Positions 1 through 64,000 of a DNA stretch of 64,000 nucleotides are shown here, piece by piece. Within the stretch, counting starts at the first letter, position 1. Each line of letters starts with the position of its first letter. Made by a program: the position numbers and the translations under genes. The notes below the pieces were generated by a model that saw nothing but the letters and a program-made list of their open reading frames with translations, was not told the origin of the DNA and searched no databases. Where the stretch lies: assembly GCA_965215005.1 (NCBI GenBank), contig CBDCCZ010000049.1, positions 32,001-96,000 of the forward strand. Reading direction: 5' to 3'. This stretch comes from Kofleriaceae bacterium. Its GTDB lineage: Bacteria; Myxococcota_A; Polyangia; Haliangiales; Haliangiaceae.

Positions 1-588
1 GTCGTCTTCGATGGAGCGCGAGCCGCGAGTGGGAAAGAGGCCGCCAAAGCCAAAGTAGGACCACTCGGTCGAGGCACGCCGCACCACGCGCAGGCCGTCC
101 ATCTTGACTCCAGCAACGTCGAGCAGAAACTGCCGGCCTACGTAGATGTCGGTCTTGTCGCCGCCGCGCTTGAAATAGAGCTCGCGCAGGTCGTACTCAT
201 TGCCGCCAAACGTGCCGGACTGAAAACGCTCGTCGCCGGTTACCCGGACTCGCGCGTCGGCGTGGAGGTCGTAGCCAGCGCCGCCGATATGGCGAGCATC
301 GAACAGCCCCCGCAGATCGGTGAAGATTCGATTGATGGGGCTGGCGTTCTCAATCTCGACATTGCCCGCGATGATCGGATCGGACAGCCGGCCCGTCTCG
401 CGGTGCAAGAAGGTGGTCGAGGTGAGGCTTCCTTGCACGAGCGTCTCATCGACCTCGTCGGAGACTTTGTCATTGAAAAAGCGGTCGTCTTCCGCGAGCT
501 CCACGTCCTGCGCTGCGGCAAAGCGCCCCCACCCAACGACCGCCACGATACCGACAGTCATCGCAAAGGTTGCGCGCCTCACCGGCAT
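1..588 (-). CDS. Putative outer-membrane beta-barrel (porin-like) protein, 3' end beyond window start (partial)
   Basis: Not in the ORF track; translated by hand. ATG at 588 with GGGAG RBS, open to position 1: MPVRRATFAMTVGIVAVVGWGRFAAAQD... Sec signal peptide, then amphipathic strands such as YDLRELYFKRG, DIYVGRQF, KMDGLRV, WSYFGFGG. Start overlaps the end of the multiheme cytochrome gene. Confidence 0.75.
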   Translation of the reverse strand, partial: MPVRRATFAMTVGIVAVVGWGRFAAAQDVELAEDDRFFNDKVSDEVDETLVQGSLTSTTFLHRETGRLSDPIIAGNVEIENASPINRIFTDLRGLFDARHIGGAGYDLHADARVRVTGDERFQSGTFGGNEYDLRELYFKRGGDKTDIYVGRQFLLDVAGVKMDGLRVVRRASTEWSYFGFGGLFPTRGSRSIEDD

Positions 589-2924
589 ATGGACTCCCTT
601 CCATACGCATTCAACAGCAGGGCGGGCTTCCACGCGTTGGGATTGTGACACGCCGAGCACGTGACGTAGGCGGGACCGGTGTGCGGCGGCGACACGACTT
701 GCATTGCCGAGTCGCGATGGCACGAATAGCAAGTTGGCGATAGTGCGCCAAAGCTGCCGGTCTTATGGCAGTCGTAGCATGGCAGCGTGCGGTGCAATCC
801 AGTGAGATTGCAGCCAACCGTGGTGTGATCGAAGCGCGCTGGCGCAAATGTCCATTGGGTATGGCACTCGCCGCAGCGCGGGGACAGCGAGTTGGAGTGA
901 ATGTCATCTTGACGATGACAATTGATGCAAAAGTTGCCCGAGCCGGCGAGCGGCCGGCTGTCCTTATGGCATCGCTCGCAGGCTAGGCGGTCGTGTGAGC
1001 CGCGCAGCGAGAAATCCCCAACGTCGTGAAGCGCCTGAATCTCAAGCCAACCTTGGGTGGTGTGGCACGTCTCGCAGTTGGTTCCGTATTGCCCAAGATG
1101 CACCTCGGGCTCGGGATGACAGCCAAAGCAGTTGGTCGGTCGTGGCTTGAAGGTGATCGACGGATGGCACTCGCTGCACTTGGTGGTCACGTGCTGGCCG
1201 GTGAGCGGGTAGTCGCTCATCGTGTTGTGGTTGAAGATGTTGTCGCCCGCTTCGGTGTGACAACGCTCGCAGGCATCCCCCAGCTTGCCGAGGTGCGCAT
1301 CGTCTTTGGCGTGACAGCCCTGGGCACTGCACGTGGTGGGGGTGCCGCTGTATTGGCGCGCGGGGTGGCAGTCGGCGCAATCGGGAACGTTCTTGTGCAT
1401 TCCCTTGAGCTCCCACTCGGTATCTTCCGTGTGGTCGAAACGCACCGCCGGCCACTGTCCAGGCGAATGACACCGCGAGCATTGATCACCCAGCGAGCCA
1501 CGATGCAGCGAGTCTTCGTGGCATCGCACGCCACACTCGGCCGGCGTTTCCTTATACACATCGTTGATATGGCACTCGGCGCATTCGACGCCTTTGTGCC
1601 CTAGCACCAACGGGAACCGCGACTTTGGTCCATGGTAGAGCTGCACGCTCTTGGCGGTGAGTGTCACTTGACCGGGGGCTTTGTGACACCGCAGACACTC
1701 GTTATCTTTGAATTCGCGGTCGTGAACGTTGGTGTGCTGATGGCAGCCCATGCAGCCGACCTTCTTGGGATCGAAACGCTCGAATTGCGCTGGGTTCTTG
1801 CCGCGATGGCACTGCCGGCACTCGATCACCGCGTGCTTCCCCGTTAGGTCGAACTGGGTTTGGCGATTGTGATTGAACACGCTCGGCTTCCAGCTCGACG
1901 ACGGATGGCACGTTGAACACTTAGGTGGCGTACCAAATGCTTTAAAGCGATCTTTATGGCGATTGTCATCGGCATGGCAGATCTCGCAGTTGCGATTTGG
2001 CTTGGTTTTGCCGAGCTTCTTGGTGTGGCACTGGTAGCAGGTGAGCTTGGCGTGCTCGCCGCCGAGCGCGAATCTTGTGCGCTGGTCGTGCTCGAAGCGG
2101 ATTTTATCGAGCGAGCGAAACTTGGGCGAATGACACCAGTTGCAATCCTTTTCGCCGAATAGGTGGCCGTCGTGAGGACTGTCGTGGCAGTTGCCGCAAA
2201 AGTCGGGGTCCTTCTTCTTCAGGTTGAACTGCGCCTTGGGATGGCACTTGGCGCAGGATACTTCCTGATGAGAGCCCTCGAGCGGCATCTCCGCGTCTTT
2301 GGGATCGTCATGATTGAAGTCGAGTTGCCTCTTGGTGGGCTTCCACACGCTTTGGGTGTGGCAGCGCGCGCAGTCCATCATCGCCTTTTTATCGAACCCA
2401 TGCGGCTCGTCGCGGTCGTGGCACGACTCACACGACTGGTCTTCACCGAGGAAGGTCCGCAGTCCCTGGACGTTGGTGTTCTTATGACACTCGGCACAGT
2501 CGGTGGCCGCATGCTTGCCTTCGAGCGGCCAGCCGGTGAGCTCATGGTCGAAGCTCTTCATGCCGCCCACTGACTTCCAGCCCATCAAGTCGTACCCGCG
2601 CCCCTTATGCTCTAGATGGCAGGTCTCGCACTTGCGATTGCGCACTTTGGCCGATGCGTGGAAGCCCTCGCCAGCGCGGATGCGCGCCCTTAGATCGTTG
2701 TGATCGTGGCAGTCGAGGCACTTGTCATTGGACAGTCCCTTGCCGCCGGTGTGGCAATCGTTGCAGTGGTCCTGGCCGTCGATCGATGCATGCGAACGAC
2801 TCAGATCGCCCGGCGAGCTGCGCAAGAAGTCATCTTGCGCCCACGCCACGCGCTGGGCCGAGAGCACCGCGACCACCACGACCGCCGCGGCGACCGCTAT
2901 TAGACAAACGCGCCTACGGTACAT
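579..2924 (-). CDS. Exported 30-heme c-type cytochrome (ten triheme repeats)
   Basis: 28 CxxCH + 1 CxxxCH + 1 CxxxxCH counted. Signal peptide MYRRRVCLIAVAAAVVVVAVLSAQRVAWA|QDD. Likely start is ATG 2924 (ORF track starts at 2960). Confidence 0.93.
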   Translation of the reverse strand: MYRRRVCLIAVAAAVVVVAVLSAQRVAWAQDDFLRSSPGDLSRSHASIDGQDHCNDCHTGGKGLSNDKCLDCHDHNDLRARIRAGEGFHASAKVRNRKCETCHLEHKGRGYDLMGWKSVGGMKSFDHELTGWPLEGKHAATDCAECHKNTNVQGLRTFLGEDQSCESCHDRDEPHGFDKKAMMDCARCHTQSVWKPTKRQLDFNHDDPKDAEMPLEGSHQEVSCAKCHPKAQFNLKKKDPDFCGNCHDSPHDGHLFGEKDCNWCHSPKFRSLDKIRFEHDQRTRFALGGEHAKLTCYQCHTKKLGKTKPNRNCEICHADDNRHKDRFKAFGTPPKCSTCHPSSSWKPSVFNHNRQTQFDLTGKHAVIECRQCHRGKNPAQFERFDPKKVGCMGCHQHTNVHDREFKDNECLRCHKAPGQVTLTAKSVQLYHGPKSRFPLVLGHKGVECAECHINDVYKETPAECGVRCHEDSLHRGSLGDQCSRCHSPGQWPAVRFDHTEDTEWELKGMHKNVPDCADCHPARQYSGTPTTCSAQGCHAKDDAHLGKLGDACERCHTEAGDNIFNHNTMSDYPLTGQHVTTKCSECHPSITFKPRPTNCFGCHPEPEVHLGQYGTNCETCHTTQGWLEIQALHDVGDFSLRGSHDRLACERCHKDSRPLAGSGNFCINCHRQDDIHSNSLSPRCGECHTQWTFAPARFDHTTVGCNLTGLHRTLPCYDCHKTGSFGALSPTCYSCHRDSAMQVVSPPHTGPAYVTCSACHNPNAWKPALLLNAYGRESICR

Positions 2925-2937
2925 GGCTCGAGCCAGT

Positions 2938-5130
2938 CTACATCGAGTACTGGAAGGCAACCCAGATGTGGACCGCAGAGATGAGCACCATGATGACAGT
3001 AAACGGCACGTGCACCTTCTTCCATGAGTGTAGGAGAAGCTGCGCGCGCGGAACCAACACCCTGCGGCGCTCGATCAACATCGCTCGTCCAAGACGCCCG
3101 ACCAGCTCGCGACGTACGCGGCGCGGCGCCGATGTACCACCAATGCGCGCGCGCCTGCGAAGCCAACGCACAGGTCGTTTGAGGTCCTGGAGAATGATCC
3201 ACATCAGCGCGCCCATGATTCCCGAGCTGTCGGCAACCTGCTGCGCATTGGCGCGGTGCGCTTTGAGCTCCGCTTCCGCTTCCGCCGCGGCCGCTGGATG
3301 GTCGGCGCGAAGGCGCGCGAACGCGCGCTGGATTTCCAGCTCCTCGAGCTCGCGCCCATTCAAAAGGTCGGGCACCTGCGTATAGAGATAGCGGCCGATG
3401 ACACCGGACACCACGACGATGACCATGCTCCAAAACGCCGCCGACACCCAATTGTCGAGCTTGAGTGCCGAGTGCAGCAAGATGAACAGCGGACCGACGG
3501 TGCCGGCCATCATGTGAAAGTCGAACCACATCGTGTTAGACGCCAGCCACCGAAAGGCTCGCATCCGCCGAAACATCGGATAGATCGCCGCGATGGCCAT
3601 GAGCCCGGTGCCGAAGTAACCGCACCACACGGCGAGCTCCATGCCCGCGCGATAATCGATGCGCTCGACCAGCGCCGCCATCGGCATCCCGGCAAAGCGC
3701 GGGTCGTGACGCAGCATCAGATACTGCAGCGAGCTCTTGGGTACATACAGCCTGAGCGCGATCTCGAGGAGCGCGAGCATCCAAGCCGCGAGACCAATGC
3801 CCCACATGACCACGGGGCCGACGCGGCCACGGCGAGTCTTGGCCAGGCCGGCATCGCGAACGCCGACGCCGCGGGTGAACGGCTCGGTGGGCAAGACCTC
3901 GACGTCGCGCAGCGACACTTCTTGGTCGTAGCCCGACTTGGCAACTGCCATCTGCGCTTGCGAGCGCTCGCGAAACAGCTCACCGGCGTCGATCTCGATG
4001 AGCGCGCCGGTTGGACACGCCGAAACACACGCCTGATCGCGGTAACTGGCGCAGTGGTCGCACTTGTTGGCAACGCGCCTGGGACGGGCGATCCGCGGCT
4101 TGCCGGCGCCAAAGGCCAGTGAGCCATCCGCCTCGAGGCGCAGCTTGAAGTCCTCGCGATACGTCGGATGCTGAGGATCTTCGACGTCGACCATCTCGAT
4201 GGCGTGGTACGGACACGACTGGGCGCACAGCGTGCAACCGGTGCACGAGGCCTCGTTGATCACCACCTGCTCGAGCTCTGGATCGTAGCGAATCGAGTCG
4301 TACTCGCAGGGATCGACGCAGCGCTGATCGACGCAGGTGCGGCACGTGAAAACGAAATCCAGCATGCCGAGCTGATAGCCGCCCAAGGTGAGCCGCCGAG
4401 AGCCGTAACGCTCCTCGCAGGCTTCTTCGCATTGCTTGCAGTCGATACAGCGATCGAGCTGGCGCACGCGCACGATCGGCCCTGCGACCGAGATGCCGTG
4501 ACGCACGAAGAAGTCGAGGATCTCCTGCTTGACGCCGGTGATGTCGTGCAGCCGCTGTCGGCTGATGGTGATCGCGCGGCGAAAGCGCGCTTCGAAAAAC
4601 GGAAAGCGCACCGCGAACTCGGCCAGCGTGCTCGGCGCGATGGCCGCGAGCTCGGTGGGCGCGGTGGTGAAGAAGGCGGTCGGGAAGCCGTCGGCAGCAC
4701 TCACCGCGGCGCTGTTGAACAGATCACCGGGAAGAAAGGCAGCGACGTTTTTCTTCGCGACCCGCGCCAAGGCCGGCGGTCGCAAGAGCGACAGCTCTTC
4801 GCGCTGTTTGGCGCTCATCGTCGCGATGCGCTCCTGCAGAGCTCGGCGCTCAGCGAGCTCTGCGCCATCGAAAACGCCTGCCGCTACCTGGCCTTCAGCA
4901 ACGAACAGCACCGGCGCCAAGCCGTTGAATCCGGTGAGCGGGTCGGCAATCAAGTGATCCCGTTCGTAGACGGCGCGACGAATGCCACCGGAGGCGATCG
5001 CCGCGGAAAGATCAGCATTGGGAATGCCGTCGAAGATGTTGAGGCGGCGGAGCTGCGCGTAGTCCGCTTCGGCCGGTGCTAGCATGGAGCGCTCGCGGGA
5101 CGCGCCGCTGTCTACAACCAATTCGCTCAT
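2938..5130 (-). CDS. cNMP-binding-like domain + DmsB/NrfC-type 4x[4Fe-4S] ferredoxin + ferric-reductase-like di-heme b membrane domain fusion
   Basis: Four Cys groups (CIDCKQCEEAC, CRTCVDQRCVDPC, CTGCTLCAQSCP, CDHC-x7-CVSACP). About 5 TM helices with two H-x13-H pairs. N-terminal LRRLNIFDG...FVAEGQV...PGDLF resembles a cNMP fold. Likely start MSELVV at 5130. Confidence 0.82.
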   Translation of the reverse strand: MSELVVDSGASRERSMLAPAEADYAQLRRLNIFDGIPNADLSAAIASGGIRRAVYERDHLIADPLTGFNGLAPVLFVAEGQVAAGVFDGAELAERRALQERIATMSAKQREELSLLRPPALARVAKKNVAAFLPGDLFNSAAVSAADGFPTAFFTTAPTELAAIAPSTLAEFAVRFPFFEARFRRAITISRQRLHDITGVKQEILDFFVRHGISVAGPIVRVRQLDRCIDCKQCEEACEERYGSRRLTLGGYQLGMLDFVFTCRTCVDQRCVDPCEYDSIRYDPELEQVVINEASCTGCTLCAQSCPYHAIEMVDVEDPQHPTYREDFKLRLEADGSLAFGAGKPRIARPRRVANKCDHCASYRDQACVSACPTGALIEIDAGELFRERSQAQMAVAKSGYDQEVSLRDVEVLPTEPFTRGVGVRDAGLAKTRRGRVGPVVMWGIGLAAWMLALLEIALRLYVPKSSLQYLMLRHDPRFAGMPMAALVERIDYRAGMELAVWCGYFGTGLMAIAAIYPMFRRMRAFRWLASNTMWFDFHMMAGTVGPLFILLHSALKLDNWVSAAFWSMVIVVVSGVIGRYLYTQVPDLLNGRELEELEIQRAFARLRADHPAAAAEAEAELKAHRANAQQVADSSGIMGALMWIILQDLKRPVRWLRRRARIGGTSAPRRVRRELVGRLGRAMLIERRRVLVPRAQLLLHSWKKVHVPFTVIMVLISAVHIWVAFQYSM

Positions 5131-5151
5131 CTCGCGGCTTTTCGAGCCTCC

Positions 5152-5805
5152 ATGTTGAACTTCGATAGACGGCACCGCGGCGGAAGCCAAGCAAGCCTCG
5201 CGCCCAACCCCTCTAACCGCCAATCAGGATGCAATTCTAGCAGCTTGAGCACCGATGATGGGAGACCCCCAGACGCCAATCGGGGTCCTCGCCCCCAGCG
5301 ATGGCGGGCCCTGGCGGTGGTCCTCGGACAGCTCGCGCTCACGTGCGTCTTGCTCGCACCTGGCACTGCCGCGGCCGAGGAGCTGGCCTCCACCGCCAAC
5401 CTCGATGGCACCTACATCGGGCTCGGCCCGGTCGCCAGCGCACTCTGGATCGACGGCGAAGTCGATGGCGCGTTTGGCGGCGAAGCGAGCCTTCTCCGCA
5501 TTCGCGAGCACGCCGCCCTCACCGCCGTGGGCGCGTGGGTGGGCGGCTACAAGTACAGTGAGCGCAACGGTGGTCGGGTGTGGCTCGAGCTGCTCTTCGG
5601 CATCAGCACGCCGCTGGTGCCGATCGGAGTGGCGCTGGGGCCCACCATCGAGCCACGGGAGCTCGGCGCGGCTCGCGTAGGCGGTCAGCTGTCCGTGTGG
5701 CTGTTCGCGGGGGCGCTGCCATATGTGCGCGTGGCGACTTTCGATCGGGGGCCAACGGTGTTAGAAGTGGGACTTCGGGTCACACTCCCGGCGATTGAAT
5801 TGTGA
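5152..5805 (+). CDS. Hypothetical exported protein, possible small outer-membrane beta-barrel (true start probably downstream of 5152)
   Basis: Signal-like segment [24 protein letters not shown] followed by Gly/aromatic alternating strands. Ends just before the tRNA promoter. Confidence 0.55.
5190..5205 (-). promoter_or_regulatory. Candidate sigma54 (-24/-12) promoter for the FeS-cytochrome-porin operon
   Basis: Minus strand reads GGGCGCGAGGCTTGCT, i.e. GG-N10-GC with TTGCT, matching TGGCACG-N4-TTGCW, about 60 nt upstream of ATG 5130. Confidence 0.5.
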
Positions 5806-5866
5806 TCTCATCCACGTCGTCGTGGTGACGGAATGGATGGGCAGCAGAAAGATCGCGATTCCGCTG

Positions 5867-5895
5867 TTGACAGAAATCCCGTCTGGGGATACCTC
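5867..5895 (+). promoter_or_regulatory. sigma70-type promoter for tRNA-Pro
   Basis: TTGACA at 5867-5872, 17-nt spacer, then TACCTC, just upstream of the tRNA. Confidence 0.5.
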
Positions 5896-5912
5896 GTATT
5901 TCGCTGTTTATT

Positions 5913-5989
5913 CGGGGCGTAGCGCAGTCTGGTAGCGCGCCTGGTTCGGGACCAGGAAGCCGGAGGTTCAAATCCTCTCGCCCCGACCA
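5913..5989 (+). tRNA. tRNA-Pro (CGG)
   Basis: CGGGGCG acceptor stem, anticodon arm CCTGG-TTCGGGA-CCAGG, TTCAAAT T-loop, encoded CCA, followed by a T-run. Confidence 0.97.
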
Positions 5990-6034
5990 TTTTTTTGATG
6001 GGATAGTTTTGCGCCCGAGGCCGAGGGGAGACGG

Positions 6035-6664
6035 GTGGGTACGCCGGTTCCGTCGCGAGAGAGGGAGATCCATCAGCTCAACATCCTAGTCGTCGATGAC
6101 GACCGGGACGTCTGCGAGTACCTCCAGGACTTCTTGACGTCCGAGGGGTACATGGTGACGGTCGTCAACGACCCCACCCGCGCGCTGGAGGCGATGAAGA
6201 GCGACGAGTTCCACGTGGTGGTGCTCGACTTGATGATGCCCAAGCTTTCCGGCATCGATCTGCTCACCCAGATTCGCCAGGTCGATGACGATATCGCGGT
6301 GATCATCCTCACCGGCTATCCCAGCCTCGAAACAGCTACGTCCTCCATCGAGCACGACGTCTCGGCCTACATCCGCAAGCCGTTCACCATCAATGAGTTC
6401 CGCGACGCGATCGTTCGCATCGCGAAAAAAAAGGGACTCATTCTGCGCCGCGAGGACGAGCTGCACGCGACCATCGGGCGCAGCATTCGCGAGCTACGCA
6501 AGGCGCGCGGCCTCACTCTCAAGCAGATGTCGCGCCGCACCAAGCTGTCGGTGTCGCTGCTTTCGCAGATCGAACGTGCCGAGTCTTCGGCATCGGTGTC
6601 GTCGCTCTTCAAAGTCGCCACCGCTCTCGACGTTCGCATCACCGAGCTGTTCGGGCCGTTCTAA
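6035..6664 (+). CDS. digR: Response regulator with receiver + XRE-type HTH (DigR-like)
   Basis: ILVVDDD...LDLMMP...KPF receiver, plus [30 protein letters not shown]. This is the architecture of myxobacterial DigR. Confidence 0.8.
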
Positions 6665-6718
6665 ACCCTTGCGCTAGTCGCGCCGCAGGTGGCCCAGCGC
6701 GCCGCGCGGCGAAGGCGC

Positions 6719-7387
6719 CTAGCGAGCCGCTTCGGCGCGGCGGCGCATTTCGGCGATTACGCTAGCGTAGTCGCTGGCGCCGAAGATGCCGCTGCCCGAG
6801 ACCACCACGTTGGCTCCCGCTGCAACTACCTGCGCGACGTTTTCGGTCTTGATCCCGCCGTCGACCTCGATGTCGATCTCGAGCCCTCGCCGATCGATCT
6901 CCGTGCGGAGCGCGGTGATCTTGGGGAGCACCGCATCGATGAACGCTTGGCCGCCAAAGCCGGGATTGACGCTCATGATGAGCACCATGCTGAGCTCATC
7001 GAGCACGTACTGAAGTCCCTCGAGCCCCGTCGCCGGATTGATGACCACGCACGGCTTCTTGCCCAACGCCGCGATCGCTTGAATGCTGCGGTGCAAGTGC
7101 GGGCTCGCTTCGACGTGCACTCCGATAACGTCGGCACCGGCCTCGGCAAACGCCTCAAGGTAGCGATCGGCGTTTTCGATCATCAAGTGCACGTCGAGCG
7201 GCTTGTCGGTCGCGGCGCGGACCGCCTTCACCACCGCAGGACCGATGGTGATGTTGGGAACGAAGTGGCCGTCCATGACGTCGACGTGAATGTAATCGGC
7301 GCCGGCCGCGGTGATTGCCGATACTTCGTCGGCGAGGCGACCAAAGTCGGCGCTGAGGATGGAGGGGGCGATGCGGATCGGTCTCAC
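6719..7387 (-). CDS. rpe: Ribulose-phosphate 3-epimerase
   Basis: [32 protein letters not shown] and VDGGI motifs. Confidence 0.97.
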
Positions 7388-7713
7388 GCGCGCACTCTAG
7401 CCACTGCCGCGGCACGATAACAGCCGCGAACTGCGATCAAGGTATCAATCCCACCGCGCGCGCACCGCGCCGCCGCATCCTGGCGTTCGTCATGGATGAT
7501 CTCGTGGCGGTGCCATCGCCAGAAGCCTTCACCGCAAGCCGTTGCCGCCCCCCGACAGGTGAGTGGTTGCGGCAACGGGAATGCGGCCGACCGCTGTGCG
7601 TCCGACGCCCTGCTCCTAGTGGTCTCTCCAAAGCCAACGCCTTCGCCACCTATGGTGACTGTTGCTTTCGCCGTAAACCACTCGTGGCACACGACTGGCA
7701 AACGGGCCTGTAT

Positions 7714-8379
7714 ATGAACCACCTGAGCACGTTCACGATCGCGTTCCTCATCATCCTTCCGCTCGTAGGATGCGTGGAGGAGCCGCTCGACGATCCGGAG
7801 CACTCTCCTACGAGCGAGACCGATGGCCGTGACGGCAACAGCGCCGGCGACGACACCGACAATGACGGCAACACCTCGGGCGACGCGGGCGACAGTGGCG
7901 GCAACGATTCCGACGACGATGGTGACAGTGACGTCGGCAACGGTGACTATCGCCATGGTGACGTCCTGGTTCGCGAGCTCACCCCTGCCCAGGCAGTCGA
8001 GACGTGTGAAGATGCCGCGGGGCTCCTGGCGGCCTCCCGCACTCGGGAGCGCTTCCGTTTCGAATGTCTCCTCGCGACCGAGGCCAGCGGCGAGTGTAGC
8101 CCGGAAGAGGTGGATGCCTGCGTCGAGGACGCGGTGCAGTTCTACGCCAACGCGCCGGAGCCGGTCTGTTCCCTCACGGGAGAAGGCGAGCACCTGGCGC
8201 GCTGCAATGCCACGGTGAACGAGGTCGTTGCCTGCCAGACGTCGGTTACCCTTGGAATCGCGCTGATCGGGTTCTCCGCCACCTGCGACACCATCCAGGA
8301 GCGCCTGAGCAACGCGGGCCCGTACGCGGCCTGCGAGGCATTGGCACCGGTCTGCCCGGACTGGGCCAGGATCTTCTGA
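7714..8379 (+). CDS. Cys-rich lipoprotein with Asp/Gly low-complexity linker
   Basis: ATG 7714 MNHLSTFTIAFLIILPLVG|C lipobox, DG-rich linker, then a domain with about 10 Cys. Confidence 0.7.
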   Translation: MNHLSTFTIAFLIILPLVGCVEEPLDDPEHSPTSETDGRDGNSAGDDTDNDGNTSGDAGDSGGNDSDDDGDSDVGNGDYRHGDVLVRELTPAQAVETCEDAAGLLAASRTRERFRFECLLATEASGECSPEEVDACVEDAVQFYANAPEPVCSLTGEGEHLARCNATVNEVVACQTSVTLGIALIGFSATCDTIQERLSNAGPYAACEALAPVCPDWARIF

Positions 8380-8483
8380 TCCCACCGCCAACGATCACGA
8401 TAACGCCCGGAAGCTCGTCGTGCACGCGAGGCAGGTGCGACCGGGCATGCAGCACCTCGACATTTAAACGTTCGACAGCGTCG

Positions 8484-9750
8484 TTACGCGCGAAGTCGCG
8501 CCGCATAAAACGCATCGGCTTCGTGGCGGTGTGGCCAGAGCCGCAACTCGGCTTCGAGCTCTAGCTGCGGCGCACGCTTGCGCAGCGCCGCAATCTGCTC
8601 GGGACCTTCCTTGGCCGTGAAGGTGCAAACGCTATAGAGGAGCACGCCGCCGGGATGAATGAGACCAGCCGCCACCTCCAAGAGCTGCGCTTGCAGCGCG
8701 GCCATGCGACCAACGTCTTCATAGCTCACGCGCCACTTGGCTTCTGGATGCCGGCGCAACACCCCCAGGCCGGTGCACGGCGCGTCGAGCAGAACCACGT
8801 CGAAGCGACCAAGAGCGGTTGCGGCGGCGGGGTCAGTGAAGTCGACGAGGCGAGGCTCGAGCCCGGTCACGCCCATTCGTGCGGCGGCCGCCTGTAGCCG
8901 CGCGAGCTTGGCGGCGGAAACGTCGGCGCAAACGATGGTTGCCTCGCCAGCGAGAGCGGCGAGATGCAGCGCTTTTCCGCCTACGCCAGCGCAGGCATCG
9001 AGGATGCGCATCCCCGCCGCCGGCGCCGCCAGCTCGGCAATCATCTGCGCACCGACGTCCTGCACCGTCCAGAGCCCTTCGGCAAAGCTCGGCGCCCGAT
9101 CGGGCGAGCCGAGCCCTCGCACCAGCAGCGCCGCCGGCGCGTGCGGCGAAACGTTGATGTCGATGCCCGGATGCTCGCGTTGCAGACGCGCCGCCAGCGC
9201 ATCGCGCTCGATGCGCCGGGTATCGACGCGAATCGCCAGGCGCGGCGTCTGCGCAAACGCCGCCGTAGCGGCAGCCAGCTCCTCATTCGGCAGCGCCTGG
9301 CCAAGCTGTCCAAGAAGCCACGCCGGCATGCTGTGGAGCGCGGCGAGGTGCTTGCGCAGATTGCTGATCGGCGGCAGCGCCGGCTCGCCGGTGGTCGCAA
9401 GCCGACGCAGGAGGCCATTGACGAAGCCCGCCAGCTTCTCACCGCCAAGCTCGCGGGCTGCGGCGGCTGCGTCATCCACCGCGGCGTGGGCCGGCACGCG
9501 GTCCAGAAGCAGCAGCTGATACGCAGCCACCCGCAGCACCGTGAGCACCTTGCGACTGGTGCGGCCGCGCCCCAGCAGCGGCTCGAGCGCGCGGTCGAGC
9601 CGGCTGCGATGGCGCAAGACGCCATAGACCAGCTCGGTGGCGAGCGCGCGGTCGCGGTCGCTGAGCGAGGTCGTGGCGAGCTCCTCATCGAGCACGCTCG
9701 AAGCGAAGGCGCCTTGCGACTCGACGCGCTCGAGAACCCGTCGCGCTAGC

Positions 9751-9764
<14 letters not shown>
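8484..9764 (-). CDS. rsmB: 16S rRNA m5C967 methyltransferase RsmB/Sun
   Basis: NusB-like N-terminus, DACAGVGGK, LDAPCTGLG and YSVCT motifs. Follows fmt; TTG start at about 9764. Confidence 0.92.
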
Positions 9765-10677
<913 letters not shown>

Positions 10678-10793
10678 GAACGAGCCTAACGGGAGGAAAA
10701 GGAGATGACGGAAACGATGAAGCGCAACATGAACGAAGCCATCGGCTGCCGGGGCCGGATACTAACGGGTTTCGATGGGGGTTGAAACCGCAC

Positions 10794-13211
10794 CTAGTCG
10801 CGCAAGTTGCGTCGGTACGCATCGCGCAGCGAGTCGTCGCAGAGTACTTGATAGGATTCCTCGAGGAGCTCTAGGATCTCGGCGAGCGGCTCCGCCAATT
10901 CGCTGCGCACCTCGTCGGGGAACGAGTCGCTAGCGTAGTCGCGTCGTGCGGCTTCGAACGCGCGCTTGATCTCGAAGCTGGTGGCGTCACGACGCACGCC
11001 GAGCAGCGTGAAGTAGTCGGCCTCCGCGACCAGTGCATGCTTGGCCAGCACGCGTTGGCGATCGATGGCGAGATCGCCCTCGCCTACCAACGCGGGCCGA
11101 GGGGGCTCTTGCGCGACCTCGGTATCGTCCCCGCGGCAAACGACCTCGGCCGCGCCGAGCACCAGCAATCCGTACGCGAGCTGATAGACGACGAGAATCT
11201 CAGCGCCGGCGGCGTCCGCGACCGCCTCGAGCGTACGACTGCCATCGATTCGCTCCACCACGCTGCGCTCCGGCGCGGTGAGATCGGCCGCCGCGACGAT
11301 AGTTTTGAGTCGATCGGCTTCGCCGGTAGCAACGGTGGCCGCTCGTCCACCGACGAGCTCGACGAGGGTGGCGAGCTCGTATTTACGACGCACGCCCTCG
11401 AAGAGCATCGCCGCAGGGTGCCGCGACAGCCGGATCTTTTCCGCGGCGGCGGCCTCGCCGAGTGAAATGACATAGGTGCCCTCCGTCCATGCGAACAGCG
11501 AGTAGATGATGTCTTCGATGTGGCGGCGCACCGCCGGCAAGAGCTCGCGGCGCTTGAGGAAGCCCACATCGACCAACACTTCGCCGAGGCGGCGGCCACT
11601 TTCGAGCACGAGGTCGCGACTTTGAGCGTATTGCCGCGCCGTGATCTTGCCTTCGCGAAACAGCAAATCGCCCATGCGATCGTGCGGCAGATTGGACGTC
11701 GCGAACACCGGACGTCCCTGCTCGAAGCAGATGGTCTTTTCCGCGTCGGGACGAGAAAAAGTGATGCGCGCGGTCTGCTGGGCGAGGAACATCTCCGCGA
11801 TCAACGTGGCCGCATCGTGCTCACCCCGCTGCAGCTCACCGCGGCGCAACACTCCAGCGCTGCTTCGACGTTCGTCGACGCCGGTGGTGGCGGCGCCAAC
11901 CGGCTCGGCATAGCGCTCGGGCGGGGGCGCGAGGTCATCGAAGGACGTGAGCTCTTCGTCGGCGTGGGTGCTCGCGTCGGCGAGCGCAGCGAGATCGATA
12001 TCGGTGTGATGATCATGGGCGAGGCCACCGTGCGCCAAGCGTCGTGCGTGGCCCGATTGCCCAGGAAATAGTCGCTCGGCCATCGCCGACATCTTGCGGC
12101 GCAAGGCGCGCGCGAAATCGGCGCCGTCGTCAGGCTCCTCTGCGTCCGCGGCGTAAAGCTCGGCGTCGAGGCCGGGCTCGGATGCGGCGGCAGCAGGCTC
12201 GAGGTCAACGCCCGACGTCGACGCGGTCGGCGCGTCTTTGGGCACGCTGGCTTCGTCGGCCATCGGCGACAGCACGATTGACTCTACCGGCCGCCAAGGT
12301 GGCGTCGCAGCCCGCTCTTGCTGTGGCGGCGCCGGCGCGAGACCGCCACCAGAAAGAATCATCGTCGGCTCTCGCCACGGAGGAACCGCGGCGGGCTCTT
12401 GCCAGGCTGCGTCGGTTTCGTCGGCCTCGGCAGCCAGCGCATCCGCAGATCCATCCGCAGCTCCATCAGCGAAGTCCGCCGCGTCGGTTTCGTCGGCCTC
12501 GGCAGCCAGCGCATCCGCAGACCCATCAGCGAGGTCCGCCGCGACGACCTCATCTGGCTCATCGGGGCTCGCTGTCTCGACGCGCTCGAGGTCCTGGAGC
12601 GCAGTCGGCAACGGCGAGGCCGGCGCCAACGATTGCGTGTCTAGCAAGCCGCCGCCCGGCTCTTGCGCGTCGCGTTGCGGGACGAGTGCGTGCGAGCGCC
12701 GCTGCTCTAGACTTCGCTTTGACGTCTCCCCCAGCGATGGCTGCGATCCGAGCGCGGTCATCGCGTCGCGCACAAACTCCGCCAGCGCCTCGTCCATCGC
12801 ATCATCCACCGTGCGCGCGCGGCGCGGCCGGCTCGTCGCCTCGAGCGACAGGCGCACCGCGAATGCCAGCGCTTTGGCAGACAGCGGCCGTCCCACGAAG
12901 CGATTGGCCTCGAAGTCGGTGGCATCGAGCGCGTTGCGCACCGGACCGTGCTCTTCGCCAATGAGCACCAGCTGCACCGCCGGGCGCTGCGCACGCATGG
13001 TCAGGCACAGGGACCGCGCATCCCCGTGATCGAGATTGGCGCAAACCACCACCACCGCCGGCTCGAGCGCGGCAAACGAGGTTAACGTTGCGTCGCTACC
13101 ATCCCCGACGTGCAGCTCGCAGGGCAAACGCTCGGCGAGCACCGCGCGGATCTGAGCTGCATCGTCGGGATTGCCGACAACCAGCACCGCTACCTGCGCG
13201 CCACCCGTCAT
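10794..13211 (-). CDS. Pseudo-receiver + acidic linker + DUF4388-like + J-domain-like protein
   Basis: N-terminal receiver-like fold lacking Asp and Lys. EKTICFEQGRPVFATSN...RMGDLL (DUF4388-type). C-terminal DYFTLLGV...EIKRAF...SYQVL...RDAY J-like domain. Confidence 0.7.
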   Translation of the reverse strand: MTGGAQVAVLVVGNPDDAAQIRAVLAERLPCELHVGDGSDATLTSFAALEPAVVVVCANLDHGDARSLCLTMRAQRPAVQLVLIGEEHGPVRNALDATDFEANRFVGRPLSAKALAFAVRLSLEATSRPRRARTVDDAMDEALAEFVRDAMTALGSQPSLGETSKRSLEQRRSHALVPQRDAQEPGGGLLDTQSLAPASPLPTALQDLERVETASPDEPDEVVAADLADGSADALAAEADETDAADFADGAADGSADALAAEADETDAAWQEPAAVPPWREPTMILSGGGLAPAPPQQERAATPPWRPVESIVLSPMADEASVPKDAPTASTSGVDLEPAAAASEPGLDAELYAADAEEPDDGADFARALRRKMSAMAERLFPGQSGHARRLAHGGLAHDHHTDIDLAALADASTHADEELTSFDDLAPPPERYAEPVGAATTGVDERRSSAGVLRRGELQRGEHDAATLIAEMFLAQQTARITFSRPDAEKTICFEQGRPVFATSNLPHDRMGDLLFREGKITARQYAQSRDLVLESGRRLGEVLVDVGFLKRRELLPAVRRHIEDIIYSLFAWTEGTYVISLGEAAAAEKIRLSRHPAAMLFEGVRRKYELATLVELVGGRAATVATGEADRLKTIVAAADLTAPERSVVERIDGSRTLEAVADAAGAEILVVYQLAYGLLVLGAAEVVCRGDDTEVAQEPPRPALVGEGDLAIDRQRVLAKHALVAEADYFTLLGVRRDATSFEIKRAFEAARRDYASDSFPDEVRSELAEPLAEILELLEESYQVLCDDSLRDAYRRNLRD
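12409..12543. repeat. Intragenic tandem duplication, 72-bp period (41 bp identical core)
   Basis: gcgtcggtttcgtcggcctcggcagccagcgcatccgcaga occurs at 12409 and 12481; encodes SADALAAEADETDA twice. Confidence 0.85.
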
Positions 13212-13226
13212 CCACGCACACCTTTA

Positions 13227-15667
<2,441 letters not shown>

Positions 15668-15671
<4 letters not shown>

Positions 15672-16699
15672 GCGCCGGAGCGCGGAATGCCTGCCACCAC
15701 CAGCGCGTAGTAGTCTTGCGGCGCTGCGTACCAGCCGCGCAGCTCGAGCCCCGCCGCGGCAATCATCTGCGTCACCGAGTCACGCGTGAACTTGCGGCTG
15801 ATCTCGGTCCGCATCTCTTCGCCGGCGGCAAACACCACCTCGCGCCCCAGCGTCTCGATTCTCACCCGCTGCGCACGAAGCGCCCGCAGGTACATCTCGA
15901 TCTGCGACAGCTCGGGCCGAAACCGCGCTACGTGCTCAAAGCCGTCGACGTCGAAGTTGGCGCCGAGCTCGCGATTCATGACCAAGAGGACGTTCTTGTT
16001 GAACTCGGCGGTGATCCCGGCTGCATCATTGTAAGCAGCGTGCAGCACCGCGGGTTCTTTGACCAAATCGAGTCCCAGCAGCAACCGATCTCCCGCGGTC
16101 ATTCCCTCGCCCAGTCGACGCAAGAAGTCGATGGCGGCCGGCGGATCGAAGTTGCCCAAGGTGCCGCCGAGGAACGCGATGAGCCGACGGGGCCCCTCTG
16201 GCAACAAATGCAAATGGTGATCGTAGTCGGCGACAACGCCGTGCACTCGCAGCATTGGGTAGTCGTCGAGCAACGCCCTGCCGCTCTCGACCAAGATCTC
16301 CTCGCTGATGTCGACCGGGACATAGCGCGGATCGGCTTCGACCTCCGTGAGCGCATCGAGAATGACGCGAGTCTTGCGCGCGGCACCACTGCCGAGCTCG
16401 ATGAGCCCAGTCGGACGATGCTCGGCGACAATCGCCGGCGCATGCGCTTCGAGCAGCGCCTGCTCGGTGCGCGTCGGGTAGTACTCCTCGGTGTCGCAGA
16501 TGGCATCAAAGAGCTGCGAGCCGCGCTCGTCGTAGAAATACTTCGGCAGCAGCGTCTTTGGCACCGCGCTCAGCCCTGCGCGCACGTCCTGGGCAAGACT
16601 GCTCTGCTCCTGCCCGGTGAGGAGTCGCGTGAGCCAAAATCGGCGACCGGAGGTAGCCACGGGGGTGCGCTCGAGTCGGGGCAACGGAATCGGGGTCAT
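15668..16699 (-). CDS. egtD: L-histidine N-alpha-methyltransferase
   Basis: PKYFYDERGSQLFDAIC..EEYYPTRTE, ELGSG, AAYNDAAGITAEFN and TEISRKF motifs. Confidence 0.9.
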
Positions 16700-16720
16700 A
16701 CAAATCTCCGATCGACCGGT

Positions 16721-17602
16721 TCAGTGCTGTTGCGAGAGGAACTCGCGCAGCACCCCGAGAAGGGGCTCGCGCAGCTCCTGCCGTTTGAGCGCGTAAGCGA
16801 TATTGGCGCGCAGATAGCCGAGCTTGTCGCCGGCATCGTGGCGCACGCCCTCGACCCGCACCGCGTAGAGACCGGGCCCCTCGGCGAGCGCGCGCAGCGC
16901 GTCCGTGAGCTGGATCTCCCCGCCGTGCCCGGGGCGCGTCTTCTCAAGCAGTGGCCAAATGGCCGGAGGCAACACGTACCGGCCCACCACCGCGAGCCGG
17001 CTTGGCGCCGTCCCCGGCTTGGGCTTTTCTACCAGGCTCTCGATTCGAAGATGACCGGTCGAGTCCGGCTGCGCGACCGCGATGCCGTACATGTGCTCCT
17101 TGCCCGCCTCCACCTCCATCACCGCAACCGCTCCAGCGCCGGTCTCTTCGTACACATCGATGAGCTGGGCGATGCCTGGATGCGCATCGTTGTCGATGAG
17201 GTCGTCGCCAAGCAGCACCGCAAACGGCTCCTCGCCCACCACGTCACGTGCGCAGAGCACCGCATGGCCCAGTCCCAACGGCTGCTTTTGCCGGACCGAG
17301 ATCAGCCGGACCAGCTGCGAGATGCTCCGCATCGCCTCCGCCAGCTCATCCTTGCCCCGCTCGGCCAGCGTGTGCTCGAGCTCGTACGCATGATCGAAAT
17401 GATCTTCGATGGCGCTCTTGCCGCGGCCATTGATGACCACCAGGTCGGTGATCCCCGCCGCCGCCGCCTCCTCGACCACTAACTGAATCGTCGGCTTATC
17501 GACGATTGGCAGCATCTCCTTGGGAATCGACTTGGTCGCCGGCAAAAACCGCGTGCCCAGCCCTGCTGCCGGAATCACCGCCTTCCGAACCTTGCCTCGC
17601 AT
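16721..17602 (-). CDS. galU: UTP--glucose-1-phosphate uridylyltransferase
   Basis: KAVIPAAGLGTRFLPATKSIPKEMLP, LGLGHAV and GEIQLTD motifs; start MRGKV at 17602. Confidence 0.96.
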   Translation of the reverse strand: MRGKVRKAVIPAAGLGTRFLPATKSIPKEMLPIVDKPTIQLVVEEAAAAGITDLVVINGRGKSAIEDHFDHAYELEHTLAERGKDELAEAMRSISQLVRLISVRQKQPLGLGHAVLCARDVVGEEPFAVLLGDDLIDNDAHPGIAQLIDVYEETGAGAVAVMEVEAGKEHMYGIAVAQPDSTGHLRIESLVEKPKPGTAPSRLAVVGRYVLPPAIWPLLEKTRPGHGGEIQLTDALRALAEGPGLYAVRVEGVRHDAGDKLGYLRANIAYALKRQELREPLLGVLREFLSQQH

Positions 17603-17662
17603 GCAGGGCAATGTAGCACCAGCGGTAGCCCGTCGCAGGAAAGCTGAACACAACAGCGACCA

Positions 17663-17740
17663 CCATGGCCTAGCGCCGCAGCTTCTCGCGCGACCCTGGA
17701 CGGGCGCGCGACTGCCATGACCTAGCGCCGCAGCTCTCGC
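17663..17740. repeat. Intergenic direct repeat (about 26 bp, 52-bp spacing) upstream of galU
   Basis: ccatggcctagcgccgcagcttctcgc at 17663 and ccatgacctagcgccgcagc-tctcgc at 17715. Confidence 0.7.
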
Positions 17741-17793
17741 CCGCCCGCGACTGGGGCGAGCGAGAATCGCGTCGCGACGCCAGCGCCGTGGCT

Positions 17794-19305
17794 CTAGTTA
17801 CAGGTGCCGGGCTGGACGTCGCCGGCGCGCGGTAGCAGTACTTGCTGGGAAACGTTGCCGACGCGCCGCCAGTGCATTTGGCCGGTGATGGTGATGCAGT
17901 CGCCGATGCTCGGCTCGTGGGCATCGATGATGTTGCCAACGGTGAGCTCAGCAGTCCCATCGGCGATCGTGAACTCACCGGCCACCAGCGGCTCGCTGAG
18001 CGCCGATACCTCGACGTTCTCGACCCGCACCAGGACGCCCTCATAAGATTCACCGTCAGTGCCCTTCAAGGCGGCCAGCTCGACGGCGAGGGCCGTGGGA
18101 GTCATTGCGGGGGCGGCGGACAGCGTCACCATCGGGTCGACAATCTCCGTTAGCTCGCCGCGGTACTCGGTGATGCGACCGGTGACATCGACCTTGGCTC
18201 CCACCACGATCTCCGCAGCCAGGGGCTCGGCTTGGCGGCGATACACGTAGACGCCTTCGTAGGGCGCGGCCTGGGCGTTGTCGGCCACCCAAAGATGCGT
18301 CCGATCCGCGTCGTCCTGATGCAGCGCCGTGACCACCAGCCCCGTTAGCGTCACCGCACTGTTGGGTTCGATGGTGCCGCGCTGAATGTCAGCCACGGTC
18401 GTGGCCATGACGCACGCTTCGACGGTGTCTTGGCAGGAGAAGTCGGCGCAGTCGGCGAAACCGTCGGCATCGTTATCTTCGCCATCGGTGCACGCGGCTT
18501 CGCCTTCCTCTTCGGCCAGGCAGTCGCTGCCGGCCACAAGGTCGGCCGGCGAACGCGGCAACAGCTTGTAGTTGAAGAAGTAGTCGCCAATGCCGGTGAT
18601 GGACTCATAACAGTCGCCTTGCGCAATATCGTCGGACAGCTCCGTGAGCGCCGAGCCAATCCCGAAGGGACCCGACACGCGCATTTCCTTCAGCGTTGCG
18701 TCGCTGTCGCTCACCCCATTCGGAGCCGCGAGAACTGCGACCTTCTCGAACTTCACCAGCACGCCTTCCCACTTCTCCGCCTCTGCATCGTCGGCCGCCA
18801 ATGCCTGTGGGTCCACCACCGCAGGCTCCGGCACCGCGGCCGTGCCCACCTTGGTAATCGTCAAGCTGCCGCCCTGCGGGGCCGTCACCTCAGTGAGGGT
18901 GCGACCCGTCATGTCGCTATCCAAGGCGAATTCGTCCTTGACCCCGCCGGTGATGTCGATGAGATCGCCGGGAGCAACACGGGCCGCGTCGGTGCCACGC
19001 ACAAACACGAAGACGCCCGAGTAGGGACCGCCTTCGGGCTCCATTACGTACAGGCCACCAGTGCGCGCGCCGTAGGTGTCGACGGCCACGACCACCACGC
19101 CTCGCAGAGTGACCGCCGCGCCGTCTGCGAGCGCATCGTCCTGCAGGTCGTAGATGCTGGTATCGGCGCCGGGATCGCCCGGATCCGAGCCCGGACCGCC
19201 ATCGGTCCCGGAGTTGGGCTCATTATCGTCATCGCTGCGGCAGCCAAGGGGCATCAGGAAGCCCGCGGCGAGCGCGAGCGGCAATAACATACGTGCGATC
19301 ATCAT
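17794..19305 (-). CDS. Lipoprotein with duplicated OB-fold-like modules (ExeM/YhcR nuclease accessory type) and Cys-rich linker
   Basis: Lipobox MPLG|C. Two modules (VTLxGxVV..., GPYSGVFV / APYEGVYV, EKWEGVLVKF / ESYEGVLVRV) separated by CTDGEDNDADGFADCADFSC. Confidence 0.65.
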   Translation of the reverse strand: MMIARMLLPLALAAGFLMPLGCRSDDDNEPNSGTDGGPGSDPGDPGADTSIYDLQDDALADGAAVTLRGVVVVAVDTYGARTGGLYVMEPEGGPYSGVFVFVRGTDAARVAPGDLIDITGGVKDEFALDSDMTGRTLTEVTAPQGGSLTITKVGTAAVPEPAVVDPQALAADDAEAEKWEGVLVKFEKVAVLAAPNGVSDSDATLKEMRVSGPFGIGSALTELSDDIAQGDCYESITGIGDYFFNYKLLPRSPADLVAGSDCLAEEEGEAACTDGEDNDADGFADCADFSCQDTVEACVMATTVADIQRGTIEPNSAVTLTGLVVTALHQDDADRTHLWVADNAQAAPYEGVYVYRRQAEPLAAEIVVGAKVDVTGRITEYRGELTEIVDPMVTLSAAPAMTPTALAVELAALKGTDGESYEGVLVRVENVEVSALSEPLVAGEFTIADGTAELTVGNIIDAHEPSIGDCITITGQMHWRRVGNVSQQVLLPRAGDVQPGTCN

Positions 19306-19351
19306 CGTCGTCTCACATCCTGCGGTAAGTCGTGGGCGCACGTTCTACGAC

Positions 19352-19381
19352 AAAAGAAAACGCCCGCCATGAGGCGGGCGT
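19352..19381 (-). terminator. Rho-independent terminator after rplQ
   Basis: ACGCCCGCC-TCAT-GGCGGGCGT followed by TTTCTTTT on the minus strand. Confidence 0.85.
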
Positions 19382-19424
19382 CACATCGTGCGCAACAATT
19401 TGGCGACGCGAGTGCGTCGAAACT

Positions 19425-19844
19425 CTACGCGGCCTCGCCGCCGACGATCTCGATGAATGCCATCGGCGCTGCATCGCCTCGCCGGATGCGGGTCTTGAGA
19501 ACCCGCGTATATCCGCCCGGTCGGCCCGCCAGCTGCGGCCCCACCTCAGTAAACAAGCGACGGAGCGCATCTTGATCTTTGAGGACTCGCTGCGCCATAC
19601 GCCGATGGTGGACCAGCTTGACCCGCTCCTCCTTATCGAGAGCGGTGGTTTCCTTAGCAGTGAGGTCCGCAACTTTGACCGCCCAGTTGATGGTGCGATC
19701 GGCAACGCTCCGCAGCTCTTTGGCCTTGGCCTCTGTGGTCTCGATACGACCGTGCGTGATGAGCGCCGCGGTGAGGTTCGAGAACAGCGCCTTGCGGTGC
19801 GATGAATTGCGGCCGAGTTTTCGTCCAGTCTTGCGATGGCGCAT
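19425..19844 (-). CDS. rplQ: 50S ribosomal protein L17
   Basis: MRHRKTGRKLGRNSSHRKA, RPGGYTR. Confidence 0.97.
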   Translation of the reverse strand: MRHRKTGRKLGRNSSHRKALFSNLTAALITHGRIETTEAKAKELRSVADRTINWAVKVADLTAKETTALDKEERVKLVHHRRMAQRVLKDQDALRRLFTEVGPQLAGRPGGYTRVLKTRIRRGDAAPMAFIEIVGGEAA

Positions 19845-19901
19845 AGCTCTTCCTTGACTACCTTGTTCCTTGGCAACGCCGCAATCGCGGCGAGGTCTCA
19901 G

Positions 19902-20954
19902 CTACTTCTTCAGCGGCATCGGCCCCGGCCAGTTATCTAGCTTCATGCCGAGCGAGAGACCCATCTCGGCGAGAATCTCTTTGATCTCTTTGAGCGATTT
20001 ACGCCCAAAGTTCTTCGTCTTCAGCATCTCGGACTCGGACTTCTGCACCAGCTCACCGATATACTTGATATTGGCGTTCTGAAGGCAGTTGGCCGACCGA
20101 ACCGAGAGCTCGAGCTCGTCAACGGTGCGCCAGAGATTCTCGTTGAGCTTCTCTTGCTCCTCATCGACCGGCGCCTCGACCGGCTCCGCCATCTCCTCAA
20201 AGTTGATGAAGATGTTGAGCTGCTCCTTGAGAATCTTGGCAGCGAAGGCCACCGCATCATCAGGAGACACCGCGCCGTTGGTCCAGATTTCCAACGTGAG
20301 CTTGTCGTAGTCGGTCTGCTGACCGACGCGAGCGTTGGTGACCGTAAAGTTCACCTTCTTGATAGGCGAGAACAGCGCATCGATTGGCACCGTCCCGACC
20401 GGCGCGCCGATATCTGGGTGGCGTTCCGCGGGCACGTAGCCGCGCCCGGTGCTGATCGTTAGGTCACAGGAAATCTTGCCATCTTTGGACAAGGTCGCGA
20501 TGACGTGCTTCGAGTTAAGGACGTGAACGCCGGTGCTGGCGGCGATGTCGCTCGCTCGGACCGGTCCGTCGCCCTCTTTCTCGAGACGCACGTGATAGGT
20601 CTTGTCGTCATCGACCCGAAACAGCGTCTCTTTGAGATTGAGGATGACGTCGGTGACATCCTCGACCACCCCCGGTAGCGAGGTGAACTCGTGCAGCGCC
20701 TCGTCGAATTTGACGTGGGTGATGGCCGCGCCCTGCAGCGAGGACAACAGGACACGACGGAGCGAATTGCCAAGCGTCGTCCCGAAGCCGCGCTCGAGGG
20801 GCTCACAGCTGAACTTCCCGTAGGTGGCGGTCCGTTCCTCCGTCTCGAGCGTGCGCGGACGGATAAGATCGCGCCAGTTCTTAGCCATGAGCGGCGTCTG
20901 TTCCTGGACAGATCCCTTGCGCTCAAGAGCTTCGGTTTGGAAATGTTCCTCCAA
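19902..20954 (-). CDS. rpoA: RNA polymerase alpha subunit (start TTG 20954 or ATG 20888)
   Basis: [41 protein letters not shown]. Confidence 0.97.
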
Positions 20955-21044
20955 GACGATCCCTCTTTCGGTGTTCTGGCCTTGAGGCCCTGCTCCCCGT
21001 AAACCCGCGCGCGTATGCCCGCGGGCAAGGGTGAGCCGTAGACA

Positions 21045-21674
21045 CTACTTCGAGTAGAGCTCGACGATGAGCTGCTCGCGGATCGGGAGCGTTACATCCT
21101 CGCGCGTCGGCAGCTGTTTGACGGTGCCTTTGAAGGCATCCTTGGCGACGTCGATCCAGCTGGGGAAGCCACGGCGATCCACCGCCGCGAGAGCCTCGCT
21201 GATCCGAGTGATCTTCTGCGAGCGCTCACGCACCTCCACCACGTCGCCGGAGCGAACCAGATAGGAGGGAATGTTCACTCGCTTGCCGTTGACGGTGAAG
21301 TGCCCGTGGCGAACCAGCTGCCGACCTTCGGCATGATCGCTCACGAAGCCCATCCGGTAGACGACGTTGTCGAGACGGCGCTCGAGGAGCTGAATGAGAT
21401 TCTCACCGGTGACGCCCTTCATCCGCGTCGCCTTGTGATAGTAGCCGCGGAACTGTCGCTCCGCGATTCCGTAGATTCGCTTGACCTTTTGCTTTTCCCG
21501 CAGCTGCTCGCCGTAGTCCGAGCGCTTGCGTCGCCGCGCCTGGCCGTGTTGACCGGGCGGATAGGACCGGCGCTCGTAGCCGCACTTGTCCGTGTAGCAG
21601 CGCTCGCCCTTGAGGAACAGCTTCATGTCTTCGCGTCGGCAAAGCCGACAAACCGGACCGGTATACCTGGCCAT
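21045..21674 (-). CDS. rpsD: 30S ribosomal protein S4 (Zn-binding type)
   Basis: [33 protein letters not shown]. Confidence 0.98.
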
Positions 21675-21723
21675 CTCTATTCTCCTCCTCGATCCGCGAT
21701 CGGAACGCGATCAGCCGCCACGC

Positions 21724-22113
21724 TCACACGCGCCTTCGCTTGCGCGGGCGGCAGCCATTGTGCGGAATGGGAGTCACATCGCGAATTAGACTGATCTTAA
21801 AACCCGCAGAATTGAGTGCGCGAAGCGCAGACTCACGACCCGCGCCGGGGCCTTTCACAAACACGGAGATATTGCGCATCCCGTGGTCCATTGCCTTTTT
21901 GCCAGCGTCTTCTGCGGCGAGCTGGGCGGCAAATGGAGTCGACTTACGAGAGCCCTTGAAGCCGCAAGTACCCGCCGAAGACCAGGAGATGATATTTCCC
22001 GAGACGTCGGTGATGCTGACGATGGTGTTGTTGAAGGTCGCCGAGATATGAGCAATCCCGGTTTGAACGTTCTTGCGAACCTTCTTCTTACCCTGACGCT
22101 TTGGTTGTGCCAT
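21724..22113 (-). CDS. rpsK: 30S ribosomal protein S11
   Basis: [24 protein letters not shown]. Confidence 0.98.
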
Positions 22114-22134
22114 GGTTGGTCCTCGAGCCTGCGG

Positions 22135-22515
22135 CTATTTCTTACCCGCGCCCTGCTTCTTGACCGCCATGCGGCGCGGTCCTTTGCGGGTACGGGCGTT
22201 GGTCTTGGTACGCTGGCCGCGAACGGGCAGGCCTTTGCGGTGGCGCAACCCTCGGAAACAACCGAGGTCCATCAAGCGCTTGATGTTCATATTGACCTCG
22301 CGACGGAGATCGCCCTCAACCTTGAGGTCGGCCTCGATGGCATCGCGGATCTTGCGGACGTCGTTCTCGTCCAGCTCGTCGGTGCGCTTTTCACCGGCTA
22401 CGCTCGACTTCTCGAGGATATCCACGGCGGTCTTGCGACCGATCCCGTAAATGTAGGTAAGGGCAATGTCGATCCGTTTGTTGCGGGGAAGGTCGACTCC
22501 GGCAATGCGCGCCAT
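22135..22515 (-). CDS. rpsM: 30S ribosomal protein S13
   Basis: [28 protein letters not shown]. Confidence 0.98.
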
Positions 22516-22529
22516 TTCTCGCTACTCCT

Positions 22530-22643
22530 TCAGCCCTGCCGCTGCTTGTGGCGCGGGTTGTCGCAGATTACTCGCACGACCCCTTTGCGCTTGATGACTT
22601 TGCACTTGGGGCAAATTGGTTTTACTGACGCTCGAACTTTCAT
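22530..22643 (-). CDS. rpmJ: 50S ribosomal protein L36 (Zn-ribbon)
   Basis: Hand translation: [37 protein letters not shown]. Confidence 0.96.
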
Positions 22644-22666
22644 GACCAAACCCTCGCCAAATCGTA

Positions 22667-23455
22667 TCAGTCGCTACCCAGAGAACCAGGCTTAGAGTCT
22701 CTTCGGCTGAGCACCCAGGGCCCGTCATTGGTGATGGCGACCGTGTGCTCGAAGTGTGCAGACAGGCTGCGATCTTTGGTCACCGCAGTCCACTTATCGT
22801 CCAAGACCTCTACGGAATGGGCTCCGGCATTTACCATAGGTTCGATAGCAATGACAAGCCCATGTTTCAAACGCTTACCCTTTCGGGCTTCGCCGTAGTT
22901 GTGAACGGCGGGCTCCTCATGCATCGCTTTGCCGATGCCATGGCCTACGAAATCCTTCACCACTGAAAAGCCGTTTGATTCCACGTACGACTGCACAGCG
23001 GCACCGAGATCGCCAAGACGGCTCCCTACCTGACACTGCTCGATCGCTTGCTGCAGCGCCTCGCGCGTGCAGTCGACCAGCCTCTGCGCGGCAGAAGAAA
23101 CGGTTCCCACACACACGGTCCGACACGCGTCAGCGCACCAGCCGTTCTTGAAGATCCCGAAGTCGATCCCGATGATGTCCCCGTCCTTTAGCACCACGTC
23201 ACGTCGCGGGATGCCATGCACCACGACCTCGTTGACGGACGTACAGAGAACCGCTGGGTAGGGATCGTAGCCATACCCTAGAAACGCGCTCACTACCTGA
23301 TGGCGCTCAATTTCGCGTCGCGCTATCTGATCGAGCTCCCATGTCGAAACCCCAGGAGACACGGCTGCGCAAACGACGTCGAGAATGTCGGTCAAGACCA
23401 CGCAGCTCTCCCGCATGGCAGCGATCTCATCGAGTGATTTCAGCTTGATCCGCAC
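22667..23455 (-). CDS. map: Type I methionine aminopeptidase
   Basis: [27 protein letters not shown] and SAHFEHT motifs; likely GTG start at 23455. Confidence 0.95.
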
Positions 23456-23540
23456 GAGATTCGAGCAAACGCGATGTCTGGTGGAAACGACGACGCCGAA
23501 CCCGAAGGTCCGGCGCAAGGCATGCCTCTAGAGGATGGGC

Positions 23541-24887
23541 TCAGCTCCCGCGAGCGGTTGTGCGACCGCGAATTCGCGGTCCGCGGGGGCCGGTAAAGCC
23601 CTCGTAGTTGCGAGTGATGAGATGCGACTCAATCTGCTGCACCGTATCGAGCGCGACGCCAACGACAATGAGAAGGCCCGTTCCGCCGAAGTAAAACGGA
23701 ACCTGCATCCACTTCTGAAGCAGCGCCGGCAACACGCACACCGCCGCGAGATACATGGCGCCCGCGAACGTAATGCGGGTTAAGACGTGGTCGATGTACT
23801 CAGCGGTTTTCTTGCCCGGCCGGATACCCGGCACGAAGCCACCGCTCTTCTTAAGATTGTCTGCAACGTCCACCGGGTTGAACGTGATCGCGGTGTAGAA
23901 GAACGCGAAGAAAACGATCAGCGCGACGTAGATGACGTTGTACCGCCAGTCGGTCGGCTGAAGCGCGTTGGAGATTTGCTGCATCCACGGCGACCCCACC
24001 ATGTTGGCGATCTGCGCCGGGAACATCAGGATCGAAGATGCGAAGATCGGCGGAATCACGCCGGCGACGTTGATCTTGAGTGGCAGGTGGGTCTGCGTGC
24101 CCGCGTACATTTTGCGGCCCACCATCCGCTTAGTGTACTGCACTGGAATGCGCCGGTGAGCTCTCTCGAAGAAGCAGATGGCCGCAATCGTCCCGATCAC
24201 TACCAAAATCAACAAGAGCATCTCGAGGCCGCTGAAGTCGCCACTGGAGCCGCGCGCAAACAGCTGCGTGAGCGCATCGGGCATGCCCGCCACGATGCCA
24301 GCGAAGATGATCAGCGAGATCCCGTTGCCGATGCCGCGCTCGGTAATCTGCTCGCCCAGCCACATGATGAAGGCGGTGCCGGTGGTTAGCGTCAAGACGG
24401 TGAGCAAGCGGAAGCCCCACCCGGGGTCTGTCACCACCTCGCCCGCCGTGAACCCGCCACCGCCACCCCGGCCGAGCGTCTCGAGCCAGGTAGCGATGAA
24501 CATCGACTGCACGAGCGAGAGCAGGATGGTCCCGTAGCGAGTGTACTGATTGATCTTGCGCCGACCCTGCTCGCCTTCTTTGTTGAGCTGGTCCAGCTTG
24601 GGGATCACGACGGTAAGCAGCTGCAAGATGATCGACGCGCTGATATACGGCATGATGCCGAGCGCGAAGATCGACAGCTGCTCGAGGGCACCACCCGAGA
24701 ACAGGTTGAACATGCCCAAGAACGAGCCTTGGCCGCCAGTCGCGATGAGATTGGACATCTCGACACGATTGACTCCAGGGACCGTGACGAACACGCCGAT
24801 CCGATAAACGGCGAGCATCGCCAGAGTGAAAAGGATCCGCTTCCGTAGCTCCGGAATCTTACCGATGTTTGCGAAGTTGTTGGCCAC
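23541..24887 (-). CDS. secY: Preprotein translocase SecY
   Basis: [43 protein letters not shown]. Confidence 0.98.
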
Positions 24888-24946
24888 GTCGGGTGCTCTT
24901 GGTCGAGTTGCGTATGAGCTTGGGGCGAAAGTGCGCCTACTCTAGC

Positions 24947-25456
24947 TCACTCCGCCGGTGTCTGCGACCCGACCGCCTCTGACGCGGTTTTCTTGGGCTG
25001 TTTGCGCTCCATGACCTCGACCGTACCGCCGGCGGACTCGATCTTCGCCCGGGCGCTCTTCGAGAACCGGTGCGCGCGAACGGTAAGCGCCTGGGCGAGA
25101 TCGCCGTCGCCGAGGATCTTCACCAGCTCTGCCTTCTTCGGCACCAGGCCTGCGCTGCGCAGCGCGGCGACATCAACGGTTCCTTCGGTGAACTTCTCAG
25201 CAATCTGCCCGAGGTTAACCGCGTGCAACTCGACTCGGAACGGATTCTTGAAACCGCGCTTGGGCAACCGCCGCTGCATCGGCATCTGACCGCCTTCGAA
25301 GCCAATAATTGCCCCGTGGTGGCCGGTCCGGGCTTTCTGCCCCTTCTGCCCTTTTCCTGCGGTTTTGCCGTAGCCCGAGCCCGGGCCGCGGCCAATGCGC
25401 TTCTTCTTGCGAGTCGCCCCGGGAGCCGGAGCTAGCGTAGATAGTGTCGTACCCAT
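24947..25456 (-). CDS. rplO: 50S ribosomal protein L15
   Basis: [29 protein letters not shown]; start MGTTLS at 25456. Confidence 0.96.
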
Positions 25457-25587
25457 GGTGATATCCCGTTGGTGTTGCGCGGCCTGCAAATTGGCCAAAA
25501 CAGCTGCAATGTCGACTGCGAGTCTCGTTACAGACTCGAAGAAGCCCAAATCGCTCGTCTGCGATCTCGACTACCTGCGACGACAGC

Positions 25588-25773
25588 TCACTCGACCGGC
25601 TTCACCGTTACTAGGTGACCGACTTTGCGAATCATCCCGCGGATCGCAGGAGTATCGCTCAAGACCACCGAGCGATGCATCTTGTTGAGGCCGAGGCCCT
25701 TGAGCGTCAGCCGTTGCCGTTCCGGGCGGCCAATGCCGCTGCGAACCTGAGTTACCTGGAGCTTGAGTGCCAT
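25588..25773 (-). CDS. rpmD: 50S ribosomal protein L30
   Basis: [10 protein letters not shown]...LGL...[12 protein letters not shown]; expected operon position. Confidence 0.95.
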
Positions 25774-25775
25774 GC

Positions 25776-26276
25776 CTAGCCTCGAATTTCCTCGGCCGTT
25801 CGTCCACGCTTGGCGGCAACTTGCTCGAGGGAGCGCAGCGCCTTGAGCGCTTCGACAGTCGCGTGAATGACGTTGTGCTTGTTCGACGTACCCAACGACT
25901 TCGTGAGGATGTCCGTGATGCCAGAGACCTCGAGGACCGGGCGCACAGCGCCGCCGGCGATGACACCGGTACCTGGCGACGCAGGCTTCAGCAGCACTTG
26001 CGCTGCTCCGAAGATGCCCATGACTTCATGGGGAATGGTGCCATTCACCATTGGGATACGGAACAGGTTGCGCTTCGCACGTTCGTTACCCTTGCGAATC
26101 GCCTCGGGGACTTCGTTGGCCTTGCCGAGGCCAGCCCCCACGTAACCAGCTTGATCCCCCACGACAACGAGTGCCGAGAAGGAGAATCGCCGGCCGCCCT
26201 TCACGACCTTCGCGACGCGATTGATGTAGACGACGCGGTCTACGAGCTCTCCAACTTGATCAAAATCGATAGCCAT
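25776..26276 (-). CDS. rpsE: 30S ribosomal protein S5
   Basis: [32 protein letters not shown]. Confidence 0.98.
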
Positions 26277-26294
26277 ATTCGTGTACCAACCGCG

Positions 26295-26675
26295 TTAGAA
26301 CTTCAGGCCCGCTTCGCGAGCACCGTCGGCCACCGCTTTGACGCGGCCGTGATAAATGAAGCCGTTGCGGTCGAAGACGACCTGCGCAACCTGCTGCTCC
26401 ATGAGCTTCTTGGCGAGAGCCGCGCCGATTACCTTGGCCCTATCTGCCTTTTTCTTGCCCTCGAGCTCAGCCGCTAGGTCCTTATGCAGGTCCGATATCG
26501 CAGCCAAGACGCGGTTAGCGTCGTCGTCTATGGCCTGGACGTAGATATGCTTCGCGGAGCGAAACACCGACAGTCGAGGTCTCTCAGCGGTGCCACGAAT
26601 CCCCTTGCGAATGTGCTGCTTACGGCGCACCCGCTTGCGGGTCTTCGGATTGACGATTTTGAGATGTCCAGCCAT
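26295..26675 (-). CDS. rplR: 50S ribosomal protein L18
   Basis: RPRLSVFRS, VFDRNGFIYHGRV, AREAGLKF. Confidence 0.97.
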   Translation of the reverse strand: MAGHLKIVNPKTRKRVRRKQHIRKGIRGTAERPRLSVFRSAKHIYVQAIDDDANRVLAAISDLHKDLAAELEGKKKADRAKVIGAALAKKLMEQQVAQVVFDRNGFIYHGRVKAVADGAREAGLKF

Positions 26676-27208
26676 CAGCCGGCTGCCTTTCCGACCTTGC
26701 GAGTAATCTGCTCTTCCACGTATTTCACGCCTTTGCCCTTGTAGGGTTCGGGCGGTCGGAAGCTGCGAACATTTGCCGCGGCGGCGCCGAGGAGCTGCCG
26801 GTCAATCCCGCTCAGGACAATGATGTTCTTCTCGACCTTCGCACCCACGCCTTGCGGAAGCTTATAGTCGATCGGATGCGAATAGCCGAGGTTGAGGGTG
26901 AGAGTGTCACCCTTCACTTCGGCGCGATAGCCGACGCCATTGATCTCTAGCCGACGCTCGAAGCCAGTGCTAACGCCCGTGATCATGTTCTGCGTAAGCG
27001 CTCGCATGAGACCATGCGCCGCACGGGTTTCCTGCTGATCGTTGGGCCGCTTGAACGTGAGCTCGTCGTTCTCGAGCTCAACGTCGATGAGCTCGTGACG
27101 GGGCGCCGCTAGCTCCCCCTTCGGTCCCTTCACCTTCACTCGATCGTCGGTGACGGTGACCTGGACGCCCTTGGGAACCTTGATAACTTTTCTACCGATG
27201 CGTGACAT
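26675..27208 (-). CDS. rplF: 50S ribosomal protein L6
   Basis: [18 protein letters not shown]. Confidence 0.98.
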
Positions 27209-27210
27209 GG

Positions 27211-27609
27211 CTACCAGACCTCGCAGAGAACCTCGCCGCCTACACCGAGCTGGCGCGCCTGCTTATCGGTCATGACACCTTGAGAGGTGGACATGATCGC
27301 GATACCCAGTCCATTACGGACTCTGGGCACATCCTTGGCGCGCACATACGAGCGCTGCCCAGGTTTCGAGATGCGCTTGAGCCCTGAAATGGCGGACGTA
27401 TTGCGGTTGTCGTAGCGCAGGGTGACGGAAATCATTCCCTGCTGCGTATCATCGAAGTTCGCCACCGCATTCACGAATCCTTCTTCACGAAGGATCTCGG
27501 CAATGCGAAGCTTGACCTTCGACCGGGGGCATTCAATTTCCAGCTTCCGCGCGCGGATTCCATTACGGAGGCGCGTGAGGAAGTCGGCGATGGGATCGGT
27601 CATCGACAT
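27211..27609 (-). CDS. rpsH: 30S ribosomal protein S8
   Basis: [28 protein letters not shown]. Confidence 0.98.
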
Positions 27610-27622
27610 TCGCTTATCTCCC

Positions 27623-27802
27623 TCACCAGCTCGACTTGGTCACACCGGGGATATCGCCCTTCAGTGCGAGGCCACGGAAGCACAGACGGCACATATCGAA
27701 CTTGCGCAAATATGCCCGCGGCCGGCCACAAAGCGGGCAACGATTGTGCTGTCGCACCTTGAATTTGTGCTTCTTGGGAAGCATTTTCGAGAGCTTGCTC
27801 AT
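27623..27802 (-). CDS. rpsN: 30S ribosomal protein S14 type Z (Zn-binding)
   Basis: Hand translation: [59 protein letters not shown]. Confidence 0.95.
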
Positions 27803-28464
27803 GCTACCGCTCCTTCACGAGCCTGCGAGCCTGCTTGCCTAAACGGCATCCCGAGGTGCATCAACAGCGCGCGCCCCTCAGCATCCGTTTTTGCGGTCGT
27901 GACCACGGAAATGTTGAGTCCCTTCACCGAGTCGATCTGGTCGTACTCGATTTCCGGGAAAATGATCTGCTCGCGCACGCCGAGCGAGTAATTTCCTCGG
28001 CCATCGAACGCTTTCGCCGAGACGCCGCGGAAGTCGCGAACGCGCGGCAGGGCAATATTGATGAGGCGATCGAGGAACTCCCACATCCGCTCGCGGCGCA
28101 GTGTCACCATGACGCCGATCTTCTGCCCCTTACGAAGCTTGAACGTCGCGATGTCCCGCTTGGCCGTGCACACCACTGGAGATTGTCCAGCAATCGCGCG
28201 CAGCTCTTCCACGGCGCTCTCAATGAGCTTGGGATTCTGATTCGCGCGCCCAAGGCCTATGTTGATCGTCACTTTGAGGATGCGCGGAACCTCCATGGCG
28301 CTGGAGTATCCAAACTCGTCCATGAGCTTCTTGCGAGCGTCGTCCTCGTACGTCTTCTTCAAGCGCGGAGTTGCTTCGCGTTTGTACTTCTTCAGCTCGG
28401 TCGGCGCGGCGGGAGCCTTCTTGCTCCGTGCGACTTTCTGCTGTGCACCCTGCTCTCTGGCCAT
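27799..28464 (-). CDS. rplE: 50S ribosomal protein L5 with basic N-terminal extension
   Basis: [39 protein letters not shown] overlaps the rplN stop. Confidence 0.97.
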
Positions 28465-28832
28465 CACAACACCTCCGGCGCGAGCGAGACGATCTTCATG
28501 AATCGCTTGGCGCGAAGCTCACGAGCCACCGGACCAAAGATGCGGGTACCGATGGGCTCATTTTCCTTGTTAATGAGCACGGCGGAGTTACCGTCGAAGC
28601 GGATGAAGCTGCCGTCGTTGCGCGGAATCTGCTTGGCAGTCCGCACAATCACCGCGCGAGCAACATCGCCCTTCTTCACCTTGGATCCCGGAATCGCCTC
28701 GCGCACCGACACCACGATGACGTCACCGACCGACGCGTACCGGCGCTTCGAGCCGCCCAGCACCTTGATGCAGTAGACCTTCTTGGCCCCGCTATTATCG
28801 GCGACATCTAAGACGGTGGAGGTCTGAATCAC
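28464..28832 (-). CDS. rplN: 50S ribosomal protein L14
   Basis: [27 protein letters not shown]. Confidence 0.98.
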
Positions 28833-29107
28833 GACTGCACCTCCCGAGCCTTTTCGATCGTACGAGCGAAGCGCCAGCGCTTCGTTTTCGAGTACGGTCG
28901 GGACTCGACCAGCTCAACCAGATCACCGATCTGGCAGCTGTTGTGCTCGTCGTGAGCCTTGTACTTCACCCGTCGGGTGACGAACTTGTGGAACCGTTTG
29001 TCGCGGATGCGACGGAGCACGGTGACGACGATCGTCTTCTCCATCGCCGTCGAGGTGACGGTGCCCGCAATCGTGCGGCGAGTACCTCGCTCTGCTGTCA
29101 TGGCCAC
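28829..29107 (-). CDS. rpsQ: 30S ribosomal protein S17
   Basis: [27 protein letters not shown]. Confidence 0.96.
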
Positions 29108-29110
29108 GGG

Positions 29111-29368
29111 TTATTCTTCCTTTCGATCCGCCGCGGCGCTCGCGCCATCGGCCTGCTTTTCGAGGCCGACTTCGCGCGCCTTCATGATCGTGAGAATCTG
29201 AGCGACCTCGGCGCGTTTCTGGCGCACCGATCCGGTGTTCTCAACCTGATTGGTGTGCAGGCCGAGTCGCATTCGGAACAGGTCGTCTCGAGCGCTTTCG
29301 AGCGCTTGCGAGAGCTCATCGCTGGGCAAATCGCGGAGACGCTCCAGCTGCTGCTTGCGCTTACTCAT
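29111..29368 (-). CDS. rpmC: 50S ribosomal protein L29
   Basis: DLFRMRL...NT...R...AQILT pattern; between rplP and rpsQ. Confidence 0.9.
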
Positions 29369-29781
29369 AGCGGCGCCTCCCGCGAGACGAACTGGGTCTT
29401 GATGGGAAGCTTATGGTGGGCGCGAATAAACGCCTGCCGTGCCAGCTCCTCAGGCACCCCTTCGAGCTCAAAGATCACCTTGCCGGGCTTGACGATGGCG
29501 ACGTAGCCCTCGTTGCCGCCTTTGCCCTTACCCATCCGGGTCTCTGCGGGCTTCTTGGTGATGGGCTTATCAGGAAACATGCGGATGTACAGCTTGCCGG
29601 TCTTTTTCACCGTTCGGGTGATCGCCACGCGAGCGGCCTCAATTTGTCGGGCAGTGATGGCACCCGGCGATAAGACCTGCATGCCGAAGTCGCCGAAGGA
29701 GACTTCATCACCGCCCTTGGCCGCACCGGTCATGCGGCCCTTCATGCGCTTGCGATATTTCGTTCGCTTGGGAGCTAGCAT
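29365..29781 (-). CDS. rplP: 50S ribosomal protein L16
   Basis: [27 protein letters not shown]. Confidence 0.98.
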
Positions 29782-29816
29782 CGGAGTTACTCGCTATCTA
29801 GAGGCTGCGGCCCCCG

Positions 29817-30494
29817 CTACTTGCGGCCACCAGAGCGGGGCTGTTGCCGCTGATTCTCTGGCTGGGCACCCGGGAGCACCTCGCCGTGGAACAGCCAGCA
29901 CTTCACTCCAATGGTGCCGTAGGTCGTCTTGGCCTCGGTGAATCCGTAATCGATGTCGGCGCGAAGCGTGTGAAGCGGTACTCGACCTTCGCGATACCAC
30001 TCGCTGCGACTCATCTCCGCGCCGCCAAGGCGGCCCGCCGACGCTACACGAATGCCTTTGCCGCCAAACTTCATCGCCGTTTGCACGGCTTTCTTCATGG
30101 CCCGCCGGAACGCAATGCGGCGCTCGAGCTGAGTGGCGATGTTCTCAGCGACCAGCTGCGCGTTGGTTTCCGCCTTGCGCACCTCAACGATGTTGAGGAA
30201 CACTTCATTGGCGGTAAGCGCTTGAACATCCTTCTTGAGCTGCTCGACACCGGCGCCGCGCTTGCCAATCACGATGCCGGGGCGCGCCGTGTAGATGTTA
30301 ATCTTGCACTTGTTGGCCGCGCGCTCGACGTCGATGTAGCTAACACCAGCGTGGTTGAGCTTCTTCTTAATGAAGCGCTTGAGCTTGAGATCCTCGTGCA
30401 GCCATTTCGAGTAGTCCTTCTCCGAATACCACTTGGAGGACCACGTCTTGATGATGCCGAGGCGGAAGCCGATTGGATGCGTCTTCTGGCCCAT
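29817..30494 (-). CDS. rpsC: 30S ribosomal protein S3
   Basis: [34 protein letters not shown]. Confidence 0.98.
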
Positions 30495-30497
30495 CTA

Positions 30498-30839
30498 CTA
30501 TTCCTCGTCGCTCACGACCACCGTTAGGTGGCTGGTGCGGTGATTGATGCGGTTGGCGCGCCCCATGGCCCGCGGCATCCAGCGTTTGATGATGCCGCCA
30601 CCGTCGACGAAGATTCGGCTGATTACCAGCGACTCCACGTCGACCTCGCCGCCAGACGTATCTTCGGCGTTGGCCGCTGCCGATACCAGCGCTTTGGCGA
30701 TCACTCCTGCGGCCTTCTTCGGCATGAGGCGGAGCTCGCCGAGCGCTTCCTCGACCCGACGGCCGCGGAGCTGGTTCACGACCACACGCATTTTGCGCGG
30801 GCTCATCTGGATGTCTCGTACGATTGCTCGTGCCTGCAT
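30498..30839 (-). CDS. rplV: 50S ribosomal protein L22
   Basis: SPRKMR, SAAANA, PRAMGRA...TSHLTV. Confidence 0.97.
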
Positions 30840-30841
30840 GA

Positions 30842-31111
30842 CTATCTCTTCTTATCGCCGGAGTGCCCGGTGTACGTCCGCGTCGGCGCAAACTCGCCGA
30901 GCTTGTGACCGACCATGTTCTCGGTGATGAACACTGGAATGAACTTCCGGCCGTTATGCACCGCAAACGTGAGCCCAACCATATCGGGAGCCACGACGGA
31001 CCGTCGCGACCAGGTCTTGATGACCTTCTTCGATTGCTCTTTTTGCGCAATGGTCACCTTACTCATGAGGTGATCATCGATGAACGGACCCTTCTTAACG
31101 CTGCGTGGCAT
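30842..31111 (-). CDS. rpsS: 30S ribosomal protein S19
   Basis: [32 protein letters not shown]. Confidence 0.98.
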
Positions 31112-31121
31112 CAGTCAGCCC

Positions 31122-31949
31122 CTATTTCTTCCCGCGACGGCGAACGATGAACTTGTCCGTCCGCTTGTTTTGACGCGTGCGATACCCTTTGGTGGGCTTG
31201 CCCCATGGCGTGCACGGATGACGACCGCCGGATGACCGACCCTCGCCGCCACCCATGGGGTGATCGACAGGGTTCATCACCACGCCGCGGTTATGAGGAC
31301 GACGGCCTTTCCAGCGGAGTCGGCCAGCCTTGCCCCAGTCGACGTTCGAGTGTTCTGCATTGCCGACGCCTCCCACGGTTGCGCGGCAGTCGATATGCAC
31401 TTTCCGCATCTCGCCCGACGGCATCCGCAGCGTCGCCCAGTCGCCTTCCTTGGCCATCAAGGTGACACCGGTGCCCGCTGAACGGCCGATCTTGGCGCCG
31501 CCACCGATTTGCATCTCCACGCAGTGGACTTCGGTGCCGGTGGGGATGTGGCGCAGCGGAAGCGCGTTGCCCGGTTTGATGTCCGCCGAGTTCGCCGCGA
31601 TGATGCTGTCGCCGACCTCGAGGCGGTTGGGGGCCAGGATGTAGGCTTTCTCGCCGTCCGCGTACTGCAGAAGCGCGATGCGCGCAGACCGATTGGGATC
31701 GTATTCGATCGCAACGACCACCGCCGGCACGCCGGTTTTGCGACGCTTGAAGTCGATGATCCGATACCGCTGCTTATGACCGCCGCCGCGGAACCGAGAG
31801 GTGATCCGCCCATAGTTATTACGACCGCCCGACTTGGTCTTCTTGTCGAGCAAGGCCTTCTCCGGAGCACCTTTGGTGACGGTGGAGAAGTCCTGACTGG
31901 TCATGCCGCGCCGACCCGCAGAGGTTGGCTTGAAACGCTTGATGGCCAT
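31122..31949 (-). CDS. rplB: 50S ribosomal protein L2
   Basis: [21 protein letters not shown]; start MAIKRF at 31949. Confidence 0.98.
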
Positions 31950-31953
31950 GGTC

Positions 31954-32283
31954 CTACACTCCCTCGAAGAACTCGATGGTGTCGCCCGGCTTGAGGGTGA
32001 CGATCGCCTTCTTGCTAGCTGACCGACGACCCATGAAGCGGCCCAAGCGCTTGAGCTTGCCGCGCACCACCATGGTGTGAACATCGGTAACGGTGACGTT
32101 GAAGAGCGACTGCACCGCCTTACGGATCTCGATTTTATTGGCGTCGGTCGCCACTTCGAAAATGACCTTCTGGGCGTACTCTTCGTCTTCGCCGAAAGTC
32201 GTGCCGGTGCCGCCGGTCTCCCGCAGAGCGGTGCTCTTCTCGGTGAGCAGCGGTCGCTTGATGATGGTCTGAGGTGCTCGCAT
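31954..32283 (-). CDS. rplW: 50S ribosomal protein L23
   Basis: [27 protein letters not shown]; carries an internal insertion. Confidence 0.96.
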
Positions 32284-32322
32284 CGCTTTGATCTTTCCGA
32301 AAGCTGCCAGTCGGCTCGTAGC

Positions 32323-32958
32323 CTACGGGCGCAGTCGCTCCTCGACGAGCTTTGCCGTGGCCGACGTCATCACCAGCGTCTCGTGCTTGAGCACGTCGTA
32401 GACGTTGAGCCCCTCGGGGGCGAGCCACTTGGAAGCGGGGAGATTGCGGGTGCCTCGAACCAGCTCCGCATTGTCGGTTGAGTCGACGATGAGAACCTTG
32501 CTCGTGGGCTGAGCAGCCCCTAGTGCCGCGAGTGCTGCGACGACATTACGAGTTCTCCCATCAGCGACGGGAAACGTATCGAGAACGATAAATTTATTCT
32601 CCCGAACTCGCAGCGACAGAGCAGAGCGCAGCGCCTTCTTCTTGGCTTTCTTGGGCATCGTATAGGCGTAGCTGCGGGGTTTGGGCCCGAAGACGCTACC
32701 GCCGCCGACCCATATCGGGCTCTGCGTGGAGCCCTGCCGCGCGCGGCCGGTGCCCTTCTGCTTGTACGGCTTCTTCTTAGTGCCGCGAACTTCGCTACGG
32801 CGTTTCACGCTGTGCGTGCCCTGCCGGCGCTTCGCGAGCTGCCACTTCACCGTCTCCCAGAGCAGATGCTCGTGCACGTCGGCGCCGAAGACGGCATCGT
32901 CGAGCTCGATCTCCCCGACGCTGTCGCCGGTGGTGTTCTTGACTTGCAACTTGGGCAT
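32323..32958 (-). CDS. rplD: 50S ribosomal protein L4
   Basis: [28 protein letters not shown]. Confidence 0.98.
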
Positions 32959-32974
32959 CGTCGTTCCCTAGGGG

Positions 32975-33286
<312 letters not shown>

Positions 33287-33299
33287 CGTCTAAGCTTTC

Positions 33300-34496
<1,197 letters not shown>

Positions 34497-34499
34497 TTC

Positions 34500-36578
34500 C
34501 TATGCTCCTACCTTGGCGGCGACTTCTTCGCGGATGCCACTAGGAACCTCCGCGTAATGATCGAACTGCATGCTGTACGTGGCGCGTCCCTGGGTGCGTG
34601 ACCGAAGATCGGTGGCGTAGCCGAACATGGTCGCCAGGGGTACGAGACCGGCGATGACCTGTACACTACTCCGCGCTTCGATTCCAGTGATCTTTCCGCG
34701 ACGAGCGTTGAAATCTCCGATTACCTCGCCGAGGGATTCCTCGGGGGTTACCACCTCGATCGCCATCACCGGCTCGAGGATTGCTACTCCGGCGCGCCCC
34801 GCAGCGTCTTTGAACGCCAGTGAACCCGCCATCTTGAAGGCGATATCGCTCGAGTCCACCTCATGGTGGCTGCCATCGACGAGGGACACCTTGAGGTCGA
34901 CCATGGAGAATCCGGCAACCACGCCGCGCTCGACGGCCTCTTCAACGCCTGCCTGAACCGCTGGCACGTACTCTTTGGGTATCGCGTCGGCCGCGACCGC
35001 GCTCTCGAAGAGCACGCCGGCGCCTCGCTCTCGAGGCTCCACGACGAGCCGGACATGGGCGTACTGGCCGCGGAGACCGACCTGCTTGGCATAGCGAGCC
35101 TCGCCTTCACCGCGGCCGAGCACGGTCTCGCGGTAGGCAACTCGTGGTCGTCCGATGCGAACGTTGACGTGAAACTCGCGACGCAGGCGGTCGGCGATGA
35201 TCTCCAGATGCAGCTCGCCCATGCCTGAAACGACGGTCTGAAGCGAGTCGCCATCAACGTGAACCCGAAACGACGGATCTTCTGCAGCGAGCTTCTCTAG
35301 GGCGTCCGCGAGCGCGTCATAATCCTGGGGAGTCTCGGGCTCAAGGGCCACACCGATGACCGGAGCGGGCGCCTTAATCGTCTCGAGCGAGATCGGTGCC
35401 GCGGGATCGGTGAGGGTGTCGCCGGTGGTCGCGGTCCGCAATCCAATTGCTGCGCCGATATCACCAGCGGAGATCTCCTTGATCTCCTCGCGCATGTTTG
35501 CGTGCATCCGCACGATCCGGCCGATGCGCTCGCGCTTGCCCTTCGAGGCATTGAGCACGGAGTCCCCCGTGCGCAAACAGCCAGAGTAGACGCGGAAATA
35601 CGTCAATGCGCCGACGACAGGATCGCTTGCAATCTTGAAAGCCAGCGCTGCCAGCGGCGCATCTTCAGAGCAGCGGCGACTCTCGGGCTGCCCCGACGTC
35701 GGGTCGACCCCGCTTACAGCCGAAACATCCGCGGGGGACGGCAAGTACCGAACGACAGCGTCGAGGAGGCTGTGAATACCTTTGTTCTTGAAAGCGGCGC
35801 CGACTAGCACGGGAACCGCACGTAAGTCCAGAGTGGCGCGACGCAACGCCGCGTGAATCTCTTCCGCAGCGGGCTCTGTCGGACCGAGCAGCCGCTCCAT
35901 GAACGCATCGTCGATGTCGGCGAGGGCGTCGAGCATTGCCGAACGGGCCGCAAGCGCTCTATCGAGATGCTGAGACGGAATCGCCGCGTCGCTAAACTGG
36001 ATGCCAAGACTATCGGCGTCCCACGTGCGGGCGGTCATCTCGATTAGGTCGATGATCCCATCGAAGTCGTGCTGCAGCACGCACGGGATCTGCAAGACGA
36101 TCGGATGGGCGGCCAGCCGCTGCCGCATCCCCTGCACCACCGCGTCGGGATCGGCTCCCGTTCGATCACACTTGTTAATGAACGCGACGCGCGGCACCCG
36201 ATAACGGTCGGCCTGACGCCACACGGTCTCGCTCTGCGGCTCCACGCCGCCCACCGCGCAGAACACAGCGATGACGCCATCGAGCACCCGCAGCGACCGC
36301 TCGACCTCAATCGTGAAGTCGACGTGCCCCGGCGTATCGATGAGGTTGATCTGGTGATCATCCCACTGCAGCGTCGTCGCAGCCGCGGTGATGGAGATGC
36401 CGCGCTCCTGCTCTTGCTCCATCCAGTCCATGACAGTGGAGCCATCGTGCACCTCACCGAGGCGCTGCGACACACCGCTGTAAAACAGGATGCGCTCGCT
36501 GGTGGTTGTCTTACCAGCGTCGATATGCGCCATGATCCCGATATTGCGGGTGCGCGCTATGTCGATGGAGCGAGCCAC
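34500..36578 (-). CDS. fusA: Elongation factor G (divergent paralog)
   Basis: AHIDAGKTT, DTPGHVDF, NKCD, GMGELHL, YATDLRSRTQG. Confidence 0.93.
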   Translation of the reverse strand: MARSIDIARTRNIGIMAHIDAGKTTTSERILFYSGVSQRLGEVHDGSTVMDWMEQEQERGISITAAATTLQWDDHQINLIDTPGHVDFTIEVERSLRVLDGVIAVFCAVGGVEPQSETVWRQADRYRVPRVAFINKCDRTGADPDAVVQGMRQRLAAHPIVLQIPCVLQHDFDGIIDLIEMTARTWDADSLGIQFSDAAIPSQHLDRALAARSAMLDALADIDDAFMERLLGPTEPAAEEIHAALRRATLDLRAVPVLVGAAFKNKGIHSLLDAVVRYLPSPADVSAVSGVDPTSGQPESRRCSEDAPLAALAFKIASDPVVGALTYFRVYSGCLRTGDSVLNASKGKRERIGRIVRMHANMREEIKEISAGDIGAAIGLRTATTGDTLTDPAAPISLETIKAPAPVIGVALEPETPQDYDALADALEKLAAEDPSFRVHVDGDSLQTVVSGMGELHLEIIADRLRREFHVNVRIGRPRVAYRETVLGRGEGEARYAKQVGLRGQYAHVRLVVEPRERGAGVLFESAVAADAIPKEYVPAVQAGVEEAVERGVVAGFSMVDLKVSLVDGSHHEVDSSDIAFKMAGSLAFKDAAGRAGVAILEPVMAIEVVTPEESLGEVIGDFNARRGKITGIEARSSVQVIAGLVPLATMFGYATDLRSRTQGRATYSMQFDHYAEVPSGIREEVAAKVGA

Positions 36579-36843
36579 GGTCGTCGTAGAGGAACCGGGG
36601 CCCGCAAGAAGCGGAGGCTGTGCTGCTGGCGATGAATGGGCGAGGACGACGAACTAGCCGGGAATGGAGGAGGCTCGGCCAGTGAGTGGGGGGCGCAGGA
36701 CGCTGCGCGGCCATCTCGTCGAGCTCGCTGGTTCGGCACCTGCCGCCTGTCGAGCCCCTGTTGGGAAATGATCCGCTGTCCTCGTCTCCTGATTCTCGAA
36801 AGGTCTCGTGTACTCGTTGCTTGCGTACTGATACTGCCGCGGA

Positions 36844-37332
36844 CTACCAGCGGTAATGGGCGAACGCACGGTTTGCGTCGGCCATCTTGTGAACGTCTTC
36901 GCGCTTCTTGACCGCGGAACCGCGATTTTGCGCCGCGTCAAGAATCTCGTTGGCCAGCCGTTCGACCATGGTCTTCTCGTTGCGACCGCGCGAGTAGCTG
37001 ATGAGCCAACGCATTCCAAGGGCCGTGGAGCGGTCGGGACGCACATCCACCGGAACCTGGTAGGTGGAGCCACCGACGCGGCGAGACTTCACTTCTACCT
37101 TGGGCCGCACGTTGTTGAGCGCGCGGTCCCAAACTTTGAGAGGGTCGTCTTTGGCTCGTTCGGCGACCAGGTCGAAGGCGCCGTACACGATCTGCTCGGC
37201 GACGGACTTCTTGCCATCGTACATGAGCGCGTTGATGAACTTGGTGATACGGCGACGAAAATCAGGAGCCGCATCCGTGAACTTCGGATCCGGCAAGACT
37301 TTGCGCTTGGGAACTTCGCCTTTGCGGGGCAT
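36844..37332 (-). CDS. rpsG: 30S ribosomal protein S7
   Basis: [28 protein letters not shown]. Confidence 0.98.
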
Positions 37333-37349
37333 CGTCTACGCTCCTTAAC

Positions 37350-37721
37350 CTACTTGGGGCGTTTCGTTCCGTACTTGGAACGGCCCTGCTTGCGATTGGA
37401 AACGCCGGTGGTGTCCAACGTGCCGCGCACGATGTGATACCGAACGCCGGGGAGGTCCTTAACACGACCGCCGCGAATCAGCACGACCGAGTGCTCCTGC
37501 AGGTTGTGCCCCTCACCGGGAATATAGGAGGTAACCTCCATGCCGTTGGTAAGGCGAACGCGAGCCACCTTGCGGAGAGCCGAGTTCGGCTTCTTCGGCG
37601 TCGAGGTGTAAACGCGCACACAGACGCCGCGCTTCTGCGGACAACCCTTGAGGGCGGGCGCGGTGCCCTTCTTATTGACCTTTTTACGGCCGTGGCGAAC
37701 TAGCTGATTGATCGTAGGCAT
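37350..37721 (-). CDS. rpsL: 30S ribosomal protein S12
   Basis: [30 protein letters not shown]. Confidence 0.99.
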
Positions 37722-37766
37722 TCTCTACCGCTCGGCTTAGGTGCAGTCAGGACGCGGAATCGCGAA

Positions 37767-37794
37767 ATTCTATGTAAGAACGAGGCCATGTCAA
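37767..37794 (-). promoter_or_regulatory. sigma70 promoter of the str operon
   Basis: TTGACA-16 nt-TAGAAT on the minus strand, about 45 nt upstream of the rpsL ATG. Confidence 0.8.
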
Positions 37795-37990
37795 CCCTGT
37801 TCTCCAACTTGCGCTCGAGTACTTGCTGCGCTCACTTCAAAACCATCGCCATTAGACGCAGGCGCGACGGAGGGAGATGAGGACGGAATGAGACGCAGAA
37901 GGTCGCGGAACGTAGCAGCAAACGAAGCGGCGGTCGAGGGATAAGCACCGTCTTCGCGCAAAGAGATGGGTCAGCCGCGGAGACAGCAGG

Positions 37991-38386
37991 TCAATGGGTC
38001 CAACGACGGTCCTTCGTGGGCTGTTCGACGTCATCGTCAAACTCATGAGCCATCACGAAAACGTACGCGGCTTCACGCGCATTAGGGGATTCGACGATGC
38101 ACTCGAATACGTGCTCATCGCTGTCGCCCGGCTCGCTTTGGACATAGGCGATCTCCTGCGCAAACACCACCAATTCGCCCACCAGCTCCTTGCCCCGCAC
38201 GAGCTGGACGACCAACGTGCTCTCGTCCTCCGAGGTGAGGTTCCAGTGAAAGTCGTCGTGATCGAACAAGAACGCGTCCGGGGTGCCGGCGCGTACGATG
38301 CAGTTGACGTGACCATGGAGCCAAGTCCAAAACTTATCGAACGGAACAGTGAGAGCGGTCGACGCCAGCGGCTTGGTGGAGGGCAT
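37991..38386 (-). CDS. Hypothetical protein (131 aa) between rpoC and rpsL
   Basis: Globular-looking ORF (FWTWLHGHVNCIVRAGTPD..LFDHDDFHW) with coding-like composition; start MPSTK at 38386. Confidence 0.7.
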   Translation of the reverse strand: MPSTKPLASTALTVPFDKFWTWLHGHVNCIVRAGTPDAFLFDHDDFHWNLTSEDESTLVVQLVRGKELVGELVVFAQEIAYVQSEPGDSDEHVFECIVESPNAREAAYVFVMAHEFDDDVEQPTKDRRWTH

Positions 38387-38521
38387 TCCGAGGCGGAGCA
38401 TAGCCTGCTTTGCAGGCGTGGGCCACACAGGTAGCAGTGCAGCATGGCCAAAAACCGCATTTGGGCGACGCGTACACCGCTCCGAGATTGATCGGCGGAT
38501 CTTCCATGACGCCCTCAATAG

Positions 38522-38549
38522 AAAAGCCCCGCCAACCGGCGGGGCTTTT
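38522..38549 (-). terminator. Intrinsic (potentially bidirectional) terminator after rpoC
   Basis: AAAAGCCCCGCC-AACC-GGCGGGGCTTTT perfect hairpin with A/T tails. Confidence 0.9.
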
Positions 38550-38595
38550 ACAGAGATTGCCGCACTCGCGGACAGCGAGATGCCGCACCGCGCTG

Positions 38596-42819
<4,224 letters not shown>

Positions 42820-43017
42820 GGTATCTCCTTAAGGGCTCTCGGCTCTGTCGGTTCGGATTCACGCGATGAGGCACCGTCACAACTCGCAGGAGTCGTGACG
42901 CGGTTCGCGCCCGCCCCCACCTGGAGCGAGGACGGTTGCGAACGGCTGCTGAGGCTCCCGATTCGGCGTCTCCCCATCGATTCTGGTCTACTAGTGGGTC
43001 GCGACTCTCGCCGACCC

Positions 43018-47223
<4,206 letters not shown>

Positions 47224-47685
47224 GACGTCTTGTTTCCCCTCTTTGCGCTGGTCCCTGGTCACGCCCGCACGGGCGCGGCACTACCGAAAAAGACACGTCG
47301 GCGCATCTCGTTCAGGGAAACCTCCGCAGAGAGCCCTGAACGAGATCCGCCAACGTGTCGCGCACCCGCTGAAGAACATTGGCTAGCACGTCGCGCTCGT
47401 CTCGCCAGGCGGAACGAGGAGCCGTGATCAGCAATGCCTGCAGCGTTTTGACCGTCGAGCTGTGCCACTCGGCCCGTCGGCGAAAATGCCTCAGGACCGA
47501 GCGGTACGCAGCGGAAGCGAGCGCTACGCGCACTTTCGCTGGCTAGATCGATGTCTTGGATCGAGAACTCTCGCCAAACCACCGACCACGATACTGAACG
47601 CAGAACACACGAGTCCGCCCCGCGGCGGATACACGTATCCACCGCGCCTGCTCTGGCGAAAGGCCGACTCGAAAATCGCACCAAG

Positions 47686-48072
47686 CTACTTGATCTCGAC
47701 CTCGGCGCCAGCCGCTTTGAGCTTCTCCGCGATCTCGTTGGCTTCGTCTTTGGAGACATTCTCCTTGACGTCCTTTGGAGCACCGTCCACGAGATCTTTG
47801 GCGTCCTTGAGCCCGAGACCCGTGATCTCACGGACCGCCTTGATGACCTGGATCTTCTGGCCACCAGCTGCCTTGAGCGAAACGGTGAACTCGGTTTGCT
47901 CCGCTGCAGGTGCCGCCTCTGCGGCGCCGCCGCCACCAGCCGGACCAGCAACGGCAACTGGAGCGGCCTTGACGCCCCACTTATCCTCGAGGTCCTTGGT
48001 GAGCTTGACCAAGTCCATGACGGTCAAGTTGCTCAGGTAATCGACAACCTGTTCCTGGGTGATGTCTGCCAT
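47686..48072 (-). CDS. rplL: 50S ribosomal protein L7/L12
   Basis: [27 protein letters not shown]. Confidence 0.98.
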
Positions 48073-48235
48073 CGCTTGTTTCCTCGTTGCTAGTACTGCT
48101 CTTTGGCAGTGATGTCCAAAAATGAAACTCGTTCTCGCGTGCAGTACCGAAAGGAGCCGCTACTGTCGCTGGAAAAAATCATCAATCACGACGCCGGATG
48201 CTCGCTCTTGCAAGCCACGCTGCCGGCGGCAAGTT

Positions 48236-48754
48236 CTAGGCTTCGAGACCTCGCCTACGCGCGTCGAGCAGATACATGAAGTTCTGCGGGCCCGCGATTA
48301 CCTGGCGAACGAAATCCTGCGGCGCTGCCAAGAAGGTCATCAGCATCGTCGCGCGCAGCTCATCCTTTCCAGGCATCTTGGAAAGCTGCTCCACACCGGC
48401 GCTATCGAGTACGGAGCCCTCGAAGAAGCCGCCCTTGATGGTAAACTTTTCCTGCTCTTTAGCGTACTTGAGCGCTATTTTCGCCGCGCTAGAGGGCGAG
48501 TCGACCGACCAAATGACCGCCGTCGGGCCACTGAGGAGTGTCGACATCGGCTCTAAGTCTGAGCCTTTGATCGCGATCTTGACGAGAGTGTTCTTCAACA
48601 CCCGATAGCCACAGTTGGCGTTGCGAAACTCATCGCGCATCGCGGTCACCGTCGGCACGTCGATGCCGCGATAATCAGCCAGAACGACGCTCATGACGCC
48701 GCTCAAGGTCTCACGGATCTCTCCAACCATCTGTTCTTTTGCTGACCTGTCCAT
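48236..48754 (-). CDS. rplJ: 50S ribosomal protein L10
   Basis: ADYRG, VLKNTL, GPTA; start MDRSAK at 48754. Confidence 0.95.
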   Translation of the reverse strand: MDRSAKEQMVGEIRETLSGVMSVVLADYRGIDVPTVTAMRDEFRNANCGYRVLKNTLVKIAIKGSDLEPMSTLLSGPTAVIWSVDSPSSAAKIALKYAKEQEKFTIKGGFFEGSVLDSAGVEQLSKMPGKDELRATMLMTFLAAPQDFVRQVIAGPQNFMYLLDARRRGLEA

Positions 48755-48867
48755 GTCGCTCACCTCGCTATGGCCAATCGCCGAAAAGCAGTTGCCCCTC
48801 TGTAGCTCCAACAGAGGGGTCGCCGCTCGAGCGGCGGCCAAGATGCCGACCAACTCGCGGAACGCTC

Positions 48868-48920
48868 CCTCCATCTCCGCGGGATTTACGCCAAAGGCTA
48901 CCTGCTTCTTCGACAGAGTC
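48868..48920 (-). promoter_or_regulatory. Ribosomal protein L10 leader (autoregulatory RNA)
   Basis: Minus strand GTCGAAGAAGCAGGTAG...TAAATCCCGCGGAGA in the rplA-rplJ gap resembles the L10-leader GAAGAC..AGG...UAA..CCU..GAG core. Confidence 0.6.
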
Positions 48921-48978
48921 GCTTGCGTTGCTCGATTGGCTCGTAAGAAAGTCCTCTCTGAATGCAGCTAGACGAGCG

Positions 48979-49683
48979 CTAGACGGCGGCCTTACCCACC
49001 GTTGTGGGGTCAACCTTCACGCCAGGTCCGTGGGTGGTCGAGACCGTAATCGAGCGGATGTAGGCGCCCTTTGCGGTCGATGGCTTGAGCTTGAGCAGCA
49101 GCTCCAAAAACGCGTTCAAGTTATCCGCGAGCTTTGCGGAGGAGAACGATGCCTTACCGATCGGCGAATGCACGATGCCGGCCTTCTCAACGCGGAACTC
49201 GACCCGACCAGCCTTTAGCTCTCCCACCGCCTTCGCGACATCCATCGTGACGGTGCCGACTTTTGGGTTGGGCATAAGGCCACGGGGACCGAGAACACGG
49301 CCAATGCGGCCGACTTGGCCCATCATGTCGGGCGTCGCGACCACAGAATCGAATTCGAACCAGTTCTCGTCCTGGATCTTTTTTACGTACTCTTCGCCAC
49401 CCGCGTAATCTGCGCCGGCCTCGAGAGCTTCCTTGGCCTTGTCGGGCTTGGCGATGACCAACACGCGCTTAGACTTGCCGGTGCCGTGCGGTAAAACGAC
49501 CGCGCCGCGAACCATCTGGTCCGCATGCTTGGGATTGACACCCAGCCGGACAGCGCAGTCTACAGTTTCGTCGAATTTGGACGAGACCTTGAGCTTCGGA
49601 ATCAACTCGCAAGCAGACTCGACGGAGTGCTTCTGCTTGAGATCGTGCTCTTCGAGCATCTTGCGAAATTTCTTGCCCGCCAT
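48979..49683 (-). CDS. rplA: 50S ribosomal protein L1
   Basis: [33 protein letters not shown]. Confidence 0.98.
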
Positions 49684-49768
49684 GTTTCATCTTCTCCGGG
49701 TGGTTCCTGGTGCAAGCGCCGGTGTCATGGGCTCCCAGGAAAATTCACGCCGACTGTATGCGTCAGCC

Positions 49769-50191
49769 TTAGCGCTGAACGTCGAGCCCCATCGATCGGG
49801 CAGTTCCCGCGACAGAGCGCATCGCTGCCTCGACATCGGTGGTGTTGAGATCCTCGAGCTTGGTCTCAGCGATCTCCCGAATCTGCGCCATCGTCACTTT
49901 ACCGACTTTAGTCTTATTCGGTTCGCCCGAGCCCTTATCGATCTTCGCAGCCTTCTTCAGCAACACGGAAGCCGGTGGCGTCTTGGTGACAAAGGTGAAC
50001 GAGCGGTCCGTATAGGCGGTGATGACGACCGGGATGATGAGGTCGCCCTGCCCTTGGGTGCGCGCGTTAAACTCTTTGCAGAACTGCATGATGTTGAGCC
50101 CATGCTGACCGAGGGCGGGACCCACCGGTGGCGAGGGATTGGCCTTGCCGGCCGGCACCTGCAGCTTGATGAATGCTGAAACCTTCTTCAT
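49769..50191 (-). CDS. rplK: 50S ribosomal protein L11
   Basis: [31 protein letters not shown]. Confidence 0.98.
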
Positions 50192-50236
50192 TGGACTGCG
50201 CCCTAACAGTTCGCGTCGTCTAAATCGAACGCGACC

Positions 50237-50848
<612 letters not shown>

Positions 50849-50866
50849 AGTGTCTCGCTGCCCTCT

Positions 50867-51238
50867 CTATCCGTAGATGAACTTCGTCACTGCACCCCAA
50901 ACGAAGTCGAAGGCGCCAAGTATCGATGCGGAGATGATGGTCATGACGATGACCACGACCGTAGAGGCCTTGACCTCTTTGCTGTCGGGCCAAGCGACCT
51001 TCTTGAGCTCCGAGGCGACCTCATTCGCGAGGGTGTAAACCCGTTCGTGACGATAGAGGACCAACCCCACGACGAGCGCAACGATAGCCGCCCCCATGGT
51101 GATCAGGAACTCGTTCGGCGTGCGGGTGAAGAAGCCCCAGATCCAATCTGCAGTCCACTGGAGCAGATAAAACAGAAGCAGTCCCCCGCAGAGGTACATC
51201 AAGTGGACGGGCTTATTTGGTGCGTTTTCCTGCGCCAC
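50867..51238 (-). CDS. secE: Preprotein translocase SecE (3-TM type)
   Basis: ELKKVAWP motif; GTG start at 51238 with GGAG RBS. Confidence 0.93.
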   Translation of the reverse strand: MAQENAPNKPVHLMYLCGGLLLFYLLQWTADWIWGFFTRTPNEFLITMGAAIVALVVGLVLYRHERVYTLANEVASELKKVAWPDSKEVKASTVVVIVMTIISASILGAFDFVWGAVTKFIYG

Positions 51239-51277
51239 GAACGTGCTCCGCGACTGGGTTACTACTCTTGAATCGGC

Positions 51278-51353
51278 TGGCACGGGAGGAGGGACTTGAA
51301 CCCCCAACCCTCCGCTTTGGAGACGGATGCTCTACCAGTTGAGCTACTCCCGT
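51278..51353 (-). tRNA. tRNA-Trp (CCA)
   Basis: ACGGGAGTAGCTCAACTGGTAGAGC...CT-CCA-AA...GGTTCAAGTCC...CGTGCCA. Confidence 0.96.
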
Positions 51354-51429
51354 AAAGCATGTCTGAGGGATGAGCATCCATCGGACATGAGGCGCCGAAA
51401 CACTTGATATCAGAGCAGATGGAAGCGGA

Positions 51430-51458
51430 CGTGTACCCCACTTAAGGGTCGGATGCAA
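51430..51458 (-). promoter_or_regulatory. sigma70-type promoter for tRNA-Trp-secE-nusG
   Basis: TTGCAT-17 nt-TACACG on the minus strand. Confidence 0.5.
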
Positions 51459-51470
51459 GGCCGCCGTAGC

Positions 51471-51501
51471 AAATAAAAGGCCCGGCTCATAGGCCGGGCC
51501 T
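51471..51501 (-). terminator. Intrinsic terminator after tuf
   Basis: AGGCCCGGC-CTATGA-GCCGGGCCT followed by TTTATTT on the minus strand. Confidence 0.85.
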
Positions 51502-51530
51502 CAATACTGGCTCTTTCTCGGTGCTTGAAC

Positions 51531-52727
<1,197 letters not shown>

Positions 52728-52792
52728 CTTCTGCGCTCTCCGTTGCGACTAGGTCGGCGAAGCCTGAGTTATGCTGCGAATGGATTATCTAG

Positions 52793-52864
52793 AGCCCAAG
52801 GCCGGGATTGAACCGGCGACCCCGTCCTTACCAAGGACGTGCTCTACCACTGAGCCACTTGGGC
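52793..52864 (-). tRNA. tRNA-Thr (GGT), CCA not encoded
   Basis: GCCCAAGTGGCTCAGTGGTAGAGC-ACGTCCTT-GGT-AAGGACG...GGTTCAATCCC..CTTGGGCT. Confidence 0.95.
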
Positions 52865-52897
52865 GTTTCAAGCACTTCATCTAACGAAACGACGCGG

Positions 52898-52970
<73 letters not shown>

Positions 52971-52981
52971 GCAGACCCTAT

Positions 52982-53068
<87 letters not shown>

Positions 53069-53115
53069 TTTATAGATCAGGTTGTGCGTCTTGCGACCTT
53101 TCGCCCCAAAAAAAA

Positions 53116-53191
53116 TGGAGCTGGCGGTGGGACTCGAACCCGCGACCTCCTGATTACAAGTCAGGTGCTCTACCAGTTGAGCTACGCCAGC
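53116..53191 (-). tRNA. tRNA-Thr (TGT)
   Basis: GCTGGCGTAGCTCAACTGGTAGAGC-ACCTGACT-TGT-AATCAGG...GGTTCGAGTCCC..CAGCTCCA. Confidence 0.96.
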
Positions 53192-53242
53192 GGAATGACA
53201 GCACTTTCGTAGCGCCGGCCCATGCCTGGCGTGGGAGGTGAG

Positions 53243-53271
53243 TGTATACGCGTGGCTCGCGCGCGAGTCAA
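53243..53271 (-). promoter_or_regulatory. sigma70 promoter of the tRNA-tuf operon
   Basis: TTGACT-17 nt-TATACA on the minus strand, about 50 nt upstream of tRNA-Thr. Confidence 0.7.
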
Positions 53272-53421
53272 CCGCGGCGAGCTGGTTTTTCGGCAGCAAG
53301 CACGCGTCTCGATCCACATCATTATATAGCGGATGACGCTGAGATGATCAGCCCGCGCTCCGGATGAGCGACCCCGCGGAATGCGGTGAGAGACGCGGCC
53401 TGCCCTGCCCGCCCAGAATGC

Positions 53422-54804
53422 TCACGCGTTCTCGCGTGCCACCACCGGCTGAGGGCTCCGACTCTGGCGAGCTCGAACGGTGTCGCTCATCGGGTGTCGG
53501 CCACCACCGCCTCCAAAGTCCAGCTCGTAAGCATGCATGCCGTGCTCGCCGTAATCCAAGCCATCCATCTCTTCCTCCGCCGAGACCCGAAGGCCTAGAA
53601 ACCTCTTAACCAGCAAGAATACAAGCGTTGCGCAGGTAACACTGAACGCCGCATAGACTGCAATTCCGATGAGCTGCGAGCTGATCGTGTGTACCGGGTT
53701 CGTCGAAAATAGCCCCACGGCCAGGGTGCCCCAGACGCCGCAGACCAGATGAACCGAGGTCGCGCCGACTGGATCATCGATCTTGATTTTATCGAACGTG
53801 AGAACCGAGCCAACGACGAGGACGCCTGCGATGGCTCCGATCAAGATCGCGGAGAGCGGTGTCACCACGTCGGCTCCGGCCGTGATCCCCACGAGCCCCG
53901 CTAGAATCCCGTTGAGCGCCATCGACAGATCCGGCTTCCGGGAGACGAACACGTAAGCGAGCATGGCTCCCAGCCCACCTGCCGCCGCGGCCATGCAAGT
54001 CGTGACGAGCACCAGCGAAGTATTGGCGGGATCGGCAGACAACACCGAGCCACCGTTGAACCCGAACCACCCGAGCCAAAGCAAGAAGACGCCGATGGCA
54101 GCCAGCGGCATATTGCTGCCGGGAATGGGCATCACTTGCCCGTGCTTGCCGTACTTGCCACGCCGGGGACCCAGAAACAGCGCGCCGACCAGCGCCCCCC
54201 ATCCGCCGACGGAGTGGACCAGAGTCGAACCGGCGAAGTCATAGAAACCCAGCTGATCCAGCCAACCCCCGCCCCATTTCCACGATCCCGCGATCGGGTA
54301 AACGAAGGCGACGAAGACGGTGGCGATGATCATGAACGAGCCGAGCTTGATTCGCTCGGCCACCGCACCAGAGATGATGGTCGCGCAGGTGGCCGCAAAC
54401 ATCCCCTGAAACAAGAAGTCGGTGTAGTAGGTGTATCCGCCGTTGGCGTAGGTCGCGAGATTACCGTTCTCCGGCACGGCGAGACCTAGCCCGGCGAAAC
54501 CCAACACGCCGTTGAACTCCCCGGGATACATCAAGCCGAAGCCAAGCACGTAGTACGTCAAGAGCCCGATGCAGATGATGAAGGTGTTCTTGAACAGGAT
54601 GTTGACCGTGTTCTTCGCCCGAGTCAGCCCCGACTCCAGCGTCGCGAAGCCGAGGTGCATGATGAACACGAGCCCCGCACAAACCATCATCCACGCGTTG
54701 TTGGCGACGAAATGAGCCGTTGTGAGGTCGGCAGCTTCTTCGGCAAACGCGATGGAGGGAATCAGCAAAGCCGCGGCGACTGTCGACCATCCTACGATTT
54801 GCAT
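53422..54804 (-). CDS. amtB: Ammonium transporter
   Basis: DFAGSTLVH, GWFGFNGGS, NGILAGLVGITAG, IDDPVGA..VH (twin His); start MQIVG at 54804. Confidence 0.95.
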   Translation of the reverse strand: MQIVGWSTVAAALLIPSIAFAEEAADLTTAHFVANNAWMMVCAGLVFIMHLGFATLESGLTRAKNTVNILFKNTFIICIGLLTYYVLGFGLMYPGEFNGVLGFAGLGLAVPENGNLATYANGGYTYYTDFLFQGMFAATCATIISGAVAERIKLGSFMIIATVFVAFVYPIAGSWKWGGGWLDQLGFYDFAGSTLVHSVGGWGALVGALFLGPRRGKYGKHGQVMPIPGSNMPLAAIGVFLLWLGWFGFNGGSVLSADPANTSLVLVTTCMAAAAGGLGAMLAYVFVSRKPDLSMALNGILAGLVGITAGADVVTPLSAILIGAIAGVLVVGSVLTFDKIKIDDPVGATSVHLVCGVWGTLAVGLFSTNPVHTISSQLIGIAVYAAFSVTCATLVFLLVKRFLGLRVSAEEEMDGLDYGEHGMHAYELDFGGGGGRHPMSDTVRARQSRSPQPVVARENA

Positions 54805-54976
54805 GGTTGTTTCGATCCTCCCAAGGTGCCGGCCACTGCGGACCAGCAAGTTTGGGAGAAGACGCTAACAACCTCAGGTTTCCAGCAGATTGCTGGGCCG
54901 TTAACGTGACCGTGTCCCGCACCTCGGCGCGTCGAGACCGGCGCGATCGGTGGCTCGTTCACGCCGATACTCGTGC

Positions 54977-56218
54977 CTATAGATCGATTCGGGCGGGAAC
55001 GTAAGACGCTTGCAACCCCAGTGGCTCGACCCGCGGCAGCTCGAGCTCGCCGCGGCTATCGAGGGCGAGCAGGTGAGCAATCCTTCCGACATACGCAGCA
55101 GACGCCCTGCTCCATTCGGTGGTGGCGTCATAGGCATCAGCGAGAGCAACGTTCTTACTGTGACCATCGAACGCCTTCTCGAGGTAGGGCCGTATGCGGT
55201 TCCGCAGCTCCTGGGCGTACAGCACACGCTCCCTATCATCGAGCTCCGCTGGCAGTGGCATGGCCGCAACTGCGGCCCACAGCTCCATGTATAGATGCGA
55301 CATCTGGTATCCCGCCGCGGTGCCCCAATACGCGCTCCGATACGCCAGCGCCTCCAGATATCGATCATACGCCAGCACCGCCAGCGCCGCTTTGTGGTCG
55401 AGATCGCGCTGCAGCTGCTCGCGAGGGAATCGTAGCGGCGCCTGCAGGAACTGCCGATGCGCGATGTTGCCGAGATAGTAGTGCGCCATCGCGATGAAGT
55501 AGGGCGACTCGCTGAACAACACGCGCCGATGCAGCGCCACGGCCTGGCGCAGCTCGGTTTCCGCTGCCGCTAGCTGCCCCTGTTCGAGCAGCACGTAACC
55601 AAGCCGGGCACGCACCTCGACTCGAGTGGCAGCGTCTAAGTCATCGCGCGCGACGATGTGCCGAAGCGTTGCCTCCGCCGGTCTCCAGCGCTCGAGCTCC
55701 GCGAGCACTGCCGCTGCACGAAGATGCGCGAGCAGTGAATCGCCGCCGGTCGGCTGCTCCGCCACGACGCGTCGATACTGCTCGATGGCAACGTCGTACT
55801 GACCGAGCCCTTCGTGAGCGAGCCCGAGGTTGTATCTCGCCGCGCTCGCCCATCGAGACGTGGGAAACGCAGTGAGCAAGCTCTCGTAACGGAGTCGTGC
55901 CTCCTCGAATCGATCGGCGGAAAGCGCCGCGTTGCCCTGCTCGAAGAGCCCACGCGCATCGCTCGCTTCGATGTGTGGCTCGCCTGTGCCAGGAGCCACC
56001 GTGGCGCGCAATCGGATCGTCTCCAGATCGATCACGGAATCATCGGGCGCCGGCAGCGACGGCCGCGGTGCCCGATCCGCCGCGGCGTCTTCTACAACCG
56101 GTATCGGCGAGGCGTTGGCTGTGGTCGTGACCTTCGCAGCAGAGCGCGGCGTTGCGCACGCTGCGCCTAACGTGAGCAACGTACCCCAGGAAATGAGCAT
56201 GCGATCGAAGCGCGGCAT
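54977..56218 (-). CDS. Tetratricopeptide-repeat lipoprotein
   Basis: Lipobox-like LTLGAA|C; TPR motifs (ARYNLGLAHEGLGQYDVA, ARLGYVLLEQGQ, AHYYLGNI). Confidence 0.75.
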   Translation of the reverse strand: MPRFDRMLISWGTLLTLGAACATPRSAAKVTTTANASPIPVVEDAAADRAPRPSLPAPDDSVIDLETIRLRATVAPGTGEPHIEASDARGLFEQGNAALSADRFEEARLRYESLLTAFPTSRWASAARYNLGLAHEGLGQYDVAIEQYRRVVAEQPTGGDSLLAHLRAAAVLAELERWRPAEATLRHIVARDDLDAATRVEVRARLGYVLLEQGQLAAAETELRQAVALHRRVLFSESPYFIAMAHYYLGNIAHRQFLQAPLRFPREQLQRDLDHKAALAVLAYDRYLEALAYRSAYWGTAAGYQMSHLYMELWAAVAAMPLPAELDDRERVLYAQELRNRIRPYLEKAFDGHSKNVALADAYDATTEWSRASAAYVGRIAHLLALDSRGELELPRVEPLGLQASYVPARIDL

Positions 56219-56815
56219 CGAGGATGAGACGCATCGGCCGGCCAAACGTTCTGCGCCGCGAGCGCCCGCTCGTCAACTGTAGCAGCTGCGCCTGCCCAGG
56301 TCCGCCATTGCTTGCACGCGGCCTTTCCCGGCGACGGCATCGCGCCACGCTCGTCGCCATACGCGGAGGCGTGCGCTTCGCATCAGCGCGTCGCAGTGGA
56401 ACGAGGCGAGCGCTCGCGACTCTTGCTGAACACGTCGACGTGGGTGCCAGTCGAAACAGGCGCCGACAACGCAGCGATGCAGTCACCGCCACTGCATCCC
56501 GCACGTCCGCTTGATGTTCGTATCGCGCACGTCACCAGTTGTTGTGTGTGTGTGCAACGCCGCCGACGACTGCCATCATCGTCGTGACAGCCGATCGCAA
56601 CGGCGGCGAAGTGACGCCGCGATATCGATCGCTCGCGCAATTTTGGCGTGGCTCGAACTTCAGCCCCTGCTCGATCAGCATCGAGGTATCGCGATGACCA
56701 CCACCGCGAGAGCGTCGCGGTCGCAACCTTCGCGATCGATAACGCGCGCAATGATGCGAGTTTTGCTTGACGAAAAGGGTGTCACACCGCTTTGTTAGTT
56801 AAGAGACACCCGCAC

Positions 56816-59359
56816 ATGAAGGTCGCATTCACTCACAACCTACGGCTCACCGATTCCGAACAAGAAGCCGAGTTCGATACGGCGGAAACGGTAGACGCCA
56901 TCGCCGCAGCCATCGAGTCGTCTGGTCACGAGGTGGAGAAGATTGAGGTCTCAGGGCCCGCCTCGAACTTGCTCGAGCGCCTCGAGCAACTCGACCCGGA
57001 CATCATCTTCAACACCGCCGAAGGCAGCGGCGGCCGCATGCGAGAGGCGTTCTATCCCGCGTTGTTTGCGGAGCTCGGAGTGCCCTACACGGGCTCGGAC
57101 GCCTACACCAACGCCCTCACCTTGGATAAGTGGCTGACCAAGTTGGTCGTGACCAGCCGCGGCGTCGACACCCCTCGGGCCTGCTTGGTGACCTCCGACT
57201 CGCTCGATCAAGTGATGGAGCGCGGTGTGGGCCTGGCGTTCCCAGTCATCGTCAAACCCAACTACGAAGGCTCGTCGAAAGGCATCGCCGATGATTCGGT
57301 GGTCCATCAGCCACTGCAGCTGCTCGCGGTCTTGAAGAGCGCGTTGCGCGCGTATCCCGACGGGGTCCTGGTCGAAGAATATATCGATGGGATCGACGTG
57401 GCGGTGGGCTACATCGATGGTGTCGGTCACGACGGTGGTCTGCTCATGCCGGTCGAGCGCATCGTCGATCCCAGCGCCGGAGGCGTGAGCATCTACGACT
57501 ATCGGTTGAAGAATCTGGAACCGGGCGAGGTCCAGTTTCGCTGTCCAGCCGTGATTCCTCGAGATGTCGCAGCGCGTCTTCGGCAAGTCTCGCACGATGT
57601 GCTGCGCACCCTCGGCTTGCGCGATTTGGCTCGCATCGACTTTCGCGTGGCCGATGATGGTCGCTTCTATCTGCTCGAGGTCAACGCCCTCCCGGCGCTC
57701 GATCAGCGCTCTTCCGTGTTCGCCGCGACCTCGCAGCTCGGCCTCACTTACAATGGGACCATCGCGGCCATCCTCAACGCAGCTGCGTTGCGCGCCGAAG
57801 TTGCAAGTCCGCGTGAGCTCGGCCTGAGACGGCGGCGGCGACAGGGCCAACCCATTCGCGTCGGCTTCACTTACAACGTGAAACGCGACCGTCCGGAAGC
57901 CGAGAGCGATGAGCAAGCGGAGTGGGATCCACCGGAGACCATCATTGCGATCGCCAACGCGCTCGCGCGCCAGGGACATATCGTCGTGCATCTCGAGGCC
58001 ACGCCAGACTTGCCGCGGGTTTTGGCCGAGGCCGATGTCGACCTCATCTTCAACATTGCCGAAGGTGTCGAAGGGCGGAATCGCGAAGCCCAGGTTCCCG
58101 CGCTGTGCGAGTTGCTCGGCATTCCCTACACCGGCTCCGATAGCGCAACCCTGGCGATCGCCCTCGACAAGGCGCTGTGCAAGAAGGTGCTGATGCAGCA
58201 CGACATCCTCACGCCCAAGTTCCAGGTAATGGAATCGGGGCGTGAGCGGCTGTCTTCCGATTTAGCGTTTCCGTTGATCGTCAAGCCGAATGCCGAGGGC
58301 TCATCGAAAGGCATCGGCTCGACCAACGTCGTCGACAATGAAGAAGAGCTGCGGGCGGCAGTCCGTAGCGTTCTCGATCGCTATCGGCAGCCAGCGATCA
58401 TCGAAGAGTACATCTCCGGGCGCGAGTTCACGGTGGGTCTGCTGGGCAACAAGCGGCCTCGGGTTCTTCCTCCGATGGAGATACGTTTCAAGGATCCCAC
58501 CATCGAGCGGCCAGTGTACGACTACGTGGTCAAGCAAGACTGGGAGCAGCACGTTTGGTACGAGTGTCCCGCCAAGCTTAGTGAAGCGGCGCTCAAGTCG
58601 GTCGAGAAGGTCGCGAGGGCTACGTTCTGGGCGCTCGACTGTCGCGACTTTGCGCGCGTCGACCTGCGGATGGACCATGGCGGCAACATCTACGTCATCG
58701 AGGTCAATCCGCTGCCGGGCCTCACGCCGGACTATTCGGATCTGGTGCTTATCGCCAAGGCCACCGGAATGGACTACGACCAGTTGCTCGCCGAGATCAT
58801 GATCGGCGGGTTGCGCCGGCTCCGCGACAAACGCCGCGAAGAAGAGCGCGAGGCAAAATCCATGGCCTCCAAGTTCAAGAGCGGACAAGCAGGCTCCAGC
58901 TCGCAGACCGAAGATGCCACTGCAAAGATGGTGAAGGCGGCGGAGAAAGCCGAAAAAGCCGCGGAAAAAGCCGAGAAAGCCGCGCGTAAGATCGCCAAGC
59001 TGGCGCGCAAACGCACTCCGACGCCGCGCCCAACCCATGGGCGCAAAGGCATTGCCACCGCCAGCGCCCGCTCGCTCACGCGGGGAAATAGTGAGGTATT
59101 GCCAGCCGCGAACAGCAATGCCGAGGGGCTCCCGAGCGAGGCGGAGAACGCCATCGCCGTGGACACCGGCGAGCGCGGAGCAGTCTCGAACGAGGAAGAA
59201 GTGGGCGTGCCGGCAGAGGCAGCAGCGTCAGATGCGCTCGAGGCGGGTTGCGACGCAGCAAGCGATCAATGCAGCGACGTGGAGACGCATCGCGGCTCTG
59301 GCGCGCACGCGAGCACCGGCCCCATCGTCGGCGCCGAAGTACCTCACACCACTCACTGA
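56816..59359 (+). CDS. Tandem (duplicated) D-Ala-D-Ala-ligase-like ATP-grasp protein with low-complexity tail
   Basis: Two full copies of FNxAEG / PYTGSD / DK / KPNxEGSSKGI / EEYI / R(I/V)D / EVNxLP; start MKVAF at 56816. Confidence 0.85.
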   Translation: MKVAFTHNLRLTDSEQEAEFDTAETVDAIAAAIESSGHEVEKIEVSGPASNLLERLEQLDPDIIFNTAEGSGGRMREAFYPALFAELGVPYTGSDAYTNALTLDKWLTKLVVTSRGVDTPRACLVTSDSLDQVMERGVGLAFPVIVKPNYEGSSKGIADDSVVHQPLQLLAVLKSALRAYPDGVLVEEYIDGIDVAVGYIDGVGHDGGLLMPVERIVDPSAGGVSIYDYRLKNLEPGEVQFRCPAVIPRDVAARLRQVSHDVLRTLGLRDLARIDFRVADDGRFYLLEVNALPALDQRSSVFAATSQLGLTYNGTIAAILNAAALRAEVASPRELGLRRRRRQGQPIRVGFTYNVKRDRPEAESDEQAEWDPPETIIAIANALARQGHIVVHLEATPDLPRVLAEADVDLIFNIAEGVEGRNREAQVPALCELLGIPYTGSDSATLAIALDKALCKKVLMQHDILTPKFQVMESGRERLSSDLAFPLIVKPNAEGSSKGIGSTNVVDNEEELRAAVRSVLDRYRQPAIIEEYISGREFTVGLLGNKRPRVLPPMEIRFKDPTIERPVYDYVVKQDWEQHVWYECPAKLSEAALKSVEKVARATFWALDCRDFARVDLRMDHGGNIYVIEVNPLPGLTPDYSDLVLIAKATGMDYDQLLAEIMIGGLRRLRDKRREEEREAKSMASKFKSGQAGSSSQTEDATAKMVKAAEKAEKAAEKAEKAARKIAKLARKRTPTPRPTHGRKGIATASARSLTRGNSEVLPAANSNAEGLPSEAENAIAVDTGERGAVSNEEEVGVPAEAAASDALEAGCDAASDQCSDVETHRGSGAHASTGPIVGAEVPHTTH

Positions 59360-59393
59360 CCGACGTCGCGCCGGCCTGGGCTAGAGTTGGCGG

Positions 59394-60893
59394 GTGAAAG
59401 TCGGCACGCGCATCACCGCGGCCACGTCGGCATTGGTCGTCGTTACGCTCGGAATTTACGTCTTCCTCGATCTTCGCTCGGCGGCCGCCGAGCGGCGGGT
59501 CGTGGTCGAGCGCCAAGCTCGAGAGGTAGCTGTAACGCTGCGCGCGGGGCTCGAGGCGCGCGGTGTCGAAGTGGCCTTGCAAAGCGCCGAGGAGCTCGGG
59601 CGGCAGATCACCCGCGCCGGCACTCCCTGGCGCGTAGCCCTGTTATCGCGCGGTCTGCTCAAAGAGCCCGCCGAGCCGAGCCGCCGAGCGCAGCTAAAAC
59701 GACTGAAGACAGTCATCGACGTACCTGAGCTTCACCTCGCATCGCAGGACGGCGACACGTTCATCTATACAGTGGCGCTGCGCGTTCCCTCGCTGTCTTC
59801 CCCAGACGGCTTCAGCGTCGCCGGAGCGCTCGAGCTCACCCGCTCCGTCGGCTTCCTCAAGCAGGCCTTGCGGAGTGACCTCTATCAAACACTGACGATC
59901 CTCGCGGTGATGCTCATACTCACAGTCTTGGCCGTTACCTGGCTCACCCGCACCCTCATGACCGCGCCGGTCGAGAAGCTTTTGGCAGGAATCGACGACG
60001 TTGCGCAAGGAGATCTATCCCGCGTTCTATTATCGGAGCGCGATGATGAGATCGGCGCGTTGGCCACGCGGTTCAACGAGATGACGTTTTCCTTGCGCGA
60101 GTCTCGCGCCGAGACCCAGCGACAAAACGAGGCCAAGCTCAAGCTCGAGCAGCGACTGGCGCAAACCGAGAAGCTGGCTACCATCGGCCAGCTCGCCGCC
60201 GAGCTCGCGCACGAGGTAGGAACCCCTCTCAACGTCATTGCAGTACGAGCCAGCTCGCTCAAGAAGAAGAGTCGCGACCCTGAAGCAGTCTCTAAGAACG
60301 CCCGCATCATTGCCGAGCAGTCCGCCCGTATCACTCGCATCATCCAGCGCCTGCTCGACTTCACTCGCCGCAAAGTCGGCGTACTTGAGCAGAATCCGGT
60401 GCAGCTTAACGAGGTCACACTCTCGACGATGGAGCTACTCGAGGCGCAATTCACCGCGAGCAGCATTAAGTCGACCCTCGCCCGCGCCGAGGGACTTCCG
60501 CCGATCCCCGGCGATGCCGACCGCCTGCAACAGGTGCTCCTCAACCTGATACTCAACGCGGTCCAAGCGATGCCCGCTGGCGGTACACTGCGCGTGGAGA
60601 CCGCGGAGGTCCACCGACGACGACCAGGACTCGACAAAGCGCCGGAGCAGACCTGCGTGGTCGTCGAGGTTGCTGACACCGGCGTTGGCATTCCGGCGGA
60701 ACATCGCGACAAGATCTTCGAGCCGTTTTACACCTCCAAGAGCGAGACCGGAGGCACGGGTCTTGGCCTCTCGGTGTGCTTCGGGATCGTCAAGGAGCAC
60801 GATGGCTGGATCGAGCTCAGCGATGTTCCTGGCGGCGGCACCGCGTTTCGCGTCTACCTGCCGACGAGCGAGGCAAAGAGCGACAAAGCCTGA
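59394..60893 (+). CDS. HAMP-domain sensor histidine kinase (NtrB-like)
   Basis: 2 TM segments, HAMP, AHEVGTPLN H-box, NAVQA, DTGVGI, FEPFYTSK, GTGLGL. Confidence 0.93.
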   Translation: MKVGTRITAATSALVVVTLGIYVFLDLRSAAAERRVVVERQAREVAVTLRAGLEARGVEVALQSAEELGRQITRAGTPWRVALLSRGLLKEPAEPSRRAQLKRLKTVIDVPELHLASQDGDTFIYTVALRVPSLSSPDGFSVAGALELTRSVGFLKQALRSDLYQTLTILAVMLILTVLAVTWLTRTLMTAPVEKLLAGIDDVAQGDLSRVLLSERDDEIGALATRFNEMTFSLRESRAETQRQNEAKLKLEQRLAQTEKLATIGQLAAELAHEVGTPLNVIAVRASSLKKKSRDPEAVSKNARIIAEQSARITRIIQRLLDFTRRKVGVLEQNPVQLNEVTLSTMELLEAQFTASSIKSTLARAEGLPPIPGDADRLQQVLLNLILNAVQAMPAGGTLRVETAEVHRRRPGLDKAPEQTCVVVEVADTGVGIPAEHRDKIFEPFYTSKSETGGTGLGLSVCFGIVKEHDGWIELSDVPGGGTAFRVYLPTSEAKSDKA

Positions 60894-60905
60894 TAGGTTT
60901 TCGCT

Positions 60906-62309
60906 GTGTCCGAGACCGAGGCCCTCGACCGCCAGCAACGACAGCGCGCGTTCATTCTCGTCGTCGAAGATGACGACGCGATGCGCGAGCTGTTGGTAGA
61001 GGAGCTCGGCGAGGCAGGATATCGCGTGACTTCGGCCGCGGGCGGTCGCGCCGGCATCGAAGCCGCTCGCGCTGAGCCAGTCGATCTGGTGATTACCGAT
61101 CTGCGGATGCCGGATCTCGACGGCTTCGACCTAATCCGCGATCTCAAGGCGGCACCTGGCTCGCCACACATCATCATGGTCACCGCCTTTGGCTCCATCG
61201 AGACCGCCATCAAGGCGGTGAAGCTTGGAGCCTACGACTACATCACCAAGCCCTTCGAGCTCGAAGAGCTCGTGCTAGCCGCCGACAAAGCCCTCGGCGA
61301 GCGCAAGCTCCGCGCCAAGGTAGAGCAGCTTCAACGGGAGATCGAGAACAAGTACGAGTTCACCAACATCGTTGCTCGCAGCGAAGGCATGCAGGAGGTG
61401 CTGTCGCTGGTTTCCCGCATCGCCGGCTCGACCGCATCGGTGCTGGTTACCGGCGAGAGTGGCACTGGAAAAGAGCTAATCGCCCGCGCCATTCACTACA
61501 ATTCACCGCGCGCCGACGCCGACTTCGTTGCCGTCAATCTTGCGGCCGTGCCCGAGTCCCTCATCGAAAGCGAGCTCTTCGGTCATAAGAAAGGCGCCTT
61601 CACCGACGCTCGTGCCGACCGCATCGGCCTCTTTGAAGAAGCCGATGGCGGCACCATCTTCCTCGACGAGATCGGTGAGCTCGCCTTGCCGCTGCAGGCC
61701 AAGCTACTGCGCGTGTTGCAAGAGCACGAGATACGCGCGCTCGGTTCGACCCACACGCGAAAAGTGGACGTACGGGTCATAGCCGCCACCAACCGCGATC
61801 TGGAGGAGATGATGAGCGGCAACCAGTTCCGCGAGGATCTCTACTATCGCCTCAACGTCATCCAGATCGATCTGCCACCGTTGCGCCAGCGGCCCGACGA
61901 TATCTTGCCGCTCGTCGGATATTTTCTGACCAGCGCCGGTGCCAAGCAGAGCCCATCGCGCACGTTTCATCTGGCCGCCGATGCGCAGCGCGTGCTGCTT
62001 GCCTACCCATGGCCTGGCAACGTCCGCGAGCTGCAAAACGTCATCGAGCGCGGCGTCGCGCTCTGTCAGGATGCAGAGATACGTGTCGATGATCTGCCCA
62101 ATCACGTGCGTGAGCGGAAGGATTCGGACTTTCTCGCCGCCGCCCTCGCCCGCCGCCTCAACCTCTCCGAGCTCGAACGCGAGTACATCGAGCGGGTTCT
62201 AGAAGACGAAGGCGGCAACAAGACCCGTGCCGCACAACGCCTCGGCCTCGACCGCAAGACGCTGTATCGCAAGCTCGAGGAGTACGCCAAGGCCGACGGT
62301 CGAAAATAG
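60906..62309 (+). CDS. sigma54-dependent response regulator (NtrC/AtoC family)
   Basis: Receiver, [35 protein letters not shown], Fis HTH. Confidence 0.95.
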
Positions 62310-62314
62310 CCGGC

Positions 62315-63016
62315 TCAGCGCGCGGCAGGCAACGCGGTGAGCAGCCAGTCACGCAGCCGGCGCAGTCCCAACTCTGTCTTGGCGTCTTCGATGTCGCCGC
62401 GCATGCACCTCTGGATCGCATCTTCGAGCATCAGCCACTCGGTGCTCGCACCCTCCTCGAGCGGCGAGCCATCGCCCCCGAGGGCTTGCTGCACCGCGTC
62501 CGCCTGCACCTCGACCTGAGCGAGCCAAAACTTCTCCGGCATCGAGCCCGGCGTGGGGAACACCGGTCCACCGAGCAGCTCGACCGCGCTGTCGGCCACC
62601 CGATAGCCCGCTTCTTCGAAGACCTCAGCGGCAGCGCGACGGCAAATTCCTTCCTCGCCGTCATCGCCTGCCTCGAGGATTCCGGCGACCAACTCCGTGA
62701 CGAATAAATAATCGCGGCGGTCGGGCAGCGGCAGCTCCGACGGCTGGCGACCTAGTTTGGCGGCTGGCCGCAGCCCATACCGCACCAGCACCTCGACCTC
62801 GTCACCAACCCGGCGCCACACCACCACTACCACCGCATCGAGTCCCACCGGACGCACCACGAAGTCGACCAAGAACCGATCGGATAGGCTCCCGTCGGCG
62901 CGGCGATTGCGCATGCGCAATCTGCGAAGGCTCAAGAAGCCACCGCCTCCCACCAGCTCATCGCTCTCGATCTCGTAGCCAACGACCTCAACGGCTTGCG
63001 GCGCGCGCGTGCTCAT
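62315..63016 (-). CDS. Nudix hydrolase (ADP-ribose pyrophosphatase-like)
   Basis: ELVAGILE...AAAEVFEEAGY Nudix-box variant, TPG, GDIEDAKT. Confidence 0.8.
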   Translation of the reverse strand: MSTRAPQAVEVVGYEIESDELVGGGGFLSLRRLRMRNRRADGSLSDRFLVDFVVRPVGLDAVVVVVWRRVGDEVEVLVRYGLRPAAKLGRQPSELPLPDRRDYLFVTELVAGILEAGDDGEEGICRRAAAEVFEEAGYRVADSAVELLGGPVFPTPGSMPEKFWLAQVEVQADAVQQALGGDGSPLEEGASTEWLMLEDAIQRCMRGDIEDAKTELGLRRLRDWLLTALPAAR

Positions 63017-63044
63017 CCGCTCATCCTACGCCCCGCCACGTCGA

Positions 63045-64000
63045 TCAGCCAGGCAGCTCGCGCAGCGCCTCCGCCACCTCTCGCTGCAGCGCGCGCTCAT
63101 CCTCGGTCGAAAGTGCATCGCCAGCGGAGAACATGCCGAAGAAGAGCATTTCACTCAAGCCGAGCTGGATCATTGTCAGCGGTCGATCGGCGTGCAGTGC
63201 TGATACATTCGCCATCAGCGCCATGGTATCGACCGTGCCGTCTTCGGACATGGTGACGTTTTCGAACAGCGCGCGGTACGGCAGACTATCGCGCAAGTAA
63301 GTCAATAGCTCCTGCCGCAGCGATGCTTGCGCCTCGGGCGGCAACGCCGCAAACAATCGCCGCAGCGCTTCGCTGTACGTGTCGACGATTTGCGCCGCTG
63401 CCTCAAACGTTAGGTCGCGCTCATCCACCGGATGCGGTCGACTGAGCTCCGCGGGGGCCTTGGCCTCTTCATCGATGCGACGCATGCTGTCGAGGAGCAA
63501 CCCCGCGACATCGAGCCGCAACATCGCGGGCACCGCCGCCATGTCGAGTGGAGCCACCAGATGGAACGTGCCGCGTGCGACGCGAACCGCCGACAAGAAG
63601 ATGTCTTCGGCTTGCGCGCGCAGCGCGTCATAGACTTGCGACGTCGACAGACGACCCGCTTTGACCAGCGCTCGCCCGAGGCGCTCCGGGCTGCTGCGAT
63701 GCTGCTCGACTACGTGCTCACAGACCGCCGCCGAGAGCAGACCGCGCGCCACGAGAATCGCGCCGAGGCGATGGCTCACGTTGGTCGACGTGCCCGAGAG
63801 ATACACGCCCGATCGCAAGAACAGCACCCGCTCGTGGCCATCGCCTGACACCGTGAGAGCACCATCCCATCGCGCCATGTGGATGAGGTTTAGGATGCTT
63901 GGCACCACCATCGTGTCTTCGAAGGCGCCGGCCAAGCGAATCAGCCTGCGGTCCGTGGAAACGCGATTCTCACGAACCAGCACCATCATCTCGCCCACGT
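63045..64000 (-). CDS. DUF4388-domain protein, 5' end probably beyond window end
   Basis: ILNLIHMARWDGALTV...RVLFLRSG...HRLGAILV...RLGRALV...LLDSMRRIDE pattern. Confidence 0.65.
   Translation of the reverse strand, partial: VGEMMVLVRENRVSTDRRLIRLAGAFEDTMVVPSILNLIHMARWDGALTVSGDGHERVLFLRSGVYLSGTSTNVSHRLGAILVARGLLSAAVCEHVVEQHRSSPERLGRALVKAGRLSTSQVYDALRAQAEDIFLSAVRVARGTFHLVAPLDMAAVPAMLRLDVAGLLLDSMRRIDEEAKAPAELSRPHPVDERDLTFEAAAQIVDTYSEALRRLFAALPPEAQASLRQELLTYLRDSLPYRALFENVTMSEDGTVDTMALMANVSALHADRPLTMIQLGLSEMLFFGMFSAGDALSTEDERALQREVAEALRELPG

Follow-up and report, generated by a model that had tools for sequence, protein, structure and literature searches.

Porin-cytochrome clusters of the PCC3 and PCC4 types are the described systems closest to the locus reported here. 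They were predicted bioinformatically, and the available text of He et al. (2017, PMC5566968) assigns to them a porin together with very large multiheme cytochromes; their inner-membrane protein has five transmembrane (TM) helices with SGXXG and two WX3HX13H motifs, a signature proposed there for the electron-translocating protein of the inner membrane. The same text proposes a role in electron uptake through oxidation of Fe(II)/Mn(II), in which the b-type protein interacts with quinones. In MtrAB(C)/MtoAB/PioAB (6R2Q; PMC7198977), a heme wire runs through a large beta-barrel and the cytochrome gene lies beside the barrel gene; MtrA carries 10 hemes over 80 A, and the C-terminus of the cytochrome faces outward (PMC7198977). 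The Geobacter 'nanowire' cytochromes GSU1996, GSU0592 and GSU2210 join tandem triheme c7-type modules in one polypeptide, four in number (nine, with 27 hemes, in GSU2210), and each c7 domain has one His-Met heme (PMC10138318). GSU1996, as the accessible part of that source describes it, is a 12-nm wire of four triheme modules, and cytochromes of its type are thought to be periplasmic capacitors.

We analysed a window of 64,000 nucleotides (positions 32,001-96,000 of contig CBDCCZ010000049.1, GCA_965215005.1, Kofleriaceae bacterium). Its ORF list contains three co-directional minus-strand genes: g1 (2938..5130) for a 730-aa inner-membrane protein and putative electron input, g2 (579..2924) for a 781-aa Sec-exported cytochrome c with 30 hemes by motif count, and g3 (5' part at 1..588) for a 543-aa outer-membrane protein modelled by AF2 as a 22-strand beta-barrel. 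We propose, with a probability of roughly 0.55, that the three products form one trans-envelope conduit of the porin-cytochrome type whose net electron flow is most likely outward. As read from sequence, this design has a precedent in PCC3/PCC4, with g1 carrying exactly the same membrane signature. The preliminary description of this DNA had called the parts unlike CymA/MtrCAB; they do differ from those, but the design is not unprecedented.

Layout and conservation of the locus

The likely ATG of g1 is at 5130, where the ortholog alignments start, and its stop codon occupies 2938-2940. After a spacer of 13 nt, g2 runs from an ATG at 2924 to a stop at 579-581, and the ATG of g3 at 588 gives a 10-nt overlap with the end of g2, the gap followed by an overlap that had been described. 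The barrel gene extends 1,044 nt past the window start; the full gene (12957-14588 of locus L001 in the contig) encodes 543 aa ending in ...AYRF. The expected continuation of the operon beyond the window therefore holds for g3, but the genes behind it on the same strand, for a Ser/Thr kinase and a receiver-only response regulator, occur there only in this genome and at 3 other loci. It is these two, and no soluble enzyme as a client of g2, that are encoded downstream.

For the promoter, the sigma54 consensus TGGCACG-N4-TTGCW was used for scoring. The sigma54-type -24/-12 promoter-like element GGGCGCGAGGCTTGCT lies ~60 nt ahead of the g1 ATG (5190..5205, minus strand, thus read from 5205 to 5190) and scores 13/15, a value that 2.5% of 200 shuffles reached. 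A GGGCNC-N5-TTGCT-type match with a score of at least 12.5/15 was present upstream of g1 at a comparable distance in 15 of 19 loci, none of which had more than 7.5% of its 200 shuffles reaching those scores, in line with the sigma54-like promoter noted earlier.

Divergently from g1, a conserved small secreted beta-rich protein is encoded at 5152..5805 (plus strand; the true start is probably downstream of 5152). It is probably a small outer-membrane barrel. In 17 loci, tblastn located it (30-41% identity) with g1 on one side and the regulator on the other. It had no Pfam match; the Atlas clusters closest to it comprise Myxococcota hypothetical proteins and, at a score of 0.96, a 'CglE family' cluster, a likeness that we take as a lead only. 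The regulator, a REC + HTH_3 response regulator at 6035..6664 on the plus strand (Pfam Response_reg E 1.8e-27, HTH_3 E 1.1e-12), is the most conserved gene of the neighbourhood, with 62-90% identity in 18 loci, and is always upstream of g1 in divergent orientation.

Of 19 Haliangiales loci, 2 break off inside g2 and were left out of the count; in all 17 whose upstream DNA is long enough, the order g1-g2-g3 was constant. Among 401 sampled Myxococcota genomes, the barrel, full-length g1 and full-length g2 occurred in the same 10. Barrels of only 28% and 24% identity still directly follow a 30-heme ortholog, and in one genome (G135) g1 is on a separate contig from g2-g3. A second, diverged triad exists in another class (~30% identity), and its barrel is homologous to g3 (hhalign 98.3%, E 1.3e-14). 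Its cytochrome shares 32-36% identity; loci L026 and L027 have exactly 30 CxxCH, and the longer frame of L025 has 31+1 sites. The three genes thus co-occur in other genomes, as the idea of a joint function had called for.

The inner-membrane protein g1

The AF2 model of g1 had a mean pLDDT of 63.7, rising to ~80 in its N-terminal domain and its TM helices. The N-terminal domain (aa ~20-200; 4531..5073, minus strand) is CNB-like (CRP/FNR-type) by fold match: the top 50 Foldseek rows were all CNB/CRP/FNR domains, with weak E-values from 1.5e-3, and comparison with 3dn7_B gave Z 11.3 and rmsd 3.2 over 137 aligned residues. Pfam PF00027 at E<=0.05 matched none of the 17 members of the g1 family. 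The tetra-cluster ferredoxin domain (aa ~225-376; 4003..4458, minus strand) has Fer4 family matches in Pfam, and the best PDB sequence match of g1 is HycB4 (7qv7_B, E 8.2e-14). Its 16 Cys (C228/231/234/238, C263/266/271/275, C296/299/302/306 and C357/360/368/372, for 4x[4Fe-4S]) are invariant across the 17-ortholog alignment and are also retained in three homologs of ~29% identity that belong to another class. The domain is presumably cytoplasmic, because no signal peptide precedes it.

The membrane domain (aa ~437-729; 2944..3822, minus strand) was delimited from AF2 helices and motifs. Its five TM helices span 437-462, 498-521, 532-553, 563-585 and 670-729, with W535x3H539x13H553 on TM3, S575GxxG579 on TM4 and W703x3H707x13H721 on TM5. 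(These His are numbered from the ATG at 5130; in the 761-aa ORF they are H570/H584 and H738/H752.) Both WX3HX13H motifs and SGxxG are invariant in the 17 orthologs, and the His pairs lie within hydrophobic helices and are kept in the ~29%-identical homologs of the other class. A third H-x13-H pair, H642/H656 in the 761-aa numbering, sits in a loop and is not conserved. The cytoplasmic 4x[4Fe-4S] domain and two H-x13-H pairs named in the preliminary description are thus supported by 16 Cys and four TM His.

PCC3/PCC4 share with g1 the five-TM protein with SGXXG on TM4 and WX3HX13H on TM3 and TM5, and a porin gene likewise lies beside the multiheme cytochrome gene(s). In the available text on PCC4 subgroup II, an Fe-S (pfam13247) gene directly precedes the membrane-protein gene, and in Oceanospirillum beijerinckii the two are annotated as one fused gene (PMC5566968). 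Compared with these clusters, the Fe-S part of g1 has four clusters and is fused to the membrane protein, with the CNB-like domain ahead. The hosts differ as well: those of PCC3/PCC4 are Proteobacteria or Planctomycetes, and the triad comes from Myxococcota. DUF4405-type proteins offer a second comparison. According to the accessible part of a preprint (bioRxiv 10.1101/2024.03.13.584918), they were shown experimentally to bind heme b and have a proposed transmembrane electron-transfer role; like MsrQ-like and ferric-reductase-domain cytochromes, they share with g1 four conserved central His on two helices. As described there, they possess six TM helices and occur with flavinylation (ApbE) clusters; g1 combines five helices with FeS and CNB-like domains in one polypeptide and has a c-type cytochrome as its partner. 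DUF4405 was matched by 8 of 17 g1 members (best E 1.6e-6), and our g1 scored 18.7 bits, under the Pfam cutoff of 26.7.

In two relatives, P0248 and P0207, the membrane domain is fused to cNMP_binding, Fer4 and Pyr_redox (FAD/NAD(P)H) domains, by domain content a NOX-like layout. The locus might accordingly encode a NOX/FRE-like ectoenzyme that carries cytoplasmic electrons to the surface for superoxide, or for Fe(III) reduction for uptake, in predation, iron acquisition or redox signalling. The available text of PMC5566968 gives H-x13-H pairs on TM3 and TM5 as a hallmark of the ferric-reductase domain, and weak Ferric_reduct Pfam matches appeared in relatives P0222 (E 6.9e-6) and P0257 (E 2.3e-4); STEAP1 (6y9b_C) aligned with g1 over 162 residues at Z 8.6, within the noise range of helical bundles. 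Regulators surround the genes (the CNB-like domain, the REC-HTH regulator and here also the kinase and response regulator), and the accessible description of Haliangium presents the host lineage as predatory and aerobic (PMC3035250). Against this, 30 hemes and a dedicated barrel would be costly compared with single-protein reductases, and the conserved neighbourhood contained no iron-uptake or ROS-handling genes. We consider such an enzyme improbable; it overlaps the outward conduit in mechanism and differs from it in purpose only.

The 30-heme cytochrome and the barrel

The heme sites of g2 comprise 28 CxxCH, CGVRCH and CSAQGCH, and all 30 are invariant in 22 orthologs; together with a signal peptide (...VAWA/QDD, by eye from the sequence) they bear out the earlier account of a Sec-exported 30-heme cytochrome. 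Only 8 stop-to-stop frames of the 6.2-Mb genome have at least 4 CxxCH (28, 13, 13, 7, 5, 5, 4 and 4), and the heme count of g2 is therefore not a product of composition. Pfam Cytochrome_C7 matched 5 stretches (E 6.4e-30), and dissection gave ten tandem triheme c7-like modules. No PDB sequence matched at E<=1e-3, and assignment to the DmsE/MtrA family was rejected (26.5 bits against a cutoff of 192.2). Met is scarce (10 in total, none in four modules) and His numbers 5-8 per module, so the hemes are probably all bis-His, unlike the Geobacter c7 domains. Modules 8-10 stand out as shortest or least charged, and conservation is highest in module 9 (0.81).

The heme number is nearly fixed: every one of the 21 full-length Haliangiales-type orthologs counted has 29-30, and 4 of 5 diverged copies have 30 (32 in the longer L025 frame), which fits a ruler. 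Module homology suggests an extended shape. From the 12 nm of GSU1996 and the 80 A of MtrA, 30 hemes would therefore reach ~24-30 nm. By our estimate, this about equals the width of the periplasm plus the outer membrane. PCC3 has a very long cytochrome of 21-27 hemes in the periplasm, which it is suggested to span in the available text (PMC5566968). By description, g2 and g3 differ from PCC members in that PCC4 has three cytochromes (4, 5 and 10 hemes) and PCC3 a periplasmic and extracellular pair, where the triad has g2 alone. MtrA has 10 hemes against 30 and is not built of c7 modules, and the MtrAB barrel has 26 strands against 22 in the g3 model; the triad also lacks MtrC, and its inner-membrane partner is an FeS/heme b protein where MtrABC uses the quinol-oxidising tetraheme CymA. 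Geobacter c7 polymers have fewer modules than the ten of g2, which is further set apart by the barrel and inner-membrane partner encoded alongside it.

For g3, the AF2 model (40 sequences) had pLDDT 82 and pTM 0.76, with 22 long strands and no plug domain. With a signal peptide (...FAAA/QD) and a C-terminus of ...LAYRF in the sequence, it agrees with the signal-peptide transmembrane barrel that had been set beforehand as a check. The best structural matches were 22-strand TonB-dependent/SusC barrels (Z 15-17); MtrB (6r2q_B) reached Z 13.9, tied with many transporters, so that the structural neighbours are generic. At least 394 homologs exist, all nameless or named 'hypothetical protein' only, and the MtrB/PioB-type Pfam family matched 0 of 40 g3 family members. 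Barrels of such size (TonB-dependent receptors, FimD, LptD, MtrB) are filled by a domain or partner, and the plug-less model would need an occupant.

We predicted the complex of g2 residues 431-781 with barrel residues 40-543, as chains without hemes. The score had a median of 0.60 (runs 0.60, 0.19 and 0.72), and the best of 3 controls gave 0.00; the runs share at least 11% of contacts, and partner pLDDT is at least 70. Of 157 solved complexes, 116 pass the mark for this score, as do 2 of 215 mismatched pairs; scores of 0.60 or less occur in only 18 of the 157 and in both mismatches that passed. A complex of this kind, MtrAB, has been solved, and resemblance to it may account for the pass. The proposed pairing of barrel and cytochrome is thus weakly suggested by the model, one run in three falling to 0.19.

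This faint signal leaves some room for another arrangement, in which g1 and g2 make an inner-membrane/periplasm redox module (Hmc/Tmc-like, or a capacitor) and g3 is an ordinary diffusion or export channel that shares the operon, no electrons crossing the outer membrane. The Hmc/Tmc complexes of sulfate reducers link cytoplasm to periplasm through cytoplasmic FeS, membrane cytochrome b and periplasmic multiheme cytochrome c, with no obligatory quinone step. By description they resemble g1-g2, and they differ in being multi-subunit, with CCG-type FeS and NarI/NrfD-type membrane subunits and no outer-membrane barrel. Periplasmic storage is the role ascribed to c7 polymers such as GSU1996 (PMC10138318), the g2 signal peptide has no lipobox, the cluster contains no gene for an extracellular cytochrome partner, and transporters and porins are the nearest folds of g3. 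Nevertheless, the g2-g3 pair is kept at 24-28% barrel identity and also where g1 is unlinked, the three genes share the same 10 of 401 genomes and the triad recurs with a homologous barrel in another class. With an empty 22-strand barrel expected to need an occupant and control predictions at 0.00, we regard a purely periplasmic role as distinctly unlikely.

Host context and direction of electron flow

Calling the lineage one without known extracellular electron transfer fits the searchable literature on Kofleriaceae, Haliangiales and Haliangium. Within the phylum, Anaeromyxobacter reduces metals. The host genome encodes three heme-copper oxidases and few other multiheme cytochromes, and the host is therefore not an obvious metal respirer. 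Its oxidases could instead be the sink of the same conduit run inward, with electrons from Fe(II), Mn(II), reduced humics, minerals or partner cells passing through g3/g2 to g1 and on to the quinone pool or cytoplasm. The nearest clusters on record, PCC3/PCC4, come from Fe(II)/Mn(II) oxidisers and are modelled as uptake conduits, and MtrAB-type conduits are thought reversible, in the available texts of PMC5566968 and PMC10734462. We nevertheless favour outward flow because relatives of the g1 membrane domain carry FAD/NAD(P)H-type fusions, as in outward-pumping NOX/FRE enzymes, and because, as we infer on bioenergetic grounds, inward transfer through a bare diheme wire would oppose the membrane potential and end on the FeS clusters that g1 joins to its b-heme domain. 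The conserved neighbourhood contained no gene for carbon fixation or for an oxidase. Uptake is, on this evidence, unlikely.

For the outward conduit, a cofactor chain of 4 FeS, 2 heme b, 30 heme c and a barrel fits every conserved residue. The trans-envelope wire of the preliminary description accords with the residues, the barrel and the synteny; the insertion of the cytochrome in the barrel, the g1-g2 and g2-g3 contacts, surface exposure, flow direction and physiological acceptor are what we infer beyond them. The cytoplasmic tetra-[4Fe-4S] domain of g1 would accept electrons from a cytoplasmic donor, and two bis-His b hemes would relay them across the inner membrane, held by H539/H707 at the cytoplasmic end and H553/H721 at the periplasmic end of parallel TM3 and TM5. 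At the periplasmic face, g2 would take them over and span the periplasm with its 30 bis-His c hemes. Its slimmer, less charged C-terminal modules would be sheathed by plug-less g3, the last hemes lying at the cell surface, with the C-terminus outward as in MtrAB. Flow may be gated by the CNB-like domain of g1, and expression switched on from the sigma54-type promoter. For an organism that is otherwise aerobic, net outward flow would then provide an electron vent, or respiration with acceptors outside the cell, such as Fe(III), Mn(IV) or humics.

Layout and distribution of the locus

The window (C49:32001-96000) comes from a genome of 6.2 Mb in 62 contigs (92.8% complete) that belongs to the Kofleriaceae, which NCBI taxonomy places in Myxococcota, Polyangia, Haliangiales. 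The nearest named relatives at the locus are MAGs of Kofleriaceae and Haliangiales. Three genes on the minus strand make up the triad. The first, g1, encodes a predicted inner-membrane FeS/heme-b protein of 730 aa (window 2938-5130; ortholog alignments begin near the ATG at 5130). The second, g2, is the ORF of the 30-heme cytochrome (579-2924). The third, g3, starts at 588 and runs leftwards past the window start to position 12957 of L001, the window locus with its flank; its 543-aa product, a predicted outer-membrane barrel, matches database entry P0001 exactly. That g1 and g2 stand 13 nt apart and that g2 and g3 overlap, by 10 nt, agrees with the preliminary description, whose sequence observation held in every testable detail. 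A terminator and promoter scan 3' of g3 returned a single terminator-like site, on the other strand and not above shuffled sequences.

We collected 19 loci from species-representative genomes with a barrel profile, of which 17 had enough upstream DNA. The order and strand of g1, g2 and g3 were kept in all 17, and the remaining two loci were cut inside g2. In two of the 17 (L004 and L015) g1 was split between frames, which is probably an assembly frameshift. Co-occurrence was examined in 401 evenly drawn Myxococcota genomes. The barrel was found in 10 of them at E<=1e-10 and not in the other 391 searched. The bearers included, besides the window genome, all six genomes of its family, both from other families of the order, and one from the class, matched weakly. 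The same 10 genomes have g1 and g2 at full length; in one of them (G135) g1 is found on a separate contig. Even the most divergent barrels (28% and 24% identity) directly follow a 30-heme ortholog. We also looked for a cultured carrier: every organism-bearing source name among the barrel homologs listed is a MAG, and looking up the clusters of 20 proteins yielded no name of an isolate.

Weaker matches to the g1 profile occurred in 21 further genomes. In 19 of these the match covers the Fe-S region, and by match coordinates 13 of the 19 have a g2-like gene no more than about 3 kb away on that contig. Three loci from another class of the phylum (L025-L027) carry a diverged version of the whole set. 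Their g1-like proteins (667-695 aa, 28-29% identical) keep the 16 Cys and 4 His. Of their cytochrome frames (746-1014 aa), those of L026 and L027 contain exactly 30 CxxCH and the longer one of L025 contains 31+1. The third ORF (444-485 aa) ends in F, and its family matched that of g3 in a profile-profile comparison (98.3%, E 1.3e-14, 415 columns). Because a homologous triad recurs in these loci, the triad predates the order Haliangiales, judging by sequence.

A sigma54-type element lies upstream of g1 (5205-5190, minus strand), and like elements occupy this place in 15 of the 19 loci. Two plus-strand genes diverge from g1. The first (5152-5805) encodes a small secreted beta-rich protein found in 17 loci at 30-41% identity, with no Pfam match. 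Its Atlas neighbours were Myxococcota clusters, including one named 'CglE family' (a lead only), and small barrels of the PagL/PagP type; the protein could belong to the triad system as an additional outer-membrane part. The second (6035-6664) encodes a response regulator with REC and HTH_3 (XRE-type) domains. At 62-90% identity in 18 loci it is the best-conserved gene of the neighbourhood, above g1, g2 and g3. This regulator is not the sigma54 activator required by such a promoter, since it lacks an AAA+ domain. Genes for a Ser/Thr kinase and a receiver-only regulator follow 3' of g3, but only in the window genome and three related loci (L010, L019 and L020). A role of g2 as an accessory cytochrome of a nitrite or sulfite reductase was rejected, the conserved neighbourhood being without a catalytic enzyme gene.

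Predicted structure of the three proteins

The protein encoded by g1 has three parts, at residues ~20-200, ~225-376 and ~437-729. The first adopts a cyclic-nucleotide-binding/CRP-FNR-type fold in the AF2 model (pLDDT about 80) and aligned with 3dn7_B (VIA; Z 11.3, rmsd 3.2, 137 aligned). All top 50 Foldseek rows for this domain were CNB/CRP/FNR, with weak E-values, and Foldseek gave nothing at E<=1e-3 for the g1 model. Since PF00027 (cyclic-nucleotide-binding) matched in none of the 17 orthologs, a cyclic nucleotide should not be assumed as the ligand. The second part contains four Cys motifs, with 16 of 16 Cys invariant in the 17 orthologs. Its best sequence matches in the PDB were HycB4, HycB3 and formate hydrogenlyase subunit 2 (7qv7_B, HycB4, against residues 225-391: E 8.2e-14), and Fer4_11 (PF13247) matched all 17 family members (best E 8.2e-10). 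At the sequence level g1 carries the Cys motifs of a HycB/HydN-type tetra-[4Fe-4S] ferredoxin, for which the clusters are predicted. This part is probably cytoplasmic, since no signal peptide precedes it. AF2 modelled it badly (pLDDT 30-45).

The third part of g1 is the membrane domain, with AF2 helices at 437-462, 498-521, 532-553, 563-585 and 670-729 (pLDDT about 80). A hydropathy scan with a threshold of 1.6 flagged three regions, overlapping only helices 1, 4 and 5. Three motifs are invariant in the 17 orthologs: W535-x3-H539-x13-H553, S575-G576-x-x-G579 and W703-x3-H707-x13-H721. The third H-x13-H pair, situated in a loop, is not conserved. With the N-terminus inside, TM3 and TM5 would both run outward from the cytoplasmic side, and H539 and H707 would hold a cytoplasmic-side heme and H553 and H721 a periplasmic-side heme. 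The DUF4405 model (PF14358) scored 18.7 bits against g1, below its 26.7-bit cutoff, with all four His conserved; 8 of the 17 orthologs matched it at E<=0.05 (best E 1.6e-6). DUF4405 proteins have been purified and heme b binding demonstrated, according to a preprint (bioRxiv 10.1101/2024.03.13.584918). STEAP1 aligned with the membrane domain at Z 8.6, which is inside the noise range for helical bundles and at most a lead.

The cytochrome g2 has 30 heme sites (28 CxxCH, one CxxxCH and one CxxxxCH), 64 His and 10 Met. The sites are arranged three to a module in ten modules of 65-91 aa, with F-x-H ... G-x-H as the recurring pattern. Pfam assigned Cytochrome_C7 (PF14522, E 6.4e-30, 5 stretches) and also Cytochrom_c3_2, and a PDB sequence search gave no match at E<=1e-3. 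All 30 heme sites are invariant in 22 orthologs, and so is an extra Cys pair, C705 and C780. Met is absent from modules 4, 6, 8 and 9, and every module offers 5-8 His to its three hemes, so ligation is probably all bis-His. Charge is lowest in the C-terminal modules 8-10. Modules 8 and 9 are the shortest, and module 9 is the most conserved (0.81 identity versus 0.52-0.66 elsewhere). The N-terminus reads in the sequence as a signal peptide that has an A-x-A site but lacks a lipobox. In L006, the locus of one related MAG, a second full 30-heme gene copy directly follows the barrel (11644-14136; 71% identical to g2, 27+3 heme sites).

Pfam and NCBIfam gave no match for g3. Among 40 family members, Porin_4 alone matched, in three, and MtrB/PioB-type Pfam models matched none at E<=1. 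The family has at least 394 homologs, and all named ones are called 'hypothetical protein'. The AF2 model, built from 40 sequences, has 22 long strands and no plug domain (mean pLDDT 82, pTM 0.76); residues 22-49, after the signal peptide, are ill-defined. Structure searches returned outer-membrane barrels only. The top matches were 22-strand TonB-dependent and SusC barrels (Z 15-17), followed by FimD and PapC at about Z 15. MtrB (6r2q_B) stood at rank 23, level with many barrels (Z 13.9, rmsd 6.1, 408 aligned). The model thus presents g3 as a large outer-membrane barrel and, since MtrB ranks among many such barrels, not a specifically MtrB-like one. Outer-membrane barrel proteins usually end in an aromatic residue, and g3 ends in ...LAYRF.

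For the complex prediction we paired the stretches 431-781 of g2 and 40-543 of g3, with a separate alignment for each. The median ipSAE was 0.60 (runs 0.60, 0.19 and 0.72), with 0.00 for the best of three controls, and this pass may reflect likeness, because MtrAB is a solved complex of like kind. Contact agreement between the runs was at least 11%, and partner pLDDT was at least 70. Of 157 solved complexes, 116 came up to the ipSAE mark, as did 2 of 215 mismatched pairs; at 0.60 or below were only 18 of the 157 solved complexes, plus both mismatches that passed. Modelling thereby adds a mild point in favour of g2 being seated in the g3 barrel. The stronger arguments are the invariant pairing of the two genes, the large barrel without a plug, and the graded charge and size of the g2 modules.

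The length of g2 can be estimated from other multiheme cytochromes. An extended length of 12 nm is given for GSU1996, a protein of four c7 modules and 12 hemes (cited in PMC10138318), and in MtrA ten hemes span 80 A (PMC7198977). Scaled from these two lengths, 30 hemes would reach about 24-30 nm if extended. By our estimate, with the shape of g2 assumed, this would approximate the periplasm plus the outer membrane. The heme number is 29-30 in every full-length g2 ortholog of the barrel-profile loci and throughout the Haliangiales-type orthologs. Of five copies taken from other lineages (32-36% identity), four have 30 and the longer L025 frame has 32. Such a near-constant count, taken from sequence, is consistent with a length constraint.

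Relation to described porin-cytochrome systems

An exhaustive HMMER search of representative proteins with the last 300 residues of g1 found 1,939 relatives at E<=1e-3 and 808 at E<=1e-10. The 150 matches listed include 91 stand-alone proteins of 250-360 aa; both WX3HX13H motifs are present in 84 of these and SGxxG in 88. Fer4 lies N-terminal of the membrane domain in 16 of 25 relatives scanned against Pfam, and scattered weak matches to DUF4405, Ferric_reduct and Ni_hydr_CYTB also appeared. Two of the 25, P0248 and P0207 (~1,000 aa), join the WX3HX13H membrane domain to Fer4 and to a flavoprotein domain of the Pyr_redox family in one chain, P0248 additionally with cNMP_binding; this is a prokaryotic NOX-like architecture, seemingly undescribed.

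The membrane-domain signature of g1 is also that of the conserved inner-membrane protein of PCC3 and PCC4, the putative porin-cytochrome clusters of He et al. 2017. The features described for that protein, all shared by g1, are five TM helices, an SGXXG motif on TM4 and one WX3HX13H motif each on TM3 and TM5, and it is proposed to bind two b hemes and move electrons across the inner membrane (PMC5566968). Judged by the g1 signature and the cluster description, the triad is probably a form of these predicted conduits. In PCC4 subgroup II an Fe-S (pfam13247) gene lies just upstream, with a single-gene annotation in one genome (PMC5566968); the triad likewise has this family, as an N-terminal fusion in g1. 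PCC4 has three periplasmic cytochromes with 4, 5 and 10 hemes, whereas a single 30-heme cytochrome is present in all 17 complete triad loci. PCC3 places an extracellular multiheme cytochrome gene beside the periplasmic one, whereas the triad cluster has no second heme-rich ORF except in L006. A PCC3 cytochrome of 21-27 hemes spanning the periplasm has already been proposed (PMC10734462, PMC5566968). What is specific to the triad is the single 30-heme c7-polymer cytochrome, the fusion of FeS, sensor-like and diheme-b domains, the unnamed barrel family and the new host phylum. This novelty was set against the features described in PMC5566968 and PMC10734462, whose supplementary tables may list Myxococcota or fused forms. 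In another genome of the phylum (G164:C1:479791-484656), a stand-alone g1-membrane-domain relative of ~315 aa lies ~3.3 kb from a g2-like match within a 1,469-aa open frame, a layout that recalls PCC3.

Other known systems are more distant. MtrAB, MtoAB and PioAB pair a decaheme DmsE/MtrA-family cytochrome with a 26-strand MtrB/PioB-family porin, whereas g2 has 30 hemes and the g3 model has 22 strands and no such Pfam match. The NCBIfam DmsE/MtrA and OmcA/MtrC models scored far under cutoff against g2 (TIGR03508: 26.5 bits, cutoff 192.2). In the Geobacter Pcc system (OmbB-OmaB-OmcB), an outer-surface lipoprotein cytochrome is encoded with the porin and a periplasmic octaheme cytochrome. The triad cluster lacks such a lipoprotein, and g2 has no lipobox. 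Polymers of the GSU1996 type share tandem triheme c7-type domains with g2, but each of their domains is reported to have one His-Met heme (PMC10138318), and four g2 modules are free of Met.

Probable direction of electron flow and meaning for the host

On comparative and structural grounds, a trans-envelope conduit is the best-supported reading, at a probability of roughly 0.55. The preliminary interpretation was partly supported; the design, which it set apart from CymA/MtrCAB, has a precedent in the predicted PCC3 and PCC4 clusters. Outward flow is favoured, because the path begins or ends on a cytoplasmic FeS domain and relatives bear a NOX-like NAD(P)H/FAD module. In addition, an inward electron passing through a bare diheme wire would have to oppose the membrane potential. 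The main rival is the same machine in reverse, taking up electrons, which is what the PCC3/PCC4 proposal envisages with Fe(II) or Mn(II) as the source (PMC5566968); given these two arguments, we consider it unlikely. Outward flow would by itself conserve no energy, and would serve as a low-oxygen electron sink, in extracellular respiration or as a reductase.

A stricter version of the conduit reading can be put forward tentatively, at odds clearly below even: that the triad is a hard-wired, quinone-independent cable of ~25-30 nm, in which a g2 of fixed length is docked on g1 and clamped in g3. One end of g2 would dock on the diheme-b domain of g1 and the other would be held in g3, so that 36 cofactors (4 FeS, 2 heme b and 30 heme c) would run unbroken from the cytoplasm to the surface, with no diffusing periplasmic carrier. 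The CNB-like domain would gate the input allosterically, and the strict number of hemes would serve as a ruler of how wide the envelope is. The cable would be an ancient Myxococcota trait, in aerobic predators not considered electroactive.

The window genome has three heme-copper oxidase genes, cytochrome c maturation genes and eight frames with at least four CxxCH (6.2 Mb; C12:64001-72000 reads N). With three oxidases and eight multiheme frames, the host appears to be an aerobe and not a Geobacter-like cytochrome hoarder. Elsewhere in this genome, C18:135413-139268 encodes a lipobox-bearing cytochrome (...LLAGC...) with 13 CxxCH, and after it come two long frames whose last residue is F (...MTEGRF and ...AIAYTF); these genes could be a second, different porin-cytochrome-like cluster. 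Another 13-CxxCH frame, of 487 aa, lies at C32:60412-61875. On expression, a look for sequencing runs listed three, all from a single study and none of RNA. Literature searches found nothing linking Kofleriaceae to multiheme proteins, or Haliangiales to cytochromes and extracellular electron transfer. The H. ochraceum genome report, the sole Haliangium paper among the 12 matches listed, contains none of the cytochrome terms sought, and PMC11475568 does not mention Myxococcota, Haliangi-, Kofleria, Polyangia, '30 heme' or beta-barrel.

The triad ties together three families that have been discussed separately: the 'IMP' of He et al., the DUF4405-type heme-b proteins, and the NOX-like proteins with cNMP-binding, Fer4 and flavoprotein domains. 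If the conduit reading is wrong, the triad is still a well-delimited, conserved and unnamed system worth annotating. If it is true, the triad would be the cleanest test case yet for one very long cytochrome bridging the periplasm, an idea raised for PCC3, and would offer a minimal parts list for engineered transmembrane wiring. Two classes of Myxococcota would then own a compact three-gene electron route from cytoplasm to surface that skips the quinone pool and periplasmic shuttles. The carriers are abundant soil and sediment bacteria regarded as aerobic predators, and the phylum would join the organisms that exchange electrons with minerals, humics and neighbouring cells.
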